Positions 1-64,000 of a stretch of 64,000 bases of DNA are shown here, in pieces. The stretch spans positions 8,348,380-8,412,379 of the forward strand of contig CM082591.2 of the NCBI GenBank assembly GCA_040954595.2, in the 5' to 3' direction. The stretch is from Balanoglossus misakiensis (Eukaryota; Animalia; Hemichordata). A program made the position numbers and the translations under genes. Below the pieces are notes generated by a model that searched no databases, was not told where the DNA came from, and worked only from the letters and a program-made list of their open reading frames with translations. Every line of letters starts with the position of its first letter. Within the stretch, counting starts at the first letter, position 1.

Positions 1-326
1 GTTTGTATGATGTGTGCGGTGTGTGTGGTTGTATGGTGTGTGCGGTGAGTGGGAATGAGTGATGATGATGATGATGATGATGATGAGATGATGATGATGG
101 AATGATGATGAAGATGATGAAGATGATGGTGATGATGATGAAGGTGATGGAATGATGATGATTATAAGGATGATGATGATGATGAAGGTGATGATGGAAT
201 GATGATGAAAATGATGAAGATGATGATGGTGATGAAATGATGATGATAAAAGAAGATGATGAAGATGATGATGATGAAGATGATGGTGATGATGATGGTG
301 ATGATGATGAAGATGATGATAATGGA

Positions 327-358
<32 letters not shown>

Positions 359-878
359 ATGGAAAGATGATAGTGATGATGATGATGATGATGATGAAGA
401 TGATGATGATGATGATAAGGAAAGATGATAGTGATGATGATGATGAAGATGATGGAATGATGAAGATGAATAAGATGAAGAAGATAAAGATGATGATGAT
501 GATGAAGATGATGAAGATGATGATGATGATGATGATGATTGTGATGATGATGATGATGAAGATGATGATGATGAAGATGATGAAGATGATGATGATGATG
601 ATGATGATTGTGATGAAGATGATGAAGAAGATGAAGATGATGATGATGATTGTGATGATGATGATGATGATGAAAATGATGGAGATGATGATGAAGATGG
701 AATGATGATGAAAATGATGAAGATGATGATGAAGATGATGGAATGATGATGATGATGATGATGATGCTGATGATGATGATTGTGATGATGATTGTGATGA
801 TTGAATGATGATGATGATGATGAAGAAGATGATGATGATAATGATGATGATTGTGATGATGATGATGATGATTGTGAT

Positions 879-910
<32 letters not shown>

Positions 911-949
911 GTGATTGATGATAATGATGATGGTGATGGTGATTGTGAT

Positions 950-980
<31 letters not shown>

Positions 981-1233
981 GATGATTGTGATGATGATGA
1001 TTATGATGATGATGATGATGAAGATGATGATGGAATGATGATGAAAATGATGAAGATGATGATGATGATGGAATGATGATGATAAAGAAGATGACGAAGA
1101 TGATAATGAAGATGATGATGGAATGATGATGATGATGATGATGATGATGGTGGTGGTGTGGGCGAATGAGTGCGGTTTGTATGATGTGTGCGGTGTGTGT
1201 GGTTGTATGGTGTGTGCGGTGAGTGGGAATGAG

Positions 1234-1276
<43 letters not shown>

Positions 1277-2034
1277 ATGATGATGAAGATGATGGTGATG
1301 ATGATGAAGGTGATGGAATGATGATGATGATAAGGATGATGATGATGATGAAGGTGATGATGGAATGATGATGAAAATGATGAAGATGATGAAGATGATG
1401 ATGGTGATGAAATGATGATGATAAAAGAAGATGATGAAGATGATGATGATGAAGATGATGGTGATGATGATGGTGATGATGATGAAGATGATGATGATGA
1501 TGATAAGGAAAGATGATAGTGATGATGATGATGAAGATGATGGAATGATGAAGATGAATAAGATGAAGAAGATAAAGATGATGATGATGATGAAGATGAT
1601 GAAGATGATGATGATGATGATGATGATGATTGTGATGATGATGATGATGAAGATGATGATGATGAAGATGATGAAGATGATGATGATGATGATGATGATG
1701 ATTGTGATGAAGATGATGAAGAAGATGAAGATGATGATGATGATTGTGATGATGATGATGATGATGAAAATGATGGAGATGATGATGAAGATGGAATGAT
1801 GATGAAAATGATGAAGATGATGATGAAGATGATGGAATGATGATGATGATGATGATGATGCTGATGATGATGATTGTGATGATGATTGTGATGATTGAAT
1901 GATGATGATGATGATGAAGATGATGATGATAATGATGATGATTGTGATGATGATGATGATGATGATTGTGATTGATGATGATGATGATGATGATTGTGAT
2001 TGATGATAATGATGATGGTGATGGTGATTGTGAT

Positions 2035-2065
<31 letters not shown>

Positions 2066-2082
2066 GATGATTGTGATTGATG

Positions 2083-2114
<32 letters not shown>

Positions 2115-2300
2115 GATGATAATTATGATGATTGTGATGATGATTATGATTGTGATTGATGATGATTATGATAATGATGATAATGATGATGATTGTGATG
2201 ATGATGATGATGATGATGATTGTGATTGATGATGATGATGAAGATGATGATGATGATGATGGTGATGGTGATGATGAAGTTGGTGATGATAATGATGATT
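1..2300. repeat. Degenerate (GAT)n/(GAA/GGT/TGT-interrupted) microsatellite block with ~1174-bp higher-order duplication
   Basis: Continuous GAT triplets. The GT-rich leader 'gtttgtatgatgtgtgcggtgtgtgtggttgtatgg...gggaatgagt' occurs at 1 and again at 1175, and the interruption pattern repeats (near-identical poly-M ORFs at 367 and 1431). Confidence 0.95.
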
Positions 2301-4959
2301 ACGCGCCTGAGGACAGTGAAAAAACCTCGAGCCAATTATAAATGAGGAAAAACTGCCCTCTCCCCCATTGACCATGCAAATTCTAAAAGTTGGGGGTCAA
2401 CCTAACCTGAAGCGTTTTAGCGGCTTAAAGATTCATGAACAATTTGACATAGAATGCGATCGCGGGTAATGTTGGGAAACTCCACAGGCAAATCACTTGG
2501 GTACCAATGCTGACCACTTCCACCATTACCATTTCCACTGCGCAGTTTTACATTGGTGTCCATGTTTCAAAGCTGAAAGAAAAAGTGAAAGTGCCTTCTT
2601 CAAATTCAATGCCACTAAAGGATAGAGTAACATCTGTGAGTGTAAATATTATATCTAGCCAGAATAAACCCACTGCGCAGGAAAATATGCAGTCCAACAC
2701 AACACCTCAAGATCACTGCAGAGGCATCACACCTTTTTATCAGGCTTACACTATGGGCATATGTAACAAGATGTGCAACATTGCTCATATTGAAGCAGAC
2801 ATACAACGGAGACGCTTGAAGAAATTAAAAACTCAATTTTGTAGCCTAATGAATAAAACATGGCGACAAATGTGTGTGTGTCATTATTTTTTAAATATTT
2901 AACAGTAGATAGAAGACAAATATTCATACATTTATGCTATTGGAACAGACACCCGCGAATGAAAGATAAAATAAAAACAAGAGTTGGTATTTTCTTGTTG
3001 TCAAACCATGGACAAACTATGTTGATTGACTACAAACATCCAAGGAACACCAGTTACATGTAGTTCTTTATGAACAGGCCTCACCCACGTCATTGCAATG
3101 GACACTGACTGAGTTAATCGCGCATATTGCATCAGTTGGCCACTTTTTCTTTTAGGCATGGAAAAGAAACTCTTTCCCTTTTCAAATTCAATACCGATAA
3201 ATGTGAAGTCTGGATCAGTGAACTTGATTCGGATGGGTCTATGAGCATAGTGACTGGAAAGATTTCACCAGCTTCACAGTAGTGCTACCAAAAATGACTG
3301 ACTGTTATCATCTCTACCCACAAAGCTCTTTTGCTATGGTAGTCAATTCAACGGCCGATTGGGCACACGGTGAGCGGACAATGACTGCTGATTAATGTCT
3401 TCGCTGTTTACATACAGCCAGGATGAAAATTCTGTATATCCAAATATGCGACAAGTGACACCATTTAGTTTCTGATCACAAGTCATTTGAGAGTGGTTTT
3501 CCATGATAAAATGAGCGTCCACTCCAATTCAATTCAATATTTCGCTCAATAAAACGTGGTTGTGGAAAGAGCCATTCATGGGGAGGGGGGGAGCAAAGTG
3601 TTCGCTATTCGTGTAGGAACAAACTAATTTTGTTGGATACTATGACTATGCTTAAGGTGGCATTGCATGGAACCGTCAAGACTCTTTCAGAGGCCTATTC
3701 CTCATCAAAGACAAAGTTAAAACCCCCATAAACCATATATATTCTGGAGGCTGAGTTTTTGAACTTTTGATTGAGTTGCATATATTATTGATCCCCGGAA
3801 ATGGTGGCGTTTTTGGGTTAAAAAAAATATGTCATTTAATTTAAATTAGGTAAAAAAGTTGACTATGCATCATCCATCTTAGTATGTCATTCGAAACTAG
3901 AGTACACGTGCAAAAAAACACCTCTAACACCCCTAAAATGTAATTTCCCATGTTTGTCTTAAAATGGTATGTTATATCTTATTTCAGGGTTTTCATTAAT
4001 ATGGGTACCTAAAACAATTTCAACTTGGTTGACATGGCAATATTAGACAACTGTTCTAATTTGCATAATTCAAAATGGGCGCCGCACACCCCTGTATAAT
4101 TTAACTTTTGCCCGTCTTGTTTCTTGATTATTGTGTAATATATTTTTTTAAAATTTGTTTATATACATTGAATCCATTTCTGGTGTTGATTTGTTAATTA
4201 GGCCAAATAAATGAAATGCTTCTGGTCAGTGCGCACGTCACTTGAATAACAAGGCATAAACCCTTTTTTCTGTTCTTTGGTGGCTGCCTTGGGAAACTAC
4301 GTTCTGTTTCAGCTGGCTATAAATCACTGGATGTGAGGGCAACCGCATGACACAGTACACTAAAGACTACGCTCGGCCTCAAAGATTATTGACTGAAATG
4401 ACACAATTGTTTTTATCAAGTACTCAAAGGTTACATTTTGGAAACCATTAGAGCAACGCCAACAACCTAATCAAGATATGCAAATTAGGTAAAGATGCAG
4501 TCAAAAGAGCAGAGGACGTAATTTGTGGTTTCATTGCTTCCCCACAGACTCAGGAAATAAAAAAGAAGCGCGACCACTGATAATAGAAGAGCTGTCCCCC
4601 CCCCCCTGACATAAGAAAATTTTTTTTAAATACGGTGCTCAAAGTTGCATTTTAATGAACTCAAAAGCAAATTAACTCAATGTTGGGGAAAACCAATTTT
4701 ACTTTTGGCACTCCACCCAAAGTAAGCATGGGTGGGATGGGGTGGCAAGTAGTCTGCCCTGGTACACTAGACAAACCAGCCAATAAATGAAATGTGGCGG
4801 AGAATGGAGGGGAAGGTGTGTCCCCCTCCCACATTAGAAAATTTTGTAAAATAAAGGGTGCAAAACAGCAATTTTGTGGACTCAAAAGCAAAATTTCAGA
4901 GGCCGACCACCCCCCCCCCCCCCAGCCGTAAAAATTGAACGGTCCCTTACGACTCAAAT

Positions 4960-6513
4960 TTTAAAATACTCGGCCATATAATTTCTGAGAAATATAATTT
5001 TTTTATCAAAATTGGAAAATATGCCCCTAAAATACAAGATATTGCTCCCACAAACCATTGGCACTTTCATCATAGGTTTTGTAAATCATCCTGACAAATC
5101 ACCCAGGAACCTTCGTGTCAAATTTTAAAGCATTAGGGTAGAGGGTTCTGAACAAGAGTTTTGACCAAAAATGGCAAAAAATCACCCCAAAAATATACTC
5201 TTGAATTCTCCAAGTTGATTTAAAAACATACATGCAAATCTTTCTTGGGGTACCCCAAGGAACATGCCTACCAAATTTCAAAGCCATCTGACAAGTGGTT
5301 TTAGAGAGAAAAAAAATGACCAAAAAAGGCAAAAATTGCTCCAAAACTATTAATATGCAAATTTTGCAACAAATTGAACAAAACTATGGGTAACTCAGAT
5401 CACCTAAATAAAGCTTCATACTAAATTTCAAAGAAATGAGATGATCAATTCCAGAAAAGTAGATTTTTAACCAAAATGTAGACCAAGACCAAAAAATGCA
5501 TAAAAAATAGAAAATTCACACTATTAGCTCAAACCATACAGAACTGTGTGACGTTAACAAAGCATTGGGACATTGTGACCCACAGCAGGTTGGAAAGGGG
5601 GACAAATCATATTTTTGGCATACTATATCTAATTAACATAAAATTTACATAATCATAGCATCTTTCGAACATCACTATGGCCCCCTCATCATTGATATAA
5701 ATTATTATAATGGGTGTCTGCAGAGTGCTCTCTTTCTAGTTAAGCAGTCAGGCCTTAAATTGTTTTCGTTTGCTTCCTTGTTTACCAGCACATACGGCAC
5801 ACACACCCCTGTTGAGGGGACCAAGGCCCTTTGAAATGATGTCACTCACATGCTAGAGATATCCTCCCCCCCCCAAAAAAAAAAAAAAAAAAAAAAAATT
5901 GGCAACGGGGAGATATAATACCCCCCCCCCCCCTGTTTATGCCATCCTGGATGAAACACTGCCTGCCCATGCCAAGTTCACAAGTTTTCAGTGCAGGTTG
6001 TCTTTTACATCCTACAACATGTATATAATTTTCAGAAATTGGACATATCCTAGGACATCTCAGATTTTGTGTTAAGGTCATAAACTGTGACAAGTGAATC
6101 TCTTTGTATGCTGCGTACACCTATCAGCTATCAGGAAACAATGTGTGTTAGCGCCAGCTATTTTTTACACTCAGAGTGCGCCCGTGGTGCCCAGCAGTAT
6201 GCCAGAAAGTGCTGTTAGAGGGTGACATGAGGTAGATTCATCTAAATTTTCAGTTTTGAAAGCAATTTGCCCAGCAGTTGTCGATTTTCTGATTTTTTTC
6301 ACAAATTTTACATTTTCCCAGCGTATTAGACAAACTCCCATCTACAGCCCTGCCTGCATATGCACACTAAATATCAAGGTGATATGCTAGTGGTTTCCAA
6401 GTGTTTGATGTGGACGGACATACAGACATACATCCATCCATACATACATACAGGTGAAACTGATCGCCATAAGGTCCCGTGGTATAAATACATATACCAA
6501 ATGGGCCGAAAAA
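4960..6513. mobile_element. Degenerate non-autonomous Helentron/HINE-like repeat remnants
   Basis: Short internal repeats 'aaatttcaaagc..gttttagagaaaa..ttttgaccaaaaatggcaaaa' are shared with 14500-14940 and 22230-22570. A (CATA/CAGA)n stretch is followed by an imperfect hairpin and A-tract at 6475-6513. Boundaries approximate. Confidence 0.45.
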
Positions 6514-9264
6514 TTCTGATAAAATTCCTACATACATACATAGAAGTCAGCAAGAGGGGAGGGTGGGCTGGTGCTCAGTGTCTATTTCTGTTGCAAATTA
6601 TAGTGCAAAAACCACTTATACCTTGGACAACACATTTTAGCATTAACTAGCTATGGAGCTCAAATCAGTCGCTTGAACAGCTTTTTCCCTACTGCACTTC
6701 ACATGTTACATGATGGTAAACCATGTGCTGTGAAAGTTCATCAATCTCGTCTCCCATAGATTTTTTCATTCCACATATCTGAAGTTGTTGTGCTATACCT
6801 AGACACTGTTCTTTTCATTCTGTTTGTACGTTTTTCTCAAACCTTTTCTGTAATGCAATGTTCTTTTTTATCTTGAAACACCACAACACATTTCTTTGTG
6901 CATGCAATAGCAATTATATATGACAGTAAAAATTATTATTATTATTATTATACCATAAGTTGTGCTCACCAGAAAGTGATCTTCGATGTGGCCAGCGTCT
7001 TCTCACTCTCCTCCTCACAAGTTTAAATGCTGACATTTAATTTTAAGACTGTGAATTAAATATATGCATATTAATTAGTTACCAATCATAACCTTGCTAT
7101 AGAATTCTGCCATACTAATTACTGAAAATATGCTAAATATGGTATAATGTCAGGTCAGACTGTGCTATGATAATGCACAACAGTGGAAAATTCATCAGGG
7201 AAATGTGTCACAGTGTTCTTTGAAACAGAAATCTTGAAACTCAATTTACATCAGGAGTGCAGTAAAGAAGGTTTACATGGGTATACCAAAACATGGAAAT
7301 CAAGTGATAAGTGAAACTGAAATATCTGTAAACAACAGAACATGTACACGCACTTGGCATCTATGTAACACTGTACAAGGATTACGTTATGGTTGTTGTG
7401 AAAAAGAAAACTTTCATTTGATCCAACTCACTCTTCATAAAACTGATTAGCACAAATATGTATATTGGTAGCGATTATAAAGCAAACCTTGACATTTAAG
7501 CTTTGAATATCAGTATACTGAAATGTTTCAAACGTGGCTGTCAGTATACCTCATGGCTTGGTGGCGGACATATATGCCAACCGTAGCATAGACTGGGCAT
7601 GACAGCAACTGCAGACGATTTGAGGCAGCACCTGTGAATCAAATAGGCAAAGAAATCAGTATTAGTAACCATTCATAAAACACCTTTAGCATATGCCACT
7701 TATTATTCAAAATATACAGGATGTGCAATCATGTGGCCAAGTAATCCATACATTGAGGCTTAAGATAATTTGGTATTTATCATCTGATACACTTATTATC
7801 CTTGTGCCACAATGCCAACATCGGGACATACAGACACTGGTAGCTTATAACAGTCATAATGCTAAAAAATCTAACAGCAATTACAATTCTGATAAATCAT
7901 GCAATCAAATCCCCTATCTAATAGTCACGACTGGTCAGTTTCTTCGCTATCACCTTGCCTTAAAATTGCCTGTCTCAAAAGTTAAACTGTAGTGTGTTAT
8001 GGTACCACCACCATAGCAAAGTCGACACGAAGCCCACAAACAACATGTTACTGAGTGGTGTTTATGGGGGCCTAGGTAAGAAATATTAGCAAAGCGTAGA
8101 ATCAATATCTTCGAGATTGAAAACAAGGCTGAAAAGCTGCAAAATCTCTATAATTTAATAGTGCAACAGGTTAGCTTATTATTCATTTATTTACTTGTTT
8201 TTTTTATTTACAAATATGGTCACATTTGTTGACATGTTAGAGTTAGAATTTATTCAACGTTTAGGATTACAGTTTGGATTTATTTCGCTCCACAGCATCA
8301 CTCCCTGTGGTCTAACTGCAATTTCAGAATTTTCCCGAAGTGGGTTTCCGTTGGTTTTCAAAATGGTAAGCGGGAGTACAAACACTCGCTTACTGCAAGT
8401 TTTTCCTGATATTTACTTGTTTGAAAGCAAAAATTTGGAATAAAATTTTGCTCCATGCATCAAGAACGTCAAAGCCCAAATGATTTCAAATGCAAATTTA
8501 CCAGTACAAGAACGAGGCACCGTCTGCAAGTCGAATATGCATATTAGTTTCTACTCAATCATAATCTTGCTTAAATAGCATTACATCACTCTAATTAGTC
8601 AAAATATGCAGTGCAACGTATGTGTGCAGATGGAAAATACACATCACGTCAATGAATGCACACAAACTGAAATCTTTATTGACAAATTCTGTCACAGCAT
8701 TCTTTCGAAATGGGATTTATAAACTCTATTATCTCAGTACCGCATTAGGCTACAGAAGCGTAGGGCAAATCAAAATTGGGACAGGCTATTTTTTTATTTC
8801 TTAAAATCTTTGTACTGCTAAAACAATTGAAAACTAGTTTATTTTAGCAATAAAGTAGAAGTATAAGCATGGCAAGAACAGCCATATTCTTTTGCAGCAA
8901 AGCTAAATTATTTATCTGGTTAAAAAGTATATCAACTCATATTTAGGGTTTATAATACTTGTATATACATCATGGGGTGTTAAATTATGCAAATTAGTAT
9001 TTAAATATACTCAATTATGACAATATACCTGTTTCTATAAAAACATTAAGCTTTTACTATCAAATTTTTGCACTATAAAGGTGATTTCTATCTGTTACAT
9101 TGATAATTGAAATCATTTGGCGGCCATTTTTATTCTAATTATCTCAAATTTCACAGTACTAACACAGCTCCAGTAACCATTTCTTTCTCTCTGGTGATCT
9201 ATGCAAGTAGAATCTGCTTTAAAAAAAACTCTGAAGACACTTTTACAAGGTTCATCACAAAATG

Positions 9265-11290
9265 AACTATATTGGTTAACTTGAAATAGCTTATGTACAT
9301 AATTATTGTGTTAAAGTTTAATACTTTATTAGGTGTTTGAGTCCTCCAAATTTGAAGGCAGTATCTGCTGTGCATGCCAACTTATGGAAAAGTAGATCAA
9401 AGGTCATTGCCAAAATTATCAAAAGATTTGGGTTATGTCCTGGCAGCAGTAGTACTCATGTGAACAAAATCATGACTGTTGTGCTTTTTAACAAGAGGCA
9501 TATCCACATAAAATAAGTTCTGGAAAAACTGGATCAAAGGACAAGCGAGAGTCGCAAACAAATTGTTTAATCAATTTCTGTAAAATCTTGATCAAAGAAC
9601 ATGTGAAAGTAGTCTAATAATTGTGATATATTCTGGTCATATGGTGACTCATATCCATAAAAAGAATTTGTGTGGTTTCAATGAATAGGCTAGAAATAGG
9701 AAATTTTAGTCTTTTATCGGAGATCAGAAAATCCAATTTGGCTCCAATAAGGTTTACCCAATCACAATTTACTTGAAAACTTGAGTAGAAAAAGATTTGT
9801 GAAATTTTTCATGAGATTTTTCAAAAATCCAATATGGCAACCAAAGTGACATGACCACTAATGATATTATTGTCAAACATTGAACCGCACAGTAAATTAG
9901 AACTTGATTTGCCTTGTAGTTGTTGAAAAGATGTCAATTTTCAAGGGTTATCAGAATATCCAATATGGCCACCATTAAGAAGAAATGGGACAGGCCCAAG
10001 CGGTTAGCATGGTTCCAACAGAAAGCAAAGGCTGTTTTGTTGTGGATTCCAAGCAATGATAAGTTAGCAAGAGGTCACGCAAAATTGTGACACAAATTGT
10101 TGATCTTAAACTGATAAGTATCCAACAAAAACCACACTTCTATAAAGCTCTATTTGTTTACTTGAAATAGCTTATGTACAAAATTATTGTGTTAATGTTT
10201 AATACTTCACTAGGTGTTCCAGTCCACCAAATGTGAAGGCTGTATCTGCTGTACATTCCAAGGCATGGGATAGTAGATCAAAGGTCATTGCCAAAATTAT
10301 CAAGAGATTTGGGTTATGTCCTGGCAGCAGTAGTACTCATGTGAACAAAATCATGACTGTTGTGCATTTTAACAATAGGCATATCCACATAAAATAAGTT
10401 CTGGAATTACTGGATCAAAGGACATGCGAGAGTCGCAAACAAATTGTTTAATCGAGTTCTGTAAAAACTTGATTAAGGATATGTGAAAGTAGTCTAATAA
10501 TTGTGATATATTCTGGTCACATGGTGACTCATATCCATAAAAAGAATGTGTGGTTTCAATGAGTAGGCTAGAAATAGGAAATTTTAGTCTCTTATCGGAG
10601 ATCAGAAAATCCAATTTGGCTCCAATAAGGTTTAACTAATCACAATTCACTTGAAAACTTGATTAGAAATAGATTTTTGAAAAAAAAATTATGATATTTT
10701 TCAAAAATCCAATTATGCATCCAAAGCCACATGACCACTACTGATATTATTGTCAAACATTGAACCGCACATTAAATTAGAACTTGATTGGCCCTGTAGT
10801 TTATGAAAAAAAATGTCAACTTTTAAAGGTTATCTGAAAATCCAATATGACCGCCATGAAGAAGACAATTAAAACATTAACTAAAAGCAGCATTGAAGGG
10901 ACCAAAATGGTTAGCATGGTTCCAACAGAAATCAAAGGCTGTATCTGTTATGGATGCTGAGAAATGGCAAGTAAGCCAGAGGTCACGCAAATTTGGGCCA
11001 ACAAATTTTGATATCAAACTAAGCTGTGTCCAACAGAAAACATACTTCTAAGCTCTATTGGTTAACTTGAAATAGCTTATGTACATAATTATTGTGTTAA
11101 AGTATAATGCCTCATTAGGTGTTTCAGTCCTCCAAATTTGAAGGCTGTATCTGCTGTGCATGGCAACTTATGGAAAAGTACATCAAAGGTCATTGCCAAA
11201 ATTATCAACATTTTTGGGTTATGTCCTGGAAGCAGTAGTATTCATGTGAACAAAATCATGACTGTTGGGCTCTTTAACAAGATGCATATC
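9265..11290. repeat. Tandem array of ~2.3 copies of an ~880-900 bp unit derived from the HINE family seen at 39846-41721
   Basis: 'ctatt(g/t)gtt(a/t)acttgaaatagcttatgtaca' recurs at ~9268, ~10150 and ~11055. Shares 'aaagtagatcaaaggtcattgccaaaatta', 'tgtcctggcagca' and 'ggtcatatg(g/a)tgactcatatcca' with the HINE. Confidence 0.85.
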
Positions 11291-11751
11291 TATGTATAAT
11301 TTACTTCTTAAACATAATGTAAATGACACTGTGGTGCCATTTGGGGATAACACAGAAATTAGGTATTCGCCAGAATTAAAATAACGGACGACATTGGCAA
11401 GCATATTTGGCATTACTATTTAAATACTAAGGAAACTATGCCCAATCAAGTGTTATGTGTCACAGCAATCTTACAAGCAGCACTAAAAAACAACAACCGA
11501 TTTTTGTCCAAAAACTGTCTGTAAAAATACATGCAAGTATGACAAGCTAATTAGTCCAATCAGACAGAGGCATTCACTGACCTACCACCAGTTTATAATA
11601 AAATAGCTGGTGGTCCCTGTAACAGCTGGACCATAAAAATTATAAAAGGAAGTTCAGTTAAAAATTTACTCCAAGATTGCCGTTTATTTTTCTGATAATT
11701 TTTTTATAAATCTGTCTTGAAATTGAAGAAAGTACTCAGATTTTAGCATGG

Positions 11752-12659
11752 TTCTCACTCACATGAATGCTGGCATCTGTGTTGACAGGTTGACCCCAAC
11801 ATTGCGTTGTGGCTTGCTAGGAATAAACGTTGTCTACTCTGAACAGTTGCCACAGGTAAAAGGGCCCACAGCAGACGAGTTGATTTTAGCAGGTGCCAAG
11901 CCTATTGGCCAGCGCTGGGAATACACAAAATATATTGATGCAATGAATGAATGAACACAATACGTGGTGGCTTGGTAAATCTAAAACGGACTGGTTACTC
12001 CACTGAAATTCAGCCTAAGTCTGTGTGATACGCAACTCAGACCAACTCAGCTCAGCTCACATGGCGCGTTGAATTAATCATTCATTTGCCAGACGGTCTT
12101 ATTGGACCCCCCAGTTTACATGGCCTGTGAGGGCGTACTTTACAGAAAATATAGGGTACTTTCTCCATTTTTATTACAGATCTAAAATAGGCATTATGAA
12201 TTATTCAGCAAAGACAAGATCAGTCCTGATACTCACTCACATGAATGCTGGCATCTGTGTTGACAGGTTGACCTCAACATTGCGTGGTGGCTTGCTATGA
12301 AGAAACGTTGTCTCCTCTGAACAGTTGCCACAGGTAAAAGGGCCCACAGCAGACGAGTTGATTTTAGCAGGTGCCAAGCCTATTGGCCAGCGCTGGGAAT
12401 ACACAAAATATATTGATGCAATGAATTAATGAACACAATACGTGGTGGCTTGGTAAATCTAAAACGGACTGGTTACTCCACTGAAATTCAGCCTAAGTCT
12501 GTGTGATACGCAACTCAGACCAACTCAGCTCAGCTCACATGGCGCGTTGAATTAATCATTCGTTTGCCAGACGGTCTTATTGGACCCCCCAGTTTACATG
12601 GCCTGTGAGGGCGTACTTTACAGAAAATATAGGGTACTTTCTCCATTTTTATTACAGAT
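11752..12659. repeat. Recent ~478-bp tandem duplication (2 copies)
   Basis: 'ctcactcacatgaatgctggcatctg...ctccatttttattacagat' occurs at ~11754 and ~12232 with only a handful of substitutions. Confidence 0.95.
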
Positions 12660-14274
12660 ATCTTAGTAGGTTATAATAAAGAAAATTATCAAGGTACAAA
12701 GGCATCAAATAATACTGAGATTCTCAAGTATCTTCAACATTTTTCAAAGAATTTTACCCAATTATATAAAAATGCAAGATTCACAGAAGATTACGTCTTT
12801 CAGTTTTACATGAGATCATCTTGTAAAAAATATATCTCTACTTTTTGCATGGCACCATGGTAAAATATGAAAATTTGCAATTTTTGATGTTCCGTATCTC
12901 AATCAGGTTTGATCTAATTGTTACGAAATTTTCAGATTATATTACAATATATGTGCAGATACACATAGTGACTTAAGTTTTTGATATCTGGATTATAATT
13001 TAAATTCCCAGGCGCTCAAATATGGTTAACCTAGCATTTTAACATTGAAAATGGGCGGCCATATTGGGTTGACATTTCATTAGATGGCAATATTTGTTTA
13101 TACACTGCAATTTGCTGAAAATCAGTCACTGTAGTAAGCGGAAATATTTAAATTCTTGTAAATTTTTAGCAATCATAAAGCTGATATTACTACCAAAAAT
13201 AATATTTTATACAGTTACTTCTGGACGGCAAAAATTGCCATCATTCAAGTCAAAGTCTCAGATCGGCCCTTATGCTTGCCTGTGTCGAGCAAATATCAAA
13301 CGTGGAGAAAGTTGGATAGTTTAATTTCTACATGTTACCTGAACTGTAGACTATTACCATTAACAAGAATTTCATGTTAAATTTTGGTATGATATGCATG
13401 GAAAGACTGGCTGGCTATAAATCATAAAAATGGACGCCGTTGCACCATACAGTTTTTACTGCACACACACGTATTTTAAGCAAACTGTGTCTTTCATGTA
13501 TTCTACTTTTCTCCCTTCCTTGCTGGCTTTCTCTATTTCTTTTCTGACTGTGTCTTTACGAAATTACAGATTTTTTGGTAATTCAATTTCTGGCTCAAAT
13601 AAATGTACTAGAGCTGGTAAGGTTTCCTGAACATTAATCCCTGTATCTTTAACGCAGGTGTGTAAGTTCATATAAAGTTCATTGGTTAAAGGAATATTAT
13701 GAGCTGATAAATTTACTAAGCTCTTCTCTTTCCAGTTAGAAGCTCTGCTATATTATCAACTACTCTCAATGCTACTTCAATAATGTTGCCTGTGCAAATA
13801 AAGAATCAAAATATCCATTAGTTAGACAACATATTTGGTTGGGTAATTACAGAATAATTACTTAATTCCATGCATACTCTACCTAAACTCAAATTAGAAT
13901 ATATAACTGAAATTATAATTATACACAGGTCTATGAAATGATAAAAAATGTATAATCTAGGAAAGAACACCCATGGGCATTCAGCTCTTAGCAGATAACA
14001 TCAGTCACTTTGAAGACATGTCACTTCCCAGACTTTACTAAAAAGAACTTGAAGTGAAACTCATCTCCAAGTTGCATACACAATATTATTATATACTGTT
14101 AGAGATTTATAATGGTTTAAGTGAAAAAGAAATAAAGAGATGTAAACACCCCTGCCATTTATTCAGTGCCATGTAATTGCTGCCATTATGCACTGATTGA
14201 CTCTAGCCACTTTCCCAGTAGGAGGAAAAAGACTTTAATGGCAACACCAACATATGACGTTAACAAGCGGGAAG

Positions 14275-14940
14275 AAACGAAAGTTACTCAGTTTTTGGCA
14301 TTTTATTTTTATTTGCAAGATCGAGAAATTAAAATATGACAAGTTTAGAAATCAATCAAATTACACAAAATGTCCCACTTCGTATGGCGGCCATATTGGA
14401 TTCTAAACTCCCTAGTAATATAAACATATAGTGTATTTAGTGAGTCTCAGTATAGGGTAATCAACACAATGAGACAAAAACTTGGGTTACCCATTCGAAT
14501 ATTCGTATCAAATTTCAAAGCAATCCCATATGCAGTTTCACAAAAAATCAGTATTTTCTCCAAAATTGTACAATATCTTACTTCAATCGCTTCAGGGAAC
14601 ATGCCTACCATAGCTCAAGGCAATCTGACATGCAGTTTGAAAGAAAATAATTTTTGATGAAAAATTCCACAACTTTCACACACAAAACGCAAATATGAAA
14701 ATTTCAAGTATTTTTTTTAAACATCTCATTTAATTATCCCCAAGGAACAGGCCTACAAAATTTGAAAGCAATCTCACCAGCGGTTTTAGAGAAAACATTT
14801 TTTGACCAAAAATGGCAAAAATTGCTACAAAATTATAAATATGCACATTTTTCATCAACCAGGTTTTCATCAACTGGGACCACACATACAAAAGTATGCT
14901 TCAAAGCAACACGACTCTTGGAGAAAAAATGCTTGTCACC
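14275..14940. mobile_element. Degenerate HINE-like repeat remnant
   Basis: 'atggcggccatattggat' motif plus internal repeats shared with 4960-5550 and 22230-22570. Confidence 0.45.
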
Positions 14941-16358
14941 CTGGTCAAAGAATTGGCTTTACTAAAACATCAAATTGGTTATCTCTCAAAGCTAAAAGGG
15001 TTATCACCAACAAACAGATTACAATGCCTGAGTTAAAATGTTTAAGACATTTTCTTTATTTGTGGTTTTGATTTTTATCGGTTTTCCCAATTTTTAAGTA
15101 TGACAACGGAGAGGTGGAAATCTCACCAGAAAAGCGAAAATACGCCAACCACATGTAAACAGTAAAAAGGTTACGAAAAAACAAACAAACAGAAAAGCGA
15201 AAATACACCAACCACGTTTAAACCGTAAAATAAAAAAACCTTGCAAATACCGAGTTGTCTCATATAAAAACCTCAAAAAACGTATGGAATTATGCATGGA
15301 AAGATACGTCGTCTTCCGACCTTCCGCTAAACAAAAACTATACGTATGGAACTATCGTTCCGTCCACCAGCAAAGAGACTTTCCGGAGAAAAACGTTCTA
15401 CCCGTACCTTATGTCGCCACAGTGACGTGCCATTTTGCCACAACCGTTCGACAGTATGGTCGACTATTTTGACACTAAACATCCTGCAGCGCTGATATCC
15501 TTTTCATCTCACAAACTGGCCCTACGTGCGCTTAGGCAAGAGGCCTAGCAATAAAATTCTCACAAAATATAACCCTATAAATATGACTAGACTTTCTCGA
15601 TTATGACTTCCTGGTCTCCTGATTCGGGAGCCAGCGCAGCCATACCCAGAATAGCCGAGAGGCTAGCTGCACGCCCGTAGCTCGGAATAGTTTCTGGAAT
15701 TAGACCTACTTCTGTACAACTACAAGGTGTTGTACGGATAGCTGCAAATCACCCAATACCAGACAAAACAATCGAGCGACGGTAACGTAGCTATATAGGC
15801 GATTGTACTAAAAGCAACGACTGGAATATGAGCTTACCGAAAAGACGTCTTGATCCCGCGGCAAGTAGAAGGAAAGTGGTCAATACACGGCGTCGCACAC
15901 CGGAAACGGGTCAATGATCACCTGTTGTTATGGTGAGTAGAACGTGTTACCCAATCACAGACCAAAGTTAGCATTACGACACACTAATGAATATGCATAC
16001 ATGCTACAGCTGCATATTTTATTTCTTTAGAACGCTCTGGAACATGCTCGCATTCGAAAGAATATCTCATTTGCTTCTTGAGTGTGAGTGCATCATCGTC
16101 TACACAATAAAAATCGGGGGGGGGGGGGGGCACAGTGGGTAATTTCTACCACAACCACGCATTTCAAACCAGGCAAGCGAACTGCAAACTTCCGGTGTCT
16201 GAGCAAGGGGTTTGATGTGCCTTGTGTTGTGCACACTATAATACTTATGTGTCAGTTTGGTCAGTCAGACCACGATACCCGAGATCGTAAAATGCTTGGG
16301 TTAGGTCGTCGAGGAGGCTGCAACTGCGGCCACAGGTCAAGTCGGTGTGTGTTGTAAA

Positions 16359-16621
16359 AGACGTATTTCATGTGGGACCAAAATTTGTGTCATAAACCCC
16401 TGCGTCGCTCACGGTGATTGGTAGCTCTAATGTCCCTATGTCCCCTTTCCGAGCAGTCATTGGCTGCCTATACGTCATTTCGTCTCATTAGTATTTACTG
16501 TTCCGAATTCAGCTCATTCATTGGCTGCTTTACGTTCTGGTCCCTTGCCTCACTTTCGAGTGTTCATTGCCTCGTTCTTTTATGTGCTCCTCACCGTCAC
16601 GTAATATGCGGGACTAGCCAA
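16359..16621 (+). repeat. Left terminal inverted repeat (263 bp)
   Basis: agacgtatttcatgtgggacc...gcgggactagccaa is the reverse complement of 20310-20572. Confidence 0.95.
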
Positions 16622-16899
16622 AGACTCCCAGACTCCAGGTGTTTCAATCTTGACTTTGTGAAGCCGCCAATTTTCCCCAACTAAAAAGAAACGTGGGCCT
16701 AGGAGCGACGTGATTGAATCATGGAAACTGTTTCGGGCAACAGAAACCCCAAGAGCATATTGACACTTTGCGATTTTTAAACCATCTTTTCATTTGTCCC
16801 CTTTTCAGTGTTTGTTTTGCCATTACCAAACACATTGTCAAGCTAACGCAAAAAATAAAATCGCGTGGCTGAAAAGTACTCGGTAATACCAATGTCTCT

Positions 16900-16902
16900 G
16901 CG

Positions 16903-16933
<31 letters not shown>
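16900..16933. repeat. (GC)n(CA)n microsatellite
   Basis: gcgcgcgcgcgcacacacacacacacacacacac. Confidence 0.95.
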
Positions 16934-17032
16934 GTCAACGCAGTTGCATATTTCGAATATAACAAGTACAAAAAACACATCATTATTTTATTTTAAAGAT
17001 CTTTAGCTTAGCTAGTAGATTTGCGCCAAGAC

Positions 17033-18226
17033 TCAACGCATGAAACGATACAATCTGATATGTCGCTGGGCTAAAAATGCGCACACTTCTACAATAATCG
17101 GCATTAGCCAACGTGGGTGCCGATAAACAGAATTAATTGCCCTATAAGTTTTCATATATTTTATGGCATGTTCAACATAAACTCGGGCAAAATTAAATTC
17201 TCTATTGAATACGAGCATCTTTGGGCGGTACGGACCACGCAACTCACGGGTTGGAAATCTCGTTAATAGCGGATACATATTTGGGTATCCTTGGTCAGCT
17301 CAAAAATATACATCTCGTGGAATCTGCAATTCACCTTTCAACCCTATCGATGGTAACAATCTGTACTGCATGGCATCATTAGCATGTCCCAGAAATCCCG
17401 ACTGAATGAAAATAATGTTACATTGATTGTCCACAATAACTTGGGTGCTCATTGCATGATGACGAGCGTATCCACTGTAAAAGTTATGCTGTTCTTCAAC
17501 TTCGGGACGATATATTTCATGTAGAGTACCATCGATTGTACCTACGGCATTAGGAAAATGTTCCCATTGTCCACGTAGTTGTCCAAAGCGTTCCAACGAT
17601 GGCCAGCGGACGCTACGTCGAAAGTAATGCCAAATTAATGAGAGAAGGTGACGTATTTCTCTATGAATAGTCGTGTTGCTTACCCCAAACCACGCTGCTA
17701 GTAAGTCTAGAGTAGGATAATGCCGTAGCCAAATAAAAGTGAGAAGAAAACGATTTCTTGAATCCATGGCAGGATGACGACGTAGATTCGGTTCCAGGTC
17801 ATGTATAATAACTTCCATCGATTGAATGGTTTCTCCAGTTAACATCCAGAAATGGCGAGGACGTCCTTGTAATGATGTCCAAACATCTACGCCATTACCT
17901 CGGCCAATACCATCATCGTTTGAAAAAAGCAGGTTGTATATGGTTGGTGGTCGTCGTAAAGGTGGACGCAGGATGTCACACAACAGACGTGTCAAGATCT
18001 GGATAAACGACAGATCATCAACCAACTGCGCTAGATGATACACTTCCCGTTCTTCAGAATACATTGGGAGATGGATGACCACGGAGACTACATACAATAT
18101 CACCATCATACTTCGGATACAAGATATGAGAAGCAATTTTGATTTCGCTGGAGCGGCATTTTGAATGATATTGAAGTTTGTGGTGTTCCGTTTGAAGATG
18201 CTTTCACGATGTGGGATTTGTCGCAT
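17033..18226 (-). pseudogene. Harbinger/ISL2EU (HARBI1-like, HTH_Tnp_4 + DDE_Tnp_4) transposase with one in-frame stop
   Basis: HTH 'FLLTFIWLRHYPTLDLLAAWFGVSNTTIHREI'. Catalytic motifs 'GTIDGT', 'FYSG', 'GHAND', 'YF*ADQGYP' and 'ARVYVEHAI'. ORFs 17300-18226 and 17033-17278 are in the same frame, separated by TGA at 17300-17302. The start may be the Met at 18109. Confidence 0.92.
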
Positions 18227-18644
18227 ACACTAACTTGTACAACCCTATTCTAAGCATGCGTTGCGAAATACAGTTTTAACATGTCTAAAGTTTCATTTGC
18301 ATAACCGGACCGTTGACCAGTCACAAATAAGCAGGAGTGGGATCACATCGCACTCCAGATGTTCAATTTTGAATGCCAATAGACACGGAGGCATCCACAA
18401 GTTGTTTCTTATTTCCCTTTTCATTTTTTGTATGGCTGAAAATTAACCATTTATTTTCTACTTTTAATGTCATCAACCCTTTTGAAATAGTTTTCAGCAA
18501 AGTTTAATGTGACCAGAAATCATGTATAATTCATATGGCCAATAAAACTTTGATTCGATTCTGTAAAATTAGTCGATCACACGAGGGATACCTGCAGATT
18601 AATAGGGAGTCAATTTGCCGTATCCGATTCATTTCGCGACAGCC

Positions 18645-19695
18645 ATGGCTTCTACGCGTACACCGCGCTGTGTTGTAACGGACGCCGAGATAAATTTGAT
18701 TAGGGCCGGGATGAGAATCCATAATACAAATTATGGAAATATTGTCCATTTCATGAGACAGTCTGGTCGTTTGGCCAACAGTGGGATGCCAGCCAATGCA
18801 GTACGGCTCTATCAAACCAGACTGATGAAACCACTGCGTCGGCGTGTTCGAGATGTTGTCGCTAAACGTATCTCAGAGTAAGTTTTATTATAGTTTCAAA
18901 CCGAGGGGAGTATTTCTCAAACAGGGAATGCACATGAAGTCTGTGAAATGTGAGTTTGACGGGTATTGTCTCCCAGAAAAGCACGAAATTTCGTATTGCA
19001 TCTATCGCAGCCAAAGTTTCTGTGTTTCTCTATGTAACTCCTCTGCTAATTTGCATATTTTGTCTTGACCGTTTCTTTGAATATAATTCACAAGTACACG
19101 TATGGCAAATATTGATATCTCCACTATCATTGAAATCTAGCTATGAAATACAGTACGATTTTTAATATTCATGTGCCGTCCTGGTAATCAGTCAGCAATT
19201 TTTGTTTATAGCGTCCGACAAATGCGTGAACGGGAGATGAGGTATGCGGCGCTGAGAACACCGGAGCATAGGGCACCGGTACAAGCACTGGCACCACGAC
19301 CATCGACACCACCACTGCCCCCGCCGCCAACACAAGCGCCTCCACCACCACCACCACAGCCGCTACCGCAAGCGCTTCCACCGCCACCACCACCGACACA
19401 AGCACCACCACCACCACCACAGCCACAACCACTCCTACCAGAAGATGAACCTCCTGCTGCCGATGAGCCCTTGGACCATCACAGGGAGCCCAATCCTGAT
19501 GATGACGACGGGAGGGGGATCCCTGCACCAGAGGACGCCCAAGAGAGACCACCACAGGGCAGAAGACGGCTGTACCATCTAGTGCGAGAGGCCCATGAAT
19601 TATATGTGGACTTCTTGAGAAACACTCTCCCTGACACTATGGCGAATGTAAATCGCACGCTGGATCGCCTCAACGACCAATTAGACAGATTGTGA
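18645..19695 (+). CDS. Transposon accessory protein (238 aa): divergent Myb/SANT-like N-terminus, proline-rich linker, C-terminal helix/coiled coil; exons 18645-18877 and 19212-19695
   Basis: Kozak gccATGG. Phase-2 donor GA|gtaagt and acceptor ttttgtttatag|C join in frame (717 nt). 'vvTdaEinLIraGmriHntnYgnIvhf...LRRRVRD' resembles Myb/telobox spacing. This is the expected position for a Harbinger second ORF. Confidence 0.8.
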
Positions 19696-20309
19696 GCACA
19701 TAACACGAATACAATATTTTTTTATCTATCACCTAAGATTTTTCATTTATCTGGGGTTTTTTAATATTCCCCACCACCAATGCAACAGCCCCTTACATGA
19801 AGACTTAGCCTTTTAGTGATAGTATGTTGTATCGATAAAGAGCATATTGCAAACATATTGAAGGAAATGCCAATACAATTGCCAGGAAACAAATAGCGAG
19901 AGCACAAACATTTCCCAGAGTTCCGCTGTTGAAGATATCTTTTTTTTTATCTTTATACTGCCCAAATATGTTTTTATTTTCTAGGAATAGAAAAACAAAC
20001 ACATATTTGACATTCAGGGGGTACCTAGACTCTATGGCAGTCGCTGTGCCTGTCGATAAGGAATGAAATTTTCATACTGCATACGACGCGCCGCCGCGCC
20101 AGGCAAAGCCACTAGCGACTGTGTGATTAGCGTCGCGTCCATATGACGTTCTATCGGACGCGTATTTCAGTATTGGGGCAAGACTAGGGAATGGCCCGTA
20201 GCTTTGACGCCGGAGCTTCATGACACGGTGACAAACAATAGGGTGCAGCGCAGGTGCAAAACAAATTTAGTCTTTACATATGTTTCGACCATGCTCTGTC
20301 TGGTAATGA

Positions 20310-20572
20310 TTGGCTAGTCCCGCATATTACGTGACGGTGAGGAGCACATAAAAGAACGAGGCAATGAACACTCGAAAGTGAGGCAAGGGACCAGAACGTA
20401 AAGCAGCCAATGAATGAGCTGAATTCGGAACAGTAAATACTAATGAGACGAAATGACGTCTAGGCAGCCAATGACTGAACGGAAAGGGGACATAGGGACA
20501 TTAGAGCTACCAATCACCGTGAGCGACGCAGGGGTTTAGGACACAAATTTTGGTCCCACATGAAATACGTCT
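20310..20572 (-). repeat. Right terminal inverted repeat (263 bp)
   Basis: Reverse complement of 16359-16621. Confidence 0.95.
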
Positions 20573-20734
20573 AGTCAAACATGGTAAATGCGTCCCGAAC
20601 AGCAACACGCTCGCTCTACCCACAGTCACTGTGCTCTACCTTTATGTCGATCGTTTCCATGTCAGTTTCATGTTGGCTCGTTACAATGCCCCTATGCTTA
20701 TCGTAATTCCGGGATCGTAATTATTATTTTATTA

Positions 20735-21210
20735 TTATTATGATTATTAGTTATCTTTATTTCAGACACAACCGTCCATAGAAATAGGTTACAAAAAACT
20801 GACACAAACACTAGAAAAGTAATAAATAAAATAAATGTAAAGAATATAATAGTTTTAAGAATCAATGTAAAATGTCAATCCAGTGGGCATAAAGCGCATA
20901 TCACATGAGACAAGACGATTGATAAAAACATTGGGACTAGTACAGAGACTAACAGAAAAATTAAAAGCGACTTTTCTTCTCATGACGGAGAAGCAGTTTA
21001 CGGCGTTTAGAACAAATGTATTAGAGGCACTTTCGTGTCCGGGGTGACCAAGAAGTCTTCGAAGTGCATTGTTGTGACATACGATGATATTCTGGATATT
21101 ATACAAATTAAAATCGCACCATAAATGAGAGTCATAAATGTTATTACAAAAGGTATTAAATGAACGCAATTTCACATCGACAGAACACGAATTGAACTTT
21201 CTCAGGAGAA
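20735..21210 (-). mobile_element. 5'-truncated non-LTR retrotransposon (L2/CR1-group) 3' end
   Basis: Post-RT C-terminal motif 'VKLRSFNTFC..Y..HLW...NNALRRLLGHP..ESAS..F...RRK...F...L..SPN'. 3' end 'tatggacggttgtgtctgaaataaag' followed by an (AAT)n tail on the minus strand. Confidence 0.8.
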
Positions 21211-22229
21211 ATTAGGCCTAGCCCTTCCACACGTTATGTATTCGTGTTATGATAGTCCCACTGATCTGACAACACGCTCGCTTTTATTGTGGCCTTTTGT
21301 CCCGTTCGCCAGCACTGTGTATAGGCCCGCGTTTACCGTTAACAGACTATCCCGTTCGCCAACTTTACTGAACTGCAAATTTAAGAATCGGTCGGCTGGG
21401 GTCGCGTAAATTAAAGGCCGAACCGATAAGATTAAGTGCCGTAACGACTTGCTACCAACTGGGAAGGCTACGAGCCAAGAGCATATTGCAGCTCAGTGTG
21501 GCAGGGCCGGTGGTGTGTCTTACGGGCGATGTCTCCACACACTGTACTGCTCTGTTTGATAAGAGTGTCCAAGCTTCGGACAAAGGTCATGTTCGGACTT
21601 ATGTCTTAACTTTGCTTTGTAAACACATTACCAAAGTACAACCCACCCGTGTTTGCAGAGAAATTAGATGAAGTCACATGGCGGAGTTCTCATCCTATCG
21701 GGATGCGTTTATCTCGGAATCGGCTGCTTTTCCATCGTCGAGTTTGATTTCATGTCCGATTCACAGTCTAGTTATATGATGATCCCTGGTTGATATATAT
21801 TTTTTCGGGCGGGGGGGGGGGTGGTCATGGGATCAATAATTCGAGGCAGGAGAAGAAATATGTCGACAGCGCAAATTGCCATTTTCTCGCCTTGTTTCGT
21901 CGATTTTGACAACTTCAAAAGAATTAAACTTCGCTCTGCATTGGTCGATTGGTCTTAAATTTTACCCATCTAACAAAACGACTTTGTAGTCGATAAAGTG
22001 CTCCCAGCTGGAATAAACGTTGTTTCAATTCGACTCATCATGAATTTGATCCAATTTTCTAAAAACCTAACTTGCGGGCGCTGTTACTTCTCAATGAACG
22101 CTGGAAACGTAACACAAACTGGTCGTTTTTTCATACTTGTGCTCTAAGTAGGATGTGTGGCCAACATTGTGACTTAATTTTTTGTTATTGACCTAATACC
22201 AAACGAGCTGATATGATCTTGTTTCGAAA

Positions 22230-22570
22230 AACTGTCCCAAAACTGCCAAACTCGAATATTCAAACATCACCAAAATTGTACAATATCTTACATCAATCAG
22301 TATGAGGAACATGCTCACCAAAGTTCAGAGCAATCTAACAGGTGGTTTCACAGACAAAAACTTCTGACGAAAAATTGCAACCTATAGGCAGCTTTATACT
22401 GAATTTTTAGAGAAATCTGCCAATCACATTCATAGAAGATGTGGAAAAAATGACAAAAGTCATAAAAAGTAGAAAATTAACGATATTAGGTTCAAACTTA
22501 TAGAGCTCTGTGATGTTGGTAGTAGATATATGCATACCAATTTTCAGAGCAATCTGACCAGTAGTTTCCA
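22230..22570. mobile_element. HINE-like repeat remnant
   Basis: 'ccaaaattgtacaatatcttac.tcaatc' is shared with 14560-14590, and 'tagaaaatt.ac.atattag..tcaaac..ata' with ~5510-5540. Confidence 0.5.
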
Positions 22571-25110
22571 GCTAATGTGTCTGAGAACAGCCAAAACAGA
22601 GAACAGAACAGCCAAAGTGAGTGAACAGAATAGCCAAAACTATCAACAGCGTTTAACTCCACATCTGTAAGCAGACAATTTGTTGGAGCGATATTCAGGT
22701 CCTAAGAAAACTCAAACTTCAATCAGACGGAACATACTGGTCATCACAATTGCCTTCTGATTGGAATCTGTATGGAAAAGCAACAACAAATACTGATCCT
22801 TGTCTGAAATCAAAGAGACAGACAAAAGCACTCATTTTATCAGAATATTTATTTTAAGTATGCAAAAATCCTTACATGATATCTCTGTCTATTTATTTAT
22901 CATGATAGGAAAATTGTTGGAATAAAAATATCAAAGATATTCCTTCCTAATGCTGCATATAATATTTACATACTCTGGCAGTCTTGTAAGTACAATGAAA
23001 TGTTAGTCAAAAGCTCTTCTTAAGAACTGAGTAAATCTCAGTACAAAAAGCAATATGTGGAATATACCAACTTAGCATCTTAGGGAAAATAAAAGAAATA
23101 AAGAAATTGAGGAATGGTGTCCCCCCTCCCCTTCAGCACTATACATGATTCTACAGCCTCATGGGGTCATTCTTCACACACACATAAAATGAATGGCTGA
23201 TTACATGAAATATTTTCGAAAGTCAATAAGTGGTCACGAAAGGCTCTTGTTTTTGTTAAAATAAAAAAATGTTAGGAAATTCAAGAAAAGTAGAAAGCAA
23301 TGTTGTGTGAATATTGATATTAAAAACACTTGATTTTAATCGTTTGGCAACTATGGTAACTTCCTTATAACAGACTATATTTCTTCACATGCATCTAATA
23401 GTTTGATTCTAACATACTTGTCACGGGTGTCGCTGTTCACCACAAAACCCACCAAAATGGTTTAAAGGTTTCACAAGACATAGGCCTATAACATTTCTTA
23501 ACTGAAATTGAAGAGGGACAGCATCAGTTCATATGTGTGGCCGGTCTGGCTACATAGGGGAACTGCTAAATTACACACATGTATGGGAGTTCACCTACAA
23601 CAGAAGACACCAAAATTCATGCAAGTGAAAAATACAGAAGTACAATTGAAGACTTGACGCAGGTTCAGACACCAATTACATGTGCTGAAATGAGCCAGTA
23701 GAATGCACCAATATAAAAAGCTTCAAGCTACAGGTAAAGTACAAGGAAAACTAACCTGAAATTGAACAGAGACTCTTCAGTTCATACATGTGGCCGGTCT
23801 GCATACAGAGGTGAACTGACTAAGTATATGCATGGGGTCCTTTTATATCAGCAATCTACACTATGGTGGCGCATTAGCTTGAGTTCATTAGTCAAATGAA
23901 ACATCCTGGTGGTTTGCATATAATTGAGATCATCAAATAGAATGTAAGTTCTATCATTACTAGAAAGGTGTTCACATGAATAAATGATTAAATGATGACT
24001 GCAAAGAATACAGGTGTTACATACATACAGATATTATATATATATTCAAGTGAACAAATGGTTCGGTCCAAATCCATTGTTTCCTGTGGGAAAGTTGGAT
24101 GTCTACACAGGGAATTGGGTGAAAGGTGAGAGTGCTAAGAAAATAGGTCAATGGTAATTTTCCATTTTTATCTAAATTGAATACATGTGTGGGCTTAATC
24201 TTTTCCAATAATGCTGACACACAAAAAGTTAATTGTTTTACCAAACTTTCCTTGAGAGTTGAATGAAGGCACTTGATATTAGCACAGAGACCGATTTTTT
24301 CCACACACCACTTTTCTCTTTTCATAGAGCTCCATTCAAATTTTGTACACAACAATTGTCACTACCCAAGCCCAAACTTTCAAATTACAATGTGACATTT
24401 CAAAACACTGTTAGACTCCCCAATGAAACATTAACTCTGGATCAGCATCCCTTCAAATTAGTGATAGCCCTGGGGTGAGTTTCATTAATTTTGTTATAAT
24501 GGTGTTTTTTAATTGTTTGGCTGTGACAGAAATTACTACATGGAAGTATAAACATGTTATGTCCACACATATGCTGTAGGTTCAGCTTCAATTCAATTTT
24601 CATCAATCAGATCATAACAAATTATTCAACAGAAAAAAAACAAAAAATGAACATCAAGAGCTGGTGACTTAATGGCTTTCACATGATAAATATATACGTG
24701 TGAACATTGCCCCATGCTAGAGTGTAATATTAACACGTCTCATACAACCTACAATTCTCTGTATATAACGAAACACATTCATTATAGCTGGATTAGTTGG
24801 TTCACAGGTAATCTGTAACCAGATAGGCTGACTTGAGCAATCCATGTTTTTGCAAGAGTTGTATTTTCACTGTTATATTGTGACTTCTTTGATGTAATGC
24901 TCAACTGAACACAAGAGTATCAGAATTGGACAGATGAATGACCAATAACACAAAGTCTGTGATTGGGGAATACAAATGATAAGTACACAACTGGAAGTTC
25001 TGTCACTCAAAGTTATGTCTATTGCTCTCTTCCCTGAGGGAGCGATAGAGAGCAACTTTAGAGATACGTTCTCCAATTTACTGATCAGGAATAATTGAAA
25101 TATTAGTCTA

Positions 25111-25483
25111 GTATATAGCTGTATTTTGTCTGCTTGCTTCAAAAAACTATGCATGCCACTGCCCCAATAAAGCCTGATACCCCTTGCTGGGAATTGAGAT
25201 GTAATTAGCATTACTTTGAAGTCAATCACAGACTTTGTTTTTCCAATGATTGGTCAAAGGATACATATGTGTGATTGAGGATGGGTACCATTTTGAATTG
25301 AAATTAACCTAGCCTTCACTGTAACTTTACACACACTCGCCATTGATCAGTTTATGTGTGTGACTTCAAGGGGGATGCTAGTTACATCACAATTCCCAGC
25401 AAGGGCTATCAGGCTTTATTGGGCCAGTGGCATGCATGACTCTAGATGTTCGTTTTGGAAGCAGAAAAAAACTGGCTATATAC
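25111..25483. mobile_element. Degenerate MITE / inverted repeat (~115-bp arms)
   Basis: 'atgcatgccactgccccaataaagcctgatacccc.ttgctgggaattg' versus 'caattcccagcaagggctatcaggctttattgggccagtggcatgcat'. Confidence 0.7.
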
Positions 25484-25685
25484 TGTAAAACATGAAATTT
25501 TCGCAACAGGAAATTTTCGCAATATCAAAAACTGTTATGCAACGATTAATTTTCGCATTCTCGAATTTCAATTCATCATTATTTCTGAAAAACATTTTTA
25601 TGCGACTTTTTAGTTTTCAGGTTTTTTTGGCTCTTGCATGATTCGTGCAAAATTATCGCTCATGAAAATTTCCTGTTTTACAGTA
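25481..25685. mobile_element. Tc1/mariner-type MITE (TA-CTGTAAAACA...TGTTTTACAG-TA)
   Basis: Terminal inverted repeats with TA duplication. Same family as 35670-35841, 39608-39819 and 45530-45740. Confidence 0.8.
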
Positions 25686-26863
25686 CATCTTAAGTATTTT
25701 TTTTTCACACCAGAAGACAATGCATAGTTGCTTTGTGTATGGCAGACTTTGTATTACGATAGACACTGACAACCAGTTACATCTGTCTAGCATACAAATA
25801 TGGTCATATTGAAATAAGGCATTACAATGGAAACAAAGTAAAGCTAATGCAAGAATTAGTACAGAACAAATCTATTCTGTTACTACACTGGAATAACCAT
25901 TCCGTGTTATTTGATCTGTTTAAAAATTATTTTCTTTTATAATCAAGGAACTAAACACTGAAGAATGAATGGAGGTGATAGCTTTGGAATGGATGTGTGT
26001 GTACAGGAAATACTGATGAGAATGATAAATATTCCAAATCCCCAACACTTGACTGTCTGGAATATTTGAAAATTCCTGCATACCTTGAGAAATTTCTGAC
26101 ATTTCTTTGGGGATCTGGGTTTCATTTAGTATATAGAAGTTACAATGGTAATGAAGGCATGAACAGTCTCCTGTTCATTATAGTCAGTTTCCTGTATGAA
26201 TTTATTGATTCAGAATATCAAAAAGACTCATGTCATCAGCCAGCAGACTACTTCTTGATTGTTGCTGTGTTTGTTGCATGCTGGCCGGGTGCCAAGCCCA
26301 TCTGAGGTACCTGTGGTCACGGCTGTGGCTGGTGTCGCCATGTTTGTTGTGTTGCTGCTGGTTGTTGTGGTGGTGGTGGAATGCTTGCTTGTGTTCCGTT
26401 GGCTTGTTGTTGCTGCTGCTATTGAATGCAAACAAAATGGCTTTCTTTTTAAAGTCACTTCACAGAATGTGGTAATGTGTCAGGAGACAGCTTTGTTTAA
26501 CGTTGTTCACATTTGTCAATCAGACTGAAATTTAGGGCGGCATATAGTAACTATGGCAAATAGATTTAGGCTGTGTCTAAAATTTGATGGTTAGTTTCAG
26601 GACCCCCATTAACCTAATTAATTATGTACATGCCTAATTCTACACTAACCAATCGATCTTTAGATTTTGTAGGACATAAATCAGTTTAGGATCAACACTT
26701 TTTGACAAAATTTTGGGTATACACAGCAGATAATCCTTGGCATTCTGTAGTAACCCTGGGAATCGCTTGGGCCAGGTGAACACTGCTTGCAGCTTTAATT
26801 CACTATGTAATCAGATGCAGACATTTTGAAAACAACGTGATTAAAATTCTAAGGAAACTTTTG

Positions 26864-27194
26864 TTAAAGGGTTATGATCGACTAATGCGCATGTGCTAAA
26901 GCAGAAACTCTGGGTACAAAAACTTTATCAATGACACAATTCTGTCTATACAACAGACAATATGGCGGCAACCATAGTCTGTGTTGTAGATTTGGAAAAG
27001 ACAGCAAATTAAGTGAAAAGAAGAGACAAAACAAAAGTCTTCTGATATGGTGTGCAAGAAATATGGAAGGAAGCGATGGCAGTCCACTATTTGAATGCAC
27101 ACACATAAAATTTGCAGATATTTGGATTGGACGTTATTTTGTACACACAAATTACGCACATGTGCCTAAGAGTAAGAGGATTCTCGGCATTTAA
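26864..27194. mobile_element. Kolobok-type MITE (TTAA-flanked)
   Basis: ttaaAGGG...ttaa ends. Internal sequence is homologous to 41961-42270 and 42267-42598. Confidence 0.75.
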
Positions 27195-27276
27195 AACTCA
27201 CTAACTGTCTGCCAGAGGTTATCATCAGTGATTCCACACTGGTACCATGGAACAACTAGAAGTGTCAAAAATAAGA

Positions 27277-27982
27277 CAGGGTTCGACATACACGCTGGCC
27301 CACTATCCCGAGTCTAGTAATTTTCGGTAAGGACCAGTAAAATGTTTTTGCCGGTAGTCCGGCGGGATAGTGACTTTCAGACGTAAACACGCTAAACATC
27401 GTCGTTTGTTTTGCCATGATCAGCGTGAGTGAAAGTGGACCGTTGTTCTGTTAATGATCATCACCCCCGTGTATTTTGAACATCGTAAGGCAATGCATTG
27501 AATTCAGCTCTTCCAGCAAGTGGCCGCACTCGCTTGATTTCCTGTGTGTGTCTCTGGGGACGCAAAGAATGCATATGCGTCTTTTCCTAATTTGCATATT
27601 TTGAATGGGTTATCAGTCTGACTGTATGCTTACAAATTGATACATTTAGGTCTGCCTTGACTTGAACGCGTCAAGTGTACAGGTTGTTATGGAAGTTTCT
27701 TTTTGATAAAGCGATTGCAAAGCCAATGTAGATTCAACAAAGATAAATTCCCAGCTCTTATACTTAGTCTTTTGGCCTGTGACAATTGTACATTTGGCCT
27801 CATTTCCAGCATGCCATATGCATACCTCTCAATACATCCCTTTCCAGATTCCCTTTGCTCCGAAAAATGTGAAAATCATGATAATTGTTGACAGGACTAG
27901 CAAATATTTCACAGGACCACTGAATTATACATTTTACTGGTCCTGCGGGATAGTGAACATTTTATACCGGTGTCGAACCCAG
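27277..27982. mobile_element. hAT-like MITE
   Basis: TIR cagggttcgaca / tgtcgaacccag, with subterminal 'gggatagtg' and 'gaccagtaaaatgt' repeats. Only a 5-bp flanking repeat (taaga) remains. Confidence 0.7.
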
Positions 27983-30043
27983 TAAGACTGAGACAAGATT
28001 TGTTGTATTCCTCTGTCTAATTTAGGTCTGCTTTGGGCAAACAGTGCATTGAGTTTATTCTGTGTGACTGTCAGGTCCCCAATACATTAAAATAAGTTTG
28101 GGAATGGAACAGACCATGTTATTTGTAACATCAAGAAAGCTCCTTTTTTGAGAAAAATGATTTCATTTTTCCCCACATAACAATTCCCAGGAGTGACACA
28201 GGTTTCAGTCTTGGTTTTCAAAGTATTCACTGTTCACATTATTGAGACAACTTACTTGTAAGAGGTGTCTTAGTTGTTGATGTGTTGATTTTACATTGGA
28301 TGGCTGTGCTGGCACTGCTTGTTGTTGTTGTTGTTGGGCTCTCTGTTGTTGTAACCTTTGTAATTGCTGTTGTTGTTGATGTTGTTGTCTTAGTGCTATG
28401 AGTTGACTTTGTCTTGCATGTTGATCTTGCTGTTGTTTCAATTCAATTTCTTTTTTTCTGTGCCATCTCTAGATTCTTCTGCAGTGCTTGAATATTCCTC
28501 TGAAAGATCAAACAAAGAAAAGTGTAAACAGTCAAACATTGTCATGTGTCAATCTACCTACAGGTAACATGACTACAGGAGCCTCAGCCAATCCAAGCTT
28601 TTCACTTGTGAGACTATTGAAAACAATTTAAAGCTCAGTAACTCCAACTTAGGGTTATTTCCTCAATAATTTTGTTTTGGTGGTCACCTTTCATTGAACA
28701 ATGAATGGGCAAGTGCTCGCTCACTTCTTCAGTGAATTTCACTGTTTGTTTATCTTATCATAAAAACTTGGGCACCGCAGTCCTTTGGACAAAAATATTC
28801 ATGTGTGGTGATTTAAAATCAATGTTGCAAGAAGCAGAATTAATCACAGGATTAATGGCTTCTGATTGAAAAATACTAAATGCTTAATATGTCATATGTC
28901 ACACACAGAGTGATCACATTAGTCAATTGGACTGCTGTTCCAAAGGACTAAAATGATTGCAACGTTTTAATATTATATTTATTTTACAAAACCTTGCATC
29001 TGAGCTTTACTTTAAAGTACTTCCATTTACTAGTAGTACAAGTACACATCAGTTAACATTGACAGCTAGGCATGACGTCATAGATGTAGGACTTCAAAAT
29101 TGATATTCTGAACAGTGAGGGCGCTCTATCATAGTGGGTTTTAATGAACATGTGTATTTAATTTCATGAATCAGATATATCGATGAAAACTGCGTATTTT
29201 AACATACGCTTATAGTTAATGCATTTGCAGTATCTAGTCATATTACAGTAATACACCAGACATGTTCTTAACTCAACTCAATGTGTGTAAGTTCAATTTC
29301 TGACCATACTCAGATTACCCAAGTCCCTGTGACCAACTATACTGCAAGTATACAGAATTGAACTCCAGAAAAACAAGTCACCTTCAATACTTGAACTGGA
29401 GCCACATCCAAAACTTGACTTTGAGATCTTTTATCAAATCAGTTCTCCTATTAGAATTAGAACTCCCATGCAATTTTTGTGACAGGAGAGAAAATTTAAA
29501 TTGGACACCTGCAATCTGAATAATTTCTTCAGTCCCTTTGGTGTTAGACGGGTTTGACTGTACTTGAAAGTGCAGTTGATATACACAACAAAAATGCAAA
29601 AAAATATAATTGTAGACAGTCAGAATTTTGAGGCTGGGAATCATTTACATAGTTACCAGAGTCAATACTGTCACAGTAGTCCATTTCTCTATGTACCAAA
29701 TTGTAATAAAACATTGCTATGCAGTCATGTTACCCTTCCAAGACGTGAACACGAGGCCAGAGTAAAAACTTGATTGTCTTGTGTATCAACACTATAGTTG
29801 GGACTGACTTTCCACAGCCACATTTTATTGTAAGGTCAGTTTTACACTCAACTTGTATCATGTATACAACAAACTAGATGAGCTCGAGCAGTACTCTGTA
29901 ACCTACTGGCCTCCTTTTTCACATTGTCTGCTTGGAGATGACACCTTATTTTGGAAGTGTGCCCTCTTTATGAAAAAGTGTATAATGTCATAATTCATGA
30001 AGTGTTCTGTTACATGTGTAACAGACAGAAATCAACACAAGTG

Positions 30044-31490
30044 CAGTCAAACCTGTCTATTGTGGCTAGTGAAGGGACTTTCCTAAACTGGCCATTATAC
30101 CTGGTAAAAAAGTCAATTAAGGCCAAAAAAAAAAAAGAGTTTTGTTTAGCGTCCAAGCAAAATCTCAAAATTGATGCGGTGACGCGGCTTCTTTTTTTTT
30201 TTTTTTTTTATTCTGCGAAACAAGAACAGCAAATATTTCTTTAATAGTCCAAAATTAAGGGGGGATTTGGTCAAAGTAGGGGGGAATCATGATTTGCATA
30301 ATTTATGTTAATTAGGTAAACATCAAGGAATGACAATTTTGAACGTTAACTTACTAACTGCCTTCATTCCATATTAAAAACAGCATAAGTAAATTACAAC
30401 ATTTTACATATGAACTTGACACCATATTAACAGTTTTTTCTACTTTAAATTAGTAGATTTTGCAGAGGAAGACACCAGCTTGCATAACTTTCAGGGCATG
30501 TAATTTAAAAAATGCTGGAGAGCTGAAAATAACTTTCCTGAAATTTATTACACAAGTGGTAGGAGAGTGACTGATTAACTGCTCCCCTGGCAAGTAGAGT
30601 GAAATGAATAAAATAAATGCAACTGCAAAAACAATAGTGTCTTTCTTTAATACTATACCTGAGAAAACAATTTCTTGTTTGATTTTAAAAGTTTCAGTTT
30701 TATAGCTACCAAAATATTAGATTGTGAAACCATATATATTTCTTCAGATTTCTGCCTACACTTCCCCATCTGTGGCTAGGCACACTACTCAAATAAACAG
30801 TCCCTATACATATTGAATTACTTTCCTTCCTAAGTAAGAAAACTAAGTCATGGAAAACTGATACATTCTTGATAATCGCCATGGCAGGAACGCAGTTTCT
30901 TTAATTTGCATAAAATTGTTACATTCTGCCAACCCAATTTCAAAAGTCGCCATAACAACAAGTTCACTTGAGTGCAGAGTGTGTGCTCTAAATTTAGACG
31001 GTATCCAGATAGGCTGTTCCAACAATTGCACACTATAGCCCTGGAGCTAAATTACACGTAAATGAATGTGAAAGTCATCTACAACATAGTTTTGGGGGGG
31101 TGGGAAGTTAAAATGTATAGGCCAGCACGCAGTAATATCGGCCGTTTTCCCAGTGTTTTGACTGACGGTACGTGCTATGGAGGCTTGGACGCGCATGTAC
31201 TGGCCGGGTGGGCTGCTCACGAAGGGGCGATTGTCGCCCCCTGAACTTGTTACAAGGGGCGCTTCAAGTGCAAAAGAGGGGGAATCGCGCGATCGCGCGT
31301 CCTGGAGAAAACACTGATTTCCGGGTTCGAAAATTATGAAAAAAAAGCCTCGATGCGCATGTTTAAAAGTGACGCGCGCGAGGACGCTAAACAAAACTCT
31401 TTTTTTTTGGCCTAATGTAGATATAAATTACACAGGGACTAGAATAATGTGGCCACTATATAGAGGTGGCCACTCACAGAGGTTTGACTG
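30044..31490. mobile_element. pogo/Tigger-type MITE interrupted by a Harbinger MITE
   Basis: Outer TIR cagtcaaacct / aggtttgactg-ta. Confidence 0.65.
30121..31412. mobile_element. Non-autonomous PIF/Harbinger element (1292 bp)
   Basis: TIR ggcc(A)n-gagttttgtttagcgtcc / ggacgctaaacaaaactc(T)n-ggcc, with a 3-bp TAA duplication on both sides. Confidence 0.88.
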
Positions 31491-31631
31491 TATGTTAATT
31501 TGTGCCATGAATAGCAGACATTTACCAATGACAGTACAATGTATGATTTCAGTGTCACATATCCGTGTATTAGACACTTACATTGTACAAACACATACAT
31601 CTTACTTTCTCTCCAAATTGTAGATACTCAC

Positions 31632-31741
31632 CAACACGTGTATGTTGAATCCTGGTCTGCAACCACACTGGTAACGGGCTGGTGTGTTGTAACATACTTG
31701 TTGGTATGGCGACCAACCAGCTTGATCGCACTCATTGTCAT
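31632..31741 (-). pseudogene. Degenerate calcium-binding EGF exon
   Basis: DDNECDQAGWSPYQQVCYNTPARYQCGCRPGFN. One Cys is replaced by Tyr and the last Cys is out of frame; ag/gtgag splice sites. Confidence 0.8.
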
Positions 31742-32183
31742 CTGTGGGGAAAACACAAATATCATAAATTGTGTATGAATGAATACATCTGAATTACAGT
31801 TGTCCTTGAGTGCACATTTGAAAATATACGACAAGAGAAAAAAATTGAAAGAAACTTAATAAATATCATCTGGCATATAACTTGGTCATATCATATGTTT
31901 ATCTGTACCAGTACTGTATACTGATGAACAAACAATGTAGTAACCACATTACATTTTACAAGCTAGTGTTCTGCAAGCCAAAAATATCACACACGAGACA
32001 ACAAACTCAATTTTTTTTAAATGTGTAACTTTGGAAAGTGCCTGATAACTTGTATTTATTATTTTTTTTACATGGTGACTCGCTGTAATCTTTGTCACTT
32101 ACAACTTGTTTAAGCGCTCTTTTGAGGCAGGAAATTCCAAGCCATTGTTGGCCTATCCCCTCCCCACTCAAATAAAAACTTAC

Positions 32184-32303
32184 CTAAACAATTGACATGA
32201 TCTGCACTCATAGAGAAACCATCATCACCACAATTACAGCTAAATCCACCCTCTGCATTGAGACAACCTCCAACACAGACAGAATCTGAACACTCATTCA
32301 CAT
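32184..32303 (-). CDS. Calcium-binding EGF exon (120 bp, phase 1-1)
   Basis: DVNECSDSVCVGGCLNAEGGFSCNCGDDGFSMSADHVNCL with ttttcag and gtaagt boundaries. Confidence 0.85.
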
Positions 32304-33143
32304 CTGAAAATAGAGAAAAAAAACATCCATTGTAATTATTCAAGTCAATACCAATCCTCCCTTCCATTAACAATTTCCCTAAAGGGAACAAATTCACATG
32401 GCTTTGAAATTAAGTATTAACAGTGATATTTTAATATTTCTAACGGACACGACTTTTATAAACGTTGAGTCTTTTTGTGGATTTGTAGAAATTATCTACA
32501 AACTGAGCTGTCAGGTCATGGCTGTTTGTGCTTTGGCATGCACACATATCCCAGAATGCCCAACAGGGTTGGCAGTGAAATTGATAAACTCTTGATTTCA
32601 AACTCGTAGATCTCAATAGATTCTCACACTCCTGGCATGCTGAGAGTGTGGGATCAGAGTGTGAGAACAAATCAATCCCACATTCTCACTGAATTGAAAG
32701 CTGTATATGATGCGAGCGCTGATTGGATGACAAAGCGTTATTTAATAACGTGCGCTAAATGTTATCCAATGACGTGATACAGAAACTACAATGTGCCAGA
32801 TGACAGTTCAAGAGTCATTTATTCTATGTTTTAAGACGAATTGGGCTAATTTATGGCCATGTGAGAAATATAATCTCACACACCAAGGTCCTGGGATCAT
32901 ATTTCGCACACTCGTCAGGGATATATTTTGTCCCACACTCGCCTGCAGCTTGTTTGGGACAGAAAATCCACAATTCATGTGAGAGCTATGAAATTTGTAC
33001 AGTCCTATGAACCTAAAACATGAAAAAAAAATGTTTGCTTGTTGGTAGTTTCCCGGAACAATTAAAAACCGCGTCTCCTCATCAATTTTGACATTTTGAA
33101 AGATGCTAAACAAAACTCATATTTTGGCCTTATCGGTAGCAGA

Positions 33144-33246
33144 GTGACGTCATTTTCTGGGTAGCCAGAACTCACTTCCGGCACAGCATTTGGGTGTTTC
33201 ACATTTCTCCGTTGTTGCTGGCTTATCTGTCGACAAGCAAGGTAAC
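33144..33246 (+). promoter_or_regulatory. Housekeeping-type promoter / first non-coding exon
   Basis: CRE palindrome TGACGTCA, ETS ACTTCCGG, then donor-like CAAG|gtaacc at 33241. Confidence 0.4.
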
Positions 33247-34141
33247 CTAAATAAGGGATTTATAAGTGGCCTTGACAGTGACCTTCACATAAGACTTCTT
33301 GACCCTATGACCTTTCATGTGATGAGCAGTTGCCAAAATAACTTTCTCTTTGTGACCAATCCAGACCGAACACTTTTCTATTCTACTACACAGAACAAAC
33401 TAAACGCAAAGTAACTCATGAAGGAAAACGCTGACAAAATCTATGCCTACCAGTAATTTTCAAATCAGGTAACTGCATCTGAATTTATACAAATTAATTG
33501 AATATTGCCTTTGTGGTTGTCTGATGTCAATTTTTAATTGAAGAGTTGTTGTGTTAGAGTTAACTTGCGTGAATTGCTTGCCTTTCATTCTGACAGTCAA
33601 TTATAATTTGAGGATGCAGCTCCCACTTCTAGATTGAAAATATGAAATATTTAAAATATATGTATTTATATTTTAATGTAAAACACTATATCACAAGTCA
33701 TCCTTTCACCAGAGGTGGGCCAAACCGTAAAGGAAACTGTGAACAATCATTCAATGCTCAGATATTTGGATTGACAATTCTACTCTTTGGCACAATATTC
33801 AATTTCAAACATTTTTGAATACAGTAATAAATGCATTTAATATTGCATGTATTAAATTTTGCTATTTTACAATTGGGGCCAGTGGGTGAGCATTTCAAAA
33901 AAAGAAAAGTCACTGTTTGTTCCTTTGATTTGTGTATCATTTGATCCCTGCAACCGTACACTTTCATTGACGAGAAGTGTCAAAACATCCACAGGTCTAT
34001 TCATTGAATGTGAGGTGCAAAGCTAGAAATGGAGATGTTACAAGTAGTGCATGAGCGTCGTATGTGGAAATCTAATGGTTGGAGGCGAGAAATAAAAATC
34101 GCATTGTTTGTTGTTTGCACATGCGCACAAAGTCATTAAAT

Positions 34142-35183
34142 ATGGTGTCCTTCATGTCATTTCGGGAACGATCGCGATCGTCGACGAAAAAAGTTGTTGC
34201 ATCTGTCTCACGAGAGCATCATCTCGTTTTGACAACTGAAAATCGTATGCCAAACACTCAGGGGCATGTTTCGGAGCCAGCGCTGAAGGTAGGAGTGGCT
34301 ATTTGTGCATGACGTGCAAAGCAAGCATCAGAAAGTTTTGCGAGGATCGATCGTTGGACTTCAGCCACTTACTTGACAAAAAAGGCCAGAAAGGTGGAAG
34401 TAACGGACACAGGCAGCATGGGGGACAAAGAATAAAACTGGCAAGGTGGGAGAGTTCTTCATCCACGTCGACGAGTAGCAAGGAAATAGGCAGCGAAGGT
34501 TCCGGCTGTGACTACCGGAGTTGGTTATCTGCGGCAGGTGCATGTGGATTGCTGCCACCCGATGTCATTGTCAGTATTCTCCATCACGTAAATGTCACTG
34601 ATATTGTGAATTTCACATCATCATGTTAATTTTTGAATACATTTCAAGCTGATCCTATAATTTGGCGTCAGAAATTTATTCATGATTTTCCAGAGAAGTA
34701 TGCCACACTGATATCTCATAAGGCAGGCTTTTTTGATAACACCACATCATGGTTTGAAATTTACAAATTATCGAAATTTTCTGATCTCAACCACCAAAAT
34801 GACACACAACAATATTTAAGTCTGATCAAAGCACTGTTTGTTCAAATGAATAATGCTTCACGGAAATTAATGACCTGAAGGAAAAGTTGGCACCAACACA
34901 AAAATCTCTCAGTGATATTTTGACCATGTCACCATCCAAACCACTCACAGTAACACAAGAAAAAATCTTCAAAACTATGACAGTAGTTAACGAAAGAAGG
35001 AGTTTGGATGGAACCATAAAAGCTGTTAGTTCCAGAGGAAGTCCAAAAGTGTATATTGCAATACCCCAGACAGAAACATCATCGATAGAAGCTACAGAAA
35101 GAACAAAAAGAGCCAGGTGTCAGCTGATGGAGAACATTGAAAAAATGCAGTGTGTCGGGTGCATTTTTGATATGTTGTTCTAG
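34142..35183 (+). pseudogene. Intronless decayed ORF: FAM60A/SINHCAF-like zinc finger + F-box + coiled coil + unassigned C-terminal region
   Basis: CCICLTRASSSRFDN*KSYAKHSGACFGASAEGRSGYLCMTCKASIRKF (34195-34338) matches the FAM60A pattern CCICRAKSSSSRFTDSKRYEKDFQSCFGLHETRSGDICNAC. F-box LLPPDVIVSILHHVNVTDIVNFTSSC*FLNTFQADPIIWRQKF lies in the same frame. Lesions: frameshift at ~34192, stops at 34237 and 34627, frameshift at ~34850-34865. Confidence 0.8.
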
Positions 35184-35303
35184 ACACCTCTCCGAAATAT
35201 ATTCTGAAAAAAGAAATTCTGTTGCAATTTGTGGTGGGTTAGGTGCCCAAATCTCGTAGATTTTCTAGACTAATAGGTGATCGTAATATTGATTTGTACT
35301 CAC

Positions 35304-35481
35304 CACAGGACGATTTTCTCCAGTCCAGCACAATCCCCTTCCTCCTGGCTTCATAGGCATAGGCAAACAATACATCACATAGACACTTTTCATGCACAGG
35401 ATATGCACACATATCAGACAAACACAATTCATAGAACGGAGCTGGGTTTACTACACCATGGGCTGGCCGAAATAATGGTCC
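35304..35481 (-). CDS. C8 domain exon
   Basis: GPLFRPAHGVVNPAPFYELCLSDMCAYPVHEKCLCDVLFAYAYEARRKGIVLDWRKSSC with ttttacacag and gtgagt boundaries. Confidence 0.85.
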
Positions 35482-35533
35482 CTGTGTAAAACCAAACAAA
35501 CATAACAACGGATCATTTACAATGAGAAACTGT

Positions 35534-35841
35534 TTAAAGGTGTACGGTCACATATGGAAAATTAGCAATAGTTACCTTGGCAAATTGAGAATTAGCCAAT
35601 CACACATTTTCAGTTGGTGGCACACACGAAAAAAAGAGCGCCACCATATGTTCTCAAATATGCCATTTCGCGATATTGAGAGAGGCCACTGTTTAGCGAG
35701 TATTAATTTTCGCGTTCTCTTATTTCATTCACGGCATTGTTATCTTCAAAAAAAAATATGCAACTTTTTATTTTCATGCTATTTTAGCTCTCGTGTATTT
35801 TGCGAAAACTTATTGCTCGCAAATATAAAGTGTTTTACAGT
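35534..35841. mobile_element. Fused partial Kolobok-type MITE and Tc1-type MITE
   Basis: 35534-35670 is an inverted homologue of 36983-37157; 35670-35841 matches the CTGTAAAACA family. Confidence 0.65.
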
Positions 35842-36109
35842 CGTATTACTAATACATATACACTGTTTTTACTCTAAAACGCTCAAAGTAGAAAAATAGG
35901 CATGAGGAAAAGAGAGACAGCAAGACAGATGTTTGAAGTCTCTTAATTTTCCAGAATTGTCCTGTTTCCTGCAGTGACTTTCCAAGGAATTTCAGAGTTT
36001 GGATTGAAAATTGATAATACTATTACTAATGTTTCAGGAGTTAACACTGTACGAACCCTGATGCGTATATTGAAGACAGACTCTCACATTGTACAACCAA
36101 ATGACTTAC

Positions 36110-36255
36110 ATGAAATCATCACCAGGATTATCATTGAAGTTGCCACACAGACCACAGAGTCTCCCTTTGTATGTACCATCTGCGGTGACCTCTCCAAAAT
36201 GGGAGCCATCCCACGACATGCATACCAATACTTGAATGCACAACCACCATCAACC
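36110..36255 (-). pseudogene. VWD domain exon 2 (frameshifted)
   Basis: GLMVVVHSSIGMHV/WDGSHFGEVTADGTYKGRLCGLCGNFNDNPGDDF; the CGLCGNFN hallmark is present. Confidence 0.88.
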
Positions 36256-36658
36256 CTGTCATGTTACGATGTAAAACAAGTATGTTGATATAAATCAGGT
36301 TATATGTCCATTAAAGCCCTTATAGCTGCCAAATTTCACATATTTTTTCGACACTAAAATACTTCAAATATGTTCCCTGAGCAGAGCTGGTGTAAGAATT
36401 AACACCTCACCGCAACCCACTGTCTATGGGGCCGAGCCTCAGTGCCTATACATAAGAATTGTGTGTGTGGACCCAAGCGACTGAAAGGATTAATGCTCTG
36501 TGTTTACCATAGGCAAATAGTGTCTCAATTTTTTCCCTGTCTGAACCTGGTATATGTCAGCCCTTTGAATGTGGTTACATGTTTTAAGTTGGCTAAACAA
36601 TGCAGACATATCTAGGTATAAAAAGGGTTAAGTTCGACCTAAGATTTGATTGACTTAT

Positions 36659-36955
36659 CTATTTTTTGTATACTAAGATCTGGTTCCTGCAAGTAAGGTA
36701 ATTCTACCAGGCCTCCATTGACACTTACTGTCAAATCTGGCATTAGGTTGATCACCCAATCAACTAGTCTGATCTGAATGACTTGTGTCCAGGCAACAGC
36801 AAAGGTACTCTTGCCATCATTCTGAACTATAATCTTAAAGTTATTCTGATAACAATCTTGTGATAAGACATAGGTACATGTCCCTTGGAAGGAGAAGAAT
36901 TTCCCATCATATGTCCGGTAATGAGGATCTCCAAATACAATACACGGGGCAGATT
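36659..36955 (-). CDS. VWD domain exon 1 (297 bp, donor mutated to AT)
   Basis: SAPCIVFGDPHYRTYDGKFFSFQGTCTYVLSQDC...VELPYLQEPDLSIQKI, ending G|ataagt. Confidence 0.9.
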
Positions 36956-36982
36956 CTGTAAAAAGACGGAATGCAGAAAGAC

Positions 36983-37157
36983 TTAAAGGCATACGCCCAT
37001 ATATGGCTGAAATGGCGTATTTGAGCGTTCTATAGAACAAATGGTGGCACTCTTTTTTACGCTTGTGCCACCCACTGAAAATCTGTGATTGGTAGCTAGT
37101 CCTCAATTTGCCATGGTAACTATTGCTGATTTTCCATAGGTGACTGTATACCTTTGA
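36983..37157. mobile_element. Small Kolobok-type MITE
   Basis: ttaaAGGCATAC...GTATACCTttga ends; homologue at 35534-35670. Confidence 0.65.
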
Positions 37158-37647
37158 GAGTGTCTACCGAAGAATGTTGCTATGATCGCAGCATTGTAAC
37201 AACAGACGTCAAATGTTACCAAAAATTTGTAAACAAATGATATTCAAAGAATGCTTATTATGTACGTAACACATTCTGGACAGTTTTGAGGTCCCAGAAT
37301 CACATTCTGTGTCTCTATTTGGCTACTTTTTCTGATTGCTCACATTTGATGGTTTGAAGGACTTCCAAAGGCAATCTGGCTGGCGTTGTTTCACATAACA
37401 ATTTCTTATATCTCTTGCATTTTGTAAACAAGTCCAAATCCTTAGACTGTTGCTCCCCTTTGAAATCTAGTTTTATCGACTTTGGTAACATTTCCTGGGT
37501 TTATGACACATTTTGATCACATTATGTCTAAATATGGTATAGTATACACCCAGACATAAGTGACACATGTCAGCCTCCACTATGTTTTCGTGTAAACTTG
37601 GCTGTCAGTTTTTAATAACCTCATAATATATTGATAATTAGACTCAC

Positions 37648-39279
37648 TTGGAACACATTTCTGGCAGCATTCACCATCAATATGGCCGATCTCTTCTTCC
37701 TGGAAATATAAACAACAAATGAATTATTACCACAGTAAATACAAATTGTATATCCACTGAGAAGACACACAATAAAACATCTATAGCACAGTGTCTTCAA
37801 ATTTTTAATACTGAGAAACCTGTCTATTAAAGACACCTTCAGGAACAGAAAGACTGTCCTTATTGCAGAGGTGTCCTTAATGACAGATTTCACTGTAATT
37901 GTATAGAAAAAAATTGAAATGTGTAAAATGTAAGTGAATGGAACATCCCTCTTCCATAATACTGAACCTTATAAACGAATGTGCCGCTATTTAGAATTAA
38001 CATATAACAAATTTATCATTTCTGTTCAGAACAGTGATTGTGAATTGATCAATTTCTGATGGACACTTGAATGAAGTACATTTATTTCAGATGCTAAACA
38101 ATTGAGAAAGTTGTTTGGTTTGTTTGGTTTGATTACTACAAAAGGGCTGTCTTGAAAATCCAAATAATGAGAACTAATACAAAAGGGCTTTCTTGAAAAA
38201 AAAACAAATGATGAGAATTCTTTAATATGTTTTATGGAGTTGACCAAGAAACCTCAGTTGATACCCAAAACAAAAATATTCAGAAAACAGCACAAAGTTA
38301 GAGTTACTTGTCCTTTAAAACTATTGCTCTCAGGCCCATTCAATAAAACAAAGCAAAACTGTAATCTGACCATACACTATTGAATTCATGACTGATAAAC
38401 TTACCGCTGTGCAAGTCAAAGGTTGACAGACTTCTTGAACGCAGCTCTCTTTACCATTGAAGCAATCACAGATGTCGCACCCCACATGCCAAGTTTCACC
38501 AGACTGAAAAGTGAAAGTTCAAATTTTGCTGGAAACCCGGTATGCAGATCGTGTGTGTATAATTGGTCTGTCATAATTAACCCTAATGCTACTGGGTGTC
38601 ATACCTGTTCAGAGTCTCAAGTCCCTTAAATAAAATACGTATTTGCCATTTTATCTTCTATAATGTATTTTGACTGTCTTGACATGGCTCTCATACGTAC
38701 CTAGACACACTTGGCAGTCTGAACCTCCCAGAAAATGAACCAAATTGCACTGGTTTGTACTGTATTGGTCTGAGGGTCTTGGATAGGCCCTACTGATTAA
38801 CACGCACTTGGCAGTCTAACAGGCCTGGGAGCCAGGATTCGAGGCACCTTTCAACTGACTTGGCAGCGTTAGTGTTAATTTACATTTCATTATACATTTG
38901 CTGTGCTACACTTATGACCATTCTCTTTACCTCACTCGTATTTCCACTTGGTTTTTTGCAGATTACTTGCATGATAATGCATACCAAACAAATAAAAAGA
39001 GGAGTATGCCACTTGGTGCAAAGACTGGCATAAATTGCTGATGAGCTAACACCAATGGCACAGCTCGTCTTGCATTGTGAAGTCTCAGCAGAATCCATTT
39101 TTGCAGAAAATTATCATATATCTTAGAAATTAAATTGTTACGTGATATCTCCTGCCTTTGTACATACAATAAGATTCCACAGTACATTTTGGACAGCAAC
39201 TGCCATCTGGTAAAATCTGGTTTTCTAGATCACAGTTGATTTGTTCACAATTGGGTCTTTCACAGGTTACCTCTCCATC
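37648..39279 (-). CDS. Terminal VWC exons 39142-39279, 38405-38503, 37648-37699
   Basis: DGEVTCERPNCEQINCDLENQILPDGSCCPKCTVESYCMYKGRRYH | SGETWHVGCDICDCFNGKESCVQEVCQPLTCTA | EEEIGHIDGECCQKCVP; splice phases are compatible through to the VWD exon. Confidence 0.88.
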
Positions 39280-39607
39280 CTTAACAGAAATTCAGAAAAC
39301 ATTTTATGACATAAAACAGGTCGACGGAGAGGATTAAAATGTTTTCAATAATCTGTACAGTGAATATACAGGAAAAATAGCAACATTATTCAACAAGTTA
39401 TACAAGTTATGTGAAAATGTTGCATCAAACTTTGATAGGGAAAATGTGCCATTCAAAGTGTTTGCTTGCAGGTACTGAACCAATTTCAGAATTTTCGATA
39501 AATTTTCAGAATTTCTTTTAAATCTTAGGTTTTCTTCAACAGACATAAGTGTTTCCATCACCTTGATGTTTTCAAAAAGAGAAAGTATTATTTTTGAAAT
39601 GTGGAAT

Positions 39608-39819
39608 TACTGTAAAACATGTTATTTTCATGAGCAATAAATTTTTCGCGAAATACGCGAGAACCAAAATAGCGTGAAAATAAAAAGTCGCATAAATTTT
39701 TTCGAAGATAATGATGCAGTGAATGAAATAAGAGAACGCGAAAATTAATACTAGCGAAACAGTGGCCTCTCTCGATATCGCGAAAATTTCAACTCGCAAA
39801 AATAAAGTGTTTTACAGTA
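39608..39819. mobile_element. Tc1/mariner-type MITE (repeated in each array unit)
   Basis: TA-CTGTAAAACA...TGTTTTACAG-TA; an inverted homologue lies at 45530-45740. Confidence 0.85.
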
Positions 39820-39845
39820 GTTTGGAACACGGTTATAATAATAAA

Positions 39846-41721
39846 TTAAAGCTGCAAGCAGCGTTGGCGGGGCACAAGCGGTTCCCATGGTAACCAGCAA
39901 ATGCCAAGGCTGTATCTGCTGTGGATACCAAGATATGGGAAAGTAGGTCAAAGGTCACTTGAGGTCACCCCAAATTTGGGCATAAAAATCGGACCCCATA
40001 CAAGTCTAGGTCCAACAAAAACAGGACCCCTATCTCTATTGGTTCGCCTAGAATTAGGTATGTGCATAATTAATGAGGTCTTGTGTAAGACTCCATATGT
40101 GCTCCATCTGCCCCCTCAAAAGCCAGGACTCTAACTGCTGTGGATGCTGAGATATGGGAAAGTAGATCAAAGGTCATCCAAGGTCACCCAAAATTTGGGC
40201 ATAAAATTTTGACCCCAGAGTGGGCCATGTCCAACTAAAACCAGACCTCTAGCCCTATTGGTTAGCCAGGAATTAGATATGCAGAAAAATGATGTTTCAG
40301 AAATAGGTCAAGGGTCATTGCCAAAATTACCAAAATATTTGTGTCATGTCCTGGCAGCATGCTGTATCTGCTGTGGAAGCCAAGATATGGGAAAGTAGGT
40401 CAAAGGTCACCTGAGGTCACCCCAAATTTGGGCAAAAAAATTGGACCCCATACTAGTCTAGGTCCAACAAAAACCAGACCTCTAGCCCTATTGGTTAGCC
40501 AGGAATTAGATATGCAGAAACATGATGTTTCAGAAATAGGTCAAGGGTCATTGCCAAAATTACCAAAATATTTGTGTCATGTCCTGGCAGCATGCTGTAT
40601 CTGCTGTGGAAGCCAAGATATGGGAAAGTAGGTCAAAGGTCATATTGGTTCGCCTAGAATTAGGTATGTGCATAATTAATGAGGTCTAGTGTAAGACTCC
40701 ATATGTGCTCCACCGGCCCCCCAAAAGCCAGGACTCTAACTGCTGTGGACGCTGAGATATGGGAAAGTAGATAAAAGGTCATCCAAGGTCACCCAAAATT
40801 TGGGCATAAAATTTTGACCCCAGAGTTGACCATGTCCAACTAAAAGCAGACCTCTAGCCCTATTGGTTAGCCTGGAATTAGATATGCAGAAAAATGATGT
40901 TTCAGAAATAGGTCAAGGGTCATTGCCAAAATTACCAAAATAGTTGTGTCATGTCCTGGCAGCATTGGTACCCATGTCCACAAAATTCATGACTGTGGTG
41001 CTTTGACAAGAGGAGGTATGGGGAATATGCATATATAATTAGTTGTTTTCAAACTGGGTCAAAGGTCATGTGAAAATTGCCCCGAAAAATTGTGACAACT
41101 TCCGGTCATATGATGACTCATATCCAAAAAAAGAATTTCTGTGCTGTCAACATTTTGGCTACAAAACGGAATTATCACTTTTCAATGGTTTTCCGAAAAT
41201 CCAACATGGCCGCCATAATGATCGACCAATCACAGTGCGCTTCGCAAACTTGATAGACATAGGTTAGGTGACAACATATCCCAATTCCCGAGACCCGGTA
41301 ACCGCTGGTTCTGGAGAAGAAGATTTTTAAAGTTTTAAGTAGTTTTTCAGAAAAACAATTGTGGCAAAAAAACTTTATGTATGACGTCATGATTTCAATG
41401 GGGTAAAATGATGGACAGAAGGTAAGCTACCTGCACACCAAATTTGAACTCGATCGGCCCAGTGGTTTTTGAGAAGGACTCATTTAACGATTTTCAGGAA
41501 ATCCAATATGGCCGCCAGGTCACGTGACTAATTAAATATTCAGGAGCGACTGCGCATCTACTCATTGGCCCCTACCACCCTACCAAGTTTCAGCCCCCTA
41601 GGTGCTGCGGTTTTCCAGATCTACCATGACATATTTCTCGGAAGAAGAAGACGGAATAATAAAGAATAAAAATTCCAACAATACCAATAGGGGCACAAGC
41701 CCGATAGGCTTGTGCCCCTAA
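39846..41721 (-). mobile_element. Complete non-autonomous Helentron (HINE/DINE-1-like), 1876 bp
   Basis: Absent from array copies 2-4 (empty site aataataaa|ctacac), no TSD, inserted in a T-tract on the minus strand. 5' palindrome aggggcacaagc-N7-gcttgtgcccct, 3' subTIR gcttgtgcccc plus hairpin gctgc-tt-gcagc, and internal ~240-bp tandem repeats. Confidence 0.88.
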
Positions 41722-41780
41722 CTACACGCAACAAACATTAGAGGTTCACCAGAAGACGAAGTGTTAGATCAGAAACTTAC

Positions 41781-44700
41781 CAGACATGTGCAAAGGCTGC
41801 AAGGATCAGCCAATGGAACAAACTGTTCACCAGTTTTGTAAATCTGATTCTCAAAGCTACATTCCAAAGGACCTGTAAATGGAACATGACAACTGGTGGG
41901 ATTATCTAGAGGAAGTGGAAAGTCACTGACTTCTGAAATGTAGTGAATACTAGTACTCTCTTAAAGGCAATAGATCGTCTCACGCGCATGTGTGTAACTT
42001 CCCAGCAAATTTTCCGTTCGATGCATTCAAATAGTGGACTGCCTTCGCTTCCTTCCATATTTCATGCGCACCGTATAAGTAGATTCGGGTTTTGTCCCTC
42101 CTTTTTACCCAAGCTGGTGTTTTCTCACGATCTCCAACATAGATTATGGTCGCCGCCATCTTGTCTGTTGTTAGGACAGAGCACTGCCTTATGGGATTGA
42201 CTGTTCACTAAATGTCTGTAACCAGCGGCTACAGCTGGAACATGCGTGTGAGACGAGCTAGGTGCTTTAAAGGGCAGTGATCATCTTATGCGCATGTGCC
42301 AAACCAGAGACTCTGGTTACATAAATTGTATACAGTCATTGCCATAAGGCAGTGTGCTGTCCTGACAACAGACAAGATGGCGGCAACCACAATCTATGGC
42401 TGATTGGGAAAAAACAGCAAATTGGATGAAATGAAGGGACAAAACTAAAGTCTGGGTGAACATGAAATATAGAAGTAAGCGAAGGAAGTCCACTATTTGA
42501 ATGTATTGAACGCAAACTTTGCAGAACACTTGGATTGGATGTAATGTTTGTAGACATTAATTACACACATGTGCATAAGACGATCATTGGCCTTTTACAG
42601 ACTTTGTCACTGTGAGCAATAAATTGTATCAAGGAATACATACTCTCAGTTGTATTGAAACTTTTTGTGTTTTAAAAAGTTACCACAGACACGCATTGCA
42701 TGATTGAACACCATTTGTTGATGTACATAAAAAAAACTTACTTGCACAGCGTGGACAGCATTCACCTGCATCACGTAGGATTCTATCTTCGTTACATTCT
42801 AACTCAGGACACAATTTGACATCACATGAAGCATGACCATCCTGACAGAAAATACACACAGAGACAATAAGACAACAACTCATATGGTTACCAATTGATC
42901 ATACACTTGTTAAAAATTCACACAAAAACACATTTATCAACATCAGTAAAAATTGAACAATGAATGCTGGACCGTTTTTCCAATTTACCACTTTTGATTT
43001 CGATTGACACTTTTTTAAATCAAAGTATTTTATTTTCTTTGCAACAGCTTTGTGGATGTCTAACTGCAGGGAGATCTAACTTCAACCCTTACGCCAACAT
43101 GGTTGGTCCAAATCCATTGTTTTCTATGGTAAAGTTGGACTTCCAAACAGGGAAATGGGGATGAAAGGTTAATATAAGACTTGCATCTGGGTTATTCACT
43201 TACCATACATATACATGATGTACAAGGATTGAGTTTAAATTCTGTGCCATTCTGATATACAATGCCTGTTGTATTATTCTCACAAACTCTTTCCAAAGGC
43301 TCTCCTATATAGGATAAAGAAAACATTATACGACACACATATTCACAAGTGAGCATGATTGATGTGAGGTCACATGAGTCTCAAAGCCAATCAGAGTGTA
43401 CAACATTCAGACCATTCATCTCATGGTTCATTTCCAGGAAATGCAAGTTTTTTTCAATAGTTTTCCAGGGCTTTCAGACCGAAAATCAATTTTCTGAATA
43501 TTTTTAATTAGATTTCTATGACTTTTGAAGCCAAAACTGACATTTCCTGGGAGTGATTATGCAGATCTTGTGTCAAAAACATCAACAATATTCTGGGACT
43601 TTCAGGAATGAATTTCATTTTTATATTTCTGTCTCTTCAACAAGTGCATAAATTTTGTCAATATTGTCAGACAAGAATTTTTTTAAAAACACTGACCTGT
43701 ACATGTTGGGCAACATGCAGAGTGTTCTACTGTGACTCTCTCTGGAGGACAATTCAGTGTTGGACAGAGAATTGTTAGACACAGCAATATTTCTTCCTGT
43801 AATCAAAAGTTATATGATTCAATCTGGCATACATGCACAATTATCATATACTCTACTTAGAGAATAATGAGCGCCCCAAAGACCCATAATGGACGAAAGC
43901 ACACATTGTGCGTCATAATATACGAGGCGAAGCCGAGTATATTATGGAGCACAATGTGTGCTTGAGTCCATTATGGGTCTTTGGGGCGTTCATTATTCTC
44001 ATTATTTTATAGTTTTGTCAATGCCAGTGAATTTGCAGACTTCAAAAAGTATAGGTGCGAACAATTCAGCCTCGGACACGGAGATCGAGAACAGAGCAAT
44101 GGCGTACGCGTAAACAAAAGGTCACCTGATCGTGGTGTGTCAGTGTACTGTACATTTCTAGTATCATATTCAAACATCAGGAAATAAATAATGAAGGTTT
44201 ATTAACGCATGTGAAAATTCATGTAAGGGTTGTGCTGAAATATATCAGAAAAAGTTTCGATTTTTGTGTAATCTTGGGGAGGACTCGGGGAATATTTGAA
44301 TTCGTTTGCGTTCCCAGGAAAGTTCACGTTTACGGGCGCTCGGAAGGTTGCAATACATAAACAAACTCGCCCTCGATCGACCCTTCGTACCGCGTAGACA
44401 ACATGACAGTGACACTTGCGGCATAATTTTATTTTAACGTATAGCTTGACATGACTGCTTGGTACATGGTACACTGTATGTATGGTGAACGAATGTCAAA
44501 TCCAGCGTCATGGAGAGGTTTGCTTTACGTGCGTGAGCGAGCCATGTTGACTGCGCGTGATTCAAGAGCAGACGACATGTACTGCAGCCGTATAGGAAGT
44601 AAAAATAAACAAAACGCCAGCCGAGGACAGATTTGGAAATTAATAAATATCGCCATATTTATTCTGTGTACGTTTGCATTTCTTTTTTTAGCCCTTAAAA

Positions 44701-47136
44701 TGTTCGCATTGTTTGAAATCCTCCGTTATTCAGTCGGAAATTGTACACGTCCACTGGTTCTTGGGTGCGTCGCGCGTCCATCGAATAACAGGATACATTA
44801 TCAGTAATAATGTATAGCTATGACGTCACAAAATTCACTGGTATTGATAAAGCTATAATATAATGTGGAATCATGTCCTCATTTAACGGCTTCGTGCATT
44901 TTCTATGTATCATGCACGGGCTAGTTGCCCAATTAAGATCACTGTTTTTGTTCTTGTGGTATCCTTAAATAATTCTTATGAAAACACATCAGAGTGAGAT
45001 TTTAACCTGTTTTTTTTCAGTGCTTTGATCGTAGAACAGTGTAAAAAGCTCCCAAGAAGTCCAATAACTGATACAATTATTTTACATCTTTATATCATTT
45101 TTGTTCAGGATGAATCTCCTGTCTATGGTTAATGGAACAAAAATTGTCATTTGTTGAATATAAATTAGTTGTTGTTTCATCTGTAGTTTAATGCTCTGTT
45201 TCCTTGACCACACAAATTAAAGTTGTCATTATAAAAATTGTATACACATGTTGGTTGTAATTGGAGAATAAGACAAGAATTCGCTCATTAAGATGTCCAT
45301 CTTACCGAACACTGGCATTCCAAACATTGGTCGATCGTCATCTGGTTTAAAAATAGCACCTTCCTTATAAGTGACACCTCTGAATTCGCAACCAATACAT
45401 GCTTGACAACACTGGTTTGGAACTCGCACTGGGTTCTCACACGGTGCTGGACATGTGACAGTTGTACAGGAGATGTCTTGGTCCTGTCAACACAAGAAAC
45501 AAAAACGTCCAAGTTACAAACAAGAGAAATACTGTAAAACACTTTATTTTCGCGAGTTGAAATTTTCGCGATATTGAAAGATGCCACTGTTTTGCGAGTA
45601 TTAATTTTCATGTTCTATTATTTCATTCACTGCATTGTTATCTTCAAAAAAATTTACGCTACTTTTTATTTTCACGTTATTTTGGCTCTCGCGTATTTGG
45701 CGAAAATGTATTGCTCGCGAAATTAAAGTGTTTTACAGTATGAATGAATGAATGAATTTTATTTCACCAGAGATATGTCGATATATATATATATATAATA
45801 CACTGAATGTAAAAGGAAGATGTTACATATTTCCAGTGTGGACCATGGAAATAGTTTCGCGGAAACTAGTCTAGTCCATGGCCCATATTTCTGAGTTAAT
45901 AAATTATAAAGATGTCAAACAGTTGTAAACGACACTAGTTACACAAGATAACATAATTGATACACAGATTAAAAATTATTATATAAATAGCCCAAAGTAC
46001 AGATCTAGAAATCTAATTACTGAGATATATGACAAGAAGCAAAGATCCACAAAACATGAAAGCTCATCAGAACAGCAGAATGTGACACTGTACACATTGT
46101 TGCTGCACAAAAATGTCTTGGCATGAACACACTGCATGTGCTTATCACCCTCAAAGCCAAAAGTGCTCTGCATGTGCTTATAACAATCAAAGCCAAATGT
46201 GCTCTAACACAAGATATATTCTTCATTAAAGGGACAAAGTCTCTCTTCTTCCCCATTTTTAATTAATTATGTTTGATACAAGACACCGTTTATGTTATTC
46301 TACATGTGGATTTATAGGGAATCAACGTTCAACCACACACTACCTCCATCCCACTTGTAGACGAGAGGGGAAAATCTCGCCAAAATGAATAATCAGTCTC
46401 TACCATTTATTCATTTTGGGCGAGTTTTTATTTTCATATCATACAAGCGGGATGGAAGTTGTGTGTCGTTGAACGTCCATTCACTACATGTACATATACA
46501 CATGTACATTTACATAAACAGTGTCTTGCATCAGACATAATTAATTGGAAAGGGGCAGCGAGAGAGAGACTTTGTCCCTTTAAATCCACCAATCAAAGTA
46601 ACTTACATCACATATACATGTTGTACAGGGATCATCTTGAAGAGTCCACATGTCACCATGGTGATACGTTGTGTCATCAATGACCGGACAGTCTAAACAA
46701 AGAGACAAAGAAGACATTTTATACAGCGCTATGTCACTCTGGTTGAAAACATGATGATATGGAATACCATTATCTGGGTGTTCAAATTATATAGAATTCT
46801 TCTGTTTTGCAGTATTAAAATTGTTTTTATTACTTTTCTGATCAATATACTGGTATTGTGTAAAATTCGATTGATTGATTGGTGTGTGCTTTGTCTACAG
46901 CCCGTGCACTTACACAGCATCTGATAATTCATACAGGAAAGATCACAACAAGTGATGACTCATAGAGGAGAGATCACAAAAAGTGATGAGTCATAGAGGA
47001 GGAAGCACAGCATCTGATGACTCATCTAACCTGTCCACTTACCTAGACATTTAGGACAGCACTGCCCTGGTACACTTGCAAAATTAGAACACCTTGTGGC
47101 TTCACACACTGTTAAATTACAAGTCACAGTACCATC
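41781..47136 (-). CDS. VWC exon block of array copy 1: 47043-47136, 46607-46692, 45306-45483 (frameshifted), 43697-43796, 43204-43304, 42742-42841, 41781-41872
   Basis: For example DGTVTCNLTVCEATRCSNFASVPGQCCPKCL|DCPVIDDTTYHHGDMWTLQDDPCTTCICD and DGHASCDVKLCPELECNEDRILRDAGECCPRCA|SPLECSFENQIYKTGEQFVPLADPCSLCTCL; all GT-AG. Confidence 0.88.
41961..42598. mobile_element. Two related Kolobok-type MITEs in opposite orientation sharing one TTAA (41961-42270, 42267-42598)
   Basis: TTAA-flanked, imperfect ~30-bp TIRs, mutually inverted internal homology; repeated in each array unit. Confidence 0.8.
43860..44862. mobile_element. Crypton-like non-autonomous element with 141-bp terminal hairpin
   Basis: Palindrome 43860-44000 centred on gaggcgaagccgag, plus a second inverted repeat at 44002-44033 / 44830-44861. 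Family assignment is from recalled motif only. Confidence 0.5.
45530..45740. mobile_element. Tc1/mariner-type MITE
   Basis: TA-CTGTAAAACAC...GTGTTTTACAG-TA. Confidence 0.85.
45740..45990 (-). mobile_element. LINE (L2/CR1-group) 3' tail
   Basis: Stem-loop 'gccatggactagactagtttccgcgaaactatttccatggtc', AATAAA and a (TTCA)n tail on the minus strand. Confidence 0.6.
46318..46484. repeat. ~165-bp imperfect palindrome (hairpin MITE)
   Basis: aacgttcaaccacacactacctccatcccacttgta...ctcgccaaaatgaataa versus ttattcattttgggcgag...tacaagcgggatggaagttgtgtgtcgttgaacgt. Confidence 0.75.
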
Positions 47137-47259
47137 CTGTAAATACAAATTATATTATATCATGCTACCGTTCGTGATTCTGATTGGACGAGAGCTGAAT
47201 CCAGCCATGGTAAAGTACTGTTTTACCATGGCTAGCAGTGGTAAAACGGGCCCCTGAAC

Positions 47260-48156
47260 CACAGGGATTTATTCAGGGAACGTTTAAGTAAGAATTATAT
47301 GATATAAACTGAATAAATTTGTTGTCGGTCAACTCTTCTGTCTTTGTCTTACCGATACGGTTCTAACCGGAACACTTAGGCTTCTCTGCTCATACACTAC
47401 ACATTATAAACAATGGATGATAAAATGCGCCCTCTTTTGGTGAACTCTTACTACCGCCTGACCCCTCCAGCTGACCGCCTACTTGCCTTACTGGACAAGG
47501 GAAGAAAGCCGGCTATCCAGCGAAATCACGGCCTGTCGCAGGTGATTTTTCAAATGAACCCCATATATAGTTTTCAGTTGTTTTTATCATGCTGTTGACG
47601 ATCAACAGTGTTGAAATTACCAACCACGAAGTCTACATCTGGAAGAAGATTACTACATTACCGCACGAAGCTGTTGGAGCGCGCGAATCGTGTTCAAAGA
47701 CGTTCGTTATAATTGCTAATGAGAAAACAGCACGTAGTTAATCCGATGAATGACAACTGCAAAAATGGCCAGAGGCGTGACATATTGCTCCATACTCGAT
47801 CGACTGGTTGCTTGTAGTGACAAGGACGCTCATTTATTCAAGGGCATTCCCACCAAAATATATGAATATTTATGTATGTCAAGTGCCGCGCGCTTTACGC
47901 GTTGAGGCGAGCGAGATGGCCTTCTTCCCTTGTCAAGTATAGCAAGGTAGAAGGTCAGGCGGTAGGCAGAGTTCACCAAAAGAGGGCGCATTTTATCATC
48001 CATTGTTTATAATGTGTAGTGTATGAGCAGAGAAGCCTTAGTGTTCCGGTTAGAAACGTATCGGTAAGACAAAGATGGAAGAGTTGACCGACAACAAATT
48101 TATTCAGTTTATATCATATAATTCTTACTTAAACGTTCCCTGAATACATACCTGTG
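47260..48156. mobile_element. P-element-like MITE (897 bp, ~240-bp TIRs, 7-bp TSD CCTGAAC); copies at +7311 and +14622
   Basis: Ends CACAGG...CCTGTG. cctgaac occurs at 47253-47259 and 48157-48163. CAnRG termini and a 7-8-bp TSD are typical of the P superfamily. Confidence 0.8.
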
Positions 48157-48194
48157 CCTGAACTAGCATACGGCAGCAAAATGTGCGGTTAAAC

Positions 48195-48260
48195 CACAGG
48201 GATGTATTCAGGGAACGTTTAAGTAAGAATTATATGATATAAACTGAATAAATTTGTTGT
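48195..48260 (+). mobile_element. Truncated second end of the same P-like MITE forming the array junction
   Basis: cacagggatgtattcagggaacg...aatttgttgt is fused directly to intron sequence equivalent to 39053. Confidence 0.85.
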
Positions 48261-48350
48261 CAATGGCACAGCTCGTCTTGCATTGCGAAGTCTCAGCAGA
48301 ATCCATTTTTGCAGAAAATTTATCATATATCTTAGAAATTAAATTGTTAC

Positions 48351-51300
48351 CTGATATCTCCTGCCTTTGTACATACAATAAGATTCCACAGTACATTTTG
48401 GACAGCAACTGCCATGTGGTAAAATCTGGTTTTCTAGATCACAGTTGATTTGTTCACAATTGGGTCTTTCACAGGTTACCTCTCCATCCTTAACAGAAAT
48501 TCAGAAAACATTGTATGACATAAAACAGGTCGATGGAGAGGATGAAATGTTTTCAATAATCTGTACAGTGAATATACAGGAAAAATAGCAACATTATTCA
48601 ACAAGTTATACAAGTTATGTGAAAATGTTGCATCAAACTTTGATAGGGAAAATGTGCCATTCAAAGTGTTTGCTTGCAGTTACTGAACCAATTTCAGAAT
48701 TTTCGATAAATTTTCAGAATTTCTTTTAAATCTTAGGTTTTCTTCAACAGACATAAGTGTTTCCATCACCTTGATGTTTTCAAAAAGAGAAAGTATTATT
48801 TTTGAAATGTGGAATTACTGTAAATAAATTTTTCGCGAAATACGCGAGAACCAAAATAGCGTGAAAATAAAAAGTCGCATAAATTTTTTCCGAAGATAAT
48901 GATGCAGTGAATGAAATAAGAGAACGTGAAAATTAATACTAGCGAAACAGTGGCTTCTCTCGATATCGCGAAAATTTCAACTCGCTAAAATAAGTGTTTT
49001 ACAGTAGTTTGGAACACGGTTATAATAATAAACTACACGCAACAAACATTAGAGGTTCACCAGAAGACGAAGTGTTAGATCAGAAACTTACCAGACATGT
49101 GCAAAGGCTGCAAGGATCAGCCAATGGAACAAACTGTTCACCAGTTTTGTAAATCTGATTCTCAAAGCTACATTCCAAAGGACCTGTAAATGGAACATGA
49201 CAACTGGTGGGATTATCTAGAGGAAGTGGAAAGTCACTGACTTCTGAAATGTTCTGAATACTAGTACTCTCTTAAAGGCAATAGATCGTCTCACGCGCAT
49301 GTGTGTAACTTCCCAGCAAATTTTCCGTTCGATGCATTCAAATAGTGGACTGCCTTCGCTTCCTTCCATATTTCATGCGCACCGTATAAGTAGATTCTGG
49401 TTTTGTCCCTCCTTTTCACCCAAGCTGGTGTTTTCTCACGATCTCCAACATAGATTATGGTCGCCGCCATCTTGTCTGTTGTTAGGACAGAGCACTGCCT
49501 TATGGGATTGACTGTTCACTAAATGTCTGTAACCAGCGGCTACAGCTGGAACATGCGTGTGAGACGAGCTAGGTGCTTTAAAGGGCAGTGATCATCTTAT
49601 GCGCATGTGTCAAACCAGAGACTCTGGTTACATAAATTGTATACAGTCATTGCCATAAGGCAGTGTGCTGTCCTGACAACAGACAAGATGGCGGCAACCA
49701 CAATCTGTGGCTGATTGGGAAAAAACAGCAAATCGGATGAAAAGAAGGGACAAAACTAAAGTCTGGGTGAACATGAAATATAGAAGGAAGCGAAGGCAGT
49801 CCACTATTTGAATGTATTGAACGCAAACTTTGCAGAACACTTGGATTGGATGTAATGTTTGTAGACATTAATTACACACATGTGCATAAGACGATCATTG
49901 GCCTTTTACAGACTTTGTCACTGTGAGCAATAAATTGTATCAAGGAATACATACGCTCAGTTGTATTGAAACTTTTTGTGTTTTAAAAAGTTACCACAGA
50001 CACGCATTGCATGATTGAACACCATTTGTTGATGTACATAATAAAAACTTACTTGCACAGCGTGGACAGCATTCACCTGCATCACGTAGGATTCTATCTT
50101 CGTTACATTCTAACTCAGGACACAATTTGACATCACATGAAGCATGACCATCCTGACAGAAAATACACACAGAGACAATAAGACAACAACTCATATGGTT
50201 ACCAATTGATCATACACTTGTTAAAAATTCACACAAAAACACATTTATCAACATCAGTAAAAATTGAACAATGAATGCTGGACCGTTTTTCCAATTCACC
50301 ACTTTTGATTTCGATTGACACTTTTTTAAATCAAAGTATTTTATTTTCTTTGCAACAGCTTTGTGGATGTCTAACTGCAGGGAGATCTAACTTCAACCCT
50401 TACGCCAACATGGTTGGTCCAAATCCATTGTTTTCTATGGTAAAGTTGGACTTCCAAACAGGGAAATGGGGATGAAAGGTTAATATAAGACTTGCATCTG
50501 GGTTATTCACTTACCATACATATACATGATGTACAAGGATTGAGTTTAAATTCTGTGCCATTCTGATATACAATGCCTGTTGTATTATTCTCACAAACTC
50601 TTTCCAAAGGCTCTCCTATATAGGATAAAGAAAACATTATACGACACACATATTCACAAGTGAGCATGATTGATGTGAGGTCACATGAGTCTCAAAGCCA
50701 ATCAGAGTGTACAACATTCAGACCATTCATCTCATGGTTCATTTCCAGGAAATGCAAGTTTTTTTCAATAGTTTTCCAGGGCTTTCAGACCGAAAATCAA
50801 TTTTCTGAATATTTTTAATTAGATTTCTATGACTTTTGAAGCCAAAACTGACATTTCCTGGGAGTGATTATGCAGATCTTGTGTCAAAAACATCAACAAT
50901 ATTCTGGGACTTTCAGGAATGAATTTCATTTTTATATTTCTGTCTCTTCAACAAGTGCATAAATTTTGTCAATATTGTCAGACAAGAATTTTTTTAAAAA
51001 CACTGACCTGTACATGTTGGGCAACATGCAGAGTGTTCTACTGTGACTCTCTCTGGAGGACAATTCAGTGTTGGACAGAGAATTGTTAGACACAGCAATA
51101 TTTCTTCCTGTAATCAAAAGTTATATGATTCAATCTGGCATACATGCACAATTATCATATACTCTACTTAGAGAATAATGAGCGCCCCAAAGACCCATAA
51201 TGGACGAAAGCACACATTGTGCGTCATAATATACGAGGCGAAGCCGAGTATATTATGGAGCACAATGTGTGCTTGAGTCCATTATGGGTCTTTGGGGCGT

Positions 51301-54300
51301 TCATTATTCTCATTATTTTATAGTTTTGTCAATGCCAGTGAATTTGCAGACTTCAAAAAGTATAGGTGCGAACAATTCAGCCTCGGACACGGAGATCGAG
51401 AACAGAGCAATGGCGTACGCGTAAACAAAAGGTCACCTGATCGTGGTGTGTCAGTGTACTGTACATTTCTAGTATCATATTCAAACATCAGGAAATAAAT
51501 AATGAAGGTTTATTAACGCATGTGAAAATTCATGTAAGGGTTGTGCTGAAATATATCAGAAAAAGTTTCGATTTTTGTGTAATCTTGGGGAGGACTCGGG
51601 GAATATTTGAATTCGTTTGCGTTCCCAGGAAAGTTCACGTTTACGGGCGCTCGGAAGGTTGCAATACATAAACAAACTCGCCCTCGATCGACCCTTCGTA
51701 CCGCGTAGACAACATGACAGTGACACTTGCGGCATAATTTTATTTTAACGTATAGCTTGACATGACTGCTTGGTACATGGTACACTGTATGTATGGTGAA
51801 CGAATGTCAAATCCAGCGTCATGGAGAGGTTTGCTTTACGTGCGTGAGCGAGCCATGTTGACTGCGCGTGATTCAAGAGCAGACGACATGTACTGCAGCC
51901 GTATAGGAAGTAAAAATAAACAAAACGCCAGCCGAGGACAGATTTGGAAATTAATAAATATCGCCATATTTATTCTGTGTACGTTTGCATTTCTTTTTTT
52001 AGCCCTTAAAATGTTCGCATTGTTTGAAATCCTCCGTTATTCAGTCGGAAATTGTACACGTCCACTGGTTCTTGGGTGCGTCGCGCGTCCATCGAATAAC
52101 AGGATACATTATCAGTAATAATGTATAGCTATGACGTCACAAAATTCACTGGTATTGATAAAGCTATAATATAATGTGGAATCATGTCCTCATTTAACGG
52201 CTTCGTGCATTTTCTATGTATCATGCACGGGCTAGTTGCCCAATTAAGATCACTGTTTTTGTTCTTGTGGTATCCTTAAATAATTCTTATGAAAACACAT
52301 CAGAGTGAGATTTTAACCTGTTTTTTTTCAGTGCTTTGATCGTAGAACAGTGTAAAAAGCTCCCAAGAAGTCCAATAACTGATACAATTATTTTACATCT
52401 TTATATCATTTTTGTTCAGGATGAATCTCCTGTCTATGGTTAATGGAACAAAAATTGTCATTTGTTGAATATAAATTAGTTGTTGTTTCATCTGTAGTTT
52501 AATGCTCTGTTTCCTTGACCACACAAATTAAAGTTGTCATTATAAAAATTGTATACACATGTTGGTTGTAATTGGAGAATAAGACAAGAATTCGCTCATT
52601 AAGATGTCCATCTTACCGAACACTGGCATTCCAAACATTGGTCGATCGTCATCTGGTTTAAAAATAGCACCTTCCTTATAAGTGACACCTCTGAATTCGC
52701 AACCAATACATGCTTGACAACACTGGTTTGGAACTCGCACTGGGTTCTCACACGGTGCTGGACATGTGACAGTTGTACAGGAGATGTCTTGGTCCTGTCA
52801 ACACAAGAAACAAAAACGTCCAAGTTACAAACAAGAGAAATACTGTAAAACACTTTATTTTCGCGAGTTGAAATTTTCGCGATATTGAAAGATGCCACTG
52901 TTTTGCGAGTATTAATTTTCATGTTCTATTATTTCATTCACTGCATTGTTATCTTCAAAAAAATTTACGCTACTTTTTATTTTCACGTTATTTTGGCTCT
53001 CGCGTATTTGGCGAAAATGTATTGCTCGCGAAATTAAAGTGTTTTACAGTATGAATGAATGAATGAATTTTATTTCACCAGAGATATGTCGATATATATA
53101 TATATATAATACACTGAATGTAAAAGGAAGATGTTACATATTTCCAGTGTGGACCATGGAAATAGTTTCGCGGAAACTAGTCTAGTCCATGGCCCATATT
53201 TCTGAGTTAATAAATTATAAAGATGTCAAACAGTTGTAAACGACACTAGTTACACAAGATAACATAATTGATACACAGATTAAAAATTATTATATAAATA
53301 GCCCAAAGTACAGATCTAGAAATCTAATTACTGAGATATATGACAAGAAGCAAAGATCCACAAAACATGAAAGCTCATCAGAACAGCAGAATGTGACACT
53401 GTACACATTGTTGCTGCACAAAAATGTCTTGGCATGAACACACTGCATGTGCTTATCACCCTCAAAGCCAAAAGTGCTCTGCATGTGCTTATAACAATCA
53501 AAGCCAAATGTGCTCTAACACAAGATATATTCTTCATTAAAGGGACAAAGTCTCTCTTCTTCCCCATTTTTAATTAATTATGTTTGATACAAGACACCGT
53601 TTATGTTATTCTACATGTGGATTTATAGGGAATCAACGTTCAACCACACACTACCTCCATCCCACTTGTAGACGAGAGGGGAAAATCTCGCCAAAATGAA
53701 TAATCAGTCTCTACCATTTATTCATTTTGGGCGAGTTTTTATTTTCATATCATACAAGCGGGATGGAAGTTGTGTGTCGTTGAACGTCCATTCACTACAT
53801 GTACATATACACATGTACATTTACATAAACAGTGTCTTGCATCAGACATAATTAATTGGAAAGGGGCAGCGAGAGAGAGACTTTGTCCCTTTAAATCCAC
53901 CAATCAAAGTAACTTACATCACATATACATGTTGTACAGGGATCATCTTGAAGAGTCCACATGTCACCATGGTGATACGTTGTGTCATCAATGACCGGAC
54001 AGTCTAAACAAAGAGACAAAGAAGACATTTTATACAGCGCTATGTCACTCTGGTTGAAAACATGATGATATGGAATACCATTATCTGGGTGTTCAAATTA
54101 TATAGAATTCTTCTGTTTTGCAGTATTAAAATTGTTTTTATTACTTTTCTGATCAATATACTGGTATTGTGTAAAATTCGATTGATTGATTGGTGTGTGC
54201 TTTGTCTACAGCCCGTGCACTTACACAGCATCTGATAATTCATACAGGAAAGATCACAACAAGTGATGACTCATAGAGGAGAGATCACAAAAAGTGATGA

Positions 54301-54447
54301 GTCATAGAGGAGGAAGCACAGCATCTGATGACTCATCTAACCTGTCCACTTACCTAGACATTTAGGACAGCACTGCCCTGGTACACTTGCAAAATTAGAA
54401 CACCTTGTGGCTTCACACACTGTTAAATTACAAGTCACAGTACCATC
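48351..54447 (-). CDS. VWC exon block, array copy 2 (8 exons; 178-bp exon 52617-52794 frameshifted)
   Basis: Copy of the copy-1 exons at +7311, plus exon 48351-48488 (DGEVTCERPNC...GRRYQ). Confidence 0.85.
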
Positions 54448-55661
54448 CTGTAAATACAAATTATATTATATCATGCTACCGTTCGTGATTCTGATTGGAC
54501 GAGAGCTGAATCCAGCCATGGTAAAGTACTGTTTTACCATGGCTAGCAGTGGTAAAACGGGCCCCTGAACCACAGGGATTTATTCAGGGAACGTTTAAGT
54601 AAGAATTATATGATATAAACTGAATAAATTTGTTGTCGGTCAACTCTTCTGTCTTTGTCTTACCGATACGGTTCTAACCGGAACACTTAGGCTTCTCTGC
54701 TCATACACTACACATTATAAACAATGGATGATAAAATGCGCCCTCTTTTGGTGAACTCTTACTACCGCCTGACCCCTCCAGCTGACCGCCTACTTGCCTT
54801 ACTGGACAAGGGAAGAAAGCCGGCTATCCAGCGAAATCACGGCCTGTCGCAGGTGATTTTTCAAATGAACCCCATATATAGTTTTCAGTTGTTTTTATCA
54901 TGCTGTTGACGATCAACAGTGTTGAAATTACCAACCACGAAGTCTACATCTGGAAGAAGATTACTACATTACCGCACGAAGCTGTTGGAGCGCGCGAATC
55001 GTGTTCAAAGACGTTCGTTATAATTGCTAATGAGAAAACAGCACGTAGTTAATCCGATGAATGACAACTGCAAAAATGGCCAGAGGCGTGACATATTGCT
55101 CCATACTCGATCGACTGGTTGCTTGTAGTGACAAGGACGCTCATTTATTCAAGGGCATTCCCACCAAAATATATGAATATTTATGTATGTCAAGTGCCGC
55201 GCGCTTTACGCGTTGAGGCGAGCGAGATGGCCTTCTTCCCTTGTCAAGTATAGCAAGGTAGAAGGTCAGGCGGTAGGCAGAGTTCACCAAAAGAGGGCGC
55301 ATTTTATCATCCATTGTTTATAATGTGTAGTGTATGAGCAGAGAAGCCTTAGTGTTCCGGTTAGAAACGTATCGGTAAGACAAAGATGGAAGAGTTGACC
55401 GACAACAAATTTATTCAGTTTATATCATATAATTCTTACTTAAACGTTCCCTGAATACATACCTGTGCCTGAACTAGCATACGGCAGCAAAATGTGCGGT
55501 TAAACCACAGGGATGTATTCAGGGAACGTTTAAGTAAGAATTATATGATATAAACTGAATAAATTTGTTGTCAATGGCACAGCTCGTCTTGCATTGCGAA
55601 GTCTCAGCAGAATCCATTTTTGCAGAAAATTTATCATATATCTTAGAAATTAAATTGTTAC

Positions 55662-58600
55662 CTGATATCTCCTGCCTTTGTACATACAATAAGATTCCAC
55701 AGTACATTTTGGACAGCAACTGCCATGTGGTAAAATCTGGTTTTCTAGATCACAGTTGATTTGTTCACAATTGGGTCTTTCACAGGTTACCTCTCCATCC
55801 TTAACAGAAATTCAGAAAACATTGTATGACATAAAACAGGTCGATGGAGAGGATGAAATGTTTTCAATAATCTGTACAGTGAATATACAGGAAAAATAGC
55901 AACATTATTCAACAAGTTATACAAGTTATGTGAAAATGTTGCATCAAACTTTGATAGGGAAAATGTGCCATTCAAAGTGTTTGCTTGCAGTTACTGAACC
56001 AATTTCAGAATTTTCGATAAATTTTCAGAATTTCTTTTAAATCTTAGGTTTTCTTCAACAGACATAAGTGTTTCCATCACCTTGATGTTTTCAAAAAGAG
56101 AAAGTATTATTTTTGAAATGTGGAATTACTGTAAATAAATTTTTCGCGAAATACGCGAGAACCAAAATAGCGTGAAAATAAAAAGTCGCATAAATTTTTT
56201 CCGAAGATAATGATGCAGTGAATGAAATAAGAGAACGTGAAAATTAATACTAGCGAAACAGTGGCTTCTCTCGATATCGCGAAAATTTCAACTCGCTAAA
56301 ATAAGTGTTTTACAGTAGTTTGGAACACGGTTATAATAATAAACTACACGCAACAAACATTAGAGGTTCACCAGAAGACGAAGTGTTAGATCAGAAACTT
56401 ACCAGACATGTGCAAAGGCTGCAAGGATCAGCCAATGGAACAAACTGTTCACCAGTTTTGTAAATCTGATTCTCAAAGCTACATTCCAAAGGACCTGTAA
56501 ATGGAACATGACAACTGGTGGGATTATCTAGAGGAAGTGGAAAGTCACTGACTTCTGAAATGTTCTGAATACTAGTACTCTCTTAAAGGCAATAGATCGT
56601 CTCACGCGCATGTGTGTAACTTCCCAGCAAATTTTCCGTTCGATGCATTCAAATAGTGGACTGCCTTCGCTTCCTTCCATATTTCATGCGCACCGTATAA
56701 GTAGATTCTGGTTTTGTCCCTCCTTTTCACCCAAGCTGGTGTTTTCTCACGATCTCCAACATAGATTATGGTCGCCGCCATCTTGTCTGTTGTTAGGACA
56801 GAGCACTGCCTTATGGGATTGACTGTTCACTAAATGTCTGTAACCAGCGGCTACAGCTGGAACATGCGTGTGAGACGAGCTAGGTGCTTTAAAGGGCAGT
56901 GATCATCTTATGCGCATGTGTCAAACCAGAGACTCTGGTTACATAAATTGTATACAGTCATTGCCATAAGGCAGTGTGCTGTCCTGACAACAGACAAGAT
57001 GGCGGCAACCACAATCTGTGGCTGATTGGGAAAAAACAGCAAATCGGATGAAAAGAAGGGACAAAACTAAAGTCTGGGTGAACATGAAATATAGAAGGAA
57101 GCGAAGGCAGTCCACTATTTGAATGTATTGAACGCAAACTTTGCAGAACACTTGGATTGGATGTAATGTTTGTAGACATTAATTACACACATGTGCATAA
57201 GACGATCATTGGCCTTTTACAGACTTTGTCACTGTGAGCAATAAATTGTATCAAGGAATACATACGCTCAGTTGTATTGAAACTTTTTGTGTTTTAAAAA
57301 GTTACCACAGACACGCATTGCATGATTGAACACCATTTGTTGATGTACATAATAAAAACTTACTTGCACAGCGTGGACAGCATTCACCTGCATCACGTAG
57401 GATTCTATCTTCGTTACATTCTAACTCAGGACACAATTTGACATCACATGAAGCATGACCATCCTGACAGAAAATACACACAGAGACAATAAGACAACAA
57501 CTCATATGGTTACCAATTGATCATACACTTGTTAAAAATTCACACAAAAACACATTTATCAACATCAGTAAAAATTGAACAATGAATGCTGGACCGTTTT
57601 TCCAATTCACCACTTTTGATTTCGATTGACACTTTTTTAAATCAAAGTATTTTATTTTCTTTGCAACAGCTTTGTGGATGTCTAACTGCAGGGAGATCTA
57701 ACTTCAACCCTTACGCCAACATGGTTGGTCCAAATCCATTGTTTTCTATGGTAAAGTTGGACTTCCAAACAGGGAAATGGGGATGAAAGGTTAATATAAG
57801 ACTTGCATCTGGGTTATTCACTTACCATACATATACATGATGTACAAGGATTGAGTTTAAATTCTGTGCCATTCTGATATACAATGCCTGTTGTATTATT
57901 CTCACAAACTCTTTCCAAAGGCTCTCCTATATAGGATAAAGAAAACATTATACGACACACATATTCACAAGTGAGCATGATTGATGTGAGGTCACATGAG
58001 TCTCAAAGCCAATCAGAGTGTACAACATTCAGACCATTCATCTCATGGTTCATTTCCAGGAAATGCAAGTTTTTTTCAATAGTTTTCCAGGGCTTTCAGA
58101 CCGAAAATCAATTTTCTGAATATTTTTAATTAGATTTCTATGACTTTTGAAGCCAAAACTGACATTTCCTGGGAGTGATTATGCAGATCTTGTGTCAAAA
58201 ACATCAACAATATTCTGGGACTTTCAGGAATGAATTTCATTTTTATATTTCTGTCTCTTCAACAAGTGCATAAATTTTGTCAATATTGTCAGACAAGAAT
58301 TTTTTTAAAAACACTGACCTGTACATGTTGGGCAACATGCAGAGTGTTCTACTGTGACTCTCTCTGGAGGACAATTCAGTGTTGGACAGAGAATTGTTAG
58401 ACACAGCAATATTTCTTCCTGTAATCAAAAGTTATATGATTCAATCTGGCATACATGCACAATTATCATATACTCTACTTAGAGAATAATGAGCGCCCCA
58501 AAGACCCATAATGGACGAAAGCACACATTGTGCGTCATAATATACGAGGCGAAGCCGAGTATATTATGGAGCACAATGTGTGCTTGAGTCCATTATGGGT

Positions 58601-61600
58601 CTTTGGGGCGTTCATTATTCTCATTATTTTATAGTTTTGTCAATGCCAGTGAATTTGCAGACTTCAAAAAGTATAGGTGCGAACAATTCAGCCTCGGACA
58701 CGGAGATCGAGAACAGAGCAATGGCGTACGCGTAAACAAAAGGTCACCTGATCGTGGTGTGTCAGTGTACTGTACATTTCTAGTATCATATTCAAACATC
58801 AGGAAATAAATAATGAAGGTTTATTAACGCATGTGAAAATTCATGTAAGGGTTGTGCTGAAATATATCAGAAAAAGTTTCGATTTTTGTGTAATCTTGGG
58901 GAGGACTCGGGGAATATTTGAATTCGTTTGCGTTCCCAGGAAAGTTCACGTTTACGGGCGCTCGGAAGGTTGCAATACATAAACAAACTCGCCCTCGATC
59001 GACCCTTCGTACCGCGTAGACAACATGACAGTGACACTTGCGGCATAATTTTATTTTAACGTATAGCTTGACATGACTGCTTGGTACATGGTACACTGTA
59101 TGTATGGTGAACGAATGTCAAATCCAGCGTCATGGAGAGGTTTGCTTTACGTGCGTGAGCGAGCCATGTTGACTGCGCGTGATTCAAGAGCAGACGACAT
59201 GTACTGCAGCCGTATAGGAAGTAAAAATAAACAAAACGCCAGCCGAGGACAGATTTGGAAATTAATAAATATCGCCATATTTATTCTGTGTACGTTTGCA
59301 TTTCTTTTTTTAGCCCTTAAAATGTTCGCATTGTTTGAAATCCTCCGTTATTCAGTCGGAAATTGTACACGTCCACTGGTTCTTGGGTGCGTCGCGCGTC
59401 CATCGAATAACAGGATACATTATCAGTAATAATGTATAGCTATGACGTCACAAAATTCACTGGTATTGATAAAGCTATAATATAATGTGGAATCATGTCC
59501 TCATTTAACGGCTTCGTGCATTTTCTATGTATCATGCACGGGCTAGTTGCCCAATTAAGATCACTGTTTTTGTTCTTGTGGTATCCTTAAATAATTCTTA
59601 TGAAAACACATCAGAGTGAGATTTTAACCTGTTTTTTTTCAGTGCTTTGATCGTAGAACAGTGTAAAAAGCTCCCAAGAAGTCCAATAACTGATACAATT
59701 ATTTTACATCTTTATATCATTTTTGTTCAGGATGAATCTCCTGTCTATGGTTAATGGAACAAAAATTGTCATTTGTTGAATATAAATTAGTTGTTGTTTC
59801 ATCTGTAGTTTAATGCTCTGTTTCCTTGACCACACAAATTAAAGTTGTCATTATAAAAATTGTATACACATGTTGGTTGTAATTGGAGAATAAGACAAGA
59901 ATTCGCTCATTAAGATGTCCATCTTACCGAACACTGGCATTCCAAACATTGGTCGATCGTCATCTGGTTTAAAAATAGCACCTTCCTTATAAGTGACACC
60001 TCTGAATTCGCAACCAATACATGCTTGACAACACTGGTTTGGAACTCGCACTGGGTTCTCACACGGTGCTGGACATGTGACAGTTGTACAGGAGATGTCT
60101 TGGTCCTGTCAACACAAGAAACAAAAACGTCCAAGTTACAAACAAGAGAAATACTGTAAAACACTTTATTTTCGCGAGTTGAAATTTTCGCGATATTGAA
60201 AGATGCCACTGTTTTGCGAGTATTAATTTTCATGTTCTATTATTTCATTCACTGCATTGTTATCTTCAAAAAAATTTACGCTACTTTTTATTTTCACGTT
60301 ATTTTGGCTCTCGCGTATTTGGCGAAAATGTATTGCTCGCGAAATTAAAGTGTTTTACAGTATGAATGAATGAATGAATTTTATTTCACCAGAGATATGT
60401 CGATATATATATATATATAATACACTGAATGTAAAAGGAAGATGTTACATATTTCCAGTGTGGACCATGGAAATAGTTTCGCGGAAACTAGTCTAGTCCA
60501 TGGCCCATATTTCTGAGTTAATAAATTATAAAGATGTCAAACAGTTGTAAACGACACTAGTTACACAAGATAACATAATTGATACACAGATTAAAAATTA
60601 TTATATAAATAGCCCAAAGTACAGATCTAGAAATCTAATTACTGAGATATATGACAAGAAGCAAAGATCCACAAAACATGAAAGCTCATCAGAACAGCAG
60701 AATGTGACACTGTACACATTGTTGCTGCACAAAAATGTCTTGGCATGAACACACTGCATGTGCTTATCACCCTCAAAGCCAAAAGTGCTCTGCATGTGCT
60801 TATAACAATCAAAGCCAAATGTGCTCTAACACAAGATATATTCTTCATTAAAGGGACAAAGTCTCTCTTCTTCCCCATTTTTAATTAATTATGTTTGATA
60901 CAAGACACCGTTTATGTTATTCTACATGTGGATTTATAGGGAATCAACGTTCAACCACACACTACCTCCATCCCACTTGTAGACGAGAGGGGAAAATCTC
61001 GCCAAAATGAATAATCAGTCTCTACCATTTATTCATTTTGGGCGAGTTTTTATTTTCATATCATACAAGCGGGATGGAAGTTGTGTGTCGTTGAACGTCC
61101 ATTCACTACATGTACATATACACATGTACATTTACATAAACAGTGTCTTGCATCAGACATAATTAATTGGAAAGGGGCAGCGAGAGAGAGACTTTGTCCC
61201 TTTAAATCCACCAATCAAAGTAACTTACATCACATATACATGTTGTACAGGGATCATCTTGAAGAGTCCACATGTCACCATGGTGATACGTTGTGTCATC
61301 AATGACCGGACAGTCTAAACAAAGAGACAAAGAAGACATTTTATACAGCGCTATGTCACTCTGGTTGAAAACATGATGATATGGAATACCATTATCTGGG
61401 TGTTCAAATTATATAGAATTCTTCTGTTTTGCAGTATTAAAATTGTTTTTATTACTTTTCTGATCAATATACTGGTATTGTGTAAAATTCGATTGATTGA
61501 TTGGTGTGTGCTTTGTCTACAGCCCGTGCACTTACACAGCATCTGATAATTCATACAGGAAAGATCACAACAAGTGATGACTCATAGAGGAGAGATCACA

Positions 61601-61758
61601 AAAAGTGATGAGTCATAGAGGAGGAAGCACAGCATCTGATGACTCATCTAACCTGTCCACTTACCTAGACATTTAGGACAGCACTGCCCTGGTACACTTG
61701 CAAAATTAGAACACCTTGTGGCTTCACACACTGTTAAATTACAAGTCACAGTACCATC
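55662..61758 (-). CDS. VWC exon block, array copy 3 (8 exons; exon 59928-60105 frameshifted)
   Basis: Appears identical to copy 2 at +7311. Confidence 0.85.
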
Positions 61759-62972
61759 CTGTAAATACAAATTATATTATATCATGCTACCGTTCGTGAT
61801 TCTGATTGGACGAGAGCTGAATCCAGCCATGGTAAAGTACTGTTTTACCATGGCTAGCAGTGGTAAAACGGGCCCCTGAACCACAGGGATTTATTCAGGG
61901 AACGTTTAAGTAAGAATTATATGATATAAACTGAATAAATTTGTTGTCGGTCAACTCTTCTGTCTTTGTCTTACCGATACGGTTCTAACCGGAACACTTA
62001 GGCTTCTCTGCTCATACACTACACATTATAAACAATGGATGATAAAATGCGCCCTCTTTTGGTGAACTCTTACTACCGCCTGACCCCTCCAGCTGACCGC
62101 CTACTTGCCTTACTGGACAAGGGAAGAAAGCCGGCTATCCAGCGAAATCACGGCCTGTCGCAGGTGATTTTTCAAATGAACCCCATATATAGTTTTCAGT
62201 TGTTTTTATCATGCTGTTGACGATCAACAGTGTTGAAATTACCAACCACGAAGTCTACATCTGGAAGAAGATTACTACATTACCGCACGAAGCTGTTGGA
62301 GCGCGCGAATCGTGTTCAAAGACGTTCGTTATAATTGCTAATGAGAAAACAGCACGTAGTTAATCCGATGAATGACAACTGCAAAAATGGCCAGAGGCGT
62401 GACATATTGCTCCATACTCGATCGACTGGTTGCTTGTAGTGACAAGGACGCTCATTTATTCAAGGGCATTCCCACCAAAATATATGAATATTTATGTATG
62501 TCAAGTGCCGCGCGCTTTACGCGTTGAGGCGAGCGAGATGGCCTTCTTCCCTTGTCAAGTATAGCAAGGTAGAAGGTCAGGCGGTAGGCAGAGTTCACCA
62601 AAAGAGGGCGCATTTTATCATCCATTGTTTATAATGTGTAGTGTATGAGCAGAGAAGCCTTAGTGTTCCGGTTAGAAACGTATCGGTAAGACAAAGATGG
62701 AAGAGTTGACCGACAACAAATTTATTCAGTTTATATCATATAATTCTTACTTAAACGTTCCCTGAATACATACCTGTGCCTGAACTAGCATACGGCAGCA
62801 AAATGTGCGGTTAAACCACAGGGATGTATTCAGGGAACGTTTAAGTAAGAATTATATGATATAAACTGAATAAATTTGTTGTCAATGGCACAGCTCGTCT
62901 TGCATTGCGAAGTCTCAGCAGAATCCATTTTTGCAGAAAATTTATCATATATCTTAGAAATTAAATTGTTAC

Positions 62973-63826
62973 CTGATATCTCCTGCCTTTGTACATACAA
63001 TAAGATTCCACAGTACATTTTGGACAGCAACTGCCATGTGGTAAAATCTGGTTTTCTAGATCACAGTTGATTTGTTCACAATTGGGTCTTTCACAGGTTA
63101 CCTCTCCATCCTTAACAGAAATTCAGAAAACATTGTATGACATAAAACAGGTCGATGGAGAGGATGAAATGTTTTCAATAATCTGTACAGTGAATATACA
63201 GGAAAAATAGCAACATTATTCAACAAGTTATACAAGTTATGTGAAAATGTTGCATCAAACTTTGATAGGGAAAATGTGCCATTCAAAGTGTTTGCTTGCA
63301 GTTACTGAACCAATTTCAGAATTTTCGATAAATTTTCAGAATTTCTTTTAAATCTTAGGTTTTCTTCAACAGACATAAGTGTTTCCATCACCTTGATGTT
63401 TTCAAAAAGAGAAAGTATTATTTTTGAAATGTGGAATTACTGTAAAACATGTTATTTTCCTGAGCAATAAATTTTTCGCGAAATACGCGAGAACCAAAAT
63501 AGCGTGAAAATAAAAAGTCGCATAAATTTTTTCCGAAGATAATGATGCAGTGAATGAAATAAGAGAACGTGAAAATTAATACTAGCGAAACAGTGGCTTC
63601 TCTCGATATCACGAAAATTTCAACTCGCTAAAATAAGTGTTTTACAGTAGTTTGGAACACGGTTATAATAATAAACTACACGCAACAAACATTAGAGGTT
63701 CACCAGAAGACGAAGTGTTAGATCAGAAACTTACCAGACATGTGCAAAGGCTGCAAGGATCAGCCAATGGAACAAACTGTTCACCAGTTTTGTAAATCTG
63801 ATTCTCAAAGCTACATTCCAAAGGAC
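62973..63826 (-). CDS. VWC exons of partial array copy 4 (62973-63110, 63735-63826)
   Basis: Same exon sequences; offset by +21 after the undeleted MITE. Confidence 0.85.
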
Positions 63827-64000
63827 CTGTAAATGGAACATGACAACTGGTGGGATTATCTAGAGGAAGTGGAAAGTCACTGACTTCTGAAATGTTCTGA
63901 ATACTAGTACTCTCTTAAAGGCAATAGATCGTCTCACGCGCATGTGTGTAACTTCCCAGCAAATTTTCCGTTCGATGCATTCAAATAGTGGACTGCCTTC

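Follow-up and report, generated by a model that had tools for sequence, protein, structure and literature searches.

Positions 34142-35183 of a 64,000-nucleotide stretch of Balanoglossus misakiensis DNA (hereafter the window, meaning the whole stretch analysed) read, over broken frames, as a zinc finger resembling that of FAM60A/SINHCAF followed by an F-box, and raise the question of what kind of gene this combination was taken from. The sequence-only reading had proposed a stand-alone adaptor gene of two domains. Instead, we put the probability at roughly 90% that the stretch is the decayed 5' third of a gene for a DUF1280/RAG1-like cut-and-paste transposase (Chapaev/Transib/RAG1 group), a remnant that lost the core and stayed antisense in a host gene, and that the finger of intact relatives likely contacts DNA or chromatin and their F-box would bring in an SCF ubiquitin ligase. 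We read the stretch as a transposase fossil because the same domain order is seen in intact proteins of 1,118 residues, in which a DUF1280 core follows.

Frames and domains of the window copy

Translation of 34142-35183 placed an ATG at 34142 in one frame and a cysteine-rich domain in a second frame from 34186, with CCIC at 34195. In-frame stops were found at 34237-34239 (TGA) and 34627-34629 (TAA), and a third stop at 34876-34878 is accompanied by a second frame change into 34854-35183. The frames, the two stops, the Ser-rich linker and the F-box text described earlier were recovered, except that the sequence has RASSRFDN, with two serines and not three; the earlier list of breaks was right on the two stops and lacked the third stop and the second frame change. 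The ATG start and early frameshift that it assumed find no homology support, as the relatives begin 4-10 residues ahead of the cysteines. The features of the copy are:

34142-34194, +: short frame started by ATG, not in frame with the finger, the true start being uncertain (translation)
34189-34389, +: FAM60A-like single zinc finger (CCIC ... CF ... CxxC), transposase N-terminal domain (PF15396 E 7.4e-4; family profile E 1.6e-18)
34237-34239, +: stop 1, TGA (Ser codon in X1 and X2 contigs)
34390-34551, +: low-complexity Gly/Ser linker (translation)
34552-34695, +: F-box and next helix (PF12937 24.8 bits; profile E 4.5e-7)
34627-34629, +: stop 2, TAA (Ser codon in X1 and X2 contigs)
34696-34878, +: helical/coiled-coil region, ending in stop 3 and the frame change (translation, tblastn)
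34854-35147, +: end of the coiled coil and conserved pre-core segment (tblastn; profile E 3.7e-13; hhalign 97% probability, E 2e-11)

Read with X at the stops (P0001), the window copy matched the Pfam F-box-like profile (PF12937) at E 1.9e-5 with 24.8 bits, above the cut-off of 24.3, and the FAM60A profile (PF15396) at E 7.4e-4 with 20 bits, below the cut-off of 27 and over profile positions 13-80 of 206 only. Both of the profile matches expected from the earlier reading therefore exist, the FAM60A match being weak. Against profiles of the relatives the three window pieces scored 68.9, 31.9 and 52.9 bits, compared with maxima of 7.5, 6.5 and 4.9 bits in a control of 400 shuffles (376, 256 and 279 of them scored for the three pieces); the first two profiles were built from hits to the window query, and the third alone is independent. 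The third segment, which never served as a query, matched the segment in front of the transposase core in relatives by tblastn, profile search and hhalign, and no counterpart to it was found in the host FAM60A-like rows.

The copy retains the first ~330 codons, the front third of the transposase, and homology stops near 35147. Searching the 64-kb window with 12 core-bearing queries and a profile did not detect the transposase core, and neither terminal repeats nor a target duplication were found around the copy, where inverted-repeat pairs occurred at chance level (best 9 of 13). With core and ends missing, the window copy cannot move itself, and it makes no working enzyme. No DNA-level match was found between the window and 24 metagenome loci, and a word-indexed search with P0001 returned no match at 127-405 residues. 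Just 5' of the finger, 34160-34189 is a CG-rich stretch of 30 bp that is 80% palindromic and may be a promoter element instead of part of the coding region.

Intact relatives and a complete element

Among 1.84 billion representatives, 31 matched at E<=1e-3, and 30 of these were scanned with Pfam (P0032 was outside the scan). FAM60A and F-box-like matches occurred together in eight of the 30 scanned hits, in six of them above both cut-offs, so that the two domains are indeed found together elsewhere, in intact proteins, as the sequence-only reading had anticipated. Two of the 30 run on into DUF1280, and eight are host FAM60A-like proteins scoring 79-134 bits, one of which is named FAM60A by its source. 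P0016 and P0020 were repetitive and were dropped as noise. Profile searches added four further DUF1280 proteins and the full-length P0048 (1,118 aa, cluster of 6), in which FAM60A (51-125), F-box-like (166-207) and DUF1280 (396-563) each score above cut-off. The intact relatives, of ~1,100 residues, carry in order a FAM60A-like finger, an F-box, a coiled coil, a DUF1280 (Chapaev-type) RAG1-like core and a Cys-rich tail. DUF1280 (PF06918) reached 57-70 bits against a cut-off of 25 in P0007, P0028, P0038-41, P0048 and the metagenome locus L001. The F-box is degenerate in the P0002/P0007/P0014/P0038-41 lineage; because one lineage let it decay, we regard the F-box as accessory. The lack of introns, held earlier to fit a mobile origin, does not point to retro-origin, since several relatives (P0004, P0028 and P0048) are likewise uninterrupted over the equivalent stretch; L001 has introns. 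Short relatives form near-identical sets with different truncations (P0011 cluster), as decaying copies show.

In P0007, P0038, P0039 and P0040 similarity breaks off at one common point once the first half of the core is passed, which would fit a common intron, and the L001 introns lie at places other than this break. A further layout in the group was seen at L022:3198-4556, a DUF1280 protein with a weak PHD-finger match past the core start (E 9e-4).

Metagenome scanning yielded 24 loci out of 110 pattern matches. Finger, F-box and pre-core segment stand in order in four of the 24 (L001, L002, L003 and L014), which are one family at least 99% identical; L011 has the finger and the pre-core segment, and most other loci are short contigs. 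The finger of the L001 family gave no Pfam FAM60A hit and was matched by the family profile at E 1e-6. The 9.5-kb element at L001:1480-10963 is complete, ending in perfect inverted repeats of 13 bp that begin with CAC, and L014 has such ends likewise. Copies whose interiors are at least 99% identical occupy three distinct insertion sites, and their left flanks (three) and right flanks (two) are mutually unrelated, with 16-33% identity over 100 bases, indicating that the element spread recently. At the L001/L003 site a 4-bp duplication was pieced from two contigs, and a paralog of the flank that lacks the element has these bases once; for L014, the second complete copy, a target duplication was not found. 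The element sits in a short palindromic repeat (L001:1389-1479, 10964-11000), the element-free copy of which lies at L003:733-912. The mobile-element origin proposed earlier is thus borne out by intact relatives that are transposases, one family of them in a complete element. Intact multi-copy versions with shared ends, proposed earlier as a check, exist in the L001 family, but no such ends surround the window copy. A viral source, raised as another option, finds no support: P0048 gave 11 pattern matches in viral contigs and none was a relative.

The core of these proteins resembles that of RAG1. The model of P0048 was poor overall (mean pLDDT 49.8), while the finger and the initial half of the core were predicted with confidence. 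All seven Foldseek matches of this model at E<=1e-3 were RAG1 chains, with TM-scores of only 0.07-0.08, and its residues 446-577 aligned to RAG1 507-694 with Z 8.2 and rmsd 4.2 over 120 residues, outranked by four coiled-coil rows. In the ESM Atlas, residues 430-1118 of P0048 matched a DUF1280 cluster at 0.96 (the family being on 12% of members) and RAG1 clusters at 0.91-0.94; P0028 gave no usable match there, and PDB sequence searches with P0001, P0048, alignment A4 and P0029 returned nothing significant. DUF1280 corresponds to Chapaev transposases, grouped with RAG1 in the available text of PMC3985635, and the CMCT group is described in passages of PMC12730594 as having a D-D-E triad whose second D and E enclose C(2)C and H(3-4)H. 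Acidic, C(2)C and H(3-4)H motifs occur in the CMCT order in P0048, L001 and L004, with D in place of the second His of H(3-4)H in P0048; the roles of the catalytic residues were assigned from motif order, not structure. By analogy, D-D-E catalysis and the zinc motifs would work as in RAG1, and cut-and-paste movement in the manner of RAG1 is the most likely route for the intact elements.

The relatives share with Chapaev (DUF1280/PF06918; CMC/CMCT group) the DUF1280 core above cut-off, an N-terminal zinc finger, CAC-starting inverted ends, and C(2)C and H(3-4)H between acidic residues; a short duplication was seen at one of the two complete sites. Chapaev proper makes a 4-bp target duplication. 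For the CMCT group as a whole, target duplications are 2-5 bp, and inverted ends of CA..TG, CAC in Chapaev3, are given in the accessible parts of PMC12730594 and PMC3014272. Described Chapaevs begin with a two-zinc Chapa domain, with a RING next in two subgroups (portions of PMC4411706; bioRxiv 10.64898/2026.01.24.700457), whereas the relatives begin with a FAM60A-like finger without the N-terminal His, followed by the F-box. Of 22 relatives, one has a His in the 12 residues ahead of the first cysteine pair. Because the N-terminal His of Chapa is absent, we file these elements in the CMCT group as Chapaev-type by core and not in a described Chapaev family. Among RAG1, RAG1L and Transib, RAG1 is the best solved match of the relatives' core, and its NZD, RING, core and tail parallel their zinc finger, ubiquitin-system module, core and Cys-rich tail; however, the relatives carry an F-box instead of the RING, and core identity to RAG1 is 10-16%. 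Transib differs in having a 5-bp duplication (as stated in part of PMC4411706), compared with the 4 bp seen at one site in the relatives. An F-box is also joined to transposon domains in Zisupton/KDZ fusions and in Caenorhabditis F-box A2 genes, but these belong to other superfamilies (KDZ CxC7, Tc1 HTH), and FAM60A occurs 0 times in the available text of the paper describing them (PMC12062965). A Zisupton identity for the F-box was rejected, the core being DUF1280 and no CxC family hit being obtained.

No description of a FAM60A-like finger and an F-box on a RAG1-superfamily transposase was found in the search, which covered freely accessible papers and not Repbase Reports. The architecture, a transposase of the RAG1 superfamily having an F-box in the RING slot and a finger it shares with SINHCAF, may be new, and it adds a third N-terminal layout among the transposases from which RAG1 descends. 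The F-box in the RING slot suggests that these enzymes repeatedly gain a handle on the ubiquitin system, and the finger of a conserved chromatin protein, SINHCAF, is tied to a transposon, whichever direction the domain moved. The complete, recently spread element in L001 and the uninterrupted ORF of P0048 make both questions testable.

The finger, the F-box and Sin3

PF15396 scores above cut-off in intact relatives, up to 52 bits in transposase-type rows, whose matches extend no further than position 103 of the 206 in the profile, apart from one weak match reaching 135; P0029 is matched over positions 8-203. The C-terminal Sin3/HDAC-binding region of FAM60A (human 149-221) was not matched by the transposase-type rows. 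A crude C-terminal motif scan had P0029 as its sole match and missed six of the seven host-like rows, so the scan is not sharp. In an unrooted finger tree of 30 rows and 78 columns, built without P0017 and P0019 (which miss the pattern), P0030 and P0032, the seven host rows form one branch with support of 94/94, short of the tool's star, and the window finger falls outside it, nearest the transposase-type rows (41% identity to P0002) and ~30% identical to host rows. The conserved finger columns are Cys, Phe, Ile and Gly only. When the predicted finger model (pLDDT 82) was compared with 48,161 chains, ZADs (zf-AD) were the best structural match, taking five of the top six places at a low Z of 3.9-4.7 (rmsd 2.3-2.8, 52-56 residues); this is weak, as GATA fingers reached Z 3.0-3.4, within ~1.5 of ZAD, and all ZAD Z values lay under 5.1. 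Foldseek gave no match to the finger model at E<=1e-3.

The sequence-only reading held that the FAM60A-like part grips Sin3-HDAC and hands it to SCF as an anti-silencing adaptor, an idea that could equally apply to the N-terminus of the intact transposase, in which finger and F-box are adjacent. What the relatives share with FAM60A/SINHCAF (PF15396) is the sequence pattern of its N-terminal GATA-like zinc finger; unlike FAM60A, they have this finger fused to an F-box and a transposase, and without the C-terminal half that mainly binds Sin3/HDAC. In human FAM60A, cysteine mutants of the finger lost promoter binding and kept SIN3-HDAC co-precipitation (available text of PMC3463326). Binding to Sin3/HDAC maps mainly to residues 149-221, which on immunoblot sufficed for complex binding where residues 1-148 failed, although the HDAC1/2-RBBP4/7 submodule bound N-terminal as well as C-terminal parts (passages of PMC13254352), which would leave room for contact with HDAC by way of the finger. 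Together with a match to the first half of the FAM60A profile only and a finger ~30% identical to host rows and outside their branch, these data leave the adaptor idea not supported, and we consider it improbable.

For the transposase reading, the analogy with the FAM60A finger suggests that the finger engages DNA or chromatin; alternatively, by the likeness of its model to ZAD, it may dimerise. F-boxes bind SKP1, and by analogy that of the relatives would do so too, most likely setting transposase turnover or else ubiquitylating nearby chromatin proteins, in what appears to be the slot of the RING E3 in RAG1 and some Chapaevs. A single-zinc, ZAD-related ancestor has been proposed for Chapa and the RAG1 N-terminal domain, and neither FAM60A nor an F-box is mentioned in the available part of that work (bioRxiv 10.64898/2026.01.24.700457). 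It is conceivable, if doubtful, that the elements are an undescribed RAG1-superfamily branch with the ancestral single-zinc ZAD-like finger, an F-box for the RING, and the source of the SINHCAF finger, in which case SINHCAF would be a domesticated piece of transposase.

State of the window copy and its host gene

Three runs of the same organism (X1, X2 and X3), from one sample record and one study and none of them listed as RNA, cover the stretch. In X1 and X2, on separate contigs, each of the two in-frame stops is replaced by a Ser codon, so that of the earlier verdict of a dead copy the conclusion holds, the core being missing, but not the two stops cited for it. A gap-free X1 contig piece over 34012-34263 has the same early frame offset, so the window is not alone in carrying it. 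The second frame change is matched exactly in an X3 contig and lies outside the X1 pieces listed, and X3 shows 0 differences from the window over 34666-35091. Among the frame differences listed (40 of 229 rows, unphased, one study), nine comprise one silent, six missense and two stops, a silent share near the neutral expectation of 21%. Read depth over 34140-35165 is at the region's lowest level, and depth here is not a measure of copy number.

The Ser codons in X1 and X2 would fit a window that holds the null allele of a working host gene, namely a domesticated, core-less derivative of finger, F-box and coiled coil, as would a depth that looks low-copy, the shortness of several database relatives and the domestication of F-box/TE-domain genes in fish and nematodes (reported in part of PMC12062965). 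Since the early frame offset is in the X1 contig too, silent changes are as few as near-neutral decay predicts (one of nine) and the short relatives come in near-identical, variously truncated sets, we judge this very unlikely. Chance juxtaposition of an F-box fragment and part of a FAM60A retrocopy, which the weak FAM60A score, absent introns and broken frames might suggest, is refuted by three segments in the order and spacing of intact transposases, the third of which is absent from host FAM60A-like rows.

The transposase fossil lies, as described earlier, antisense inside a host gene. That gene is on the minus strand and encodes VWD, C8 and EGF domains along with many VWC repeats, and we take it to resemble Kielin/Crossveinless-2; the fossil sits where the C8 exon gives way to the EGF exons. 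Yet part of the stretch also appears as a spliced segment in a transcript-like contig of the host gene. The host features are:

34666-35091, −: stretch antisense to the copy, as spliced last exon of the host gene, with AATAAA at 34680-34675 (X3 contig, GT-AG intron to 35304)
35304-35481, −: host gene exon, C8 domain (PF08742 E 7e-16; splice joints)
36110-36955, −: host gene VWD exons, 36729-36955 and 36110-36255 (PF00094 E 1e-18; splice joints)

In the X3 contig the VWD exons, the C8 exon and 35091-34666 are joined, with GT-AG introns removed between them, and the sequence stops 14 bases past the AATAAA; the last-exon splice is seen in this one contig, at depth 9, in a run whose kind was guessed as DNA. 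From the splice and the AATAAA it follows that the fossil supplies an antisense last exon to the host gene, and this exon with its poly(A) signal, observed in one contig, is the one visible effect of the window copy, which as a fossil is itself of little importance. The spliced form in X3 has no open frame.

The host gene looks damaged in the window haplotype (31600-36955, −): its exon at ~32440-32690 is a frame-broken Cys-rich remnant, and X1 and X2 pieces over 36099-36264 have two extra bases. At 41720-64000 the window holds three tandem units of 7,311 bp, ~99% identical, each with the same block of host VWC-like exons, which is either a recent expansion of the VWC array or an effect of assembly. 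Elsewhere in the window, a Harbinger-like element with 284-nt inverted arms, 96% complementary, spans 16350-20581 and has frames for DDE_Tnp_4/HTH_Tnp_4 (17300-18229, −) and a Pro-rich product (19147-19695, +), and 55-2299 is an (ATG)n array of 2.2 kb, which in turn seems to be duplicated at a spacing of ~1.09 kb.
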